Shown piece after piece: positions 1 through 45,482 of a DNA stretch of 45,482 nt. Where the stretch lies: the IMG/VR virus record IMGVR_UViG_3300017978_000301, positions 1 to 45,482 of that record. One strand, 5' to 3'. Position 1 is the first letter of the stretch. Each line of letters starts with the position of its first letter. The notes under the pieces are model-generated. The model was not told where the DNA came from. It saw nothing but the letters and a program-made list of their open reading frames with translations, and made no database searches. This stretch comes from a virus. Lineage: Duplodnaviria; Caudoviricetes. Both the position numbers and the translations under genes were made by a program.

Positions 1-55
1 TTCTATACATTCCCATACTATTCCCCTTGCGGAGCAAGCCGCGCATTTTTTTACA
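1..55. repeat. Exact 55-nt repeat of 42202-42256 (left anchor of the duplicated region)
   Basis: ttctatacat...ttttttaca is identical at both positions and the copies diverge immediately after. Confidence 0.97.
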
Positions 56-113
56 AGTTGTTGGGTCTTGCGTCCAAGCACTCCTAAGAATGGGATTGCA
101 AAAGCAATCCGCC

Positions 114-212
114 ACCAACACGACTGAGGACTGAAGCCAGTTCCCGCTGGAGACTACTGCCAACGCATCACTGTTACATAGCCTTTATTCGACAATCCTC
201 ATGCGTCTTGGT
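114..212 (-). ncRNA. Candidate structured RNA module present only in allele A
   Basis: Minus strand ACCAAGACG-CA-UGAGGAUUG (212-193) pairs with CAGUCCUCA-GU-CGUGUUGGU (133-114); the G-U wobble works only on the minus strand; adjacent hairpin GGAUUGC-UUUU-GCAAUCC (110-93). Confidence 0.5.
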
Positions 213-236
213 AGACCCTACGGGTAACCTTACGGT

Positions 237-305
237 AGGTACTCGCTTCACCAGCTTCTCTTTATGGTCGCCGTGTACATCGACTAACTAGCATCTGCTT
301 TCCCT
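237..305 (-). ncRNA. Candidate structured leader RNA of the late operon (allele A)
   Basis: AGGGAAAGCAGAUGCUAG...CUGGUGAAGCGAGUACCU; arms conserved in allele B (42260-42325) while the loop is unrelated. Confidence 0.55.
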
Positions 306-312
306 GTACAAG

Positions 313-341
313 ATTTTAGGACAAAAATTTTTATATAGCAA
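313..341 (-). promoter_or_regulatory. Sigma70-like promoter for the leftward packaging/structural operon (allele A)
   Basis: TTGCTA-17 nt-TAAAAT on minus strand; allele B has TTCCCA-17-TAAAAT at the equivalent site. Confidence 0.55.
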
Positions 342-433
342 TCGCTATGTGTAAGTTCGCCTGTGTATAAGGGAAATCTTTTTAGAAAAAATTTGGGAAG
401 GGGTGAGTGGGCCCCCCTTCCTCCGTCCAGCAA

Positions 434-472
434 GCAGTGCTACCCCCTCCCCCCTTTTGGCTGGGTGGTGCT
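434..472. other. Conserved C-rich boundary element, candidate genome terminus/packaging site
   Basis: 39 nt identical to 42465-42503 amid divergent flanks; biased composition starts here; upstream of the terminase operon. Confidence 0.45.
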
Positions 473-542
473 GCTGCGCTGGCTGTGTGTCTGTCAGTAG
501 ATGCGATGGCTCTGCGCTGTGCTGGCTGTGGTGCTGCGATGC

Positions 543-597
543 GTTACTGACTCGCTGGTCATTAATTGTTTGAGTTACTGACTGAGCGGTCATTAAT
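543..597. promoter_or_regulatory. Tandem palindromic operator-like sites
   Basis: GTTACTGACT-N4-GGTCATTAAT at 543-566 and 574-597; one counterpart in allele B at 42555-42577. Confidence 0.5.
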
Positions 598-919
598 AGC
601 TGGAGGGAGGGAGCGAGCATTTATTCGTTTTAGTGTTCGCGCCTTTCTTTCCTCTCTCTCTATCCTTTCTCTCTTCCCCTATAGGTAGAGTTAACACAGG
701 CTAGAGGGTTTCCCTTTATTTATGCGGGTTTCGTGCTGGTTTTATAGAGGCACTGCGCTGGCATCTATCTGCTCTCTCTCTTACTGTTTCACCTATCTGA
801 TAGACAGACACAGGCGCAGGGTTTCTTTCTTTTCTTTCTTTCGCTGGTTTATATCTTGATTAAGCATAAGAAATCAAGAGATCATTATTTCTCTGTCTAG
901 ACTATTTGCATAAATGCTC

Positions 920-947
920 TTGACATGTAGAGGTTTACCTATACAAT
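920..947 (+). promoter_or_regulatory. Sigma70 early promoter (allele A) with overlapping palindrome
   Basis: TTGACA-16 nt-TACAAT; TGTAGAGG-TTTA-CCTATACA near-palindrome at 926-945. Confidence 0.7.
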
Positions 948-1005
948 TACAGACAGAGACAGCAAATCTCTACCTGTAATTTCAATTCAATTTAAAGGGT
1001 TTCAC

Positions 1006-1305
1006 ATGTCAGCAGTAATCACTCTCACACCATCGCTCGCAGCTCTTACTGACGAAATCGGCGCTATTCGCTCAGAAATTAAACGTCTTGAGGCTTTAGA
1101 TAAACAGCTCACAGATCAACTAAAAGAAGCTGGAGAGGGTAAGCATCAGGGCCACTTATATAAATCCACTGTTTCACCTACTAAAGAAACAGCAGTGACA
1201 GATTGGAAATCGGTTGCCATGCATTTTGAGCCATCACACCAGCTGATCACAGCTCACAGCGTTAAGCGTCCCGCTGGTTTTCGTGCTTTGGTTTCTCCTA
1301 TCTAA
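1006..1305 (+). CDS. First early protein, coiled-coil N-terminus, unknown function (allele A)
   Basis: AAGGG SD; clear homolog of 42978-43307 (LTPxLxAL, GAI, DWxxxAMxFEPSxQLIxAH). Confidence 0.85.
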   Translation: MSAVITLTPSLAALTDEIGAIRSEIKRLEALDKQLTDQLKEAGEGKHQGHLYKSTVSPTKETAVTDWKSVAMHFEPSHQLITAHSVKRPAGFRALVSPI

Positions 1306-1315
1306 GGGGCTAAAG

Positions 1316-1399
1316 ATGACTAAATTTCTCCTCTCTGTTGTTCTTTTCTCTGTGTGGGTCTGTCTCATGCTGGCATCTTTTGACGTTTTAACTAAATAA
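1316..1399 (+). CDS. 27-aa hydrophobic micro-peptide MTKFLLSVVLFSVWVCLMLASFDVLTK (not in ORF track)
   Basis: TAAGGGG SD; homolog in allele B also ends CLMxxFDVLTK-like. Confidence 0.75.
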   Translation: MTKFLLSVVLFSVWVCLMLASFDVLTK

Positions 1400-1409
1400 G
1401 GGGCTGAAG

Positions 1410-1604
1410 ATGACTAAAACAGAATCACAGGCTTTTATTCAAGCTTACTTAGACAACGTGGACTATTCTGCTAAAGATGCTGTCACAGCGTTTATAGATG
1501 ACTACAACAGTGGCGCAGAGCTGGCAGCATCAAGACAGACCACATCGTTTTTAGATGCGCTGCTGATGTGGAAATCAGCCATTCAATTCAATTCAATTCA
1601 ATAA
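1410..1604 (+). CDS. Hypothetical early protein (allele A only)
   Basis: TAAGGGG SD, tight operon packing. Confidence 0.7.
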   Translation: MTKTESQAFIQAYLDNVDYSAKDAVTAFIDDYNSGAELAASRQTTSFLDALLMWKSAIQFNSIQ

Positions 1605-1616
1605 AAAGGTTTCAAT

Positions 1617-2261
1617 ATGATTAAAATTTCTGTCACATCTAAGCTTGATGGCATTCGCTCATGGTCTTTACAGGCTTTGGATACATGCCCCGGCTCTGTC
1701 GCTGCGCCCGGTGAGCTGGTGGATGCCTGTAAAGGATGCTATGCCACCACAGGAAATTACAATTATCCTAATGTGAAAGCCCCTCGCGCCTCCAATAAAG
1801 AAGATTGGCAGCGCATAGATTGGGCTGATGACATGGTGGCAGCTCTAGACTCTGATCGCTATTTTCGCTGGTTTGATTCTGGAGATATGTACTCTCTGGG
1901 TTTAGCAGAGAAAATTCTGGAGGTGATGCAGCGCACACCGTGGGTAAAGCACTGGATGCCAACTCGCATGCATAAATTCCCTAAATTTCGCTCAGTGCTG
2001 GCAGCGATGCAAAGCTTAGATAACGTAATGGTGAGATTTTCCTCTGACAGCGTCACAGGCGATTACCTGCGCGGTACTCATGGCAGCGTGATTATTCCTA
2101 CTCCAATTGATGTACAGACAGGCATGCGCCTGTGCGAGGCTTACTCTAAAGCTGGCAAATGCTCTGGCTGTCGCTCATGCTGGGATAAAAAAATCCCTGT
2201 AATTGCATATCCTGCTCATGGTGTGAAGATGGCTAAAGTAATTCGTATTTTGAAAGCATAA
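1617..2261 (+). CDS. GP88-like Cys-rich putative Fe-S/radical-SAM-like protein (allele A)
   Basis: TCPG...CKGCYA, YFRWFDSGD, HWMPTR, VRFSSD, C-terminal C...CSGCRSCW...YPAHG; recalled similarity to the phage gene product 88 family. Confidence 0.7.
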   Translation: MIKISVTSKLDGIRSWSLQALDTCPGSVAAPGELVDACKGCYATTGNYNYPNVKAPRASNKEDWQRIDWADDMVAALDSDRYFRWFDSGDMYSLGLAEKILEVMQRTPWVKHWMPTRMHKFPKFRSVLAAMQSLDNVMVRFSSDSVTGDYLRGTHGSVIIPTPIDVQTGMRLCEAYSKAGKCSGCRSCWDKKIPVIAYPAHGVKMAKVIRILKA

Positions 2262-2271
2262 GGGGCTAGAC

Positions 2272-2484
2272 ATGAAAACCTATAGCGTATGGGTACTGGA
2301 TCGCGCAAACCAGCTCACAGAATACAAATACAGCTCACAGATGGCAGCAGATGACGCGAGCGATCTATTCGAGGCTGATGGGCATGATGTATTTACAGAC
2401 GGGCATCGCGCAGCTTTGGCGCGTGATCGGTTTGCTCGTTTTCTTATAAAACAGCATCGCCTCTCTGTGATTCATATCGGCTAA
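2272..2484 (+). CDS. Hypothetical early protein with C-terminal IHIG motif
   Basis: TAAGGGG SD; C-terminus resembles that of 43424-43729. Confidence 0.75.
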   Translation: MKTYSVWVLDRANQLTEYKYSSQMAADDASDLFEADGHDVFTDGHRAALARDRFARFLIKQHRLSVIHIG

Positions 2485-2490
2485 AGCTCT

Positions 2491-2514
2491 GCCAGCTCTG
2501 CGCTGGCTTTTTTT
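2491..2514 (+). terminator. Rho-independent terminator of early cassette A
   Basis: GCCAGC-TCTGC-GCTGGC followed by T7. Confidence 0.8.
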
Positions 2515-2820
2515 GGTCTGTAGGTAGCTCACGCTGCGTGAGCCTGTCTGCGTTTTGCTGGCACTGCTGTGCTGGCTGTCTGCGCCTGTCTGCTGGTTTC
2601 TGCTGGCTGTACTGCTGCGCCTGTCTCATGCTGCGTGATGCGGTAGGCGGTAGCGTATGCGCTGTTTTTAGGGGATTTATGCGGTATTCGATTAAACGCG
2701 ATTTAAGGCGATATAGAGGCGCGATGCTATGCTGCTATTAATCTATTATAAAACATGCCTTGCTGGCTGTTCTGATGCGTTTTAGCGCTATTTCTGATGG
2801 CTGTCAGATGCTGCGCTGTG

Positions 2821-2996
2821 TTCTAGGGGAAATTTTGACTATAAAAACGCGCGATGCGGGTGCGCGCAATGTGCGCGGCGGCGCGGGTGCGTGTGTGCGT
2901 GTGCATGTGCGTGTGTGTGCGCGTATGTGTGTGCGCGTGTACATGACCCCCCACCCCTAAAAAAGAAGACCCCCCCCATAAAAAAAGACCCCTCCC
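2821..2996. repeat. Conserved 48-bp core plus alternating purine-pyrimidine tract and GACn/An repeats (right boundary of cassette A)
   Basis: 2821-2868 identical to 44872-44919; 2887-2945 is a 59-nt perfect RY alternation; C-runs alternate with A-runs after it. Confidence 0.85.
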
Positions 2997-3031
2997 ATTT
3001 CTGAGAAGGGCCAAGGTCTTCACCCATGAAC

Positions 3032-3388
3032 TTAGTGAAAACGTAGGAGAAACAGGGTTTTGTTAATCAAGTTGGCAATGTTGTCCACCTCGTTTTGGAT
3101 TTCGCTGTCTTGAGGGAGTTCTTTTCTCTCTTCTTCCACGTAGTCCTTCAGGTTCTCAAGCTCCTGCTTGCCTGTCTTGGCAGGGATGTAGTAACCATCC
3201 TTGAAGTCAAACGTGATGTCGTACTTACCCATGAGTGACTCAGCCAGCGTGTCTACCAGCTCAGGCAGTTCAACGTAGAAAGCACCCAAAGCTTGATGCT
3301 CTGCATAGCTCTTTGTCTGCCAGTGCAGGATGTGGGTGTTGGTGGCTGCGTGTAGCAGTGTCTGTAAGAACTCGGCGGCTTCTTTCAT
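3032..3388 (-). CDS. Ferritin/Dps-like four-helix protein (DUF5856-like), allele A
   Basis: HILHWQTKSYAEHQALGxFY...DxLAE motif typical of phage Dps-like proteins; allele B copy at 45069-45425. Confidence 0.8.
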   Translation of the reverse strand: MKEAAEFLQTLLHAATNTHILHWQTKSYAEHQALGAFYVELPELVDTLAESLMGKYDITFDFKDGYYIPAKTGKQELENLKDYVEEERKELPQDSEIQNEVDNIANLINKTLFLLRFH

Positions 3389-3744
3389 CTCTTAGCTCCA
3401 ATGTGTTTTAGCACTCGTAAGGCAGCTTCTACCTTCCAAGGTTTGGTACTGATTGTATCGGCTATGTTCCACCACTCGTGTACTTGCTTGTACCAAGCGT
3501 TGTCGAAGATTTTGGCTTTTTCTTTTTTCGAGGCTGGGCCAGTGTCCAACCATGTATGACACTTGTAGCAACCCCACACTGACATGCAGTCATCAGCCTT
3601 GAGGCCACGACCTTTGCCATGTATAAGCTCATTACTATGACAGGCAACAGTTGTTGAGCCTTCGTCACCATCGCAGTATGGATGGCATTCCAAGAGGCAT
3701 TTCTGCCCCTGTGCAAGCTTCAGTAGATCAGGATCGCGGTACAT
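3385..3744 (-). CDS. DUF1364/YbcO-like Zn-binding nuclease-fold protein
   Basis: CLLECHPYC...TTVACHSN..HGKGRGLKADD...GCYKCH; start moved to MYRD at 3744. Confidence 0.75.
   Translation of the reverse strand: MYRDPDLLKLAQGQKCLLECHPYCDGDEGSTTVACHSNELIHGKGRGLKADDCMSVWGCYKCHTWLDTGPASKKEKAKIFDNAWYKQVHEWWNIADTISTKPWKVEAALRVLKHIGAKR
3392..3445. repeat. Exact 54-nt repeat of 45429-45482 (right anchor of the duplicated region)
   Basis: ttagctccaatg...ccaaggtttg is identical to the last 54 nt of the window. Confidence 0.97.
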
Positions 3745-3844
3745 GCTTCTCAATCTCCTTGATTGCCACATCCAACAATGCGATCAACACTCGCATGAAC
3801 AGGCCAATAACCATACCCACCAACAAAAAATAAATATCACTCAT
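3728..3844 (-). CDS. 38-aa membrane peptide (not in ORF track)
   Basis: MSDIYFLLVGMVIGLFMRVLIALL...; ATGA coupling to upstream gene. Confidence 0.55.
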   Translation of the reverse strand: MSDIYFLLVGMVIGLFMRVLIALLDVAIKEIEKHVPRS

Positions 3845-4170
3845 CCCATTGCCCTTGCTTCTACTCGGTTGTTAAAACATTCAATCTTGTAATGCTCGAA
3901 ACGCAGCTTGGCTGCTTCCATCATCCACTTGATCTCTTCCTCAATTGCCACAGCAGCTTTCAACCCATGCAACAGCGTCATGTAGTCAGGGTGTGCGTAG
4001 GCATACATCTCTTTTGCCCCCAGCGAGCTTGCATCACTGTCAGCCATCAGGATGGCTTTCTTGCTCTTCAATGCGTTCTCAATGTATGTGCGCTCTGCCT
4101 TTGCTTGGGCAAACTTAGGTGCATTGTCTCGGATGAAATCAATGGCTTTTTGTGCTTCTGCTTCTGTCAT
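3841..4170 (-). CDS. Hypothetical helical phage protein
   Basis: Coupled ORF in the leftward operon. Confidence 0.75.
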   Translation of the reverse strand: MTEAEAQKAIDFIRDNAPKFAQAKAERTYIENALKSKKAILMADSDASSLGAKEMYAYAHPDYMTLLHGLKAAVAIEEEIKWMMEAAKLRFEHYKIECFNNRVEARAMG

Positions 4171-4298
4171 TTCTTTTCCTTCTCTAGTTTTGCAATACGT
4201 GCCTCAAGGGCTTTGACTTTCTCTTCCAACACCTTGATTGGGTCTTTAAATCCAACCTCCCGATATGGGACTGTGATGCCTATAGGCTTACGCACCAT
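4167..4298 (-). CDS. 43-aa coiled-coil peptide (not in ORF track)
   Basis: MVRKPIGITVPY...LEEKVKALEARIAKLEKEKK; ATGA coupling; AGGAG SD. Confidence 0.55.
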   Translation of the reverse strand: MVRKPIGITVPYREVGFKDPIKVLEEKVKALEARIAKLEKEKK

Positions 4299-4662
4299 TC
4301 TTCTCCTTGAGTTTGGCTTCAATTGATTTGGCAAAACTTAGCCAATAAGCAGCCAGCCCATCATCTGATTGCTTTTCTGGGAACAGACTTTCAATCTGCT
4401 CATCCGTCAGCCCAACCCATGTGCGCTGTGGTGACTTAAACAAAGGCACATCAATATTGAAAGGGATGCTCTTGATGTCAAAGTTGTCATGCGGCTCAAG
4501 CCTGTATTCGTTGTACTCATTGCGGTGAACAATCGCCACAGGCTCCTGCTCTGGCTGTGCCAAGGCTTTCTCTTTCCAATAATGCACATCACACAAGTCT
4601 CCTTGGTCAATGTCTTCTTTGTATAGGTTGAAAGCGTAGCTTCCGCATTTGCACTGTTTCAT
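4288..4662 (-). CDS. Hypothetical protein with AQPEQEPVA and RTWVGLTDE modules
   Basis: Mosaic motifs common in betaproteobacterial phage accessory genes; start moved to MKQCKC. Confidence 0.7.
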   Translation of the reverse strand: MKQCKCGSYAFNLYKEDIDQGDLCDVHYWKEKALAQPEQEPVAIVHRNEYNEYRLEPHDNFDIKSIPFNIDVPLFKSPQRTWVGLTDEQIESLFPEKQSDDGLAAYWLSFAKSIEAKLKEKNGA

Positions 4663-4762
4663 AGTGGAGCCTCTGGCATCTGTGCGCGTTGTTGTTGCGC
4701 GTATTCTTTGATTTGCTTTGCTGTCCACGGCGTTGGTGGATGTGCTGGGAAGGGCCAATTCA

Positions 4763-5065
4763 TTACATTTCCTTTTCAATTAACGCCTGAACACCTGCGT
4801 CCAAACTTCCGTTACCCATTTCTTTGAGTAACATAACTTGTATGTTATTCAGTTTTAGTTGTACAGTCAAGCCATCTTTTGATTTTTCTTCAACTTTTTT
4901 CCAAGGCTTGCGTCCAGCACCACGCCTAGCGCCACCCCAAGTGTTCCGTGGTCCAACAAAGGACTCCTTGAAGTGGTCTGGCTTCTTGTGGTACTTGTCG
5001 TAGTCGGACTCCTTTTCTTTGAAGTCCAACCCGTCCCAACTGATGAAGTGCTTACTGCTGCTCAC
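4763..5065 (-). CDS. Hypothetical DNA-binding protein (WGGARRGAGRKP motif)
   Basis: GGxRxGAGRK motif followed by a ribbon-helix-helix-like C-terminus. Confidence 0.65.
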   Translation of the reverse strand: MSSSKHFISWDGLDFKEKESDYDKYHKKPDHFKESFVGPRNTWGGARRGAGRKPWKKVEEKSKDGLTVQLKLNNIQVMLLKEMGNGSLDAGVQALIEKEM

Positions 5066-5504
5066 GGCGTAAATACTCCGCTAACAACAATGCCTCTGCC
5101 CTGCCGTTGTCTTTTTTACGCGACAGTGGTGCATTAGGCCAAAGCTCTCGCGCCAGCTCCAAAGAATGGTTTTTGTCTGAATCGAGTTTTAAAGCCTTTT
5201 TCCACTTCTGAGGGGTAACCAGATGCCAAGGACAATTGAAGCGCTCTGTGATCGCTATAGCGGCTCCAAAGGCCATTCCAAACTTAAAGCTGGAGCTGAC
5301 ACCTTGGCCCGGCATCGAATGAACGGATTCAAGGATGATTTCTAGGTCTTGTTTGTCAACAGCTTGGCTTATTTCTGCGTAGACAAGTCTAGACAGAATG
5401 TGCTTCTCGTTGTGCAACATGTCGCCACAAGATTGGTATTTGCCATTGTGGTCAATCAAGCCCCAAGCACCTGTGTAGCCGGGGTCTATGCCTAGATACA
5501 TCAT
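5052..5504 (-). CDS. ruvC: RuvC-like Holliday junction resolvase
   Basis: GIDPG, ILESV, SSFKFG, VTPQKWKK, DNGRAEALLLA motifs. Confidence 0.85.
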   Translation of the reverse strand: MMYLGIDPGYTGAWGLIDHNGKYQSCGDMLHNEKHILSRLVYAEISQAVDKQDLEIILESVHSMPGQGVSSSFKFGMAFGAAIAITERFNCPWHLVTPQKWKKALKLDSDKNHSLELARELWPNAPLSRKKDNGRAEALLLAEYLRREQQ

Positions 5505-5800
5505 GCTTCATCCCTTTCGTTTAACCAGCGTCCAAACTTACTAAGTTCTGGCATGTTATTTTGAAAATCAAAAGAAGCTTTCTCGTTCAGGCTTTTAACA
5601 CCATTTTCCAAGTCAGACATGACGCAACTCCAAAACTCGTCAGCAATAGCCTCACGCTCTTTAGCTGCTACGTCTTCTGCAAAGCCTAAAAGCAATTCAG
5701 ATATGTCAACGTCTTCAATAAACGGTGATGTGATAGTTCCTTCATCGTTCTTGTAAAAGCCGTTTGATACAGCCATCTCAATGATTTCATCTTGTGTCAT
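5501..5800 (-). CDS. Hypothetical protein (MTQDEIIEMA...AAKEREA type)
   Basis: Coupled ORF with common phage accessory motif. Confidence 0.7.
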   Translation of the reverse strand: MTQDEIIEMAVSNGFYKNDEGTITSPFIEDVDISELLLGFAEDVAAKEREAIADEFWSCVMSDLENGVKSLNEKASFDFQNNMPELSKFGRWLNERDEA

Positions 5801-6276
5801 GCGGCCTCCATTGGTTCAATACGGCGCATCTTGTTATGGATGTACTCTTTGTTGATCTGGTCCAAAGCCTCTTCCATCTTTCGAACAGGGCAGTTTCTCA
5901 GTTGTTCATCATGCAGCTCAAGGATGGTCTGCACAATGCCCATCTCTTCACCTGTGAACAAGAACTTCTTGCCACTGATGCCACGCTGGGCCATTGCATA
6001 GATAGCGTCTTGGGCTTCATGTATCTCTGGCAACCAATCACGACCAAGCTGGAGGTTTGCCAAAGCTTCTGCCATGTTGACCATGTGAATCAAGAAATCA
6101 ACGTGCTGCCTGTCGCCTCGACCAGCACGAATCTCGTCAAAGGCTACGTGGTTGCGTAGAAGCAGCTTAGTGCCAGCGTCTGGTACGTCTGCTACCTTCT
6201 TGAATCCAGAGATTACCCATGTCATAGCATCCAAGCGAACGCCTTTGGGTTTGTATTTTTTACGTGGTTTGCTCAT
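5797..6276 (-). CDS. Hypothetical phage protein
   Basis: Coupled ORF; basic N-terminus KPRKKYKPK. Confidence 0.75.
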   Translation of the reverse strand: MSKPRKKYKPKGVRLDAMTWVISGFKKVADVPDAGTKLLLRNHVAFDEIRAGRGDRQHVDFLIHMVNMAEALANLQLGRDWLPEIHEAQDAIYAMAQRGISGKKFLFTGEEMGIVQTILELHDEQLRNCPVRKMEEALDQINKEYIHNKMRRIEPMEAA

Positions 6277-6548
6277 TTTTCAACTCCTTCAATTTCATTG
6301 CTATTTCTTTTCCTATCCCAATCCATAGACCACTTGAATCCGCCTCCAATTCCCGCGTCCTCCAACGAGCTTGACCTAACGTAGCAGGACTGAGGGCCAT
6401 CTGTGCGTAGTGGTCTACAAGATGTTGGCGAGAGCTTGTTAATGTCCAAGTCTCCAGTTGTATAGAGGGCTTCATTGATCTTTCCTTGCGAGAAGTACAT
6501 CCCCATTTTTACTTGGTTCAATATCGCGTGTGCAGTACCTTTATCCAT
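6273..6548 (-). CDS. Hypothetical protein (overlapping alternative frame 6260-6475 also plausible)
   Basis: Coupled to initiator stop; ALYTTGDL motif. Confidence 0.6.
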   Translation of the reverse strand: MDKGTAHAILNQVKMGMYFSQGKINEALYTTGDLDINKLSPTSCRPLRTDGPQSCYVRSSSLEDAGIGGGFKWSMDWDRKRNSNEIEGVEK

Positions 6549-7335
6549 TTTTTAACTCCTGACGCAAAGCAGCCAATCGTTGTAATGTCTCCAAGGACGG
6601 GGCGGCAGCTTTCTTTGCATCTTCATCCAGCTTCACAAGAGCAGGGTCTTTTTCTTTGCTACTCGGCACGGTGGTGGTTATAGCGTCATACTTGTTGAAC
6701 GGTTGTTTTACAGCAGCGATCTCGTACAAATCTTGCCAACTGCTTGTGATGGACCGTTCAAGAATCTCTTTGACATCTTGACCCTTCTCACGAAACCCAT
6801 TCAGCTTGTTGATCAACAGCTTTACTGCATAGTCGGTTGGAGGCTTCTTGATACGCTTACGCATAGACAGATATGCTTGCCAAGTTTCCAAAGGTAACCA
6901 ATCTGGTAAAATAATAGCAACGTCAGTTGCCTCTTTCTTTGTTTCTTGTTTCTTGTTTATTGTTTCTTGTTTTATGTTTGGTTGAACGTCCGTTGCAACG
7001 TCCGTTGAACGGTTGCCTAACCTACGTTCAGCGGATGCTTTACCAGCGCGTGACGCTTGTTCAATTTTTGAATGGTAATGTGCTATTTCTTTGTCAGCAC
7101 GGGCATTGACATAGCCTTCTTCAGTTTGTTCAAAGAACTCATTGAGGACATCACGAACAGTTGCAGCGTCATCCCTCATACCAATCTGTTTGGCAACAAG
7201 TGAGGCATCGCCACTCAATGGACGCTCATGAAGGTAGTACAGGTCAAGAATCCTGCGATAGGCCAAATCCTCAAGCAAGTCGAGGTGGCGCGTATGGGAA
7301 GCATAGTCCCCAATGTTGAATTGGTAATAGTGCAT
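6541..7335 (-). CDS. YdaU/DUF1376-family replication initiator
   Basis: MHYYQFNIGDYASHTRHL...AYRRILDLYY, RADKEI, ASRAGKASA; C-terminal LPDWLP..W..Y..MR domain. Confidence 0.85.
   Translation of the reverse strand: MHYYQFNIGDYASHTRHLDLLEDLAYRRILDLYYLHERPLSGDASLVAKQIGMRDDAATVRDVLNEFFEQTEEGYVNARADKEIAHYHSKIEQASRAGKASAERRLGNRSTDVATDVQPNIKQETINKKQETKKEATDVAIILPDWLPLETWQAYLSMRKRIKKPPTDYAVKLLINKLNGFREKGQDVKEILERSITSSWQDLYEIAAVKQPFNKYDAITTTVPSSKEKDPALVKLDEDAKKAAAPSLETLQRLAALRQELKNG
6915..7030. promoter_or_regulatory. Putative replication origin inside the initiator gene
   Basis: AACGTC(C/A)GTT iteron-like palindromes at 6919, 6985 and 6997 flank a T-rich TTTCTTG repeat tract, as in the lambda O/ori layout. 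Confidence 0.6.
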
Positions 7336-7351
7336 ATAGCCCGCTTTTTCA

Positions 7352-7434
7352 AAGCCCCTTAGACAAAGAAACTGCGGCAGGAGAAGGGGTAACTCTTTTC
7401 GATCTGCTCATGACTTCAGACCTAGCCGTGTTTC
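7352..7434 (-). promoter_or_regulatory. Structured 5' leader of the initiator gene
   Basis: GAAAC-ACGGC-UAGG...CCU-GCCG-CA-GUUUC stem with inner hairpin; internal CCCCUU complementary to downstream AAGGGG. Confidence 0.45.
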
Positions 7435-7450
7435 AAACTACTATATCACA

Positions 7451-7600
7451 TTAATTGAACCACAGGTAGAACCCGTGCAAAATTCCGATGGGAAAAAAGA
7501 TAGCGCCAGCTACCAAGAACCCCCAAAAGCCGTGAGCAAAGCAAGTGAAGATGTGAGTCAACCATGCTGCAAAACAAAGCAATCCAATAATCTGTCCCAT
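7451..7600 (-). CDS. 49-aa two-TM membrane protein (not in ORF track)
   Basis: MGQIIGLLCFAAWLTHIFTC...GAIFFPIGILHGFYLWFN; TAATG coupling. Confidence 0.65.
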   Translation of the reverse strand: MGQIIGLLCFAAWLTHIFTCFAHGFWGFLVAGAIFFPIGILHGFYLWFN

Positions 7601-7791
7601 TATTTGCGCTCCAATGTATCAATGCAATCTTCTACCCATGCTTTGATTTTTTTGTGACGTTTCCAATATTGCTCTTGATTCCCGTTGTAACTGCCATCTT
7701 CTTCAGCAACCATGCAGTAATCATATAAATGCCTGAAATCAGCCAATGTCAAAGGCTTGATCTTTGTTTTCTTTTCAAATACAACTTCCAT
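7600..7791 (-). CDS. Hypothetical protein
   Basis: Packed ORF with SD. Confidence 0.6.
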   Translation of the reverse strand: MEVVFEKKTKIKPLTLADFRHLYDYCMVAEEDGSYNGNQEQYWKRHKKIKAWVEDCIDTLERK

Positions 7792-7792
7792 G

Positions 7793-7966
7793 CTATTCCC
7801 CTGTAATGATTTTTGGAGCTTGTTCTTGGGCTTGTAGTTGACCTACAAACTCAATGAACATCTTTGCAATAGTGCTTGCACCAGAGTCATCAGGCGCGTC
7901 TGAAACGATACGGATGCCCAAAGTACCGTCTTCTTTGTCTGTCAAGATGATGTTGACTTCACTCAT
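7793..7966 (-). CDS. Hypothetical protein (start likely MSEVN)
   Basis: GGAG SD before internal Met. Confidence 0.55.
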   Translation of the reverse strand: MSEVNIILTDKEDGTLGIRIVSDAPDDSGASTIAKMFIEFVGQLQAQEQAPKIITGE

Positions 7967-8141
7967 GCTCTTTCTCCAAAGGAATGTCGCGCCATTCGCC
8001 AAAGTGGTGTTGAAACTCTGGCTCAGTGCCAGTCACTGTCCACCATTGCTGAAGGATGCGAACAGTTTTACCAATACCTTCGCCATATTCAGGCGCAGGT
8101 ACTACGCGTTCTATAAAACGTAATCTAGCTGTTGGTGTCAT
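7959..8141 (-). CDS. Hypothetical protein (MTPTARLRF...ILQQWW...GEWRDIP)
   Basis: Recurring small phage protein motif; packed ORF. Confidence 0.65.
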   Translation of the reverse strand: MTPTARLRFIERVVPAPEYGEGIGKTVRILQQWWTVTGTEPEFQHHFGEWRDIPLEKEHE

Positions 8142-8143
8142 TT

Positions 8144-8326
8144 TTAAATTTCCTTTGGGTTGTATCCACGTTCACGCAAAAACTTGTCAATCAGCTTATG
8201 TACTAAGTTTTCTAAATGCTCAGGTACTCGGCGTTCAACGTAAGTTGTTTTAACTTTTTCTTCGCTTGCAGCGTATTGCGTAATCATTTGACCTTCGCAT
8301 TTCGCAGGAACTTCATGTAGATTCAT
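8144..8326 (-). CDS. Hypothetical protein (start likely MNLHE)
   Basis: GGAG SD before internal Met. Confidence 0.5.
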   Translation of the reverse strand: MNLHEVPAKCEGQMITQYAASEEKVKTTYVERRVPEHLENLVHKLIDKFLRERGYNPKEI

Positions 8327-8648
8327 TTTTGTACTCCAATTCCAATAACAATTCGCAGTAATGGATGACCTTACGGATGTCCTCTGCACCATTCTTTTCT
8401 TTGTGACGGGTGATGTACTTGACTACATTACCTTCGCAGAACCCAAGCTTGTTGGCATGGATGTAGACAATAGGCTGGATAGCATTGTCTTTGTAATGTT
8501 GACCGCCCTCTTGCCTTTGTAAAGCGGTTTTAGCCGATGGTTCAGGTTGTAATTTAGGCTCCCAACGTGAATAAGCTTTGCAAGATGCGCATGGATTTTC
8601 ACTTCCATGCAATTTCTCATATTTGCAATTGCTACATTCACGCATCAC
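8313..8648 (-). CDS. DUF3310-family protein
   Basis: QEGGQHYK, IQP, GFCEGNVVKYITR..KNGAEDIRK..HY. Confidence 0.8.
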   Translation of the reverse strand: MMRECSNCKYEKLHGSENPCASCKAYSRWEPKLQPEPSAKTALQRQEGGQHYKDNAIQPIVYIHANKLGFCEGNVVKYITRHKEKNGAEDIRKVIHYCELLLELEYKNEST

Positions 8649-8953
8649 GACTCCTTGACAAAGATACCTTCGGCATTCATGTAGCCACGGCGGTCTTTGA
8701 TCTGGTGATAGGCTGCTTCAAGGCAGTCAGTCAGGTTGACATCCATCAAAGCACAGACGTTAATCAGGCACACCATAGTGTCACCAATAGCATCTATGGC
8801 CTCTACACGGTCATCATTACGTAATGCGTCTACCAACTCGTTGATCTCTTCTACAGCCTTGATTGACTGTGCAAAGGGTGTGCTGTTTGGCACGATCTTG
8901 CGAGCCTCAGACCACTGCAAGACCTTCATTTCCAATTCTGCGTAACTACTCAT
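8645..8953 (-). CDS. mazG: MazG-like nucleotide pyrophosphohydrolase
   Basis: KAVEEINEL, DAIGD, AYHQIKDRRG...G.FVKE; start moved to MSSY. Confidence 0.85.
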   Translation of the reverse strand: MSSYAELEMKVLQWSEARKIVPNSTPFAQSIKAVEEINELVDALRNDDRVEAIDAIGDTMVCLINVCALMDVNLTDCLEAAYHQIKDRRGYMNAEGIFVKES

Positions 8954-8957
8954 TTCT

Positions 8958-9170
8958 TTACTCCCAATGTGGTTTACCGTTAAATTCATGTTGGCATTGA
9001 CAGCATATGCTGTATGTAATGCTTGAATCGCCTACTGATGGGTTTAGGCGATACGTGTCGTATTCCTCAGAGCCACAAGCAGGGCAGCTTTCTTTTTTAT
9101 CAAAAGCGCCACCCCAATTTGCTCTGACTTTGCCTGAGTCTTCTTTGCGTTTGCCACTACCTTTGCTCAT
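8958..9170 (-). CDS. Small Zn-ribbon protein
   Basis: MSKGSGKR, CPAC...CCQC. Confidence 0.55.
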   Translation of the reverse strand: MSKGSGKRKEDSGKVRANWGGAFDKKESCPACGSEEYDTYRLNPSVGDSSITYSICCQCQHEFNGKPHWE

Positions 9171-9207
9171 GCGTTCTCCAATAGCCAATCAACAATCAGC
9201 GCAACAA

Positions 9208-9393
9208 TCAGTATGCCCATTTGCAGTCCTGACTCATGCGGTACGAAATAGCAGCGCCCCAGACCATGCCAAACACAGCACACAAGATGCGGTAGTTCTC
9301 GGTCCAATCTGAAGGGCTAAAGCTCAGAGTGACAAATGCAAACATGAGGTAGACCACCAACCAAGCGATAGGGAAACCAATCATGTACTTCAT
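9208..9393 (-). CDS. Two-TM membrane protein
   Basis: Hydrophobic segments; GGAG SD. Confidence 0.65.
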   Translation of the reverse strand: MKYMIGFPIAWLVVYLMFAFVTLSFSPSDWTENYRILCAVFGMVWGAAISYRMSQDCKWAY

Positions 9394-9394
9394 G

Positions 9395-9559
9395 TCACTC
9401 TCCTTTGAACCATTCAGGCTTCATCTCTTTGAGCTGGAACACTCGCAGAGGTGGCACTTTGCCGGTCTTTTTCCACTGGTAAACAGAGGTTGGTGTCACG
9501 CCAAGCATCTTGGCAATGCGGTAACAGGTTGCGTATTTTTCTAAGTCTTCGATCTTCAT
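9395..9559 (-). CDS. cro: Cro-like HTH regulator, 54 aa (not in ORF track)
   Basis: IAKMLGVTPTSVYQWKKTGKVPPLRVFQL; GGAG SD; first gene of the leftward operon. Confidence 0.8.
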   Translation of the reverse strand: MKIEDLEKYATCYRIAKMLGVTPTSVYQWKKTGKVPPLRVFQLKEMKPEWFKGE

Positions 9560-9721
9560 GTGAACTCCAGTTGTTGAAGGTCGCTATAGTAAACCAAAAC
9601 TGTAGATAGGTTGATTGAGTTTATCTATTGAGTTGGTAACTTTGATAGAAATATAGTTGTTGCATACAGCTAAACTTAGATTACATTACTTCTACGCCAA
9701 CAATTTAATGAAAGGAAGGCT
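9560..9721. promoter_or_regulatory. Divergent promoter region
   Basis: AT-rich gap between divergent operons; rightward TTGCAT-16-TACATT (9660-9687). Confidence 0.6.
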
Positions 9722-9871
9722 ATGACAGAAATGGAAGTATGGCAACAAGGCCACAGTGCTGGACTCAACCTAGCGGTCAAGTTGATTAACGAATGGTGTG
9801 GGTTTGAATGCAAAACGATTTCTGAAGTGATTCAGGCAATCAACGAAATGAAAGAGGTAGCTCATGATTAA
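9722..9871 (+). CDS. 49-aa hypothetical protein (not in ORF track)
   Basis: AGGAAGG SD; MTEMEVWQQGHSAG... Confidence 0.6.
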   Translation: MTEMEVWQQGHSAGLNLAVKLINEWCGFECKTISEVIQAINEMKEVAHD

Positions 9872-10070
9872 GGTAGACATCTTCTCTGGTCGCGTTTACA
9901 CAGAGACACCAAACTTTAAACAGTCTGACACTGGCGATACGTTTGTGAAGTGTGGCAGCAATTGGTTTGGCACACAGGGTGAAGTCATCCAAGACCGTGG
10001 ACATGACTTGTTCAACATTAACACTGGCATTAGCTCCACCTTTGGTGACCCATTCAAGGAAGACAAATGA
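9864..10070 (+). CDS. Hypothetical protein
   Basis: GAGG SD; coupled. Confidence 0.65.
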   Translation: MIKVDIFSGRVYTETPNFKQSDTGDTFVKCGSNWFGTQGEVIQDRGHDLFNINTGISSTFGDPFKEDK

Positions 10071-10324
10071 CATACAAAGAAAAACTTGATTTCTGTCTTG
10101 ATGATGGAACAGAGTGCCAAATTGGAATTCTTAGCTACACAAAGGTCGATGGCAATTCCAGCACATGGGATAGCGACATGGACTACTACGGGTACGAAGA
10201 GTTTGAGTATGACTTGCTAGACATGGACGGCAAGCTTCTTAAATACGAGCCTACAGAAAATGAAGTTGAGCAGATTGAAGAAGCCATTCGTGATAACTGC
10301 AAGGACGATGACTATGACTATTGA
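10067..10324 (+). CDS. Highly acidic hypothetical protein
   Basis: D/E-rich, DMDYYGYEEFEYDLLD. Confidence 0.7.
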   Translation: MTYKEKLDFCLDDGTECQIGILSYTKVDGNSSTWDSDMDYYGYEEFEYDLLDMDGKLLKYEPTENEVEQIEEAIRDNCKDDDYDY

Positions 10325-10493
10325 AGACCTCAACCCAACAACACGATGCTATCCACGGGAACTGCGTACAGCTTTTCCGTTTGACTACCCTGTCATAGAG
10401 CATTACAAACGCCCTCCTAATAAGAATTATGTTGTTAGAACTCTATTAATCCTCGGCATAATTGCTGTCTCAATCGCAATCAAGGTAATCTAA
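10308..10493 (+). CDS. Small protein with C-terminal TM (NPTTRCYPR motif)
   Basis: AGGA SD; coupled; start approximate. Confidence 0.55.
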   Translation: MTMTIEDLNPTTRCYPRELRTAFPFDYPVIEHYKRPPNKNYVVRTLLILGIIAVSIAIKVI

Positions 10494-10723
10494 TGGAATG
10501 GCAAGACAACTTCACCACATGGAACCTAAAGACAGGTCAGTATGTGCGTCACATCAAGTTTGATGACATCAAACTAATCCTCCTCTACCACCGCATCTAC
10601 GAGAACATGTTCTCCATTGACGAGATTCAAACCGTTGATGGAACCAACATCATGAACTTGGTGCGCGATAGAACAATTGAACGCTTGGAAAATATTTTGC
10701 AAAGGGAATCCAATGAAATCTAA
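10493..10723 (+). CDS. Hypothetical protein
   Basis: TAATG coupling. Confidence 0.65.
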   Translation: MEWQDNFTTWNLKTGQYVRHIKFDDIKLILLYHRIYENMFSIDEIQTVDGTNIMNLVRDRTIERLENILQRESNEI

Positions 10724-10919
10724 AAGCTTGTACGAGGCCATCCGTGCCGAATTTTTGGAATCAGATCAGAAATACTGTTGCTATTGCTGCCAACCACAAG
10801 AGGGCTTTAGCTGTTGCCAAGAGAACCACTTTGTGACTTTTGGCGATCTGTACGAAGAAGACCAAAAAGAAATCATCAACGAAGAATTTGACAAAGCATA
10901 CGCAAAGGGAAACAAATGA
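10713..10919 (+). CDS. Cys-rich small protein (CCYCC...CCQENHF)
   Basis: AGGG SD before MKSKS. Confidence 0.65.
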   Translation: MKSKSLYEAIRAEFLESDQKYCCYCCQPQEGFSCCQENHFVTFGDLYEEDQKEIINEEFDKAYAKGNK

Positions 10920-11305
10920 CCGTACCGTTAATCATCTATTTCGTAGAAGTCCTTGACAAGATTTCTTGTGCATTGACATTCATATTTATCATTGCTTTTC
11001 TTGGTGCGATAGTTAGCCTAATCGTCTGGTCATTTAATGCAGACATGAGTAAGTTTGGCAATGACTATGCAACAAAAGCAGCATCCGCTAAGAAAATGCT
11101 TAAAGGCATTGTCATTGTGATGTGTGTAACTGGAATACTTGACATCATCATCCCATCAAAGAAGACGATCTATTTGATGATTGGTGGCTACGCTGCTGAA
11201 TCAATTTATGAATCGCCTGAAGCAAAAGCATTTGGCAACAAAGTATTGAACATCGTAAACAACAAGCTTGATGAGCTTGAGCAATCAACCAAGGAAAAGA
11301 AATGA
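10916..11305 (+). CDS. Two-TM membrane protein
   Basis: Two hydrophobic helices and IPSKKTIYLM motif. Confidence 0.75.
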   Translation: MTVPLIIYFVEVLDKISCALTFIFIIAFLGAIVSLIVWSFNADMSKFGNDYATKAASAKKMLKGIVIVMCVTGILDIIIPSKKTIYLMIGGYAAESIYESPEAKAFGNKVLNIVNNKLDELEQSTKEKK

Positions 11306-11919
11306 ACGTCTATCAAAAGCTGAATGAAGCACGAGCAAAGTTTCACACATCCAAACTCAAGAAGTCTGGTCACAACAAGTTTGCCAACTACTACTACTTT
11401 GAGCTGGGTGACTTCATCATTCCAGCATTGGAAATATTCAATGAACTTGGCTTGACATCCATCATCAGTTTTGGCACTGAGAACGCAGTTATGGAGATTG
11501 TCAACACTGAGAAGCCAGAAGAGAAAGTATTCATCACTTCGCCTATGTCTAGCGCCGCTTTAAAGGGCTGTCATGAGGTCCAAAACCTTGGGGCAGTACA
11601 AACATACCTGCGCCGCTATTTGTGGGTTGCAGCGCTTGAGATTGTTGAACACGATGCGCTAGACGCTACAACAGGCCGCAAGGGTGATGCCCCCATCATT
11701 ACTCCAAAGGGTGGGATTGGCGATGACCTGCCAGACTCAGACAAAGAATTTTTGCAAGAGACAGCACAGTCAGTAGAAGACTTGTGCAAAGCTGGCAAAG
11801 CATCGGACGCATTAGCAATGGTCGATGAAATGGCACTGGAATCTGATCAGAAGGTATATCTGTTCGGCTTCTTGTCTGCACCAACACGGGCAGCTCTTAA
11901 AAAAGCAAAGCCTGTTTAA
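11302..11919 (+). CDS. erf: ERF-family ssDNA annealing protein
   Basis: KSGHNKFANYYYFELGDF; LGAVQTYLRRY; DALD. Confidence 0.8.
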   Translation: MNVYQKLNEARAKFHTSKLKKSGHNKFANYYYFELGDFIIPALEIFNELGLTSIISFGTENAVMEIVNTEKPEEKVFITSPMSSAALKGCHEVQNLGAVQTYLRRYLWVAALEIVEHDALDATTGRKGDAPIITPKGGIGDDLPDSDKEFLQETAQSVEDLCKAGKASDALAMVDEMALESDQKVYLFGFLSAPTRAALKKAKPV

Positions 11920-11936
11920 TTAACTAAGGAAATCAA

Positions 11937-12200
11937 ATGGCAGAGTTCGACAATACAAACCGTGGTGTACTTTTCAACAACAAAGAAAAGAAGACCCAAG
12001 ACAGCCACCCTGACTACAGTGGCTCCATTAACTTCAATGGCGTTGACTGCTGGTTAAGCGGTTGGATCAAGGAAAGCAAAGATGGCAAGAAGTTCTTCTC
12101 CTTGTCTGTCAAGCCTAAAGAACAGCAAGCACGTTCGGTTGAGCAGCCTACTCGCAAGGCTCCAATCAATGACTTGCCTGATGACGATTTGCCATTCTGA
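11937..12200 (+). CDS. ssb: Small ssDNA-binding protein
   Basis: GVLFNN, HPDYSG, WLSGW, FFSLSV and acidic DDDLPF tail. Confidence 0.75.
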   Translation: MAEFDNTNRGVLFNNKEKKTQDSHPDYSGSINFNGVDCWLSGWIKESKDGKKFFSLSVKPKEQQARSVEQPTRKAPINDLPDDDLPF

Positions 12201-12211
12201 TCTAACGGGGG

Positions 12212-12547
12212 ATGAACGTGCAATTAGATTTGTTCTCTAGTCCCCCTCCTTTAATGAACCCCAACAGAAACCCAATTGCCCCTGATTGCTTTCAGAGTTA
12301 CGAACAGTATGCTGAATGGCTACGGCTGGCAAGGCTTGCAAAAGAACCATGCAACATCTGCGAAGACTGCGTGATCTCTTACAAAATTAAAATGGTGGCT
12401 GAACAAAGATGTCATGAGCAATGGCATTCAGTTCAAGTCGTAATGCAAAAGAAGGTTGCTCCTGTCGTTGTCAAAGTAAAAGTTGATAAACAGAAGCCGC
12501 CAAAAAGAAAAGTAATGGAGATTCAAATTGACCCACTTTCTTGGTAA
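12212..12547 (+). CDS. Cys-containing hypothetical protein
   Basis: PDCF...W...CNICEDC...RC. Confidence 0.65.
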   Translation: MNVQLDLFSSPPPLMNPNRNPIAPDCFQSYEQYAEWLRLARLAKEPCNICEDCVISYKIKMVAEQRCHEQWHSVQVVMQKKVAPVVVKVKVDKQKPPKRKVMEIQIDPLSW

Positions 12548-12830
12548 ATTTTTCAAACGCGCACGTACCCTTGACCCGACAACCAGCCACGAAGCTGCTG
12601 TGTCAATCAAAGAGGTTGCGCCAATTCACATGCAACGCATTCATGAGTGCCTTCACGAGCATGGCCCAATGGGTAAGGACTCTATTGCGATGGCTCTTGA
12701 CATGAATCCAAACCAAGTCTCACGCCGCTTGCCAGAGATGGCAAATTTCACACCTCCACTGGTAGAGCTGACAGGCAAAACAGTAACGTCAAACTCTGGT
12801 CGCCAAGAACGTGAATGGAGAGCGCTATGA
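12528..12830 (+). CDS. Winged-HTH protein
   Basis: ARTLDPTTSHEAA, QVSRRLPEM, SGRQEREW. Confidence 0.7.
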   Translation: MTHFLGKFFKRARTLDPTTSHEAAVSIKEVAPIHMQRIHECLHEHGPMGKDSIAMALDMNPNQVSRRLPEMANFTPPLVELTGKTVTSNSGRQEREWRAL

Positions 12831-13081
12831 AACAAATCAATGCGTTCCACAAAGACTACGTGGCAACCTATATGCCTGAGTTCATGTCAAACATCCGTAA
12901 AGAGTCAGCAGCAAAACTCAATGGTGAAAAGTATGGGTCCATAAACCGTGCCACCCGCGAAAGTGAAAAAGGCCATGCCGTGTTCACAATCGTTGCAAAA
13001 CCAAAGATCAAACGAGTCTCAACTGCACCTACTGATTTCTACATGTACTCAAGGGCTGGGATGCCTAAAGGGGTGAAGTAA
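12827..13081 (+). CDS. Hypothetical protein
   Basis: ATGA coupling at MKQINAFH. Confidence 0.6.
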   Translation: MKQINAFHKDYVATYMPEFMSNIRKESAAKLNGEKYGSINRATRESEKGHAVFTIVAKPKIKRVSTAPTDFYMYSRAGMPKGVK

Positions 13082-13174
13082 TGCAGAACGTACTAACAAT
13101 CATTGCTCTGCTTGTGCTTGGCGGTTTGTTGGTGGGTGCTGTAGTGCTTGCACTGCTGGCAATGTGGGGTAGCC

Positions 13175-13360
13175 ATGAGTGAGTTTGCTTACGTCATCCT
13201 TGAACGTGACGAAACAGGCACTGTCATTGATTCGCATGATGCAACCAGTGAAGTCCTGTTTCTCTACGCCATGATTGAGCGCCAAGAGCGCATCATTGAG
13301 AGTTACCGCAAAGACCTTGGGATAACTATCTTTGACCCGCCAAGCTTAACTAAGCACTGA
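13175..13360 (+). CDS. Hypothetical protein, last rightward gene; overlaps endolysin stop
   Basis: GGGG SD before MSEFAY. Confidence 0.5.
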   Translation: MSEFAYVILERDETGTVIDSHDATSEVLFLYAMIERQERIIESYRKDLGITIFDPPSLTKH

Positions 13361-13945
13361 GATGGCTTCTTTGGTGTGCTTAATACGATCATCAAGGCCA
13401 ATCGTGCCACCGTTGATCTTCTTGGTTAAGCCAACCCAATCAGCGTTCTCAGCCAGCGCATTGCAATTGTGAGTGGACCAGAACCATCCTGCGGTCAACA
13501 AAGCGTACTTGGGTGTTCGCACAAGTTCTGGTTCCATCACAAAGTCAACACCGAGCGCTTTTGATGCGTGGTAAAAATTCGCATGGCCTGTGAGTTGCAA
13601 AGCCCCGGAGCCCCTAAAACGGAAGCCATCCCCTGAAGCTTCATCCCTGTTTCCCATACGATTCGAGTACACGCTGTTGGCAATCTTGCGCGGATTTTTT
13701 TCGTACTGCTTGGCAAACTCAAGAGTAGGGAAACGCTTGGGCCAAAGCTTCATCAATGTCTCAGCACGGTAATTCAGGTTCTCTTCAAAGATTCTGAAGT
13801 TGCCACACTCGTGACCACATTGGCCTAAGAAGGCAGCTTGCTGGCGCACAGTAGAAATGTTGAAACGCTCAAAGGTTTCGTTCAATGGTGCTGCCAGATC
13901 AGGGTTGATGTGCAGCTTGATTAGCTGTTCAGCGGTTACTGCCAT
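13346..13945 (-). CDS. Glycoside hydrolase family 19 endolysin
   Basis: AAFLGQCGHEC, EENLNY, GDGFRFRGSGALQLTG, KKINGGTIGLDDR. Confidence 0.92.
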   Translation of the reverse strand: MAVTAEQLIKLHINPDLAAPLNETFERFNISTVRQQAAFLGQCGHECGNFRIFEENLNYRAETLMKLWPKRFPTLEFAKQYEKNPRKIANSVYSNRMGNRDEASGDGFRFRGSGALQLTGHANFYHASKALGVDFVMEPELVRTPKYALLTAGWFWSTHNCNALAENADWVGLTKKINGGTIGLDDRIKHTKEAISVLS

Positions 13946-14396
13946 TTATGGTTTCCCTTACTTGGTTGTAGGCTGCGATACAGGCGTTGAGTTCGTTGAT
14001 GGCTCTGTCGCCTTCTGCTGCGAGTTGAGCAATAAGGAGGAGAGTCTCTCGCTCAGATTCGCTTGCTTTGGAGTTATCCCCGCTGGCAGTGGTGGAACCT
14101 GTGGAGGCTGGTACGCAACTTGTGTTGAGGCGCATCCTGCCAGAACGAATGGCAGCATCAAGATCAGTTTGCTTTTTAGTAACGACATCATTTGCTTCTT
14201 TCAATTGAGATGAAGTGTTGTTCAGGTCTTGAGCAAGCTTTTGCTCTTTCTCACGAGCCTCACCGTTCAGACGGGCTATCTCCAACTGCATCTCCTGATC
14301 TCTTTTCACATAGCCTACATGGTGGGCGTAAAAATATACAAGAGAAGCGGCAGTGATAGCTCCCAGAATCATCCAAGGGTTTGGTAAACGCATCAT
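13929..14396 (-). CDS. Rz: i-spanin (Rz-like)
   Basis: N-terminal TM, coiled coil, GDRAINELNACIAAY. Confidence 0.8.
   Translation of the reverse strand: MMRLPNPWMILGAITAASLVYFYAHHVGYVKRDQEMQLEIARLNGEAREKEQKLAQDLNNTSSQLKEANDVVTKKQTDLDAAIRSGRMRLNTSCVPASTGSTTASGDNSKASESERETLLLIAQLAAEGDRAINELNACIAAYNQVRETINGSNR
13958..14191 (-). CDS. Rz1: o-spanin lipoprotein fully embedded in Rz
   Basis: LAGC lipobox and Pro-rich segment in an alternative frame within Rz; start uncertain. Confidence 0.7.
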   Translation of the reverse strand: MMSLLKSKLILMLPFVLAGCASTQVAYQPPQVPPLPAGITPKQANLSERLSSLLLNSQQKATEPSTNSTPVSQPTTK

Positions 14397-14842
14397 CGTT
14401 CTCCAGCTCTTGCTGCTGCAATTTCTGCTCTAACATCATCAGACTCCAAGTGAGTAGGAGGCGTTGTTGGAGGAGGTGGAGGGGTCCAAGATTCATCTAG
14501 CTCTGGGTTGACCCATACAGGCATCGCACCCGATGGGTCACTTGGCTTTGGGGGCGTTTCTCCCGATGGAGTGCCAAGCGTTTGAGCAGTTGAGCTGACA
14601 GCACGTTTGGTCATCACACCACCAATGCCACCAACAATCAGAAGAACAATGTCGTTCAACATCTTGAGGTAGCCTTGGTCAATAGGAGCCATTGACTTGA
14701 TTGGCTGGACCACAAAGGTCACTGAGTACAACATGAAAAACACAATGCCAGCAAGGATCAGTGTAACGATCCCCACTACAAAGGCCCATACACGTACTTC
14801 AATTTCCGCTGGCGTTAGAGGCTGCTGGTTGGGCTGGTTCAA
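14393..14842 (-). CDS. Two-TM membrane protein with Pro-rich tail (lysis region)
   Basis: Two TM helices, IVGGIGGV, PPPPP. Confidence 0.7.
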   Translation of the reverse strand: MNQPNQQPLTPAEIEVRVWAFVVGIVTLILAGIVFFMLYSVTFVVQPIKSMAPIDQGYLKMLNDIVLLIVGGIGGVMTKRAVSSTAQTLGTPSGETPPKPSDPSGAMPVWVNPELDESWTPPPPPTTPPTHLESDDVRAEIAAARAGER

Positions 14843-15008
14843 TTTTCTTCTCCAATACAGGGGCTACAAGGTATTCAGGACAGGTTTGAGTAAATTGGCA
14901 ACGAGGCTTTTGGCACTCAGGCGCATTGAACTTGTCTGGGTTTTGACAGGTGTAGCGATAGTGGTCTTCGCACCCCGCCAACAATAACAAGACAAACAAA
15001 AATCTCAT
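14799..15008 (-). CDS. Small Cys-rich lipoprotein
   Basis: LLLAGC lipobox; YRYTCQNP...CQKPRC....CPEYL. Confidence 0.75.
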   Translation of the reverse strand: MRFLFVLLLLAGCEDHYRYTCQNPDKFNAPECQKPRCQFTQTCPEYLVAPVLEKKIEPAQPAASNASGN

Positions 15009-15205
15009 TTGGACTCCTTTTTCAATTCTTCTTTGAGCTTACGCAGCTCCCTTGCTTCTTTCTTGATTTCCTCTTTCATCCATAGCGTGTCGATGTACGC
15101 CATAAATGAAAAAGTGAAAACAACCAACAATACACACAAGACAATCAGGTGTGCCAAAAAGACGCTCGTGCTATCGCTTGATTTCGTAGTTGCCACAGCA
15201 TCCAA
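15005..15205 (-). CDS. Single-TM protein
   Basis: TM plus charged coiled coil. Confidence 0.55.
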   Translation of the reverse strand: MDAVATTKSSDSTSVFLAHLIVLCVLLVVFTFSFMAYIDTLWMKEEIKKEARELRKLKEELKKESK

Positions 15206-15831
15206 CCCAAAAAGATTAACCCAACTATTGCTATTGCGGCATCCATTGATTTCACGCGAACCTCTTCCATCATGGATTGACGTTCACGCAAAAGAATCAA
15301 GTCTTCTTTCGCTTGCTTTGCTCTTGCTATTCTTTGCTCTTCTTCAATCTGGTTACGCATCTCTTCAAACTGCGTCCACAAATCTTTTAACTCTGGTGGC
15401 GAGTGATAGATCATCTGCTGCTTCAGTTCAGCATGCATAGCCATCAACTTCTGCCTAACCAAAATTCTCTTTAAAGCCATCCGCTTCAAAGACACATCTT
15501 TTGATTGAACCTTCTTTGCTTCTCTTTCCTGCTCCCAAAACAATTCTTCTAATCTGTCAAACGCATCAAACATCTCACCAAGGTTGTCTCCAATCTTAAA
15601 GATGATGTCATCAGGATTAGCCTTGGCTACCTCCGCGACACGCGCTTTCTCAGCCTCAATCTTTTTAGCCTGTTCCTTAGAAATCGGCTTGCCAGCGAAT
15701 TGCTCAGAAATTTCATCATAGATTTGCTTGACGTTACCAGCTACACCCTTAACTTCTTTGTAAAGAGCGCAACCGTCTTTGACTAACTGAAATGCAGTGG
15801 TCGCAGCAAAAAGCGCAGTCCCAATCGGCAC
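15145..15831 (-). CDS. Coiled-coil protein with C-terminal TM
   Basis: Long charged helix, hydrophobic C-terminus. Confidence 0.7.
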   Translation of the reverse strand: MPIGTALFAATTAFQLVKDGCALYKEVKGVAGNVKQIYDEISEQFAGKPISKEQAKKIEAEKARVAEVAKANPDDIIFKIGDNLGEMFDAFDRLEELFWEQEREAKKVQSKDVSLKRMALKRILVRQKLMAMHAELKQQMIYHSPPELKDLWTQFEEMRNQIEEEQRIARAKQAKEDLILLRERQSMMEEVRVKSMDAAIAIVGLIFLGWMLWQLRNQAIARASFWHT

Positions 15832-15833
15832 AT

Positions 15834-16019
15834 TTACTTCTTACGAAAGTCTTTGTACATCAGGTAGACCTTGTGAATGATCAACAAGCATGTGTAGATC
15901 AAGGTCATCCACATCAGCACATCGCTGACTTGGTAACCCATAACCGTAGCCAAAGAGAGTCCTACAGGCAGAGCAGACTTAGCTGCTACCGCTGTTGCTG
16001 TTTCGTGATCAGTGGTCAT
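15834..16019 (-). CDS. Putative holin
   Basis: 61 aa, hydrophobic helices, basic C-terminus, head of lysis cassette. Confidence 0.55.
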   Translation of the reverse strand: MTTDHETATAVAAKSALPVGLSLATVMGYQVSDVLMWMTLIYTCLLIIHKVYLMYKDFRKK

Positions 16020-16022
16020 GAC

Positions 16023-17585
16023 TTATCTCGGAGGTGGAACTGAACGATATGGGCTACCAAGCTTGGAGGCTTCTTTGAACTTCCCAGCAATGATAGATTC
16101 TTCTTGAGCCTTTGGTATGCCAGCCTCACGGGACTGAGCAAATGGCAACACAAAGAAGTCAGTAAAGATGTCTGACATTTTGCCAGCGTCTTTTTGTTGA
16201 GCAGCTTCTGCAAAGCCCGGCAACGCCATCAGCACAGCCATGCCGCCACCACCCTTGAGGACTTTCTTCATGTCGTGGGTTAAGTTGACTTTTGGCCCGT
16301 CAATGTTTGCCTTGCGCCAATCCATCACCACTTGATGCGCCTCTTTGCCAATGGCTTTTTCGCCAGCAGCAGCGTTGTAGCTTGGAGGTGCGCCACCAAA
16401 AATCTCTTGAACAGATTCGTAGTATTTGTTGTTGCCACCGTATTGATTTGCCAACCAGCCACGAGCCGACATTTGCTCTTTTGTCAAAGCAGTCTCAGCA
16501 GGGTTAGAAGAGATTGGCAAAACAAACTTGTCAGCAATTGCTGCTGTTGGGTTTGTTGGGGCATTAGGAGCCGCAGCAGGAGGTGCAACAGACGCTACAG
16601 GTGCTGGCTTAGGCGCTGGAGTATTCGCCTTCACATCAGCCTGTACAGCCTTTGCAATCGTGTTTTGATGCGATTGCTTGAGCATAGTAGTCTCTACGCT
16701 ATCGAGAGGCTTGCCTTGGCTTGCTTGATTCTTTGTCTCAGCACGTTTTGCTTCAGCAGCTAAACGATTGGCGTGAGCTTCTTGAGCGCGAGCTTCTTTG
16801 TTACGAGCTGCTTCCAAATCAAACTGGAGCTTCTCAACACGCAAGCGCTCAATCTCTGACATTGGCTTAGGTTGCACAGCGGCAACAGGAGCTTCAGCAG
16901 GAGGAGGTGCAGCAACATTAGGTGCGCCAGTAGGTGCATTAGTTGTTGTCGCGCCATACGCACTTGGAGATGTGATGCTGTAGTCAACAGGCTTATCTTG
17001 CACAGAGAACTGTTGATTGGTTTGTGGCAAACCAGACTCAGCAACCATCCCAGAAGGAGCTGCTGCACTTGGTTGACCAGCAGGTGCGCCTTGCATTTTT
17101 GCCAAGTTGGCTTCGTGCAACTGTTGTTGACGGTAGTTCTTTTCGTAGATGGAATCAAGCTTGGCTTGTTCTTGGGCCAAACGCAATTGACGCAAGTCTT
17201 CATCTACTGTTGGACCACCACCACCACCACCACCACCACCACCACCACCAGAGCGGCCCTTCATGCCAGAGTAAGCAGCACCACCCAACAACCCCAAAGC
17301 TGGAGCAGCAAGGTATGGCAATGCACTCTTCCAGAAGTCACCGTCTTGAGCTGGGTTTTTGACATCAGGCAAAGGAGGTGCGCTGGCTGCATCCAGTGGA
17401 GGAATAACAGCAGCACTTGCTACAGGAGCGGCAACAGGCGCAGCAACAGCCGCATCAGCCTTTCCTGTTAAAGCAGCCCTTTGGACTTTGGAGGTTGCAC
17501 CAGAGTCTTGCTTAGGTGCTGGCGCGTTGTATGAAGAAACGTCATCAAAGCCAGCATCTTCATTTGTGTATTCACGAGCGCCCAT
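16023..17585 (-). CDS. Putative ejection/internal virion protein with poly-Gly
   Basis: Ala/Pro/Gln-rich, TM-like segment, position after nozzle genes. Confidence 0.65.
   Translation of the reverse strand: MGAREYTNEDAGFDDVSSYNAPAPKQDSGATSKVQRAALTGKADAAVAAPVAAPVASAAVIPPLDAASAPPLPDVKNPAQDGDFWKSALPYLAAPALGLLGGAAYSGMKGRSGGGGGGGGGGGGPTVDEDLRQLRLAQEQAKLDSIYEKNYRQQQLHEANLAKMQGAPAGQPSAAAPSGMVAESGLPQTNQQFSVQDKPVDYSITSPSAYGATTTNAPTGAPNVAAPPPAEAPVAAVQPKPMSEIERLRVEKLQFDLEAARNKEARAQEAHANRLAAEAKRAETKNQASQGKPLDSVETTMLKQSHQNTIAKAVQADVKANTPAPKPAPVASVAPPAAAPNAPTNPTAAIADKFVLPISSNPAETALTKEQMSARGWLANQYGGNNKYYESVQEIFGGAPPSYNAAAGEKAIGKEAHQVVMDWRKANIDGPKVNLTHDMKKVLKGGGGMAVLMALPGFAEAAQQKDAGKMSDIFTDFFVLPFAQSREAGIPKAQEESIIAGKFKEASKLGSPYRSVPPPR
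17215..17250. repeat. Perfect (CCA)12/(GGT)12 microsatellite encoding Gly12
   Basis: Read directly. Confidence 0.95.
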
Positions 17586-19015
17586 TATTTATCCTTCCAT
17601 TTACCATCACGGTAGACGATTAGTTTATTGCGGTTGTTGACTGATACATCGCCTTCTTTTGGCTCATGATTCTTACCAGTTCGCAGCGCTTCAACTTTTG
17701 AACCGTAACGATATTTGATCGCCTTGTAAGCCTCTGAGTCTTCAAATTCTTTTGCAAGTTCAGCTTTGCCCGGCATACGACCACCAGAGCTATTCATCTT
17801 GTCAGCAAGGAAGTGGTTCCACTCTGACAACAGAGCTTCGTTTTGCAAACCCTTGGTTGCAGTAATAGCAATGTTTCTTTGACCAGACAAGAGTGGGTCA
17901 ACGACACCAAGGTTCTCCGAGCCGGGAGCCAGCTCTTCACCTTTACGGGTTTGTTGAATAGCATTCAAAGAGTCGTTCAATTGAATGAATCGTTGGAAGT
18001 CAGTAAATTCCTTGTCGTCCATCTTCCCTTGGAAAATGCTTTCAACAATGTTGCGGAACTGAGCTTGCTGTTGAACGCCAGAAGAAGCTGAAGTGCCAGC
18101 AGCATTGGTAGCACCAGTAGTAGCACCAACCTGACCAGATGTAGATGCACCGCGAGACTCGTTGATGCCGCCACCAATATTTGGAGCAACGCCAACATTG
18201 CCAGCACCTGCGCCAGCAGGAGGTACTCGACCACCAGCAAGGCCACCTTCAACACTAGCCCCCTTGGTGACGTTCTGTGTTGCTTGATTGCCAGCAGAAC
18301 GACCAGCAGATGTACCAGCTTCAGTTGTTGCACCTGTTGCAGATTGTGTTTGAACACTTGCAGCAGCGCTCAATGCAGCACGTTTTTCAGGAGAGAGTTG
18401 GTTGTATGTGTCCAACCAAGAAACGCCTGTCTTCTCATTGCGAGAGCGCTTGGCAATCTTCTCAAGTTCATCCCATTGGTTGGCAATGCCTGAAGATGCA
18501 ACAGCTTGATCAGAAGCTTTCTTGTATGCGCCAACGACTTGCTCGTAGGGAGCCTTACGCATGGAAAGGATGCCTTCGTTGGTCGCACGGAACTGGCCCA
18601 AGCCAGCGGCAGTCATGTCTTCTTTAGAGACAATCCAACCATTCTTGGTCATTTGCTTCAGTTGATTTTGATCCAAAGGATTTCCATCAACATCAAGAAT
18701 CACACCAGTAGAGCCACGGCTATTTCGTTCTTGCTTGTAACGTGTACCGTCAGGACCAAAGGCATCAGAATAAGTCTTGCGACCACCATTCCAAGCCTCT
18801 AAAGCACCTTCGTAGTTACGACCAAGAATTGAAAAAACCAAAGGAGCCCACTGAGTACCAGTAGTTGCATCGCCAATCTTGTCTTGTTTAGACTTCTCGG
18901 TAATCAAGTTAGCAGCAGCAACACGATGCTCTTCTCCCGAGTCAGCGGTAAACGCTTTGGAAAGAACATGAATAGGAGCTAATTCTTGGTCTACTGCTTG
19001 TTGTTCATCAGCCAT
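17585..19015 (-). CDS. Putative ejection/internal virion protein
   Basis: Gly/Ala/Ser-rich core; synteny. Confidence 0.65.
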   Translation of the reverse strand: MADEQQAVDQELAPIHVLSKAFTADSGEEHRVAAANLITEKSKQDKIGDATTGTQWAPLVFSILGRNYEGALEAWNGGRKTYSDAFGPDGTRYKQERNSRGSTGVILDVDGNPLDQNQLKQMTKNGWIVSKEDMTAAGLGQFRATNEGILSMRKAPYEQVVGAYKKASDQAVASSGIANQWDELEKIAKRSRNEKTGVSWLDTYNQLSPEKRAALSAAASVQTQSATGATTEAGTSAGRSAGNQATQNVTKGASVEGGLAGGRVPPAGAGAGNVGVAPNIGGGINESRGASTSGQVGATTGATNAAGTSASSGVQQQAQFRNIVESIFQGKMDDKEFTDFQRFIQLNDSLNAIQQTRKGEELAPGSENLGVVDPLLSGQRNIAITATKGLQNEALLSEWNHFLADKMNSSGGRMPGKAELAKEFEDSEAYKAIKYRYGSKVEALRTGKNHEPKEGDVSVNNRNKLIVYRDGKWKDK

Positions 19016-19024
19016 ATCTATTCC

Positions 19025-19444
19025 TTAACGCGAAAAGTCATAGCCGCTATTAGCAGCTTCTTGAGGTTGACCAACTTGAGGTTGTGGTCCAACTGCTGGC
19101 TTCTGGCCTTGATACGCTGCGTATGCGCCAAACGTATTTCCTTGACCAAGCTGCCCCATAGCGTTTGAAACATTGTCAAACTTTTGCTGGAACGGAGCAA
19201 CAGCCTTGTCCATTGCCTCACCCCAATTCTGAGGTTGCGATTGGACAGGAGGAGGAACAGGAGCTGCACTGTTGTTAAAGCCACTTGGCTTTTGAACTCC
19301 AAATGCTTGCTTCAATATGTCAGAAGGACCAGTTAGGTTTGACCAATCCTCAAACTCAGTACCGGGCATGCCACTTTGAGATGATGGATTCTGAGGAGCA
19401 GCAGTAGCTCCCATAGATTGCCAGTTTTGAAAGTTTTGAGGCAT
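19025..19444 (-). CDS. Putative small internal virion protein
   Basis: Gln/Pro-rich; SD; synteny. Confidence 0.55.
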   Translation of the reverse strand: MPQNFQNWQSMGATAAPQNPSSQSGMPGTEFEDWSNLTGPSDILKQAFGVQKPSGFNNSAAPVPPPVQSQPQNWGEAMDKAVAPFQQKFDNVSNAMGQLGQGNTFGAYAAYQGQKPAVGPQPQVGQPQEAANSGYDFSR

Positions 19445-19453
19445 AACGATTCC

Positions 19454-20164
19454 TTACAGTTTGAAGCCGCTGCTCTTGCCAGAAGTTGTTTGGCCTTGAG
19501 TGCCTTGGAAGTTTGGCGTGGTGGACTGTTGTGGAGTACCGTAAATAACGGAAGCATACTTAGCCAACACATCTTGCGGTGTGCCAGCGTAGCCAATACG
19601 AGCAGAAGCCGCAGTGTTTGCGCCAGTAAGCTGTTGACCACCCAAAGTAGCCAATTGGTTGGCAGCAGCAGCTTTGTTGGCTTGCACACCAGCACGAGCA
19701 GCAGCAGCAGCAGTTGCCAATCTTTGTTCGCCAAGCTGTTTTGTATTTTCACGAGCTAAAGCATATCGAGAGCTACCAGCGCCACCAGCGCCACCAAACA
19801 TGGCATTTTCAGAACCTATTTGTTCACGAATAGCTTCTCGTGCAGGTTGCATTGAAGCTTGAACTTGCTCTTCCTCGTATTGAGGATTGAACAATGAAGC
19901 AAGACCCGTCATGCCAATAGCAGTGCCAGCAGTGCCAGCAGCTTGTTGAACGCCACCAGTTTGAGCGGCAACATTAGATGCCTCGTTAGCAGCGTTTATA
20001 GCGCCGGGAGCCGTTTGTTGATATACATCTTGGGCTTGACCAATGGTCTTTGTGTACGCTGGAAGAAAAGTCCCCTGCAGCGCATCTGTTTGAGCGTTAA
20101 GAACACGTTCTTGTGCTGGAGAAATCTGTGCCGATTGCGTACCTGATGATTTACCGCTACCCAT
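19454..20164 (-). CDS. Putative DNA ejection/pilot protein
   Basis: MGSGKSSG start, Ala/Gly/Gln-rich, AMFGGAGGAGSSR. Confidence 0.65.
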   Translation of the reverse strand: MGSGKSSGTQSAQISPAQERVLNAQTDALQGTFLPAYTKTIGQAQDVYQQTAPGAINAANEASNVAAQTGGVQQAAGTAGTAIGMTGLASLFNPQYEEEQVQASMQPAREAIREQIGSENAMFGGAGGAGSSRYALARENTKQLGEQRLATAAAAARAGVQANKAAAANQLATLGGQQLTGANTAASARIGYAGTPQDVLAKYASVIYGTPQQSTTPNFQGTQGQTTSGKSSGFKL

Positions 20165-20166
20165 AA

Positions 20167-20448
20167 TTAAGCTCCTTTGCCCTTGCCCTGCATGGGCTGT
20201 TGAGTCTGTTGTTGCGTATTATCCCACTGTCCGACAGTATTGGAATATTGATTCTCTTGCCCCATACGAGGCTGACCCGATGTTGCGGAATTGGTTTGTG
20301 CGCCACCCTTGCCCATAGGCTGAGGAGTTGGTGTGCCGTCTACAGGATTTGGGTTGATCTGGTTTTCTGGTTGAGGCGCAGAAGCTTGGCCCTTACCGCC
20401 ACTGACACCTGTTTGTGGTTGTTGTACTTGTGATGCGAATCCACCCAT
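20167..20448 (-). CDS. Low-complexity Gln/Gly protein with GKG repeats
   Basis: SD; packed. Confidence 0.55.
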   Translation of the reverse strand: MGGFASQVQQPQTGVSGGKGQASAPQPENQINPNPVDGTPTPQPMGKGGAQTNSATSGQPRMGQENQYSNTVGQWDNTQQQTQQPMQGKGKGA

Positions 20449-20457
20449 GATCTATCC

Positions 20458-21792
20458 TTATGTATTTAATTGGCAAACGTAAACACTTTCACCACCAGTG
20501 AATGTGCTTAGGTTAGTTAATGCTACCGCTGCGCCCAAAACATCGTATGCGGCAGAGCCAATGTCAGAAATTTTTAACTTATACGTTCCAATAGGCAAAT
20601 CAAGAATACTTGTATAACAGTAGTTTGTTATATATTGATTTGCTGTCGGAGCAGAGCCTCTTTTGGGAGTTGGTCCAAATGCAAGGCATAGCTGTTCGCT
20701 GTTGGTAACAATAGTCCCTGAGCTATCTTTGATAAATACATTAGCATTTATCTCTGCGGCAACAGCGGTTGTAGAGGTTGTCAGCAGTATTGGACAACTC
20801 CAAGAGATTATTGTTTTTGCATTCTTTGTAATCGTGATGGTTGCAACGTCTACCTCTGTCCCAATGAATGAGGTTGAGCTTGATGAAACAACATCTACTG
20901 TTGAAACTCCATTGATGTAGAAGTCGCTTCCATCAAACACAATGTTTGCAGAAGAGTTTCCAGCAATGAACTTGCCATCAGAATACAGGTGAGAGCCTGT
21001 ACCTGTCATGGTTGTTCCGCTAATAGTAGGTGAGCTACCAATAGAAAGATCGCCAGCAGTGATAGTCCCAAGGTTTGCGCTAATAGCAGACAACGCACCA
21101 ACTCTAAGGCTTGACAGGTATGGCACGTTCCATGTTGTCAGATTCGACACAGGGTTGTAGACACCATCAGATTGAAACAAAGCTTCATTCACCGCCAACG
21201 AAGGAGGAGTTGCTTGCCAAGTCTCTGCTCCACCCCATGTGTTGTATGGAGGGAAGCTACTATCGCCAGATGTCTGGTAGGTCGTGGGAGTGGATGCCAA
21301 AGCAAAGCTTGTACTCTTTGCATAACAAAGTCGGAACGATGCGCCATCAGAACCTGAAATCTGGTCTAGATCGATAGCGGCTCCACTGTCTGCTTGATAC
21401 AAAATAGAAGGAGCAGATGTGCTAACTACTATGTTGACTCTTCGTCCACCAGTGACTGAATAGAAGATAAATTTGGTTGTGCTAAATCCACCAACCACTT
21501 GATACCAAACATAATCAGCAGGGTTTGTAGATTCAGTCGCGCTGTCATCATTACGCAAGCCGTAATATTGACGATTTGTTGGAGTATCTGAAAAGTTTAC
21601 TGTGCCATCAAAGCTATCAGCGTACTTTACATAGATGTACTTGTACAAGTAACTTACAACGTCACCAAGAGCATCGGTAACTTGACCGTTAACAACGTTT
21701 GTTGAAGTGGTTAGCTGAGTATTGCCAAGCAAATAGTTAATTGCCTCAGAGATTTCTCCCTGAGTTGGATTGCCGTCAAGAAAGAATGGCAT
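20458..21792 (-). CDS. Tail protein (needle/fibre-like)
   Basis: YLYKYIYVKYAD, LSAISANLGTITAG repeats. Confidence 0.7.
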   Translation of the reverse strand: MPFFLDGNPTQGEISEAINYLLGNTQLTTSTNVVNGQVTDALGDVVSYLYKYIYVKYADSFDGTVNFSDTPTNRQYYGLRNDDSATESTNPADYVWYQVVGGFSTTKFIFYSVTGGRRVNIVVSTSAPSILYQADSGAAIDLDQISGSDGASFRLCYAKSTSFALASTPTTYQTSGDSSFPPYNTWGGAETWQATPPSLAVNEALFQSDGVYNPVSNLTTWNVPYLSSLRVGALSAISANLGTITAGDLSIGSSPTISGTTMTGTGSHLYSDGKFIAGNSSANIVFDGSDFYINGVSTVDVVSSSSTSFIGTEVDVATITITKNAKTIISWSCPILLTTSTTAVAAEINANVFIKDSSGTIVTNSEQLCLAFGPTPKRGSAPTANQYITNYCYTSILDLPIGTYKLKISDIGSAAYDVLGAAVALTNLSTFTGGESVYVCQLNT

Positions 21793-23384
21793 TAGAAAGC
21801 ATCCTCAGTTACTGTCGCTTGCCAGTTCATAGCAGTCAAATTCCACGTATCAGTAGCATCGTTTGACTCTACCTTTACAGACAGAGTGCGAACAGTGTTT
21901 TGTTGAGTTGTCACCCAAGGATTGTCCGTGATTACTGAAACAGTAGAAGCTTGACCGTATGTGGCTGGTTGAGCAGTAGAGTTAGCGCCACCAACAGTGA
22001 TGTTGATAGTGCCAGTACCTGCAATTTCAGGCAACAAACGGTGAGCGTATACCTTAGAGGAATACGGCACTGGACCTTCAGCAGTTTGCAGAACAATGTT
22101 GTTACGCTCAAACAAAGCAGGAATAGGCGCTGAGTTGATGAAAGAGTTGCCCCTGCCTGTTTGTACCAGCTTGCTACTTGCAGTGCCTCCTTGGGCGTAT
22201 ACGACAGTTCTAGAGGCATACTTGAATGCTCCAGAGATGTAAACAGGCGCTTCACAACCCATACAGGCATTTACAACGTCTTTTGGAGCATTCCAAACGT
22301 TGATGTCATAACGCCAAGAAATCATCTCATTGCACCAGCCTGTAGAAGTCAAGTTGGGGAAATAGATTTCGATTTGGTTTTTGACTGTGTTGTTGACCAC
22401 AAAGATGCGATCAGAGTAAGTTGTACTCAGATTTCGGAAGAAGTAGTCACGGACCTTTTGGTTGCCCAAAGGAGAGAACTCAGAGCCGTTGAACACCCAA
22501 ATGTCTCGGCTATCAACACCGTAAACGTTAGAGTCTGTGTTTGTCCAGCAGTTGTTGTTAATCAGGCCACGGCCTTGGTTGAACAAGCGAACACCAAAGA
22601 CAGGTGCTGTGCTGTTTTGATAGGCAATAGGCGACATAACTACAGTATCCCAATAGGAGCAGATGTAGAAGTTAGCGCCTAAGAAAAAGCCATCAACGAT
22701 AGGGCCACGAAGAGGAATCTCTTGTTCGTTAGCCACGTTGTTTAAAGTTGGTTCCCATGTGGCAGGAACGCCTGTGTTGGCAAACGCTTGTGACCAACGG
22801 ATGGTTGTTGGGTAGTTGGTTGTGACCCCACCAGCTACTTTTGTCAGGTTGCCAGCAATCAAGATGTTGCCAACGTTTGGTGAACAGAAGTTGCGAACAA
22901 AAGCGGCTGTAGTGCTTGTCACGCCAACATCGTAATTCCAAACGTAGAAGTTGGGAGCTTGGTCATAGATGTAAATCTCTGTGGCATTAGCCAAGAAGTA
23001 CATTGGAGGACGCAGGGTATCGTTAATAAAGAAAACACTACCAACCCATGAGGTGGTGATGTTGATGTTGTCAGAATACCCAGACAGAATACCGCCACCG
23101 GGGGTAATGTCCGATATGCCACCAGTAGTAATCTTGTACCACTTACCCTCACGAGTGGCTACGATGTAGGTCCACTCTGTGCCACGAAACCCGCCATCAA
23201 TGTATATGACGTTACCGGGGATGGTAGATAGGACAAGCTCTTCTCCGCTAACCTTTTTGATACCACGGACATCAGCCTCTACGTTACGACCAGAGTTATA
23301 TTCGTTTGCACCCAAAGCGTTACTAGGAACGTCAGGAGTAAAACTCATATTTAAAAACGGTGTACGTAGTGGCGTGTAGCTCAT
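21792..23384 (-). CDS. Tail nozzle/stabilization protein (P22 gp10/T7 gp12-like)
   Basis: Beta-propeller-like 530 aa, TIRWS, synteny. Confidence 0.7.
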   Translation of the reverse strand: MSYTPLRTPFLNMSFTPDVPSNALGANEYNSGRNVEADVRGIKKVSGEELVLSTIPGNVIYIDGGFRGTEWTYIVATREGKWYKITTGGISDITPGGGILSGYSDNINITTSWVGSVFFINDTLRPPMYFLANATEIYIYDQAPNFYVWNYDVGVTSTTAAFVRNFCSPNVGNILIAGNLTKVAGGVTTNYPTTIRWSQAFANTGVPATWEPTLNNVANEQEIPLRGPIVDGFFLGANFYICSYWDTVVMSPIAYQNSTAPVFGVRLFNQGRGLINNNCWTNTDSNVYGVDSRDIWVFNGSEFSPLGNQKVRDYFFRNLSTTYSDRIFVVNNTVKNQIEIYFPNLTSTGWCNEMISWRYDINVWNAPKDVVNACMGCEAPVYISGAFKYASRTVVYAQGGTASSKLVQTGRGNSFINSAPIPALFERNNIVLQTAEGPVPYSSKVYAHRLLPEIAGTGTINITVGGANSTAQPATYGQASTVSVITDNPWVTTQQNTVRTLSVKVESNDATDTWNLTAMNWQATVTEDAF

Positions 23385-23407
23385 GATTTGTCCTTGGTTG
23401 ACGGATT

Positions 23408-23581
23408 TTACTCGTCAGCAGGTTCAGGCGTGTTGCCTTCTTCCAGCCATTTCAAATAGGCTTGATAGTCTGTGTTGGCGGGGTCGAAGGGGATGCCAAC
23501 AATGACATCTTCATCAATCTTTGCAACGCCATCAGGGGTGTTGCCGTTCTTGTCTTTTGGGGGTAATTTGTATGTTGTCAT
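23408..23581 (-). CDS. Tail-fibre chaperone-like peptide (not in ORF track)
   Basis: IPFDPANTDYQAYLKWLEEGNTPEPAD. Confidence 0.75.
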   Translation of the reverse strand: MTTYKLPPKDKNGNTPDGVAKIDEDVIVGIPFDPANTDYQAYLKWLEEGNTPEPADE

Positions 23582-24640
23582 TTACAACTCCGAAGAAACT
23601 TCAATTGCGCCAGTATTCGTTGTGTATCCTGGTAAGCCAACAGCACTTGAGCCTGCGCCCGTTGTGGTGAAAAGAACCTGAGCAAAATTCACGGTTTGCT
23701 GTTGAATAGCTGAATATGTAAGGTTAGTAGCATCAGCTACTGTGTAGCTGTAAAAACCCAAAGTCCCTGATTTTGTGTAACTCGGATTTGCTCGCATCTC
23801 AACAGGGTTGTTAATCGTCACTACGACACTACCACCACCAGTAAGCCATGACCCCCATAGACTTTTTCCAGCTTTCCAAAAATACCGCTGACACAAAGCC
23901 AACTCAGTACCATACGGGCGGTAGTCAAAGCTCGTTGCTGTTGAGCCTTTTTCTAGTTGAACGCCTGTGATGTAGAAGGTGGCTCCGTTTGTACCCACTA
24001 CGTTCACTTGACCTGTTGGTGCGCGATAGTCATTGCCTGTCCATGCGCCAGCACCGCCAGTCTGTCCAGCGGAAACACTGTATGAAATAAACAAATAAAG
24101 GCCAGCGCCGTTTGTTGCTCCAATCCATGTGCCGCCTGTATCACCGGGAATAGTTGCTGAGACTTGTTGCCAAGTGTTTGCAGATGCAATCGTGTATTGG
24201 AAAACATAACTTCTGTTTCCCGCATCATTTTGAATTGCTCCACCAAATGTGCCAGTAAGACTTGATCGAACCCAAAATGACAATGTGATTGGTTGTGCGT
24301 TTGCAGTTCCCCACATTAAATCGGCAGTGTTGTAGCCCTCAATAGCCTGACGCAAGCTGTAATTTGATGCAGCAGATGTACTTGTGGAGGTTACACCATA
24401 GTAAAAAGAAAAACCTACTGGTGGAGTAACGCTACCTGCATTTTGCTGGACATTAAAACCGCCACCGCCCACGTTACATTTCCAACGATCAAGACCGTAT
24501 GCGTTTGAGGCTGGAGAAGTTTGAACTGCACCTGCATTACGCTGGTCAATCATCATCGCACCGTTGATGATGCGGTTCTTGAAGCCTGTGTACTGAGCCG
24601 CTGAACTTAGCAGCCCTTGGTCTACTTGTGTAAGTGCCAT
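23582..24640 (-). CDS. Tail fibre/RBP with carbohydrate-binding-like domain (paralog 1)
   Basis: GFKNRIINGAMMIDQRNAG...ITGVQLEKGSTATSFDYRPYGTELALCQRY; start moved to MALTQ. Confidence 0.8.
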   Translation of the reverse strand: MALTQVDQGLLSSAAQYTGFKNRIINGAMMIDQRNAGAVQTSPASNAYGLDRWKCNVGGGGFNVQQNAGSVTPPVGFSFYYGVTSTSTSAASNYSLRQAIEGYNTADLMWGTANAQPITLSFWVRSSLTGTFGGAIQNDAGNRSYVFQYTIASANTWQQVSATIPGDTGGTWIGATNGAGLYLFISYSVSAGQTGGAGAWTGNDYRAPTGQVNVVGTNGATFYITGVQLEKGSTATSFDYRPYGTELALCQRYFWKAGKSLWGSWLTGGGSVVVTINNPVEMRANPSYTKSGTLGFYSYTVADATNLTYSAIQQQTVNFAQVLFTTTGAGSSAVGLPGYTTNTGAIEVSSEL

Positions 24641-24642
24641 AT

Positions 24643-24834
24643 TTATTCTCCTTGTGTAGCCAACCACTCTTCAAACTTAGCTTGCTTGGCTGTTTCTTCA
24701 GCCACCTTAGCTAGTCGAGCAGTTTCTTGAATTTGCCATGCGGCATGAGAAGCTTGAGCTTGTGCTTGCTCTTCAATGGTTAGTTCAACTTCAGTTGTTT
24801 CACCAGTAGCAAGGTTGACTTCGATTCGCTTCAT
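24643..24834 (-). CDS. Small tail-associated protein
   Basis: RIEVNLATGETTEVELT motif. Confidence 0.7.
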   Translation of the reverse strand: MKRIEVNLATGETTEVELTIEEQAQAQASHAAWQIQETARLAKVAEETAKQAKFEEWLATQGE

Positions 24835-24839
24835 GTTTT

Positions 24840-25358
24840 TTACTCGTAAAGAATGTTGATTGAACCAGCATTAAATGTATCTGTGCCATTCACTGTTGTG
24901 ATGCGTACACGATCTAAAGTTCCTGATAATGTTTTGGAGCCTGCGTTTAAACTTAAACGACCAGCGTTATCAACAATATTTCCAGAGCTTACCCAAATAT
25001 TTCCGTTTAACAAAACAAGTGTTGAAGCACCTTGAAAATTAGAAGACGCTACAACAGTACCTTGCTGAACAAAGCCAGTAGTCACAAGGCCGCTGTTTGT
25101 TGGGCCGTTTGGGTACATAGCATCGCTTACATATCCAGTGTTAGCAACACTTCCAGAACCAATCTGCACTTGAAAAAGTGACGTTCCGCTTGTTCCAACA
25201 CCGTTAAACATCACAGTAATACGCTTCACCCAAGAAGGGATAGACGTAAAGTCAATGCTAGTGCCAGATGTGCTTGCTACGGCTGTGCCACTTGTAATAA
25301 GCGTACCACCTGAGTTTGCGTTAGAGCCAACGGTGGCTAGGTTTACTGCTTTTGTCAT
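24840..25358 (-). CDS. Short tail-tip/RBP-like protein
   Basis: ASTSGTSIDFTSIPSWVKRIT...LDRVRITTVNGTDTF.AGSINILYE. Confidence 0.75.
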   Translation of the reverse strand: MTKAVNLATVGSNANSGGTLITSGTAVASTSGTSIDFTSIPSWVKRITVMFNGVGTSGTSLFQVQIGSGSVANTGYVSDAMYPNGPTNSGLVTTGFVQQGTVVASSNFQGASTLVLLNGNIWVSSGNIVDNAGRLSLNAGSKTLSGTLDRVRITTVNGTDTFNAGSINILYE

Positions 25359-25519
25359 GCTAGTTGTTCCTCAGTAGGGCGAGCCAATGTTGGGTGTTCC
25401 CATTTAGCAATATAGTCACCGTTGCCATTGCTGTCGTTTTGAATGACGATGCCATGAAAAATCCACGGTTCATTTGGAAGCTCTGGGTACAAGGCTTTAA
25501 TTTTTTCAACGAGTGTCAT
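25355..25519 (-). CDS. XkdW-like chaperone peptide (not in ORF track)
   Basis: IQNDSNGNGDYIAKWEHPTLARPTEEQL; coupled at both ends. Confidence 0.7.
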   Translation of the reverse strand: MTLVEKIKALYPELPNEPWIFHGIVIQNDSNGNGDYIAKWEHPTLARPTEEQLA

Positions 25520-26556
25520 TACGCAGCCCTCACTAAATAAGCGCCAAAATATGTGTAAAGAGCAAGTCCATTAATAGTCACACTTCCCGAAGCCGAGTAG
25601 TCATAGCTATAAGCATATAACTCAAGAGTGTCTGTTGAGCCGTTCATGTAAATTGGTGGTGGTTCATTTACAACCGTAATTTCACCGCCGTTGCCCATAG
25701 TGAAAGAAATAAAGCTAGACTTTACGTTTGCACCATTTTTGTAAAGCATTACGTTTATTAAATACGATCGGTTAAATGTGCCTTGAAAGTCTATACCAGC
25801 TTTAACTTGATAGTACCCAGCAACAGTAGGTGTAAATGTACTGGAAGTAAAGTTGTTGTTTGTGTCATAAGACTCAGTATCAAACGTAACTTTTGTATTT
25901 GTATTATGTGATAAAGTTTGGTTTGCTGATTTATATGCACTAAACGCAGGACCAGTGCCAGCCACGTTTGTACCCACATACGTTTGAGTCAAACCAGCAG
26001 CACCAATGTTTGCCAGTGCAGCGCCACCAGCAATATATGTCGAGTTAACCGCACCAGCCGTAGCAGGGATAGCGTTCAACACCGAACTCACATAGAAGCT
26101 CTCAGTGGTTACCAAGTCGCCTGTAGTTGCACCAGAAGCCAATACAACACTGGTTCCGTTTGAAGCTGTGTAGTCAGCAGAACCAAGCATCACACCGTTA
26201 CGGTAGACGTTGATGTAGCCAACTGTGTAGCTAGGCACAGAGAAGGTTGTTTGACCAGAGGTAGCTGTGAACTCAGTCACAGTACGGTAAGCCGTAGTTG
26301 CCACGCCACTTGCAGGGATGCCCATGTAGCGCACAGAGATGTTGCCTGTACCGCTTGGAGGGGCAGCAGAGAACGTCAATGTTGTACCTGCGACAGCGTA
26401 GGTAGATGGGTCTTGCACTACGCCAGTGACGGCTACAAGGATAGAGGTTGTCGTGGCAGGAGCCACAGACATGGTGAATGCAACGGTTGAGCCGTTACCT
26501 GAGAACGTGTCTGTCAGGAAGGCTACGCTTGTTGGCTCATTGCCGATATAGCTCAT
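25519..26556 (-). CDS. Tail fibre with C1q-like C-terminal domain
   Basis: MSYIGN anchor; GPAFSAY, FD...DTNNNF, FTPTVAGYYQV, YMNGSTD..E.Y. Confidence 0.75.
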   Translation of the reverse strand: MSYIGNEPTSVAFLTDTFSGNGSTVAFTMSVAPATTTSILVAVTGVVQDPSTYAVAGTTLTFSAAPPSGTGNISVRYMGIPASGVATTAYRTVTEFTATSGQTTFSVPSYTVGYINVYRNGVMLGSADYTASNGTSVVLASGATTGDLVTTESFYVSSVLNAIPATAGAVNSTYIAGGAALANIGAAGLTQTYVGTNVAGTGPAFSAYKSANQTLSHNTNTKVTFDTESYDTNNNFTSSTFTPTVAGYYQVKAGIDFQGTFNRSYLINVMLYKNGANVKSSFISFTMGNGGEITVVNEPPPIYMNGSTDTLELYAYSYDYSASGSVTINGLALYTYFGAYLVRAA

Positions 26557-26714
26557 TGTTGCTCCTCTGCTGGCTCAGGGGTGTTCCCCTCTGATAGCCA
26601 TTGTAGATAGTCTGGGTTGGTTTCTGTGCAAGTCAAACGACAAACATTGTCATCATCAATACGGGCAACTATCTGAGGATCATTACCAACTTTTGGAAGA
26701 AGTTTATAAATCAT
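26553..26714 (-). CDS. Tail-fibre chaperone-like peptide (not in ORF track)
   Basis: NPDYLQWLSEGNTPEPAE; paralog of 23408-23581. Confidence 0.75.
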   Translation of the reverse strand: MIYKLLPKVGNDPQIVARIDDDNVCRLTCTETNPDYLQWLSEGNTPEPAEEQQ

Positions 26715-27796
26715 AGTTCAGCACTCCATGCAAGATATGCGGATGAATTTGCAGACCAAAGCATTGAAGGTTGGTTTGAAGTTAATCCAGATGCAACAGT
26801 AAAATTGACAACGGCTGACATATCAGTACTTGTTGAAAATGTTGGAACAGACGAACAAGAAATTTCAGTTTGTTGATGCCGCACTTTATAGTTAGCAGCC
26901 GTACCAGATTGCTCTAATGACGTTGGCCTAGTTCTTAAAGTAACAGGAAAGAACATCTGTCCCGTTGCAACGGTTGGTGCAGAGTTATATCCAACACCAA
27001 ATGGCTGGACATCCCCTGTTGCTTGAATCTTGTAGTAATACCGCTGGCACAAAGCCAACTCAGTCCCGTATGGACGATAGTCAAAACTTGTAGCTACAGT
27101 GCCTTTTTCTAGTTGTACACCAGTGATTTGCCATGTGGCGTTTAACGTAGAAATAATCTGCGTCTGTCCTGTTGCTCCAGCATAGTTAGCACCTGCCCAT
27201 ACTCCAGCAGTGCCAACACGGTTTGGGCCTTCTGCAATAGACCAGTTAATATTTATACCGATACCGTTTGTTGTAAGCCATGTTCCACTTGTATCACCAG
27301 CAATAGTGATTGATTTCTGTTCCCAAGTGTTTGCAGAGCTGATTGTGTAGCTAAACGGGTAGCTTCTATTAAATGCGCTGTTTCTTACCGAGCCACCAAA
27401 AGTGCCAGTAAGACTTGACTTGACCCAAAAAGATAATGTTACTGTTGCCGCACTAGCTGTTCCCCATGCTAGATCAGCGCAGTTCAAACCTTCAACCAAT
27501 TGAGAGAACCCAGAGTATTGGTCATTAGTTACACTTGCATCAGCAGTTGTAACAGTTGCTTTTGCAGAGTTAACAAAACCAGCAGGAGCATCAGAGACTT
27601 GTTGAAGTGTAAAAACACCCTCTGTATTGTCAAATGCCCAAAACCTGTCCATCACATAGTTTTTAGCGTCTGTGTTAATTGTGACACTAGCTCCAGCATT
27701 TCTCTGGTCGATTTGCATCCCGCCGTTGATGATACGGTTCTTAAACCCATAGCCAAGTCCACTGATGGACGAGGTGTCAATTGTGCTGATTGCCAT
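26711..27796 (-). CDS. Tail fibre/RBP (paralog 2)
   Basis: Same conserved blocks as 23582-24640. Confidence 0.8.
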   Translation of the reverse strand: MAISTIDTSSISGLGYGFKNRIINGGMQIDQRNAGASVTINTDAKNYVMDRFWAFDNTEGVFTLQQVSDAPAGFVNSAKATVTTADASVTNDQYSGFSQLVEGLNCADLAWGTASAATVTLSFWVKSSLTGTFGGSVRNSAFNRSYPFSYTISSANTWEQKSITIAGDTSGTWLTTNGIGININWSIAEGPNRVGTAGVWAGANYAGATGQTQIISTLNATWQITGVQLEKGTVATSFDYRPYGTELALCQRYYYKIQATGDVQPFGVGYNSAPTVATGQMFFPVTLRTRPTSLEQSGTAANYKVRHQQTEISCSSVPTFSTSTDMSAVVNFTVASGLTSNQPSMLWSANSSAYLAWSAEL

Positions 27797-27798
27797 GT

Positions 27799-28056
27799 TT
27801 AGGCTCCTTGACGAGAAGCTGCTTCTGCTTGAGCGGCTTGATACGCAGAGATAACTTCAGAAGTCCATGCCACATTACAAATTGCTACTACGTTAGCTGG
27901 TTGACCTGTCAGGTCTTGACCGGGTGTCAGGCTTGTGCGGTGGAATGTCTGTGCGATCTGCTCACCGCTTTTGAGGATGCGAGTTGCTTCACGGTACAAC
28001 ACTGTGCCGTTTTCAGTGACGGTGATTTGGTCGATGACTTTGGTTTCTGTAAACAT
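27799..28056 (-). CDS. Small tail-associated protein
   Basis: VIDQITVTENG...FHRTSLTPGQD...VAICNVAWT. Confidence 0.75.
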   Translation of the reverse strand: MFTETKVIDQITVTENGTVLYREATRILKSGEQIAQTFHRTSLTPGQDLTGQPANVVAICNVAWTSEVISAYQAAQAEAASRQGA

Positions 28057-28112
28057 GATGTGTTCCTTTGTGTTGTGTCCAGCCTAATCAATCCAATCAG
28101 GCTAATGAACTC

Positions 28113-28943
28113 TTAGGTTGAAGTGACGTAGGTAAAGGATAAACGGTAAATATAGCCATTTGTCCAAACAATTCCGCCGTTTGTGCTGTTTTGAATGTTG
28201 AAGCTAGTGCTTAAATCTATGGCTGGATAGTAAATAACACCTGTTGCCGCCGTTTCTCGGCACACACCGTATGCTTGATTAGCCGAAGAAAAAGGCAAAC
28301 CAGAAACCCCTAAACCTCCAGATGCTGTTCCAACAGATGTGAGTTGAAGGTTAGCTGTAACTGTAACTAGACGACCAATTTTTGTGTAAGTGCCGTTCAA
28401 TGTCCCAGAGCCAAAACCAGAGGTTGTTACAGCAGGTGTCCAAGTCCCTTCCTCATAATCATCTAGCGTGTTTGCGTCAGTTGATGCAGATTGAGTTGCA
28501 GGAAATGTGATACCAGAACCAGAAGCAGATGCGGTAGCGCCACCAACACCAATAGTTGTTGTAAACGTAGGAAGGCTTGCCAAAGCAACAGCGCCTGTGC
28601 CTGTTTTGCTACTTAACTTGGCTGTAGTGACACTAGCATCTGCCAACTGAGTTGCACCGACAGTACCTTGACCCGGCTGCATCACCTGAGTGATGGTGCT
28701 GACGTACTCAACGTAAATGTTGTTAGTACCCAACGATGGAGCGCCAGTAAACGTGATCGTGTTGTTCAGAACCGTGAAGGCTGTGCTTGGGTTCTGAGGT
28801 ACGTTGTTGACAACGACTTGAACTTGAGCCGATGACGCAACAGGTCGTGACAGCGTAAATGCAACAGTGCTACCGTCACCACTGAAGTAATCAATGGCGG
28901 GGGTAAATGCTTGCTGTGTTGAGGTATTGCCAATGTAGGACAT
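28113..28943 (-). CDS. Tail fibre protein
   Basis: MSYIGN anchor; ANTLDDYEEGTWTP; YTKIGRLV. Confidence 0.8.
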   Translation of the reverse strand: MSYIGNTSTQQAFTPAIDYFSGDGSTVAFTLSRPVASSAQVQVVVNNVPQNPSTAFTVLNNTITFTGAPSLGTNNIYVEYVSTITQVMQPGQGTVGATQLADASVTTAKLSSKTGTGAVALASLPTFTTTIGVGGATASASGSGITFPATQSASTDANTLDDYEEGTWTPAVTTSGFGSGTLNGTYTKIGRLVTVTANLQLTSVGTASGGLGVSGLPFSSANQAYGVCRETAATGVIYYPAIDLSTSFNIQNSTNGGIVWTNGYIYRLSFTYVTST

Positions 28944-28952
28944 TTAACCCCC

Positions 28953-29279
28953 TTATGTGATGTTCAGAACGGAAGTAATGACATCGCAAGACGCTGCGGC
29001 TGAAGAGATAACCTTGAGTGCATCGCTTGTCACCAGCACAGTCTTTTGGTCACCACCAACAACCACCAATGTGCCGCCTACAGGAACTGTAGCGTTCTTG
29101 ATCAGGTAGTAATCAACAGCAGAAGCCGTGATGTACGCACTCACAGTGATTGGCGAAATGGAAGTGTTGGCAAAGGACAAACCAATGACGGTGGTCTGTG
29201 TTGAAGCGCCAACAGTAACAACGGTGGCAGCAGATGTGCCAACGTCTTTATTTAAATATCGTGCAAAGGTGTTTGCCAT
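28953..29279 (-). CDS. Tail-fibre adaptor-like structural protein
   Basis: MANTF...VPVGGTLVVVGGDQK.VL motif. Confidence 0.7.
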   Translation of the reverse strand: MANTFARYLNKDVGTSAATVVTVGASTQTTVIGLSFANTSISPITVSAYITASAVDYYLIKNATVPVGGTLVVVGGDQKTVLVTSDALKVISSAAASCDVITSVLNIT

Positions 29280-29292
29280 TTTGTTTCCTTAC

Positions 29293-31491
29293 TCAACCCA
29301 AAGCAATTGCCATAGCAACTGCGGTTCCAGCAGGGTCCACCTGCAAATTCGTTTGTGCGCCAGCAATTGTAGTAGCTCCAGTACCGCCGTTAGCCAGTGG
29401 AAGCGTACCGTTTACGCCAGCAGTCAAAGAGACAGTGTTTTGTTCCCACAGGCTGGTTGCACTGTTATACACAATGGTTTGACCAGTAGATGGTGTTTGT
29501 GCGCTGACGTTATGAAGCTCATCAAGCTCATATCCGTTTTGAACTTTTACTTGAATCTTGCCTTGAGTTGGGTGGGCATAAGTTACAACGCCAACATAGA
29601 CCAGATGCGTTGGAGCATAAGGCTTAGTTCCCGTCATAGCGCCAGCCGTAACTCCGCTTAGGTAGAGCTGCTCGCCATCTGAATAAGCAGAAGTGTTAAG
29701 TCCAGTAACCAAGCCAATTATGGTTACATAGCCATTTGCGTTGTTTGCAATATCAGCAGTGATCAAACCTTGTGTTTGTGCAGATGTCGCATCAGACGTT
29801 GCCAAGGCTTTTGCCACAGTAGGCAATTGACCAACAGCGCCGTTGACATAAACAACAGTGCCTTTTGTAATTGTTGCGCCAGAGTTGTTTTTGACCTGCA
29901 AAAGCAAAGTAGACGCAGGAGAAGCAGCAGATACAGCCAAATCCACAGCAGTACCAACTTGGCTAACTGTGATGCTTCCATCGGCAGACGTTATGCTTGC
30001 CAAAGCGCCAACATCAGAAGCATTCAGAACAACAGTGCCTGTGTAGCCGTTTACTGATGTAACAGCGTCAGTGTTGTCAATCTTTTGCCAAGCAGTGCCG
30101 TTGTAGATAGCCCAATCGCCAATCTTCCAATCAGTGATGCCGTTCAAGTTTGTTGAACCAGCAACAGAAACTACATAGTAGTAGCCTTCAGTGCCTGTGC
30201 TTGATGCAAGTGTTGGGCTGTTAGCGTTAGCGTCCCATGTGCCTTGGTACTTGATAGCACCCAAGACAGCAGCAGGAAGTTGTGATGTTGGAACAGTGCC
30301 GCCACCATCAAGGGTAGCAACGCCACCAGCAGTGCCAGCGTTCAACTGAGCGGCAGTGCCAAGACCTAATACGCCACGAACACCAGCAGCCGTTGTAGCG
30401 CCTGTACCACCGCTTGCCAAAGCAAGAGTGCCACCCAAGGTAATAGTGCCAGCCGCAGTGATTGGACCGCCTGTCGCAGTCAAGCCAGTTGAGCCGCCAG
30501 AGACATCTACGCTAGTAACAGTACCTGTACCAGAGATGGCTCTCCACTCCACATCGCTTGCAGATGGGTTGACAGCAAGAATCTTACCTGCGTTGCCTGT
30601 GTATGAAGGCAAGAACAGATCAGCGCCAACCAGTTGAACTGCGCCCAAGGTAAAAGTCTGACCGTTCATTGAGAACGTGCTGTTTACCAAAGAAGAGTTG
30701 CCAATGTTGGTCAGTGTGTTTGAAGCACCGCTGATAGTCTTGTTTGTCAGTGTCTGAGTCTGGGTTGTACCAACTACATCACCAACAACGCCTTGAACGC
30801 TCACAGCAGAAGTAGCTGTAGCGGCATTGCCTGTAACGTCAATAGCCCAAGTGCCAGAAGCGCCTGTGCCTGTCAACGAAGGAACGCCAAGGTTTGTACG
30901 CGCACCAGAAGCAGTGGTAGAACCAGTGCCGCCATTTGCAACAGCAACAGTGCCAGTTACGTTTGCAGCGTTACCAGAGATGTCGCCTTGAATCTCGCTG
31001 CTGAATGTCTTAGTGCCAGCAACAGTTTGATTGCTGGTCAAATCCATGTACAAAGTTGAGCCTGTGACTTGAACCCAAGTGCCAGACTGCTTGTTGTACA
31101 AAGACTGAGGCGTTGTGCTGGTGTCCAAATACAGTTGAGTATTCAGACCAGTGCCAGACGATGGAGCGCCTGAGCCTGTCAACACTGGCAAGCCAGCGCC
31201 GTTCAACAGACCGGGTGTAGACCAAGTTAGGGCAGCAGATGTGCGTGAATCAACAACAGCAATAGAAACCCAAACCAGATTGGTAGGGCTTGCAGGAGGT
31301 GCATTCAACCAGCCTGATGGAGCTGTACCTGTGTTTGTAGTGAAGCTCCAAGAACCGCCTGTTGGGGTTGCTGGCGCTGTAGCAGAGTCATTAAAAATGA
31401 ACCACTCGAAATATGTGCCGCCAGAACCGCTACCAATGCCATAAAGGCCAACTGATTCTGCCGATGCGCCGTAGATGCCGCTTGTTGCCAT
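29293..31491 (-). CDS. Main tail fibre
   Basis: GGTG repeats, YQGTWDA, IGDWAIYNG.AWQKIDNTD, AVAMAIALG C-terminus. Confidence 0.85.
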   Translation of the reverse strand: MATSGIYGASAESVGLYGIGSGSGGTYFEWFIFNDSATAPATPTGGSWSFTTNTGTAPSGWLNAPPASPTNLVWVSIAVVDSRTSAALTWSTPGLLNGAGLPVLTGSGAPSSGTGLNTQLYLDTSTTPQSLYNKQSGTWVQVTGSTLYMDLTSNQTVAGTKTFSSEIQGDISGNAANVTGTVAVANGGTGSTTASGARTNLGVPSLTGTGASGTWAIDVTGNAATATSAVSVQGVVGDVVGTTQTQTLTNKTISGASNTLTNIGNSSLVNSTFSMNGQTFTLGAVQLVGADLFLPSYTGNAGKILAVNPSASDVEWRAISGTGTVTSVDVSGGSTGLTATGGPITAAGTITLGGTLALASGGTGATTAAGVRGVLGLGTAAQLNAGTAGGVATLDGGGTVPTSQLPAAVLGAIKYQGTWDANANSPTLASSTGTEGYYYVVSVAGSTNLNGITDWKIGDWAIYNGTAWQKIDNTDAVTSVNGYTGTVVLNASDVGALASITSADGSITVSQVGTAVDLAVSAASPASTLLLQVKNNSGATITKGTVVYVNGAVGQLPTVAKALATSDATSAQTQGLITADIANNANGYVTIIGLVTGLNTSAYSDGEQLYLSGVTAGAMTGTKPYAPTHLVYVGVVTYAHPTQGKIQVKVQNGYELDELHNVSAQTPSTGQTIVYNSATSLWEQNTVSLTAGVNGTLPLANGGTGATTIAGAQTNLQVDPAGTAVAMAIALG

Positions 31492-31500
31492 GTTATTTCC

Positions 31501-32487
31501 TTATTTGAAAGTATAGCGATACTCACGAGGTTGCCATTCAGATGTGAGATGTTGATCTCCACCTTTCCAACGGCCCTTGTTGTATTGATCTTCAATCAAG
31601 CCATACGATTCATCTAAACGAGCAAGCCACTTCTGCGCTTCTTCAGTGTTTTTGTTCTTGTCGTAATACGCCCACAATGTGCCGTACAGGTAGCCTTCAG
31701 GGAAGGAGGCTAGGACAGCATTACTTTGCACCAATGGCATCAATGGGTCACCAGTAGCGCCCAAGAGGAAAGAGAAGGTACGGATGTAATACGCTTTGAT
31801 GGTCACGCCTTCACCGGGGTTGGGCGTAAACACATAGTTAGGTCCGACTTCAGAGAAAGAACCACGGATCACACGAGGAACACCAAAAGGACGAACGTAC
31901 AGTTGGTCAATCATGCGGCGGCGAATAATCTCACGATCACCCACACGGTCATACATGATCCACGGGCCCATGCTTGCAGCAGGAGTGCCGGGTTCTACTT
32001 CAGAGTTTGGTGTTTGCTGGAAAAACAAAATAGGGATGTTCATATCCGCAGGGATAGGAGCCATACCTTCAGCGTTTGTGGTCAGAAATGTCGAATCATT
32101 TCCGTATGGGTTGGTGCGAAGACCGGGCAGCTCAAGAGTACGCATCTTGAGTTCAGCCAATTGAATTGATGTTTGGATTTCCAATGATGCCTGTGTAGGC
32201 AACATCATGATCACTGTTGGCAACGTAGCAGATGACCATGTTTCATCAGGATCGTCAACCGTGATGGTTGTGCTGCTAACTGCCAAGACTGCCGTGAAAG
32301 GACCAGAGATTGAGTAGCCAATAAAGTCACCAACATTGATAGTTCCAACAGGAGTTGGAGATACCGTCAATACACTGGTTTCATCGTCTAAAGCAGAAAC
32401 AGTGATAGTTGTTGATTTAGGAATTGCCCCTACCCACTGTGCTACACGACTTACTAATGCGTTAGCAGATTGAATGAATAGAGACAT
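31501..32487 (-). CDS. Head-tail adaptor protein
   Basis: IQLAE...LR and P..YLYG.L motifs; synteny. Confidence 0.65.
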   Translation of the reverse strand: MSLFIQSANALVSRVAQWVGAIPKSTTITVSALDDETSVLTVSPTPVGTINVGDFIGYSISGPFTAVLAVSSTTITVDDPDETWSSATLPTVIMMLPTQASLEIQTSIQLAELKMRTLELPGLRTNPYGNDSTFLTTNAEGMAPIPADMNIPILFFQQTPNSEVEPGTPAASMGPWIMYDRVGDREIIRRRMIDQLYVRPFGVPRVIRGSFSEVGPNYVFTPNPGEGVTIKAYYIRTFSFLLGATGDPLMPLVQSNAVLASFPEGYLYGTLWAYYDKNKNTEEAQKWLARLDESYGLIEDQYNKGRWKGGDQHLTSEWQPREYRYTFK

Positions 32488-32495
32488 GGCTTTCC

Positions 32496-33002
32496 TTACT
32501 TGGTCGGTATAGCAGGATTATATGGCAGTGGGATTTTTCCCGTGGGGTGGCAAACGAAATCTGAGTAGTATTCGTTCACGATTGCATAGAACAAAATCTT
32601 GTCTTTTTTGTCTTGCTTAATCAATTCCCAAGGACGGTTGTTGAACCACTTTGAGCTGATCTCATGAGCAAAACATTTAGGTAACTCCATCGCATGGAAC
32701 GTACCAGCAAAGAAGGGATTGTCAGTGCCATGTTCTTTGTAGAACTCACGGCGATTCTTACATTCCTCACGAATGGCTTCTACGTTCTTTTGCTCGTATT
32801 GCACATAACGTGCGCCATCCAAAGCACCAACTTTGTAGTCAATGTTTTTGGTTTTAAATGTTTGTGACCAAGTACCAGACTTGACCTCATTGAACATTTT
32901 GTCGTTCTTGATTAACGCACCTTCCATCCCGCCAGCAAGGTTGCCTTTGAGATAGTAGTCTTCGTCAACTTTAGCTTCTTCGTTGTTTAAGTTCAATTCC
33001 AT
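32496..33002 (-). CDS. Hypothetical virion-associated protein
   Basis: AAGGAG SD, immediately after MCP. Confidence 0.7.
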   Translation of the reverse strand: MELNLNNEEAKVDEDYYLKGNLAGGMEGALIKNDKMFNEVKSGTWSQTFKTKNIDYKVGALDGARYVQYEQKNVEAIREECKNRREFYKEHGTDNPFFAGTFHAMELPKCFAHEISSKWFNNRPWELIKQDKKDKILFYAIVNEYYSDFVCHPTGKIPLPYNPAIPTK

Positions 33003-33017
33003 GCAATTCTCCTTACC

Positions 33018-33041
33018 AAAAGAGCCTCCGAAGAGGCCCTT
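33018..33041 (-). terminator. Intrinsic terminator after major capsid gene
   Basis: GGGCCTC-TTCG-GAGGCTC-TTTT. Confidence 0.8.
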
Positions 33042-33056
33042 TCAGTAAATGACCTA

Positions 33057-34211
33057 TTAGGCCAAGTAGCGCTTCACTTGAGCGGCGGCGCGTGGTGTAG
33101 TCACCACAGAACCAGTAGTCATAGCTGCCAAGACAGCCACACCTGCTGGGTTACGCACGATCAAAGTACCTTCCATGATGTACTGATCCAAGCTAGCGTC
33201 AGCGTTCGAGAACACTTCGTTGTTTGGACCCAGTTCACGCAAGCTACCCCACTGCACAACGTCAGGGTTCAAGAACAGGATAGAGGTGTTGTCAGAACCA
33301 GTTTGGTCCATCACCCAGCTGTCATCGATCTGGTATGTGTAGTTGAAGTCACCTTCGTAAGTACCAATCGTGTCGCCCTTGTCAGCAGGGTTAAAACGGT
33401 TGATCGAACGGCTCTGAGGGATGTTGTCAGAGATGGTGGTACGCAACGATGTTGGGACAACCATGTTGGTGATCTTGGCATTGAAGCGTTGTTCAGCAAC
33501 AGTAACCAACTGCTTGTACAGCACAGGGCTGAAAGCTTGCAAAGTCACGCCAGAGCTGAAAGTGAAGTAGCCCAAACCTGCGTTAGCCAACGAACCGTTG
33601 AATGGTGTGTTGGTTGCCACAGCAGAAGTGGTGTCATCGCTATCAGAAGCAGCCAAGTTCAACACAGAAGTGCCGTCAGTGTCGTTGCCCGAACGTGTGC
33701 CAGCGAAGGCAAACAAAGAGCCAAAACGGCGACCATCGTTAGGTGTAGAACCTTGAGTAGCAGCTTGACCGCTGTACTTGATAGAAGCACCGTCTGCGCG
33801 GAGCATTTGCAGCTCAACGTCAAACATGATTTCAGTCAATTGCTTGACTTCTTGGTAGGCTTGTGGATCGCCACCAGCTTGTTCAACAGCGCGAGCAGTG
33901 CCAGTAGCGCCGATCACAGTGGTGAAAATCTGAGTGTAGTTACCCAAGTTAGAACGGGTGTTAGAGGCGGCTGCACCAGCGGTAACAGAAGCGCCTTCCA
34001 ACTTTGCGTTCAAAGCGGGGGTACGGAAATAGTCGTTAGGCCAAATGTGCAGAGTCGAATTGATCTTGCGCTTTTTGGACATAGCCATGTTAGTGACGGG
34101 TGTACGGTCTTTAACGTAGTTAGAGACTGTCAAGTCGAGGTCTTTGACCACGATGTCGGTGGTGTACGAACCGTTACCGTTGCCGAGTGCGGCGGAAGTG
34201 ATAGTTGCCAT
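33057..34211 (-). CDS. Major capsid protein (DUF5309/SU10-like)
   Basis: NAKLEG, NYTQIF, EGTLIVRNP; follows scaffold; terminator downstream. Confidence 0.85.
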   Translation of the reverse strand: MATITSAALGNGNGSYTTDIVVKDLDLTVSNYVKDRTPVTNMAMSKKRKINSTLHIWPNDYFRTPALNAKLEGASVTAGAAASNTRSNLGNYTQIFTTVIGATGTARAVEQAGGDPQAYQEVKQLTEIMFDVELQMLRADGASIKYSGQAATQGSTPNDGRRFGSLFAFAGTRSGNDTDGTSVLNLAASDSDDTTSAVATNTPFNGSLANAGLGYFTFSSGVTLQAFSPVLYKQLVTVAEQRFNAKITNMVVPTSLRTTISDNIPQSRSINRFNPADKGDTIGTYEGDFNYTYQIDDSWVMDQTGSDNTSILFLNPDVVQWGSLRELGPNNEVFSNADASLDQYIMEGTLIVRNPAGVAVLAAMTTGSVVTTPRAAAQVKRYLA

Positions 34212-34230
34212 TTTTAAGCTCCTGAGTTAA

Positions 34231-35349
34231 TTAACGAGGTCGGCGTTTTTGAGTCGCCAGAAATGATGCCAAAAGATCGCGTGTAGCGCTTTTATCGCCT
34301 GTCGCAGCTTTCTTTTGAAGTTCTTCAGCCTTCGTATCTTGAGAAGTCTTGGCTTTTGCTTTAGGCTGATTGGCTGCTGCCAAAGAACCACCTGCATTAC
34401 GCACTTTCGGACCCTCACGAAACTTCATACCGTCACGGATGAGGCTCAATAGGTATTCATCACTGGTCACCAAATCGAGGTTTGGTACACCGGGTACAAA
34501 TGACCCATTAGCGCCTTTCCAATCCTTCGACAACTTTTCCCGTAAATCAGTAAAGGTTGCCTTGTTAGCCAGTTCCTTGTCAGAGAATCCCTGACGAGCT
34601 TTCTCAAGTTGCTCTTGCACGAATGCCGAGCGGTGTTGATAGAACTGTTCAACTTTCGGACGGTTGGTAGTAATGAAATCGCTCTTTTCTTGGATCAACT
34701 TAGCGTTCTGGCGGATAGCCGCTTCAGCTTCACTGCGTTGGACCTCGTCTGTAGCTGCATCTCTGATCTGCGTCCATTGCTGGTTGTATTGCTGAAGAGT
34801 GATTAGCTCATCTGCATACTCTTGGAGTTTGGGCTGAATCGTCAGCTCTAGTCCAATCTGCAAACCATCGAGTTCTTTCCTACGATTGGCTTCATATTCT
34901 TCAAAATCAGCACGTTCGGTTTTAAGCTTACGCGCATTTTCATGGATAGCACTACCTTGACCAAGAATAGCCGCCGCCTTTGATACTGGGATTTCCACAA
35001 AGCCGCCTTCTGCGTCTTTATTAGGAATGCGCCACAGCATGTCAGGGTTCTGCTCTGCAAACTCCAAGAAATTAACAGGTTCGGTTACACCATCGGTGGC
35101 CTCTTCCTCATTCTCAGCTTCTACAGTTTCTGTAGTCTCAATTGAACTATCTTCAGGTTCGGCTTCCTCATCAGGAGCCGCCTCCGGGGCTTCAGCTTGC
35201 GCTTCTGCTTGTCCGGCTGGTGGAGCTGTGCTATCGGCTTGCGGGACGTTACGTCTATTGACGGCAATCATCGCTGCGATAGCATCGGCGGGGTTCACTG
35301 CACCAGTTTGCTCAGTGGCGGTCACATTGTTTGTGATTACGTCTGACAT
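34231..35349 (-). CDS. Scaffolding protein
   Basis: Acidic N-terminus, coiled coil, position before MCP. Confidence 0.75.
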   Translation of the reverse strand: MSDVITNNVTATEQTGAVNPADAIAAMIAVNRRNVPQADSTAPPAGQAEAQAEAPEAAPDEEAEPEDSSIETTETVEAENEEEATDGVTEPVNFLEFAEQNPDMLWRIPNKDAEGGFVEIPVSKAAAILGQGSAIHENARKLKTERADFEEYEANRRKELDGLQIGLELTIQPKLQEYADELITLQQYNQQWTQIRDAATDEVQRSEAEAAIRQNAKLIQEKSDFITTNRPKVEQFYQHRSAFVQEQLEKARQGFSDKELANKATFTDLREKLSKDWKGANGSFVPGVPNLDLVTSDEYLLSLIRDGMKFREGPKVRNAGGSLAAANQPKAKAKTSQDTKAEELQKKAATGDKSATRDLLASFLATQKRRPR

Positions 35350-35352
35350 ATA

Positions 35353-35688
35353 TTACACCATTTCGTTAAGTTTGGATTTCTCCAGTTTCTTAGCGAGATA
35401 TTCACTCTTCTCCACGAAGCCAATGAAATCACGCACCCCAGCAACATAATATGCGTTGCCAATTCTTTCGGAATCATCCTTGGAGTCTTCCAAGCGTTCC
35501 AACATGTAGAACCTATACAGGTTAAACATCAATGCAAAATCTTCGTTACGGAGCAAGCGGCTGGCGCATTCCCCGTTTTGAAGCACTAGAGTTTGTCGAT
35601 TTACATGAGCCTCCTTAAATGCGTCTGTCGCTTTTGTCCTCTTGTTAAAGTATTCCCGAATATTCTTTACCAAGCTTTTCATTTTCAA
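35353..35688 (-). CDS. Hypothetical protein between portal and scaffold
   Basis: Packed ORF. Confidence 0.7.
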   Translation of the reverse strand: MKMKSLVKNIREYFNKRTKATDAFKEAHVNRQTLVLQNGECASRLLRNEDFALMFNLYRFYMLERLEDSKDDSERIGNAYYVAGVRDFIGFVEKSEYLAKKLEKSKLNEMV

Positions 35689-35691
35689 TCC

Positions 35692-37863
35692 TTAATCAAT
35701 TTGCACCGCAGAAAGTTTACCTGCTTTCATTGCTTTCATCTCAAAGAAGTTGTCCATGTCGATGTCTTCAGCTTTCTTCATGTTCAAAGCTGCCACAGTC
35801 TGGGATTCTTGAGTTTTAGCGTTATTCAGGTTAACTTTGGATTGAACTTCTTGCTCTGCCACGCCCGGACCTTGCTGAGACTTGGCTTCAAGCATCTTTG
35901 CGGCCTCCTCCAACGTGGGGAGATAAGAATCGCAATGCTTAACACCCAAAGCATATAAGGTGTCTTCAAATGGACGGCGAGCCTTGATGAACATCTCTGG
36001 AACGCTTGGGTCCAACTGCATGACAATCGCTGCAAAGCCTTGTTGGGCTTGCATGATGAGCTGTTGGCGTGTCAAACGGTTCTCGTCAGACATAAAGCCA
36101 AGAGCCAAGTCCACGTTGATCATGTTGCGGTCAATGAAATCGAAGTTTTCCATTGATTTGGCATCCAAGAAGCCAGCGCCGGGCAACATGGCCTCAGCCA
36201 ACTGCTGGATGTTGTAGTCATCAGCGTACTGGATCATGGTTTTCCACACAATGTAGATCATGTCGCGCACACCGATGGCACAGTTCTTGACCATCTCGTC
36301 TTGAATGAGTTGGTTTGGACCCATAGCCAATTGCAGCTTGTAGCCACTGTTGCCATCTTTCATGACTTCAGGGTTCAAGGTGTCGGCAGGGTTTGTCATA
36401 CCCAGCATACGGCTTGTATCTGCGTCAAAACGCTCCATAGCGTCCTGAACGTAGGCGAGGTTACCTTGCTGTGGTTGAAACTCGTAAACGTGCTTGGCGG
36501 GGTCGAATTTACGATCCAGAATAAACATGGCAGACACGCCGCGTTGGATTTCTTCAGCATCCACAAACTCAGGATTGACACCAATCTGAGCTGTAGACGA
36601 GCGCATCGCAAATGCAATCTCAGCACGGTTGATAGCGGTCTTGTATTCCTGCAAAGGAACCAGACGCTCGGCTTGAGAGTAACCAAAGTGGTTGCCAACG
36701 ATTGGTTTTGGCACGATAACAGCCAACGGGATGAAATCAACTTCTTTGACGTACAGGATGTAGCCGCCAGAGTAGCAAACCTCAATGATTTCCTCTTCAC
36801 CGTCATTGTCTACGTCTTTACGCAGCCAAGCGGTAGTGATCATCACAACGCGACTATAACGATCAGCACCTGCACTAGCAATAACACCCTGTCCGGGTAC
36901 GGGAGTGGAATCTCGCGCATGAAGGGCAAGATCATTCTCCAAAGCACCAGCTTGATAAGCACCAGCAGGACCGTAAGCAGCATGATCAGCGAATTTCTCT
37001 AAGTCGATGTATGGATACTGAGTCTTAGCCTCATGAATGGTCATGGGGTCATAGAAACCGCAAAAGTCTTGGTTACGGATGCCGGGGATCGTTGGATTAC
37101 AGACAAAGTAATGTTGGGCAACGTGCTTGATCTGGATGTTGGTTGAATAACCCGTCATCTTGTACTTGGCACGGTAAATGGTGTTTGCTTTGATAGCGTC
37201 TGCCACTTCTTCGCTAGATGGCTCAGTAGGCATACCTGATTCATCAGGCATCATGGTTTCTTGGGCCACGCCTTCAAGGTCAACGTCAATACGGCGCATT
37301 TGCTGGCGTTTGGCAATCAAACCCTTTTCAGCAGCCATGATTTCAAAAGAACGCAGTTGGTCTTTTGTGCCTTCGACTTCTTTGTACTGAGTGATCTTGT
37401 CGCGGATGGGTTTAATCATCACAACGCCGTTTTTGTGCAACAAAGCGTCTTGAGTCCAATCGCGGATCACAGCGTAAGAGTCATTCTTGCTGTTGATGAA
37501 GTGCAAAGCCATTTTGGCGGCTTGTTGAGCGCCAGCAGCGTCTGCTTCACTGAATCGTTCAAACTCAAAGTTTAGTTTGCCGTTGGGCATCAAACATTTG
37601 GTTATAACGGCAGTGGAATAGTCGATGCCGGGGCTGACAACAGGGGAAATGTAGTCAATACCGCGAACAGGTTCTGTAGAGTTAGAAACAGCAATGTTGA
37701 GGTAGTGGTAGTCGCTCAGTCGGTTGAGCGTGTTCTTCGCTTGAGTCAAACGAAGGTAATCGACCATCTTGAGATACGCTTCGTGCGCTACTTGATACTC
37801 GATACCTTTGTTAGCGGGAGGACTTTCCAAGCCATCTACAACAATATTTTGTTTATCTAACAT
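35692..37863 (-). CDS. Portal protein (P22-like)
   Basis: 723 aa; DALLHKNGVV, DVDNDGEEE, VDLALG; follows TerL. Confidence 0.85.
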   Translation of the reverse strand: MLDKQNIVVDGLESPPANKGIEYQVAHEAYLKMVDYLRLTQAKNTLNRLSDYHYLNIAVSNSTEPVRGIDYISPVVSPGIDYSTAVITKCLMPNGKLNFEFERFSEADAAGAQQAAKMALHFINSKNDSYAVIRDWTQDALLHKNGVVMIKPIRDKITQYKEVEGTKDQLRSFEIMAAEKGLIAKRQQMRRIDVDLEGVAQETMMPDESGMPTEPSSEEVADAIKANTIYRAKYKMTGYSTNIQIKHVAQHYFVCNPTIPGIRNQDFCGFYDPMTIHEAKTQYPYIDLEKFADHAAYGPAGAYQAGALENDLALHARDSTPVPGQGVIASAGADRYSRVVMITTAWLRKDVDNDGEEEIIEVCYSGGYILYVKEVDFIPLAVIVPKPIVGNHFGYSQAERLVPLQEYKTAINRAEIAFAMRSSTAQIGVNPEFVDAEEIQRGVSAMFILDRKFDPAKHVYEFQPQQGNLAYVQDAMERFDADTSRMLGMTNPADTLNPEVMKDGNSGYKLQLAMGPNQLIQDEMVKNCAIGVRDMIYIVWKTMIQYADDYNIQQLAEAMLPGAGFLDAKSMENFDFIDRNMINVDLALGFMSDENRLTRQQLIMQAQQGFAAIVMQLDPSVPEMFIKARRPFEDTLYALGVKHCDSYLPTLEEAAKMLEAKSQQGPGVAEQEVQSKVNLNNAKTQESQTVAALNMKKAEDIDMDNFFEMKAMKAGKLSAVQID

Positions 37864-37864
37864 G

Positions 37865-39457
37865 TCAAATCCTTTGGACCTTTCCCTCTAGGGGAGTAAA
37901 CCGTTTCGCGGCAAATGTATTAGCACGGCTAACAACTGATTCACCATGACCTTGGATCAATGCAAGGATTCCTATCCGTGCGCTATCAATGTGGTCATCT
38001 TTACCCGTGAATTTACCATGATCATCAATGGCATAGTTGCGAGCTTCGTCAAGAAACGCTTTACAGCTCTCGTTAATCAAGAACGTACCGCGCTCCATAC
38101 TTAGACGCATTATATTGATTCCGTAGGCAATGTGGTTTGTTACCTTGCCTTGGTCATTTGGCGGGTTAAGGATTGCGCCCTGAATGCAGTTAAGACCGTA
38201 CGAGTCTTCGAATACTTCCCGAACAGATTGTTCTGTGAGTGTGTAACGACCCGCTGTACCACCATCATGAGGAAGGGCGATTGGAACGCCTTTCGATTCT
38301 TTATCAAGCAGATAATGAACATATTCGTCAGGAGTCTCGCCATTTGGGATGGTGATTTGCCTGTGGAGGTAGATGACCTCTTGCACCGGGTCACGGAACA
38401 AGAAGGAGATAACTGTCGGGTCATTTTTGATTCCCAAGTCAAAGCTAATCAGGCGTTCAAACTTCTCTTCTTTACGAAGGTCAATGTCCACAGCCTTGTA
38501 GATAGGCCATTCCAGCAATGGAAACACCACGCCTTTGCCAACCATAGGAATACCGTTGATACGGCACTCACGTTCCCAAGGCATAAAGTCTCGACTGAGC
38601 TGTTCACGTTCTTCTTTGGAGAAAAACGGCTCACCCCATTCGTTTTCGTATGGAATGTCATCCCAAGTCACCCGCACATGCGAGTAGCCTTCAATTTGAT
38701 CCCAAAACTTACGCACCAGACCTGACAAACCCTTTAGCGGGGTGAACGAGCAGATAACCTGTCCGTTTCGAGCTGCTGTACGTACAACAAGTTCTGAAAA
38801 AGTTTCATCTGGTGGCTGTTCATCAAGCACAACCAAGTCAAGCTCGAAACCTTGGAGGTGGCGAACCTGTTGTGTGTAGTTGGAGAAATAAAGCTTGGAC
38901 TTTCCACCACTAACGTGCCAGATTTCGATTGAGAGGACGTTGGCTCCATCGGATCGGTAGGACTTGTCATCAATACACTCCCTTGGGATTGAACCTGTGC
39001 CAAGTTTATACGTTTGCTTGATGTCATCGCAGCCAAGAAGCTTTGATTGCAAAGTCTTAGCCACCTGCTCCCAAGATTCACCAGCAGCCATAGCCACAAT
39101 AGGTTTATCCCAAGTCTTACCCTTCCAATCAGGAGGATAGCGACCTGTCAGGTGATAGGCAGTCTCATAGGTAGACGCAATGGTCTTACCAGCACGGTTG
39201 GCAGCAATCATGCCCCTACGAGCAAAGTGAGCGCCTGTCTCAAAGAATTTCTTTTGGTACTCAAAGGGTCGGAACCATTTGAGCTGATTGAATTGCATCT
39301 CATGGGCCAACTTGACCCGTGCAACCATCATCTTCTTTTTCTGTTCATCAGAAAGAGCGTTGGCGGCTTTTTTACCCCCTGCCAGTTTGACAAGGTACTT
39401 TAAAGCTCGGTCTTTGTAGATTGGCTGGATGTAATCACTAGCTTCACTTTTTGCCAT
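37865..39457 (-). CDS. terL: Terminase large subunit
   Basis: AANRAGKT Walker A, LVVLDEQP Walker B, SFTPLKG, FDLG..DPT, DDHIDSAR. Confidence 0.95.
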   Translation of the reverse strand: MAKSEASDYIQPIYKDRALKYLVKLAGGKKAANALSDEQKKKMMVARVKLAHEMQFNQLKWFRPFEYQKKFFETGAHFARRGMIAANRAGKTIASTYETAYHLTGRYPPDWKGKTWDKPIVAMAAGESWEQVAKTLQSKLLGCDDIKQTYKLGTGSIPRECIDDKSYRSDGANVLSIEIWHVSGGKSKLYFSNYTQQVRHLQGFELDLVVLDEQPPDETFSELVVRTAARNGQVICSFTPLKGLSGLVRKFWDQIEGYSHVRVTWDDIPYENEWGEPFFSKEEREQLSRDFMPWERECRINGIPMVGKGVVFPLLEWPIYKAVDIDLRKEEKFERLISFDLGIKNDPTVISFLFRDPVQEVIYLHRQITIPNGETPDEYVHYLLDKESKGVPIALPHDGGTAGRYTLTEQSVREVFEDSYGLNCIQGAILNPPNDQGKVTNHIAYGINIMRLSMERGTFLINESCKAFLDEARNYAIDDHGKFTGKDDHIDSARIGILALIQGHGESVVSRANTFAAKRFTPLEGKVQRI

Positions 39458-39632
39458 ATTGATCTCGTATGTTTAACAAGATATGTGCAGCTTGTGCAAG
39501 GTAGTAGACCTCATCAGGCTGAAGCTTTTGCTCACTTTGAAGGTCTTTTTGTAACCACTCAAGGCTTTTACGAGCGCAAACTTCTGCCTGACCAGACAAC
39601 CTCTGCCGAAAGATAGCAGAGAAGTCTTCCAT
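39444..39632 (-). CDS. Hypothetical protein
   Basis: Packed ORF. Confidence 0.6.
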   Translation of the reverse strand: MEDFSAIFRQRLSGQAEVCARKSLEWLQKDLQSEQKLQPDEVYYLAQAAHILLNIRDQYGKK

Positions 39633-40274
39633 TTAAGCCCAAGGATCAGAAATGTTTTTAGCAGTAGCGCGAACCATGTCTTTGTCGATCAAAGGCCAGA
39701 TGCCGCCGCCCTTGTCACCAATGAGGTAGGTGTACAAACCTTGACCACGTTGTGTGTACGTGCCATCAGGGTTACGCATAACCAGCTCTTCAGTGCGAGG
39801 ATCAATCCAAGAAAAACGCTCAGGCACTTCTTGACCATACTTGTTGATCTTTGTGCCGACAGCGATTTGCTCCAATGGACCCATCACTTGATATGTGATC
39901 AGACCATTGTTGTACTTCTTGAAGTTGATGCCCACTTTCTTGTCAGACTGAGGGTCCAACGGGTGAGGCATGTTGGTAGCACCAAAGAAGTGAACCAAGG
40001 CATCTTCAGGAGGCAGGTCTTTATTGCGCTCAGGAAGCTTACGCACCTCGTCAACAGGAATCTGCTCTTTGCGGTCAACATACGGATTCTCATCCGTAAT
40101 GTATTCAGCAGGAACCTTCTTGCCTTCGAGGGCGTTCTTGGCGACCAAGTATTGGTCTTCTTTGGTTTTGCCAATCAGATCAAGCGAAATCTGTGTACGG
40201 TCATACACAAACTGCGCGAGTTCTTTAGCCGTGGGTAAGTCGGCCTTGAGGGCCTCAATGTCATACGTTGCCAT
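39633..40274 (-). CDS. Hypothetical protein
   Basis: AAGGA SD; 213 aa. Confidence 0.75.
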   Translation of the reverse strand: MATYDIEALKADLPTAKELAQFVYDRTQISLDLIGKTKEDQYLVAKNALEGKKVPAEYITDENPYVDRKEQIPVDEVRKLPERNKDLPPEDALVHFFGATNMPHPLDPQSDKKVGINFKKYNNGLITYQVMGPLEQIAVGTKINKYGQEVPERFSWIDPRTEELVMRNPDGTYTQRGQGLYTYLIGDKGGGIWPLIDKDMVRATAKNISDPWA

Positions 40275-40283
40275 ATCTATCCT

Positions 40284-40508
40284 TTAGACTTTAGGTTGGG
40301 GTTTCACTTTTTGAAACTTGCCACCGTTCACGTTGTTCGTGGTTTGGTCAGACAAGTGAGTGACTTTAAACGCATTGTTCACAGCAGTGGCAATCTTTGC
40401 CGCATGACTATGACCAGATGCAAAAGAGGCGAGTTTGTCGTTGATGCCTTTAGAGACACCCTTAGACATTTTTGCGCCGCCAGAGATTACTTTTCCGTAT
40501 CCAGACAT
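40284..40508 (-). CDS. Small basic protein
   Basis: GAGG SD; Lys/Gly/Ser-rich. Confidence 0.6.
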   Translation of the reverse strand: MSGYGKVISGGAKMSKGVSKGINDKLASFASGHSHAAKIATAVNNAFKVTHLSDQTTNNVNGGKFQKVKPQPKV

Positions 40509-40515
40509 ATTGGCC

Positions 40516-40797
40516 TCACTTCAAGTAAGAAGAGTTTTTCAAGTAACCAGTGTTGGTTGACTTGGTGTCATAGCAGCAAGGCGTAGACACTTGAACTTTT
40601 TGGTTGCGACCATTTACCTTACCGCCAGCAGCAGGAGCGCCAACGTGACCAGCAGCGTAAGCCGTAGAGCCTTGAGGACGGGTAACAGCAGTAGCGCCGC
40701 CGCCTTTTTTGGCTGTGTCTTTAGAGATGTTGCCTTTGCGGTTGGGCGCTTGGGCCATAAGGGTAGGGGCATTGTTGCCAGAGGTATATCCACTCAT
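40516..40797 (-). CDS. Small basic protein
   Basis: AAGG SD; Gly/Ala/Lys-rich. Confidence 0.6.
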   Translation of the reverse strand: MSGYTSGNNAPTLMAQAPNRKGNISKDTAKKGGGATAVTRPQGSTAYAAGHVGAPAAGGKVNGRNQKVQVSTPCCYDTKSTNTGYLKNSSYLK

Positions 40798-40828
40798 TTG
40801 GAACCTTTCATGTTTGGTTAGCCAATTA

Positions 40829-41317
40829 TCACACTTTTCGCAAAGAGTCTAAAAAGTCATCCATAGCACCCTCAGCCGAGACATCTTCATCCTTGTTCAC
40901 GTTCTGAATGTGTTCAATAGAGATGATAGGCGCACGGGAAGATTCAAAAGCAGCCAGCTTGTCAGCAATCCTAGCTTTTTCTTTGATGTCTAGCTCGTCA
41001 GAGTTCATAGCCATGATGAGGGTTTCCATAGCTGAGGTCAAAGGACCAAAGCCATTAGCCATAGCCTCTTCGTTGAGCTTGTTAAACGTAGCGCCGTACT
41101 CAGTGACTTTGTTGATGATGGACTTAGGCCGACCAGCGGTGTTACGGTTGGCAGGGTCTGAGAAGCCGCCAGAACGAGGTTCACGGGGAAGCTTGTCGCC
41201 AGTAGCCAGTTTCATGGCTTTCTTCTCTGCACGTTTGGCAGCAGCGTATTCACGGGCCTTGCGTTTAGCCTCATCGGAAGAAACGTGGGAGCCTTCGTCC
41301 CTTATTTTGTCAAACAT
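40829..41317 (-). CDS. terS: Probable terminase small subunit
   Basis: NTAGRPK motif, helical core, upstream of TerL. Confidence 0.6.
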   Translation of the reverse strand: MFDKIRDEGSHVSSDEAKRKAREYAAAKRAEKKAMKLATGDKLPREPRSGGFSDPANRNTAGRPKSIINKVTEYGATFNKLNEEAMANGFGPLTSAMETLIMAMNSDELDIKEKARIADKLAAFESSRAPIISIEHIQNVNKDEDVSAEGAMDDFLDSLRKV

Positions 41318-41850
41318 TTCATAGCCTCTTCAGTACGAATCCAAGCGTAGGAGCCATTGACAGTGAACCCACGCTTCTTGTGAATCTTCATAAACCCATC
41401 GTGGTCAGCACGGATGGATGTTGAGCAAACAACGGGAACGCCCCAAGTATGCGCCCAGAGTATATGTTGGTCAATCATCTCGTTGAGCATACGCACACGG
41501 GTACGTACAGGCAAGCTTAGGTCCATGTGGTGGAACTTGGCGTTGCTGATCTCTTCGTTGGAATAGGTTGTATAACCACCACGGTCAAACCAGCAAAAGC
41601 CAAGTAGTGGGTAAGGAACAACTATTTCCCCATGTTCGTCCATGTAAGCTACTTGAGACATATCTCGGCACACAGCAATGAACTCACGGGACTTATTGAA
41701 CAGTTGTTCAGTGGTCGCAACAGTAACCCTGTGTCGGAACACCTTGCGGTCCCTTTTTAAGATGCCATCAGCCTCATGACCAAAGAAGCTATCCGCCATC
41801 TCAACAATGTCCTCTACGTCATGCAGAGGATGAGCCAATGACCATTCCAT
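41302..41850 (-). CDS. GNAT-fold acetyltransferase-like protein
   Basis: D...I.EM, LLGFCW, WAHTWG..V, F..IHKKRGF pattern. Confidence 0.5.
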   Translation of the reverse strand: MEWSLAHPLHDVEDIVEMADSFFGHEADGILKRDRKVFRHRVTVATTEQLFNKSREFIAVCRDMSQVAYMDEHGEIVVPYPLLGFCWFDRGGYTTYSNEEISNAKFHHMDLSLPVRTRVRMLNEMIDQHILWAHTWGVPVVCSTSIRADHDGFMKIHKKRGFTVNGSYAWIRTEEAMKCLTK

Positions 41851-41851
41851 A

Positions 41852-42217
41852 CTATGCCTCCTCGTATGTCAAAGCAAAGATGTCAGGCTTGCAAGGGTAG
41901 TGTTCACCTTTTACCCCCGTAATGATGAAGTCGCCCGGGCAGACGATGTGCCCACCCTCCAGCGTGTCCACCCATCCGTGGTTGTGCATGATGTCGCCGC
42001 AGTGTTTGCAAGGGGCCTGGCCATCCAGTTCTGGTGTTCTGTATCGGCGCACGACATCACCCTCCCAATCATTGCGCTTGCGCTCTTCAGGAGAGAACGG
42101 ACGCAGCACACCCTTCTCATACCCATGATGGGTTTTGCTGTAATCCATTGGATGATCACCATTCTTGAACCACTGAGTAGCCTCTATCACTACAGGCTTC
42201 TTTCTATACATTCCCAT
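41852..42217 (-). CDS. PGDYG-like phage protein
   Basis: YRKKPVVIEA.QW, TLEG, PGDFIITGVKGEHYPCKPDIF..TYE; start moved to MGMY after AAGGGG SD. Confidence 0.8.
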   Translation of the reverse strand: MGMYRKKPVVIEATQWFKNGDHPMDYSKTHHGYEKGVLRPFSPEERKRNDWEGDVVRRYRTPELDGQAPCKHCGDIMHNHGWVDTLEGGHIVCPGDFIITGVKGEHYPCKPDIFALTYEEA

Positions 42218-42256
42218 ACTATTCCCCTTGCGGAGCAAGCCGCGCATTTTTTTACA
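42202..42256. repeat. Exact copy of 1-55
   Basis: Direct comparison. Confidence 0.97.
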
Positions 42257-42259
42257 TTT

Positions 42260-42325
42260 AGGTACTCGCTGCACCATAAGAGTCAATAGCCATCGCCATC
42301 CTCTTTCATAGCATCCGCTTTCCCT
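42260..42325 (-). ncRNA. Candidate structured late-leader RNA (allele B)
   Basis: AGGGAAAGCGGAUGCUAU...AUGGUGCAGCGAGUACCU; compensatory pair relative to allele A. Confidence 0.55.
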
Positions 42326-42332
42326 GTAGAAG

Positions 42333-42361
42333 ATTTTAGAGGAAAAAATTTTGTATGGGAA
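42333..42361 (-). promoter_or_regulatory. Sigma70-like late-operon promoter (allele B)
   Basis: TTCCCA-17-TAAAAT. Confidence 0.45.
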
Positions 42362-42464
42362 TAGCTATGTGTAATTTATGTTGTGTGAAAGCTAAGTGGT
42401 ATAGGAATCTTTTTGGAAAAAATTTGGGAATGGGCGAGTGGGCCCTCCCCTCCCGCCCTATAGC

Positions 42465-42503
42465 GCAGTGCTACCCCCTCCCCCCTTTTGGCTGGGTGGT
42501 GCT
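42465..42503. other. Conserved C-rich boundary element (allele B)
   Basis: Identical to 434-472. Confidence 0.45.
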
Positions 42504-42890
42504 TGGTTGATCAAGGGCTTGGCTTGGTGGTGCTGGGGCTTGGTTGGTCTTGTTTAACTGACTGACTGGTCAGTAATTAAGCCTTGGGTAAGGGGACCGA
42601 TCACTTTATTGTTTTAGTCTTGGCCTTATCTTGTCCCCTTGTCTTGTCTCTTATCTATTCCCCTTACTGAAGAGCAACCAATGGCTTGGGGTTTCCTTGT
42701 TCTTATGCGGGTTTCGGGGTGGTTCTATAGTGGCAACCAATTGCTGGAAACCTTGGGCCTTGTCTTGTCTTGTCCCCTTATAGGATTGCAACCAATGGCA
42801 AAGGGTTCTTTTCTTTTCTTTTATATCTTGAATTGGCACTTTTTCAAGTTACTTATAAAAACACTGTCTAACTAATTGCACAAATAATGG

Positions 42891-42928
42891 TTGACACCCT
42901 TGCAAACGTATAAGTTAACCTATACAAT
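42891..42928 (+). promoter_or_regulatory. Sigma70 early promoter (allele B)
   Basis: TTGCAA-17-TACAAT, with an extra TTGACA at 42891; CGTATAAG-TTAA-CCTATACA near-palindrome. Confidence 0.7.
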
Positions 42929-42977
42929 CCACACACCAAACAAACCGTTTGGCATTGCAAACTAGGAATTCAATATC

Positions 42978-43307
42978 ATGCAAACGATCACACAAACCCA
43001 AACCACCGGCAACACCACCATTGCACTGACACCGGACCTTTTCGCCCTTATCGATCACGCCGGTGCGATTGATCAAGAGATAAAAGCCCTTACTAAGCAA
43101 TTAGACCAACTGAAAGACACCATAAAAGCCCAAGGTGCTGGGGACTTTGCCGGTTTCTTGTTCAAGGCCAAGGTGGTGGATATTGCCTCAAGCGATAAGG
43201 TGGATTGGCAAACCATTGCCATGCGCTTTGAACCAAGTTATCAATTAATAGCGGCCCACACTACACAAACCAAGGCAACGCAACGTATTAACTTTGCCAA
43301 GGTCTAA
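42978..43307 (+). CDS. First early protein (allele B homolog of 1006-1305)
   Basis: AGGA SD; shared motifs. Confidence 0.85.
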   Translation: MQTITQTQTTGNTTIALTPDLFALIDHAGAIDQEIKALTKQLDQLKDTIKAQGAGDFAGFLFKAKVVDIASSDKVDWQTIAMRFEPSYQLIAAHTTQTKATQRINFAKV

Positions 43308-43317
43308 GGGGTTCACT

Positions 43318-43413
43318 ATGCAAAACAAACTTTTATCTGTCTTGGGCTTTGCCTTTTCTTTTGTGGTGGCCTTGGTTTGTCTAATGGCCTATTTTGACGT
43401 TTTAACCAAGTAA
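43318..43413 (+). CDS. 31-aa hydrophobic micro-peptide MQNKLLSVLGFAFSFVVALVCLMAYFDVLTK (not in ORF track)
   Basis: TAAGGGG SD; homolog of 1316-1399. Confidence 0.75.
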   Translation: MQNKLLSVLGFAFSFVVALVCLMAYFDVLTK

Positions 43414-43423
43414 GGGGTGGACC

Positions 43424-43729
43424 ATGCCAAACAATGCACAAAACCATAATTTTTCGGGCCGCAAACCAAGCAAGGCCCAAGTATTGAACCAAGCCAAACG
43501 ATTGGCAAACGCTGGGGCCGATTTTGTGGCCCTTACATGGGGTGAAAATTGGATTGACTTACACCAAGACACAAACGGCAATTGGTCCGGCACTGGGTGG
43601 ATCAAGGAAATAGGCGGGGATTGGGTGGCGCGTGAATTGAACCATTGCCCAAGCAAACGATTGGCCCAAGGTTTTGGTGATCCGGTCAAGTTTTTGCGTG
43701 ATCACTTGACAATCATTCACATTGGATAA
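43424..43729 (+). CDS. Hypothetical early protein (WGENWI..., WSGTGWI) with C-terminal IHIG
   Basis: TAAGGGG SD; packed. Confidence 0.8.
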   Translation: MPNNAQNHNFSGRKPSKAQVLNQAKRLANAGADFVALTWGENWIDLHQDTNGNWSGTGWIKEIGGDWVARELNHCPSKRLAQGFGDPVKFLRDHLTIIHIG

Positions 43730-43740
43730 GGGGAAAAGTA

Positions 43741-44439
43741 ATGCAAAGCAATGTAGCGTTGACGTTAAAAAGTGCAAACGTAAAAACCGGCCCGATCCCC
43801 GTTTCAATTACTGGGGCCGATAGTTGCCCCCCAAGTTGCCCCTTTTCCGGTGGTGGATGCTATGCAAAGGGCGGACCACTTGCAATTCATTGGCGCAAAG
43901 TAACCCAAGGGGATCGGGGTTTGCCTTGGTCCGATTTTGTGGCGCAAATTAGCGCTTTGCCGGACAATCAATTGTGGCGACACAATGCAGCCGGTGACTT
44001 GATCGGCGCGGGTGAATCAATCGATCCGGTGGCCTTGGGGCAATTGGTTGCCGCTAACCAAGGGAAAAAGGGTTTTACTTATACGCATAAGACAAACGAC
44101 ACCGCTAATTTCCAATGGATCAGGGCCGCTAATGATTGGGGTTTTACGGTGAACCTTAGCGCTAATGATCTACACCATGCCGATCAATTGGCCGATATTG
44201 GGGCCGGTCCGGTGGTGACTGTCTTACCAATTGACGCGCCACCCAAGCAATTAACACCCAAGGGCCGCACGGTGGTGACTTGTCCGGCAACGTATCGGGA
44301 CAATGTATCGTGCGCCACTTGCAAACTTTGTGCGGTGTCCGATCGATCAACCATTGTGGGTTTTCCGGCGCACGGCAATGCCAAGGCCAAGGTGCAAAAG
44401 GTCTTTTTTGCAAAGGTGGTGGACCATGCCGGAAATTGA
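43741..44439 (+). CDS. Cys-rich putative Fe-S protein, distant relative of the allele A gp88-like protein (possibly DUF7227-like)
   Basis: SCPPSCP...GCYA, WRHNAAGD, YTH, VNLSA, CPA...CATCKLC...GFPAHG. Confidence 0.7.
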   Translation: MQSNVALTLKSANVKTGPIPVSITGADSCPPSCPFSGGGCYAKGGPLAIHWRKVTQGDRGLPWSDFVAQISALPDNQLWRHNAAGDLIGAGESIDPVALGQLVAANQGKKGFTYTHKTNDTANFQWIRAANDWGFTVNLSANDLHHADQLADIGAGPVVTVLPIDAPPKQLTPKGRTVVTCPATYRDNVSCATCKLCAVSDRSTIVGFPAHGNAKAKVQKVFFAKVVDHAGN

Positions 44440-44596
44440 CAATATAGGCGTAATAACCACCCAAGGGCCGGACTTGGTGCGGGTTGCTGGGGTTTCCGGT
44501 GGCTTGGTGTATGCCGTGCCAATTGCCGGACCATATAAGGTGCGGGTTTGTTTGCCGGACCAATTTTGGTGTTTGTTGGATCGTTTGCCGGATTAG
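44426..44596 (+). CDS. 56-aa hypothetical early protein MPEIDNIG...
   Basis: GGTGGACC-ATG leader like that of 43424; ends just before terminator. Confidence 0.6.
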   Translation: MPEIDNIGVITTQGPDLVRVAGVSGGLVYAVPIAGPYKVRVCLPDQFWCLLDRLPD

Positions 44597-44615
44597 TCCG
44601 GACCTTTTGAAAAGT

Positions 44616-44641
44616 GGATCGGTGCGCCGGTCCCTTTTTTT
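44616..44641 (+). terminator. Rho-independent terminator of early cassette B
   Basis: GGATCGG-TGCG-CCGGTCC then C-T7. Confidence 0.75.
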
Positions 44642-44871
44642 AAGGGTTTGGTTAGTAAGCGCTAACTTACATTTTTTGGATCGGATCGGGTTTTGTACTT
44701 GGTCCGGTTTTGGGTTTTGCCGGTGGTTTTGGGTGGTTTGGAAAATCGGGCTTTTGAGGCCCTTTTGTGGTCCACCTATACCTTGGCCTTGGTTATATAT
44801 AAAACCCAGCTTCTAGCCCGTTTTGGCGCGTTTTGGCGGCATTGTGGTGCGGGTGGTTTGGGTGGCTTGGC

Positions 44872-45038
44872 TTCTAGGGGAAATTTTGACTATAAAAACG
44901 CGCGATGCGGGTGCGCGCATGATGTGCGCGGCGGCGCGTGTGCGTGTGCGCATGATGTGCGCGGGTGCGTGTGCGCGTGTGTGTGTGTGTACATGTATGA
45001 CCCCCCCCTCAAAAAAAATGACCCCCCCTTAAAAAAAG
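44872..45038. repeat. Conserved 48-bp core plus RY-alternating tracts and GACn/An repeats (right boundary of cassette B)
   Basis: 44872-44919 identical to 2821-2868; RY runs at 44934-44954 and 44965-44999. Confidence 0.85.
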
Positions 45039-45068
45039 AGGAGGTCTAAGTTCCATCACCCAAAAAGA

Positions 45069-45425
45069 TTATTTGAAACGCAAGAGGAACAAAGTTTGGT
45101 TGATCAAGTTGGAAATACTGTCGATCTCATTTTGAATGTCACTGTCTTGCTCCAGCTGAAGACGAGTTTCATTCACATAGTCTTTCAGGGCTTCTAGCTC
45201 TTCTTTGCCTGTGTCTGCTGGCTCGTAGTAGTTGTTGTCAAACCTAAATGTGATGTCGTACTTGCCCATCATCTTCTCAGCCAAGCCATCAACTAGCTCC
45301 GAAAGTTCATCATAAAACTCACCCAATGCTTGGTGTTCGGCATAGCTCTTTGTCTGCCAGTGCAATATGTGAGTGTTGGTCACTGCATGTAGCAGGGTCT
45401 GTAAAAAGTCGGCAGCAGTAGTCAT
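45069..45425 (-). CDS. Ferritin/Dps-like protein, allele B
   Basis: Same length and motifs as 3032-3388 with many substitutions. Confidence 0.8.
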   Translation of the reverse strand: MTTAADFLQTLLHAVTNTHILHWQTKSYAEHQALGEFYDELSELVDGLAEKMMGKYDITFRFDNNYYEPADTGKEELEALKDYVNETRLQLEQDSDIQNEIDSISNLINQTLFLLRFK

Positions 45426-45428
45426 CGT

Positions 45429-45482
45429 TTAGCTCCAATGTGTTTTAGCACTCGTAAGGCAGCTTCTACCTTCCAAGGTTTG
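45429..45482. repeat. Exact copy of 3392-3445
   Basis: Direct comparison. Confidence 0.97.

Follow-up and report, generated by a model that had tools for sequence, protein, structure and literature searches.

A bordered, exchangeable phage cassette with a restricted DNA vocabulary, probably purged of host restriction motifs

The locus described here raised the question of why one short piece of a phage genome should be written in a restricted set of DNA words. The window, that is, the whole stretch of 45,482 nucleotides analyzed, is the IMG/VR record IMGVR_UViG_3300017978_000301 (Caudoviricetes), and the piece in question, a cassette taking up about 6% of this phage's genome, is present in it in two versions:

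443..2868, no strand: allele A, restricted-vocabulary cassette (from word counts, Markov profile, codon nulls and A..T test)
42481..44906, no strand: allele B cassette, with ORFs at 42978-43307, 43318-43413 and 43424-43729 and a DUF7227 gene at 43741-44439

Positions 1..55 (plus strand) were identical to 42202-42256, an assembly branch node, and the final 54 bases of the window were the same as the 54 bases ending at 3445. These shared end stretches indicated that a single assembly bubble gave rise to A and B as its alternative paths. As the window reads through such a bubble, an assembly or sequencing artefact was considered as the origin of the word bias. Nevertheless, A-like DNA was found at approximately 90% identity in another locus (L001) and in pieces in four of the four sequencing runs examined, B-like DNA was found in L081-L083 and in three of the four runs, and the cassette ORFs were intact. 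As the source of the vocabulary, an artefact is refuted and its probability negligible; all that is artefactual is that A and B were joined in a single contig.

Word use in alleles A and B

Words were counted on both strands over positions 473-2820 and compared with the core rates. The initial annotation had described CCAAG/CTTGG and TCCG/CGGA as absent from this stretch and GAAC/GTTC as scarce, and the counts agreed: no CCAAG/CTTGG (core rate 4.54/kb, about 11 expected), no TCCG/CGGA (5.6 expected) and three GAAC/GTTC (about four by eye, 21 expected). The element CAGCTCACAG did occur four times, at 1105, 1250, 2311 and 2331, and was not found in the core. The single GGCC and the two CCGG were also counted correctly, but they did not represent a depletion (3.6 and 1.7 predicted) because the core itself is poor in both words (CCGG 0.71/kb). 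Similarly, what had been called saturation with CTG/CAG, TCT/AGA, CTC/GAG and GATG/CATC was a real, though moderate, enrichment of 1.6, 1.5, 1.4 and 1.3 times the core rate, respectively; CAGC and ACAG reached 2.3-2.5 times this rate. Stronger losses had been overlooked, namely CAAC (6/40, counted/expected), CAAG (8/38) and CCAA (10/39), along with ACAA (7/32), AAGT (3/23) and GAAG (5/27).

A Markov profile, with models trained on the regions themselves, limited the bias to 443-2868 and 42481-44906. The view that the rest of the genome is free of it was thus correct for the bounded bias, but not for CCGG, GGCC and TCCG, which are low in the core too. Allele B had been regarded as the mirror image of A. 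Twenty 4-mers were indeed mirrored, but the overall relationship was partial (r = -0.09 raw, -0.02 core-subtracted, -0.49 family-mean-subtracted), and GAAG, GAAC, CAAC, CGAC and AACA were low in both alleles.

The depletion in A survived a codon-preserving null. Its five coding sequences contained 406 distinct canonical 5-mers, compared with 454±6 after shuffling their own synonymous codons (minimum 431 of 600 shuffles) and 461±7 under core codon usage. The values for the control genes were 460 vs 467 (terL) and 403 vs 419 (capsid), and the coding sequences of B contained 351 vs 433±7. In B, glutamine was encoded by CAA in 27 of 27 cases, and only six of 477 codons specified glutamate.

Acquired early genes might have a foreign composition or codons adapted for translation, which would fit with the horizontal swapping of the cassettes and their unusual codon use; codon adaptation has been described for plasmid leading regions in the sections cited of PMC13478746. 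However, the bias was strand-symmetric, reached the non-coding DNA of the cassettes as well as the coding DNA, and crossed codon boundaries after synonymous shuffling. Moreover, homologous GP88 genes (see below) differed in vocabulary: of 81, the one in A scored lowest for the words that the remainder of A avoids (41 vs 47-111). This explanation is therefore very improbable; the results for non-coding DNA and for shuffled codons largely refute it. Since the words are missing from both strands, avoidance at the mRNA level, by endoribonucleases, was rejected.

A family of cassettes between conserved borders

The cassette is flanked by two border elements:

375..470, no strand: conserved left border, with an A/T-tract, GGGAAnGGGnGAGTGGGCCC at 395-414 and CCAG..TACCCCC (consensus over 66 cassettes)
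2821..2990, no strand: right border, an alternating purine-pyrimidine run and repeated GACCCCCC-AAAA (present in 49 of 69 cassettes)

The left border was matched by 52 IMG/VR and 117 metagenome stretches. In total, 69 distinct sequences adjoined it, 49 of them with the right border 2.2-3.5 kb away, and the distinct cassettes recognized in uncultured aquatic (here freshwater) phages numbered at least 66 and fell into 20 homology groups. Each cassette had a private vocabulary, and cassettes were exchanged between near-identical backbones. A contig with two borders (L192/L196) was rejected as a second allele pair, being an identical duplicate.

Near-absent 4-mers numbered 4.8 per cassette (n=69) vs about one per flank (n=85; p 3e-13), and seven of the 69 cassettes had none. 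The depletion was strand-symmetric, with r 0.38 in the cassettes vs 0.02-0.04 in the 85 flanks. The words most often avoided were GGAG (22 of the 69 cassettes), CCGG (17) and GAGG (16). Similar vocabularies also occurred in non-homologous cassettes, between which no DNA aligned (r up to 0.56-0.59). Furthermore, the missing words were kept missing during divergence: in four of five pairs of homologous genes, avoided words were regained less than under synonymous nulls, the substitution test of the A GP88 gene against that of L001 not being significant (p 0.15). A 450-base stretch of L001 lacking homology to A contained the words avoided by A at 64/kb vs 136/kb in the flank.

The left border sits between the terminase operon and the early genes, as in Bruynoghevirus, and by this analogy it is likely a genome end or terminase site; physical genome ends were not visible in the contigs examined. 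The sequence features of the right border are suggestive only of a candidate injection-stop or terminal-repeat boundary. The genes of allele A read inward from the border end:

920..947, plus strand: putative sigma-70-type promoter directed into the cassette (consensus match only, 11/12 positions)
1006..1305, plus strand: 99-aa ORF sharing 45% identity with the first ORF of B; family in 26/66 cassettes
1316..1399, plus strand: 27-aa hydrophobic ORF; B counterpart at 43318-43413, C-terminus identical
1410..1604, plus strand: 64-aa ORF, no family match
1617..2261, plus strand: GP88 (PF17338) Cys-rich protein, from a family match, with a weak radical-SAM-like fold
2272..2484, plus strand: 70-aa ORF, no family match
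2491..2514, plus strand: terminator-like hairpin and T run, ending the operon

The promoter was one of two sigma-70-type consensus matches, 3.7 being expected by chance. This early-region layout, of a predicted promoter (by consensus match only) followed by small inward-reading genes, was reflected in the family, in which 133 ORFs over 90 aa pointed inward vs 21 outward. The 99-aa ORF had no match in Pfam, PHROG, NCBIfam or PADLOC, and family searches detected no known anti-defence family among the cassette proteins. A GP88/DUF7227-type protein was encoded in 59 of 66 cassettes. Of the 16 phage records with relatives of GP88, whose starts may be conventional, 10 had them no more than 4 kb from an end. 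The GP88 model (pLDDT 66.7) had invariant C24, C38 and C41 plus four C-terminal cysteines, and its top three structural matches were radical-SAM enzymes, all weak (Z 5.3-5.9, rmsd 5.0-5.5, 155-162 aligned). A Foldseek search gave nothing at E ≤ 0.001, an Atlas search returned GP88/DUF7227 clusters only, and a literature search, with thin coverage of subscription papers, found no earlier description of GP88 function. GP88 is a candidate anti-defence enzyme.

A..T spacing and the selecting agent

Among the characterized Type I enzymes in PMC3874165 (Table 1), 6-9 bases lie between the methylated adenines, i.e., offsets 7-10. Pairs of A at position i and T at i+7 to i+9, which are spaced as in Type I/IIB sites, were counted against 5-mer-preserving shuffles. 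Such pairs were reduced in A (407/489, z -5.4) and B (315/455, z -7.6), and 59 of the 66 cassettes, compared with 4 of the 83 flanks, had z below -2; counts at offsets 12-20 were normal. The value was lower in the cassette than in its own upstream flank in 41 of 42 comparisons, and than in the downstream flank in 38 of 41. When each homology group was represented by a single cassette, A..T fell short of 1 in all 20, and 18 of the 20 had a lower value for A..T than for the T..A control (p 6e-5). The control was low too, with a mean z of -2.5 and 43 of the 66 cassettes scoring below -2, so that part of the dip is not orientation-specific. Under the codon null, z was -2.5 in A and -5.0 in B, vs -1.2 to +1.4 in terL, portal and capsid, and 17 core windows of this phage ranged from -2.6 to +0.8. 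The 5' non-coding DNA of A showed the dip (A..T z -3.9, T..A -0.8), and its 3' non-coding part did not (z 0.1).

Pooled bipartite losses, picked post hoc, included AAG-N5-CTT (22/94), CAC-N6-GTG (12/68) and CCA-N6-TGG (36/74). Nine published bipartite IIG/IIB motifs were depleted in cassettes (0.74 vs 1.01 in flanks, p 0.04). For 37 published Type I motifs from other bacteria the depletion was minimal (cassettes 0.93, flanks 1.03; p 0.72 per motif). The numbers of distinct gapped context pairs were alike in cassettes and controls.

The reading that best accounts for these results, with a probability of about 0.72, is that the cassette is leading-end DNA purged of many restriction motifs. The words and A..T pairs were likely lost because this DNA is injected first and exposed to a large pool of host restriction-modification enzymes. 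The initial annotation had proposed purging of the defence motifs of one host group; purging of the leading DNA was supported by the codon nulls, the strand symmetry and the A..T dip, but the losses were too many and too short for the enzymes of one strain, which points to a pool of many specificities. Judging from the gene layout, the left border would be the genome end and the cassette DNA would enter the cell first, having to outlast the host enzymes up to the expression of the genes that it carries, for which an anti-defence role is predicted. Selection may come from numerous specificities across host strains, some bipartite (Type I/IIB) and others short and contiguous (IIG/III/II), with the dropping of whole half-sites of 3-4 bases as the presumably cheapest escape from combinatorial sites. 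Alleles A and B would avoid different motif pools and so open different host strains, and the GP88/DUF7227-type protein or a neighbor may protect the later DNA. In a toy model with random strings and made-up motifs, vocabularies were reduced and positively correlated between runs (0.27-0.69); GC drifted in the larger runs and the A..T dip was slight at most. The model neither matched the observed data nor lent support to symmetry-breaking out of a single common pool of motifs.

Another DNA-reading host system (BREX, phosphorothioate Dnd/Ssp, CRISPR PAMs or nucleoid silencers) could have exerted the selection, or words that bind proteins, Chi-like sites for example, could have been positively selected. 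Either is unlikely as the main cause, but can operate alongside restriction avoidance. GAAC/GTTC, a phosphorothioate motif, was near-absent in 11 of 69 cassettes as well as low in both alleles, GCTGG was strand-biased in A (23 vs 3), and published Type I motifs were not depleted in A (18 at the true spacing vs 13-23 at shifted ones). However, such systems do not predict that A..T pairs should be lost at offsets 7-9 and yet occur at the usual frequency at 12-20, and the avoided words were missing from both strands.

A local mutation or recombination process (slippage, microhomology copying by Erf, or gene conversion in a terminal repeat) could instead homogenize the cassette with no selection on words. 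Direct 10-mer repeats were in excess in A (82 vs 16 under the 5-mer-preserving null; inverted 14 vs 12) and across the family, whose median O/E was 2.16 compared with 1.29 for flanks. In addition, CAGCTCACAG recurred in three reading frames, and the phage has an Erf annealing-protein gene (11302-11919). The excess of direct repeats is not predicted by avoidance alone, and local copying also contributes, perhaps supplying the enriched vocabulary from words that were already safe. As the whole explanation it is improbable: it leaves unexplained the strand-symmetric zeros, the spacing-specific dip common to T5 and T7, the recurrence of avoided words across cassettes, the like vocabularies of non-homologous cassettes and the CAA-only glutamine of B.

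Restriction avoidance in leading DNA could be extended into a more tentative and rather doubtful proposal. The phage would switch its restriction 'type' by swapping a 2.5-kb first-step cassette between its conserved borders; A and B would be complementary alleles that negative frequency-dependent selection maintains within one population, each going unseen by a different host-enzyme pool; the right border would act as an injection brake, and the radical-SAM-like GP88/DUF7227 enzyme would disarm SAM-dependent restriction before the rest enters. If true, the words missing from the cassettes would reveal which restriction specificities occur in uncultured hosts. A search of the terminase against GTDB genomes gave no host match, and 40 border-pattern matches in genomes, from unrelated and mostly GC-rich taxa, were judged from their titles only to be chance and rejected as hosts. 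Homologs of the endolysin had no host names attached to them. No methylomes of likely hosts were found by search; for Polynucleobacter QLW-P1DMWA-1, one Type I motif is given in the part of PMC7522526 cited.

Comparison with known leading regions

Leading-region avoidance is already known from a few cultured phages and for single motifs. Here it appears to take the form of a family-wide, bordered, exchangeable module in uncultured aquatic phages, which bends codon and amino-acid use; a literature search, with the same coverage as above, found no earlier vocabulary-restricted phage cassettes. Having been checked on T5 and T7, the A..T(7-9) statistic provides a simple sequence-only marker of likely first-entering DNA and of bipartite-site avoidance, which palindrome-based screens miss, and GP88/DUF7227 proteins can be named as candidate anti-restriction proteins.

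In T5/BF23, restriction acts only on sites in the first-transferred DNA, as described in the passages cited of PMC10644984. That region resembles this cassette in being closed by a repeat-rich non-coding border and in its share of the genome (NC_005859 annotation). The first-injected DNA of T5 and T7 showed the same A..T dip, though weaker: z was -2.4, -4.5, -2.2 and -4.3 in the first-step DNA of T5 vs -0.2 to -2.0 beyond, and -2.4, -3.5 and -1.9 in the first 6.9 kb of T7 vs -0.3 to -1.7 beyond. T5 itself has a genome of 121 kb and a terminal repeat of 10 kb, and the reduction of its vocabulary is only mild (469/486 distinct 5-mers, compared with 447/488 in A and 391/474 in B). No homolog of T5 A1/A2 was matched in the cassette phage.

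Bruynoghevirus (PaP3/LUZ24/tf) has the nearest cultured terminase (33% identity) and a similar layout, with the late operon and terminase at the right end and small early genes at the left (as far as described in PMC3517423; MT119362), but different replication genes. The left end of phage clash has no restricted vocabulary (493/502; A..T z -2.0), and injection polarity is not settled for tf in the text cited of PMC3517423.

In Murciavirus/T7, according to the portion cited of PMC12455610, Type I sites matter only in a variable early-injected region with candidate anti-defence genes; the cassettes likewise form a variable early region with such candidate genes. However, one motif was lost there by point mutation, whereas the cassettes have lost dozens of 3-5-mers plus bipartite geometry, their amino-acid use is bent, and whole bordered units with private vocabularies are exchanged.

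Finally, the cassettes can be likened to plasmid leading regions, first-entering DNA that is rich in anti-defence genes in the accounts cited (PMC13478746; PMC11541004). For those regions, the cited part of PMC13478746 describes codon adaptation instead of a consistent depletion of palindromic motifs. In contrast, the depletion in the cassettes is strong, mostly non-palindromic, and extends into non-coding DNA.

Alleles A and B as exchanged cassettes

Positions 1-55 of the window are identical to 42202-42256, and the final 54 bases to the 54 bases ending at 3445. Because of these repeated ends, the contig traverses both paths of one assembly bubble, in the order allele A (443-2868), core (3001-42200) and allele B (42481-44906), and the real genome would be of about 42 kb with a single allele. 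The bubble topology suggested that A and B strains share a near-identical core. A-like DNA was found in IMG/VR locus L001 at ~90% identity and as pieces in all four metagenome runs compared, and B-like DNA in L081-L083 and in three of the four runs; pieces of both occurred in freshwater runs X2 and X3. The window comes from an uncultured tailed phage and encodes portal, capsid and adaptor proteins of SU10 type, along with an Erf annealing protein, a GH19 endolysin and an Rz-like spanin; the closest cultured relatives of its large terminase were PaP3-like Pseudomonas phages (33%). Two paralogous 361-aa tail-fibre-like genes (phrog_4492; 23582-24667 and 26711-27796, 3.15 kb apart) lie inside a multi-fibre-gene block, a possible host-range module.

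The left-border pattern used to collect a family had 52 viral and 117 metagenome matches; of 176 oriented sequences, 93 extended 1.9 kb or more downstream, and 69 were distinct at 95%. A right border, in the form of its C-tract portion, was present in 49 of the 69, 2.25-3.5 kb from the left one (median 2.6 kb), and the end was fixed at 2.2 kb in the remaining 20. Since phages with 82-92% shared upstream core have unrelated cassettes (A/B, L158/L105, L095/L087, L107/L119 and L158/L090), the cassette is an exchanged module. Two of its features were as follows:

Window 2821-2990 and 44872-45040: right border, an alternating purine-pyrimidine run and repeated GACCCCCC-AAAA
Window 1617-2261 (+), L092:1987-2763 and L213:5708-6481: interchangeable slot for a cysteine-containing protein

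From its sequence, the purine-pyrimidine run could possibly form Z-DNA, and the right border is a candidate injection stop or terminal-repeat boundary. Directly outside it lies a DUF5856 gene (PHROG: starvation-inducible regulator; 3032-3388 and 45069-45425). The alleles of this gene are 82% alike over 237 aligned bases, and the exchanged tract therefore reaches past the biased DNA. In L001:1-135, 121 bases from the Erf gene region take the place of the left border that normally precedes the cassette, here one of A type; the contig end may be chimeric, or this may point to the physical end.

Restricted vocabulary and its origin

The word bias of cassette A, described in the initial annotation, was real. 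Its counts for 473-2820 were reproduced (CCAAG 0, TCCG 0, GGCC 1, CCGG 2, GAAC/GTTC 3, CAGCTCACAG 4), and the five coding sequences of A held 406 distinct canonical 5-mers vs 454±6 under synonymous shuffling, compared with 351 vs 433±7 in B, 460 vs 467 in terL and 403 vs 419 in the capsid gene. GGCC and CCGG, supposed to be lost from A, were not depleted relative to the core, which itself already avoids both; the heaviest losses were of words containing CAA, AAC and AAG (CAA/TTG 48 vs 147 expected). In B the bias extends into the protein sequences: all 27 Gln codons are CAA, Glu accounts for 6 of 477 codons, and the B slot protein, DUF7227, has one Glu (range among 120 homologs, 1-18). The core is poor in CCGG (28 in 39 kb), GGCC and TCCG, and B is rich in them (25, 22 and 22), the reverse of ordinary palindrome avoidance. 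Strand bias was observed for GCTGG in A (473-2820; 23 on +, 3 on -) and for GGTG in B (31 vs 13), words that resemble a Chi core.

The proposed mirror image of A and B was partial: 8 words were scarce in A and abundant in B, 12 showed the opposite pattern and 5 were low in both, and r was -0.09 on raw values and -0.49 once these had been centred on the family. Of 2145 non-independent cassette pairs, A-B ranked fifth from the negative end on raw values and seventh on centred ones, and A and B lay at opposite extremes of the second principal axis of cassette vocabularies, both comparisons being post hoc.

Across the family, the restriction began at the border (mean z -4.9, -4.7, -4.4, -2.7, then -0.8) and had faded by 3.2 kb; upstream of the left border, mean z was -0.8 to -2.0. 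Cassettes had on average 4.8 near-absent 4-mers vs ~1 in flanks, in cassette-specific sets with some recurring members (GGAG 22, CCGG 17, GAGG 16, AGGA 13, GCCG 11 and GAAC 11, of 69). The losses were strand-symmetric.

Ancestry was not the sole cause of this vocabulary, which is probably also shaped by selection. The avoided-word sets were derived from A and B, so word counts in these two alone are circular. The gene for GP88 (PF17338) in A contained 41 occurrences of words that A avoids elsewhere, the lowest among 81 homologs (L001 47, others 55-111; A's own synonymous shuffle 65±6). Avoided words were regained below the synonymous null in four of five diverged ortholog pairs (p 0.0005-0.0055); for the pair of A GP88 and L001, p was 0.15. 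In addition, a 450-base L001 stretch unrelated to A held 64 A-avoided words per kb vs 136 in its flank.

Avoidance alone leaves unaccounted for the excess of direct 10-mer repeats in A (82 vs 16 under a 5-mer null; inverted, 14 vs 12) and the reuse of CAGCTCACAG, which recurs in three reading frames. Local copying probably provides safe words, which selection would then retain. A toy model failed to recreate the observed pattern, and a single shared motif pool yielded no anticorrelated vocabularies; the simplest reading of the distance between A and B is that of different host-strain pools.

Spaced A..T pairs and restriction motifs

Type I enzymes recognize two half-sites with 6-9 bases separating the methylated adenines (PMC3874165, Table 1), and A and T should therefore lie 7-10 apart. 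Three sequences with GC >0.6 were excluded as chance border matches, leaving 66 cassettes. Pooled A..T pairs reached 0.86-0.89 of expectation at offsets 7-9 and 0.96-1.03 at 11-21 in cassettes, vs 0.96-1.05 at 7-9 in flanks. Under a shuffle null preserving all 5-mers, 407 pairs at 7-9 were counted in A where 489 were expected, with z of -2.3 to -4.2 at each of offsets 7-11; the figures for B were 315 and 455. A z below -2 was found in 59/66 cassettes vs 4/83 flanks. The reverse geometry, T..A, was also reduced in cassettes (mean z -2.5), but less: A..T was the lower in 53/66 cassettes vs 40/83 flanks, and in 18/20 when one cassette per homology group was taken.

Within A, the dip was present in the 5' non-coding DNA and the coding block and was not found in the 336-base 3' part; in 17 core windows z ranged from -2.6 to +0.8. 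The positive controls, T5 first-step DNA and the T7 left end, showed the dip, much weaker in later DNA. Acinetobacter phage Bestia, with a GP88 gene in its left 4 kb, showed it there as well (-3.2 and -2.5; three later windows also below -2), and CRP-4 did in its first window (-2.2).

The most depleted half-site contexts were CAC, CCA, ACA, GCA, CAG and AAG, several of which are half-sites in published motif tables. Among published motifs, 37 of Type I were hardly depleted in cassettes (0.93 vs 1.03; A not depleted) and nine bipartite IIG/IIB motifs were depleted (0.74 vs 1.01), a test weak in both directions because the motifs come from other bacteria. The contiguous missing words would correspond to IIG, III and II enzyme classes.

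The cysteine-protein slot and proposed first entry

A gene of the GP88/DUF7227 group, one of 215-260 aa, was present in 59/66 cassettes, the distantly related, Cys-containing occupants being GP88, DUF7227, phrog_2554 and phrog_1617. The predicted GP88 fold tends toward radical-SAM enzymes at Z 5.3-5.9 only, faintly suggesting a radical-SAM-like protein. Type I restriction enzymes need SAM; from this need and the gene position, we hypothesize an anti-restriction role for GP88. At 64 unique loci without border match (L002-L080), the A..T(7-9) ratio was 0.86 near the GP88 gene vs 0.96-0.99 farther away, which may mark leading regions or mirror the protein sequence.

GP88 relatives lay within 4 kb of a record end in 10/16 phage records, and in cultured phages of Acinetobacter and Roseobacter the relatives of slot proteins are found close to such ends. 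The left border sits between a leftward terminase operon and a rightward small-gene operon, the latter preceded by a predicted sigma-70 promoter (11/12 consensus). The same arrangement is seen at Bruynoghevirus genome ends, and the narrow cassette length and repeat-bearing right border resemble T5 first-step DNA and its stop signal, as described in PMC10644984. Gene layout, likeness to T5 and GP88 relatives near record ends suggest that the cassette would be the first-entering DNA.

Among the openly accessible articles searched, none was found to describe a bordered, swappable cassette whose vocabulary has collapsed. That restriction mainly hits early-injected DNA is established in T5/BF23 (PMC10644984) and in Murciavirus (PMC12455610).

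Follow-up and report, generated by a model that had tools for sequence, protein, structure and literature searches.

A 2.5-kb cassette in an uncultured freshwater podophage is purged, on both DNA strands, of nearly all GAG/CTC and of about 35 four-letter words, and the purge ends at sharp boundaries. Related phages carry comparable cassettes with other sets of missing words (dialects), swapped on near-identical flanks and mostly with a slot for an enzyme of the GP88 superfamily. The chances seem to us roughly even that this is first-entering DNA, which does without host restriction targets until the host defences are disarmed by a predicted protective protein of the cassette itself.

Organization of the window

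The window, which is the whole 45,482-nucleotide stretch analysed, comprises one 42.2-kb phage circle and an allele of a second strain. Alleles A and B of the cassette thus stem from two strains fused by the assembler, and not from one virion that carries two modules. The assembly bubble closes via a 54-nt match at the window end. The features used in this work are listed below.

455..2945, allele A cassette; reciprocal dialect, without CCAAG, CAAC, GAAC, GGAC and CGGA, rich in CAGC and GCGC
1617..2261, + strand, GP88 protein of allele A (Pfam E 1e-29; 22% identity to the B enzyme)
37865..39457, - strand, terminase large subunit, about 33% to its nearest cultured relatives, the LUZ24/PaP3-like phages
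40829..41317, - strand, candidate terminase small subunit, from position only (no family match)
42202..42256, opening node of the assembly bubble, a 55-nt exact copy of window positions 1-55
42406..42485, left boundary element (A/T tract, GGG, GTGAGTGGGCCC.., CCAG..TACCCCC), 91% to A 375-417
42486..44998, cassette of allele B, the region of the GAG/CTC and four-letter-word purge
42900..42928, + strand, match to a sigma-70-like promoter, ahead of the first gene; its CTATACAAT end is common to A
42978..43307, + strand, first gene, 109 aa, family F1 (in 22 of 40 cassettes; no known family)
43318..43413, + strand, hydrophobic peptide, 31 aa; relatives have similar peptides
43424..43729, + strand, 101-aa protein, family F2 (in 14 of 40 cassettes; no known family)
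43741..44439, + strand, DUF7227 protein of the GP88 superfamily (Pfam E 5e-89), a predicted radical-SAM-like partial barrel
44426..44596, + strand, 56-aa protein matching family F3 of the relatives, without a family in profile searches
44616..44640, + strand, terminator-like stem GGATCGG..CCGGTCC and T run, spelled in B words
44641..44996, G/T-rich non-coding trailer, also purged, ending in a lineage-specific RY repeat
44997..45038, right boundary element, doubled GACCCCCCC..AAAAAA, end point of the purge
45069..45425, - strand, DUF5856 gene on the B path of the bubble, outside the purge; internal control

The promoter is a consensus match only, since three sigma-70-like matches were found in the region and 3.2 are expected by chance. 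An Rfam search of the window gave no match.

Word spectrum of allele B

The initial annotation had counted by eye about five GAG/CTC in allele B against 75-80 in random sequence, and none between about 43190 and 44755. The exact count in 42481-45000 is 5 (at 42648, 42672, 43077, 43187 and 44756), base composition predicts 77, and no gap in the window is longer than that from 43187 to 44756 (1569 nt, against 429 for the next). By comparison, 2520-nt windows of the core contain 33-90 (median 58), and 1000 dinucleotide shuffles of the region gave a mean of 27.0 and a minimum of 14. The erasure of GAG/CTC is therefore as described, but the purge is not confined to it and extends to about 35 four-letter words on both strands. 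Counts per 2.5 kb in B, A and core, respectively, agree with the words that had been named as rare (CAG/CTG 21, 150 and 97; GATG/CATC 4, 38 and 30) or abundant (CCAAG/CTTGG 38, 0 and 11; CCGG 25, 2 and 1.8; GGCC 22, 1 and 3.9; GATC 21, 7 and 6.2). Because these counts are opposed, the proposed reciprocity of B and A is real; GAAC is low in both.

Against a null that preserves the proteins, B is depleted on its sense strand of both words and of their complements (CAG 2 vs 23.8, CTG 9 vs 37.7, CTC 1 vs 18.3, GAG 1 vs 7.7). Glutamine is encoded 29 times by CAA and never by CAG, and the 529 codons include 7 for Glu. The 232-aa protein does have the single Glu ascribed to it; its 20 closest homologues average 2.3 and more distant sets 5.5-8.6, and this is counted as supporting evidence only, since some distant homologues likewise have 1-3. 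The terminator stems of B and A are each written in the words of their allele, as first described. An RNA-level or codon-level cause of the purge is excluded because the bias is strand-symmetric and present in non-coding DNA.

A change-point analysis placed the limits of the purge at 42452-42784 and 44898-45038. The purge had been proposed to start at the conserved C-rich site and to stop at the RY element, but the latter is not a general boundary: only 6 of 40 cassettes have an RY repeat, and the right end of nearly all is marked by a C-tract/A-tract element.

Cassettes of related phages

Cassettes of 1.6-3.5 kb were found at the same place in 38 relatives, between conserved A-tract/C-tract elements. 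A strict pattern of the left element is present in 31 of the 38, and in 27 of 31 relatives the right change point lies at most 200 nt from the element; a search with the exact right-boundary 25-mer matched one viral contig. The expectation that each bounded cassette would have its own missing-word set is true of most, and the missing words are mainly those with A preceding C or G. In 26 of 28 dereplicated cassettes the word bias is greater than in the flank, and in 26 words containing AG or AC are down (0.87 vs 1.00). The bias of these 28 is strand-symmetric (median r 0.42 vs 0.12), and their GC-only and AT-only words are up. Purged words without A or T also exist, namely CCGC and CGGC in A-type cassettes and in relative L125. 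L144 has the allele A dialect (r 0.74), and L007 is a near copy of allele A.

Relatives of 77-87% identity, with 27-51% divergence at four-fold sites, retain the B purge. Synonymous alleles creating GAG/CTC occur in 1 of 26 chances, against 106 of 314 for others (p=0.0007). Among 3-mers, conservation is lowest for the residual GAG sites (0.29 shared), and 4 of 7 residual GAG/CTC are common to B and relative L143, at 32% four-fold divergence.

Palindromes follow a second pattern. The core is purged genome-wide of some of them (CCWGG 2 vs 62, CGWCG 0 vs 62), and palindromes nearly absent from the flanks are mostly missing from the phage's own cassette (46 seen vs 200 expected, 48 cases); there is therefore a genome-wide tier and a cassette-only tier. 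Palindromes as a whole have a higher average in cassettes (1.23) than in the flanking DNA (0.80), an excess seen in 26 of 28. Much of the word enrichment in cassettes is compensation for the purge; GCGC, GGCC and CGCG remain high after the compensation model (z 3-5.5). Neither this palindrome excess nor the high GCGC, GGCC and CGCG is predicted by simple restriction avoidance.

Cassettes are exchanged on 95%-identical flanks, and opposite dialects are found on near-identical flanks. The wholesale exchange that had been proposed is supported by these swaps between near-identical cores; exchange is not only wholesale, as unrelated GP88 subfamilies share one dialect. The word set does not track core, tail genes or enzyme subfamily. 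Enzymes 17% identical share a dialect (r 0.74), whereas enzymes 73% identical do not (r 0.05), so the dialect follows the cassette rather than the enzyme and the GP88 subfamily is excluded as its setter. The further proposal that exchange changes host range found no support when dialects were set against the variable tail genes of 20 genomes (190 pairs, rho -0.02), a comparison of low power because tails vary fast. A 182-aa ORF beside the cassette (41305-41850), with neither family nor structure match, is also excluded as dialect setter, as pairs 96% identical have opposite dialects (rho 0.08). By eye this ORF looked GNAT-like.

The GP88/DUF7227 protein

A GP88-superfamily gene, from one of four subfamilies, is present in 35 of 40 cassettes. 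Those without it are of an acidic-protein type and mostly weakly purged (4 vs 24, p=0.005), an association that comes from four cassettes and has exceptions in L154 (without GP88, purged) and L134 (GP88, unpurged). The acidic family of the relatives, F8, has 23-26% Asp+Glu; its model (pLDDT 93) has a best Z of 5.1, to unrelated chains.

Profile matches above the curated cut-offs assign the B protein to DUF7227 (298 bits) and the A protein to GP88 (104 bits), and structural neighbours of the B model include both families. Relatives of GP88/DUF7227 number 6375; the family is large and uncharacterised, and occurs in archaeal viruses as well as in cultured phages of Pseudomonas, Acinetobacter and Roseobacter, with homologues in cultured Pakpunavirus phages. 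The name DUF7227 was not found in the literature searched, and a PDB sequence search with the protein gave no match. The B enzyme harbors the motif C29-x3-C33-x6-C40-Y-A and a second Cys cluster. C29, C33, C40 and Y41 are invariant in 89 DUF7227 sequences, and only C29 and C40 across the GP88 subfamilies. The canonical radical-SAM spacing is Cx3Cx2C, that of DUF7227 Cx3Cx6C. The top matches of the predicted model (pLDDT 90) are QueE, viperin and EpeE (Z 6.2 against a guide value of 8, rmsd 4.1-4.8), practically tied with tryptophan synthase alpha (Z 6.1), and its top Foldseek matches are generic TIM barrels. The protein is thus predicted to have a radical-SAM-like fold, on a middling fold match. 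No Ocr, ArdA or SAM-lyase family match was found in Pfam, PHROGs or NCBIfam, nor any of the three among the fold matches listed.

Entry order and genome ends

We infer that the cassette is the first DNA to enter the cell. It adjoins the terminase genes and its genes read away from them, the nearest cultured terminases belong to fixed-end phages, and several cultured phages carry GP88 genes near the start of their record. The terminases are about 33% similar, which is a weak guide to the type of end, judging from the available text of PMC8540360. The left boundary element is a candidate genome end or terminase site. Similar C-tract/A-tract elements stand at both bounds of the cassette, and the two may delimit a long terminal repeat or else the segment of a first injection step. 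The genome starts of cultured AM24 and CRP-345 showed no comparable purge in 2-kb bins, so the presence of GP88 close to an end is not enough to imply one.

Possible origins of the purge

The cassette DNA would enter first and be exposed to host defences before its own enzyme acts; host restriction targets would have been purged from it, and its protein would then disarm the defences. That a host DNA defence acts on the first-entering segment is probable. Given such a defence, the agent is somewhat more likely than other candidates to belong to the SAM-dependent adenine systems of the type I/IIG/III/BREX kind. Their variable specificities would present many longer sites with a common core, and the purge would therefore be of 3-4-letter words. 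For a type I system with the motif AGAGN6GTG, only sites in the early-injected region matter, according to the available part of PMC12455610. Sites of the MmeI family, which requires SAM, end in A plus C or G (PMC2731913). The terminal 4-mers of these sites are barely more depleted (0.81) than the same words reversed (0.87), so that no class of defence system is singled out. The T3 SAMase blocks type I and BREX in the accessible text of 10.1101/2023.02.27.530186. GP88/DUF7227 is a candidate shield, with the balance level for and against; that it would shield by consuming SAM, like the T3 enzyme, is rather doubtful. More tentatively, the cassette could be an entry module delimited by terminase. 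Its missing words would then be a record of defence motifs in the host lineage to which it last adapted, and a phage would change dialect by swapping it on a shared core; GP88/DUF7227 would form a new radical-SAM-like anti-defence class that makes the purge unneeded beyond the module.

Evasion of a defence with direct recognition of 3-4-letter words, for example a phosphorothioate-linked system or another short-motif nuclease, is unlikely. It would fit the word length without many enzymes, and published phosphorothioate motifs are of 3-4 nt (GAAC/GTTC, GGCC, CCA, CAG, CCGG, GATC and GAGC in the available text of PMC11931770). CAG, GAGC and GAAC are low in B and GGCC, CCGG, CCA and GATC high, with CAG, GAGC, GGCC and CCGG reversed in A. 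However, the motifs were matched after the fact, in an allele where many 4-mers are extreme; most of the purged words are not such motifs, and dnd genes occur in about 2% of bacteria (PMC11931770, same text).

Chemical marking of words in progeny DNA by the phage or its previous host is also improbable. An unmarked cassette would then be readable by host RNA polymerase or safe from a modification-dependent nuclease, which would explain a short-word, double-strand purge that extends into regulatory sequence, and QueE is among the top matches of the DUF7227 model. Against this, no DpdA, methyltransferase or base-modification gene was found among the 52 window ORFs scanned, and the dialect follows neither the GP88 subfamily nor the conserved 182-aa ORF.

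Sharp bounds, strand symmetry and poorly conserved residual GAG would also arise from local context-dependent mutation that erases words without selection, for example if a terminal repeat were copied in a special way or the first-entering DNA were damaged, and the missing synonymous GAG/CTC alleles are as compatible with fast decay as with selection. We give this a low probability: G+C is not lowered (0.49 vs 0.47), opposite dialects sit on near-identical flanks, and the shared residual sites exceed what a roughly 15-fold decay would leave, an estimate from small numbers.

Avoidance of CRISPR PAMs at the injected end would suit the PAM length of 2-3 nt and the bias that spacers can have towards the end that enters. 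This is very unlikely, as dozens of words are purged rather than one and AAG, a common type I-E PAM, is enriched in B. Finally, an assembly artefact or a simple insert of foreign composition accounts for the A and B juxtaposition, where the 55-mer bubble pairs the alleles in one contig, and is refuted for the purge because the latter is seen again in independent relatives (contigs L143, L003, L096 and L181), while the DUF5856 allele on the B path retains GAG.

Relation to known systems

Restriction evasion by first-entering DNA has close parallels. In Murciavirus and T7-like phages under type I restriction, likewise, only the leading, highly variable region must be without targets, protective early proteins are proposed, and a half-site of the motif includes GAG (PMC12455610, available text). 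There a single 7-base site is lost, whereas here dozens of 3-4-letter words are missing from both strands, the bounds are sharp and conserved, and several dialects coexist. The window phage is not one of the Autographiviridae, as no RNA polymerase was found among the ORFs scanned. The first-step-transfer repeat of T5/BF23 is also a bounded leading block inside which alone restriction sites count; it measures about 9.7 kb, against 1.6-3.5 kb for the present cassettes, and its two-step injection and terminal repeat have been shown, whereas either would be putative here. The available text of that report (PMC10644984) describes no word-level purge or dialects. The gene 0.3 slot of T3 and T7 holds a SAM-related enzyme (SAMase) or a small acidic protein (Ocr), in the accessible parts of 10.1101/2023.02.27.530186 and PMC12455610; the slot here holds the GP88 superfamily or acidic family F8. 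Unlike the T3 SAMase, GP88/DUF7227 is predicted to be a radical-SAM-like barrel, with no SAM lyase among the matches listed, and unlike Ocr, F8 has neither Ocr nor ArdA among those listed. Restriction-site avoidance in phages purges palindromes genome-wide, as in this core, while asymmetric sites are reportedly not uniformly avoided, or avoided on one strand (10.64898/2026.09.23.753747, available text); in the cassettes avoidance is local and affects the two strands alike.

That early-injected DNA can lose sites is thus already known; we came across no report in which 3-letter words are purged in bounded dialects that can be exchanged. The known idea that the entering phage end avoids restriction sites becomes a large, measurable signal, strong enough to alter codon choice, bounded on the right within about 200 bases in most relatives, and not the same in phages whose flanks are nearly identical. 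If evasion by first-entering DNA is true, missing-word sets could predict the defence motifs of hosts of uncultured phages, genome ends could be located from sequence alone, and GP88/DUF7227 would gain a first testable function.

The nearest cultured terminases (about 33%) are those of Bruynoghevirus (LUZ24/PaP3/Delta), podophages of about 45 kb with fixed ends and 182-184-bp repeats (PMC8540360, available text); the window clade differs in its ERF annealing protein, DUF1376 replication gene and SU10-like portal and capsid. In a search for the host, the DUF1376 protein had no full-length match above 43%; the best match of the replication protein (43%) was in an uncultured betaproteobacterial MAG. 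B-like pieces are present in four freshwater runs of one study, and one of them spans the left element.

Purge of GAG/CTC from cassette B

Two alleles of one cassette were analyzed for their dialects, the short words missing or favored in each, with positions 3000-42200 of the window serving as core.
455..2945: cassette A
1617..2261 (+): GP88-superfamily protein of A
42486..44998: cassette B
43741..44439 (+): DUF7227 protein of B

The five GAG/CTC sites listed for 42481-45000 by the initial annotation are exact in position, its expectation of 75-80 compares with 77 from base composition, and the long GAG/CTC-free stretch it described is a 1569-nt gap, about four times the runner-up gap of the window. 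Dinucleotide shuffles of B (1000) gave 27 GAG/CTC, with a minimum of 14, versus 5 observed, and the lowest count of any 2520-nt core window is 33. The change points of the purge fall at 42452-42784 and 44898-45038. Under a null holding proteins fixed with core codon usage, the sense strand of B contains 2 CAG versus 23.8, 9 CTG versus 37.7, 1 CTC versus 18.3 and 1 GAG versus 7.7. Both words and their complements are depleted on this strand, so the bias operates at the level of double-stranded DNA. Within a wider set of purged words, GAG is the most extreme: in B coding DNA, 35 four-letter words, each containing A or T, occur at less than 55% of expectation. The reciprocity claimed between alleles is also borne out (A versus B: CCAAG/CTTGG 0 versus 38, CCGG 2 versus 25, CAG/CTG 150 versus 21). 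Among cassettes, B is the most extreme for GAG/CTC (0.07), followed by 0.09, 0.11 and 0.23.

Ribosome-binding sites in B, as in several relatives, read AAGGG(G) (e.g. 43307-43318, 43411-43424, 43727-43741), and AAGAGG in relative L144, as if those of cassette genes followed the dialect. The non-coding leader and trailers (42486-42977, 44597-44998, 2485-2945) are T-rich on the + strand in both alleles, and the trailers are A-poor. Imperfect inverted repeats pair 42989-43016, at the first-gene start, with 44713-44740 and 44844-44863 in the G/T-rich trailer; a small word repertoire might produce them incidentally.

Cassettes of the clade

A conserved 182-aa ORF and the terminase, used as scan queries, identified 49 and 41 loci, respectively; 51 of these continued for 2.5 kb or more toward the cassette. 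Twelve same-contig or same-layout duplicates and L179, without right boundary, were left out. Cassette limits in the 38 relatives were set by eye from poly-C runs and matches to the left element (42406..42485); L103 runs off its contig. These cassettes measure 1.6-3.5 kb, the strict left-element pattern is present in 31 of 38, and their right side is closed by a CCCCCC..AAAA element. The initial annotation had the bias stop at an RY/C-A element. As a general boundary this fails for the RY repeat at the trailer end of B, found in 6/40 cassettes; the C-tract/A-tract element marks the right end in nearly all. The right Markov change point lies within 200 nt of the bound in 27/31 (left bound, 17/31).

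Cassettes were clustered to 28 and their word bias, under a protein-preserving null, was compared with a same-sized flank sample. The bias is greater in the cassette in 26/28 and is strand-symmetric (r 0.42 versus 0.12). Words in which A precedes C or G are depleted (0.87 versus 1.00, 26/28), and GC-only and AT-only words are gained. Related phages, as anticipated, each have a bounded cassette with its own missing words, a lineage-specific dialect over a shared trend. The purge is a real, conserved, clade-wide feature.

Short repeats in relatives, such as ACTGAC.. toward the left end and arrays of GATTAT or AAGTTAGT toward the right, could be protein-binding or injection-stop signals. Some cassettes contain a DNA methyltransferase-like (phrog_757) or sliding-clamp-like gene (L140:3451-4038(-), L154:4576-5211(-)).

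Proteins encoded by the cassettes

A GP88 or DUF7227 gene, from four subfamilies, is present in 35/40 cassettes and lacking from L104, L147, L118, L127 and L154. Word-bias scores of GP88-less cassettes (24, 34, 36 and 135; n=4) compare with 32-359 (n=24) among the 28 dereplicated cassettes (p=0.005). The DUF7227 structure model (pLDDT 90) has QueE, viperin and EpeE as its best matches. Their Z of 6.2 falls short of the tool guide of 8, and an unrelated barrel scores level with them. The Foldseek matches comprised generic barrels and, from viral models, GP88 and Gp37/Gp68-like proteins. The putative GP88/DUF7227 enzyme may have radical-SAM chemistry and an anti-defense role.

The other occupant of this slot is an acidic family, F8, confined to cassettes without GP88; L104 has other acidic ORFs instead.
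L147:3432-3755 (-), also in L118, L127 and L154: F8 acidic protein, 108 aa, 23-26% Asp+Glu, 1159 relatives
A fold search with F8 gave no informative match and no solved-structure match. F8 is a candidate DNA mimic.

Assembly and exchange of the cassette

The window encodes an SU10-like portal, capsid, adaptor, terminase, tail fibers, an ERF protein and a DUF1376 replication protein, and is thus from a podophage. Positions 1-55 are identical to 42202-42256, and the final 54 bases have a match ending at 3445, which indicates that one 42.2-kb circle was assembled along the alleles of two strains. A diverged DUF5856 gene (45069..45425, -) on the B path retains GAG, so the purge spans less than the swapped DNA. 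Separate contigs with B-type cassettes (L143, L003, L096, L181; 77-87% identity to B) are also purged there, and B-like pieces occur on contigs in four freshwater runs, all of one study, one spanning the left element. At 100% match to the query, L193 and L194 possibly represent its own population. Paralogous tail-fiber genes lie at 23582-24667 and 26711-27796, about 3.15 kb apart. Tail modules are highly variable among 20 relatives; L143 and L148, both DUF7227-bearing and GAG-poor, have four tail families in common.

Unlike cassettes adjoin 95% identical terminase-side flanks in L116/L125, L129/L130 and L146/L147. Across pairs, which are not independent, dialect shows almost no correlation with flank identity (rho 0.08) or the 182-aa ORF (rho 0.08), and none with variable tail genes (rho -0.02). 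The enzyme gene carries the dialect of its own cassette irrespective of subfamily: L144 and A share one dialect with enzymes 17% identical (gene r 0.74), whereas L144 and L178 differ in dialect with enzymes 73% identical (r 0.05). These swaps and the enzyme-independent dialect indicate that the dialect belongs to the environment of the cassette, most simply the host. Outside the enzyme gene, the cassettes of L178 and L157 have a common dialect (0.87); within it they barely do (0.19), as would be seen for a recent arrival of that gene.

The 182-aa ORF (41305-41850, -) adjoins the cassette in all relatives and has 763 homologues and a variable internal loop; it gave no family match and is GNAT-like by eye only.

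Selection or mutation, and proposed first entry

In five DUF7227 genes, synonymous alleles create GAG/CTC at 1/26 chances versus 106/314 for others (p=0.0007), which fits selection or fast decay. Of all 3-mers, residual GAG/CTC is shared least (0.29 of 63, counting pairs with B twice); B and L143 have 4/7 in common. The G+C of the cassette is not lowered. Selection is favored over mutation as the cause of the purge.

Upstream of the terminase genes, the cassette is read in the direction leading away from them. Among cultured phages, the nearest terminases (about 33%) are those of LUZ24/PaP3-like phages, which, according to PMC8540360, have 182-184-bp terminal repeats; terminase sequence is described there as a poor predictor of packaging. 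In the records of AM24, Bestia, Mithridates, CRP-345, CRP-2 and CRP-603, a GP88/DUF7227 gene lies at most 4 kb from the start, which need not be the virion end; it is not near the start in the Pakpunavirus records listed and several others. At 39 other GP88 loci, gene-side DNA has a milder bias of the same lean (GAG below far flank in 29/39, A+C/G steps in 31/39), and AM24 and CRP-345 have no comparable purge. First-entry restriction evasion is the favored mechanism of the purge, at about even odds.

Published work shows site loss in early-injected DNA for Murciavirus (PMC12455610) and T5-like phages (PMC10644984), and covers the SAM dependence of MmeI-family enzymes (PMC2731913), the SAM link of type I and BREX defense (T3 SAMase preprint, 10.1101/2023.02.27.530186), PT motifs (PMC11931770) and restriction-site avoidance (MANTIS preprint, 10.64898/2026.09.23.753747). 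In the literature searched, including few subscription papers, we found no word-level purge in bounded, interchangeable cassettes, no GP88 function and no mention of DUF7227. Such a purge would add to known first-entry restriction evasion.

Palindromes

Cassettes contain more palindromes overall than flanks do. Forbidding purged words in the null removes much of the word enrichment of cassettes (B residual sd 1.21), and GCGC, GGCC and CGCG remain high in several cassettes even so; simple restriction avoidance predicts neither the overall nor the residual excess. Palindromes near-absent from a genome's flanks number 46 in cassettes versus 200 expected, with zero in 32/48 cases; exceptions include L154 (CGCG 11 versus 4.4). 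In the core, CCWGG (2 versus 62 expected) and CGWCG (0 versus 62) are avoided genome-wide. Other relatives avoid CGCG, CCGG, ACSGT or GGWCC in their place.
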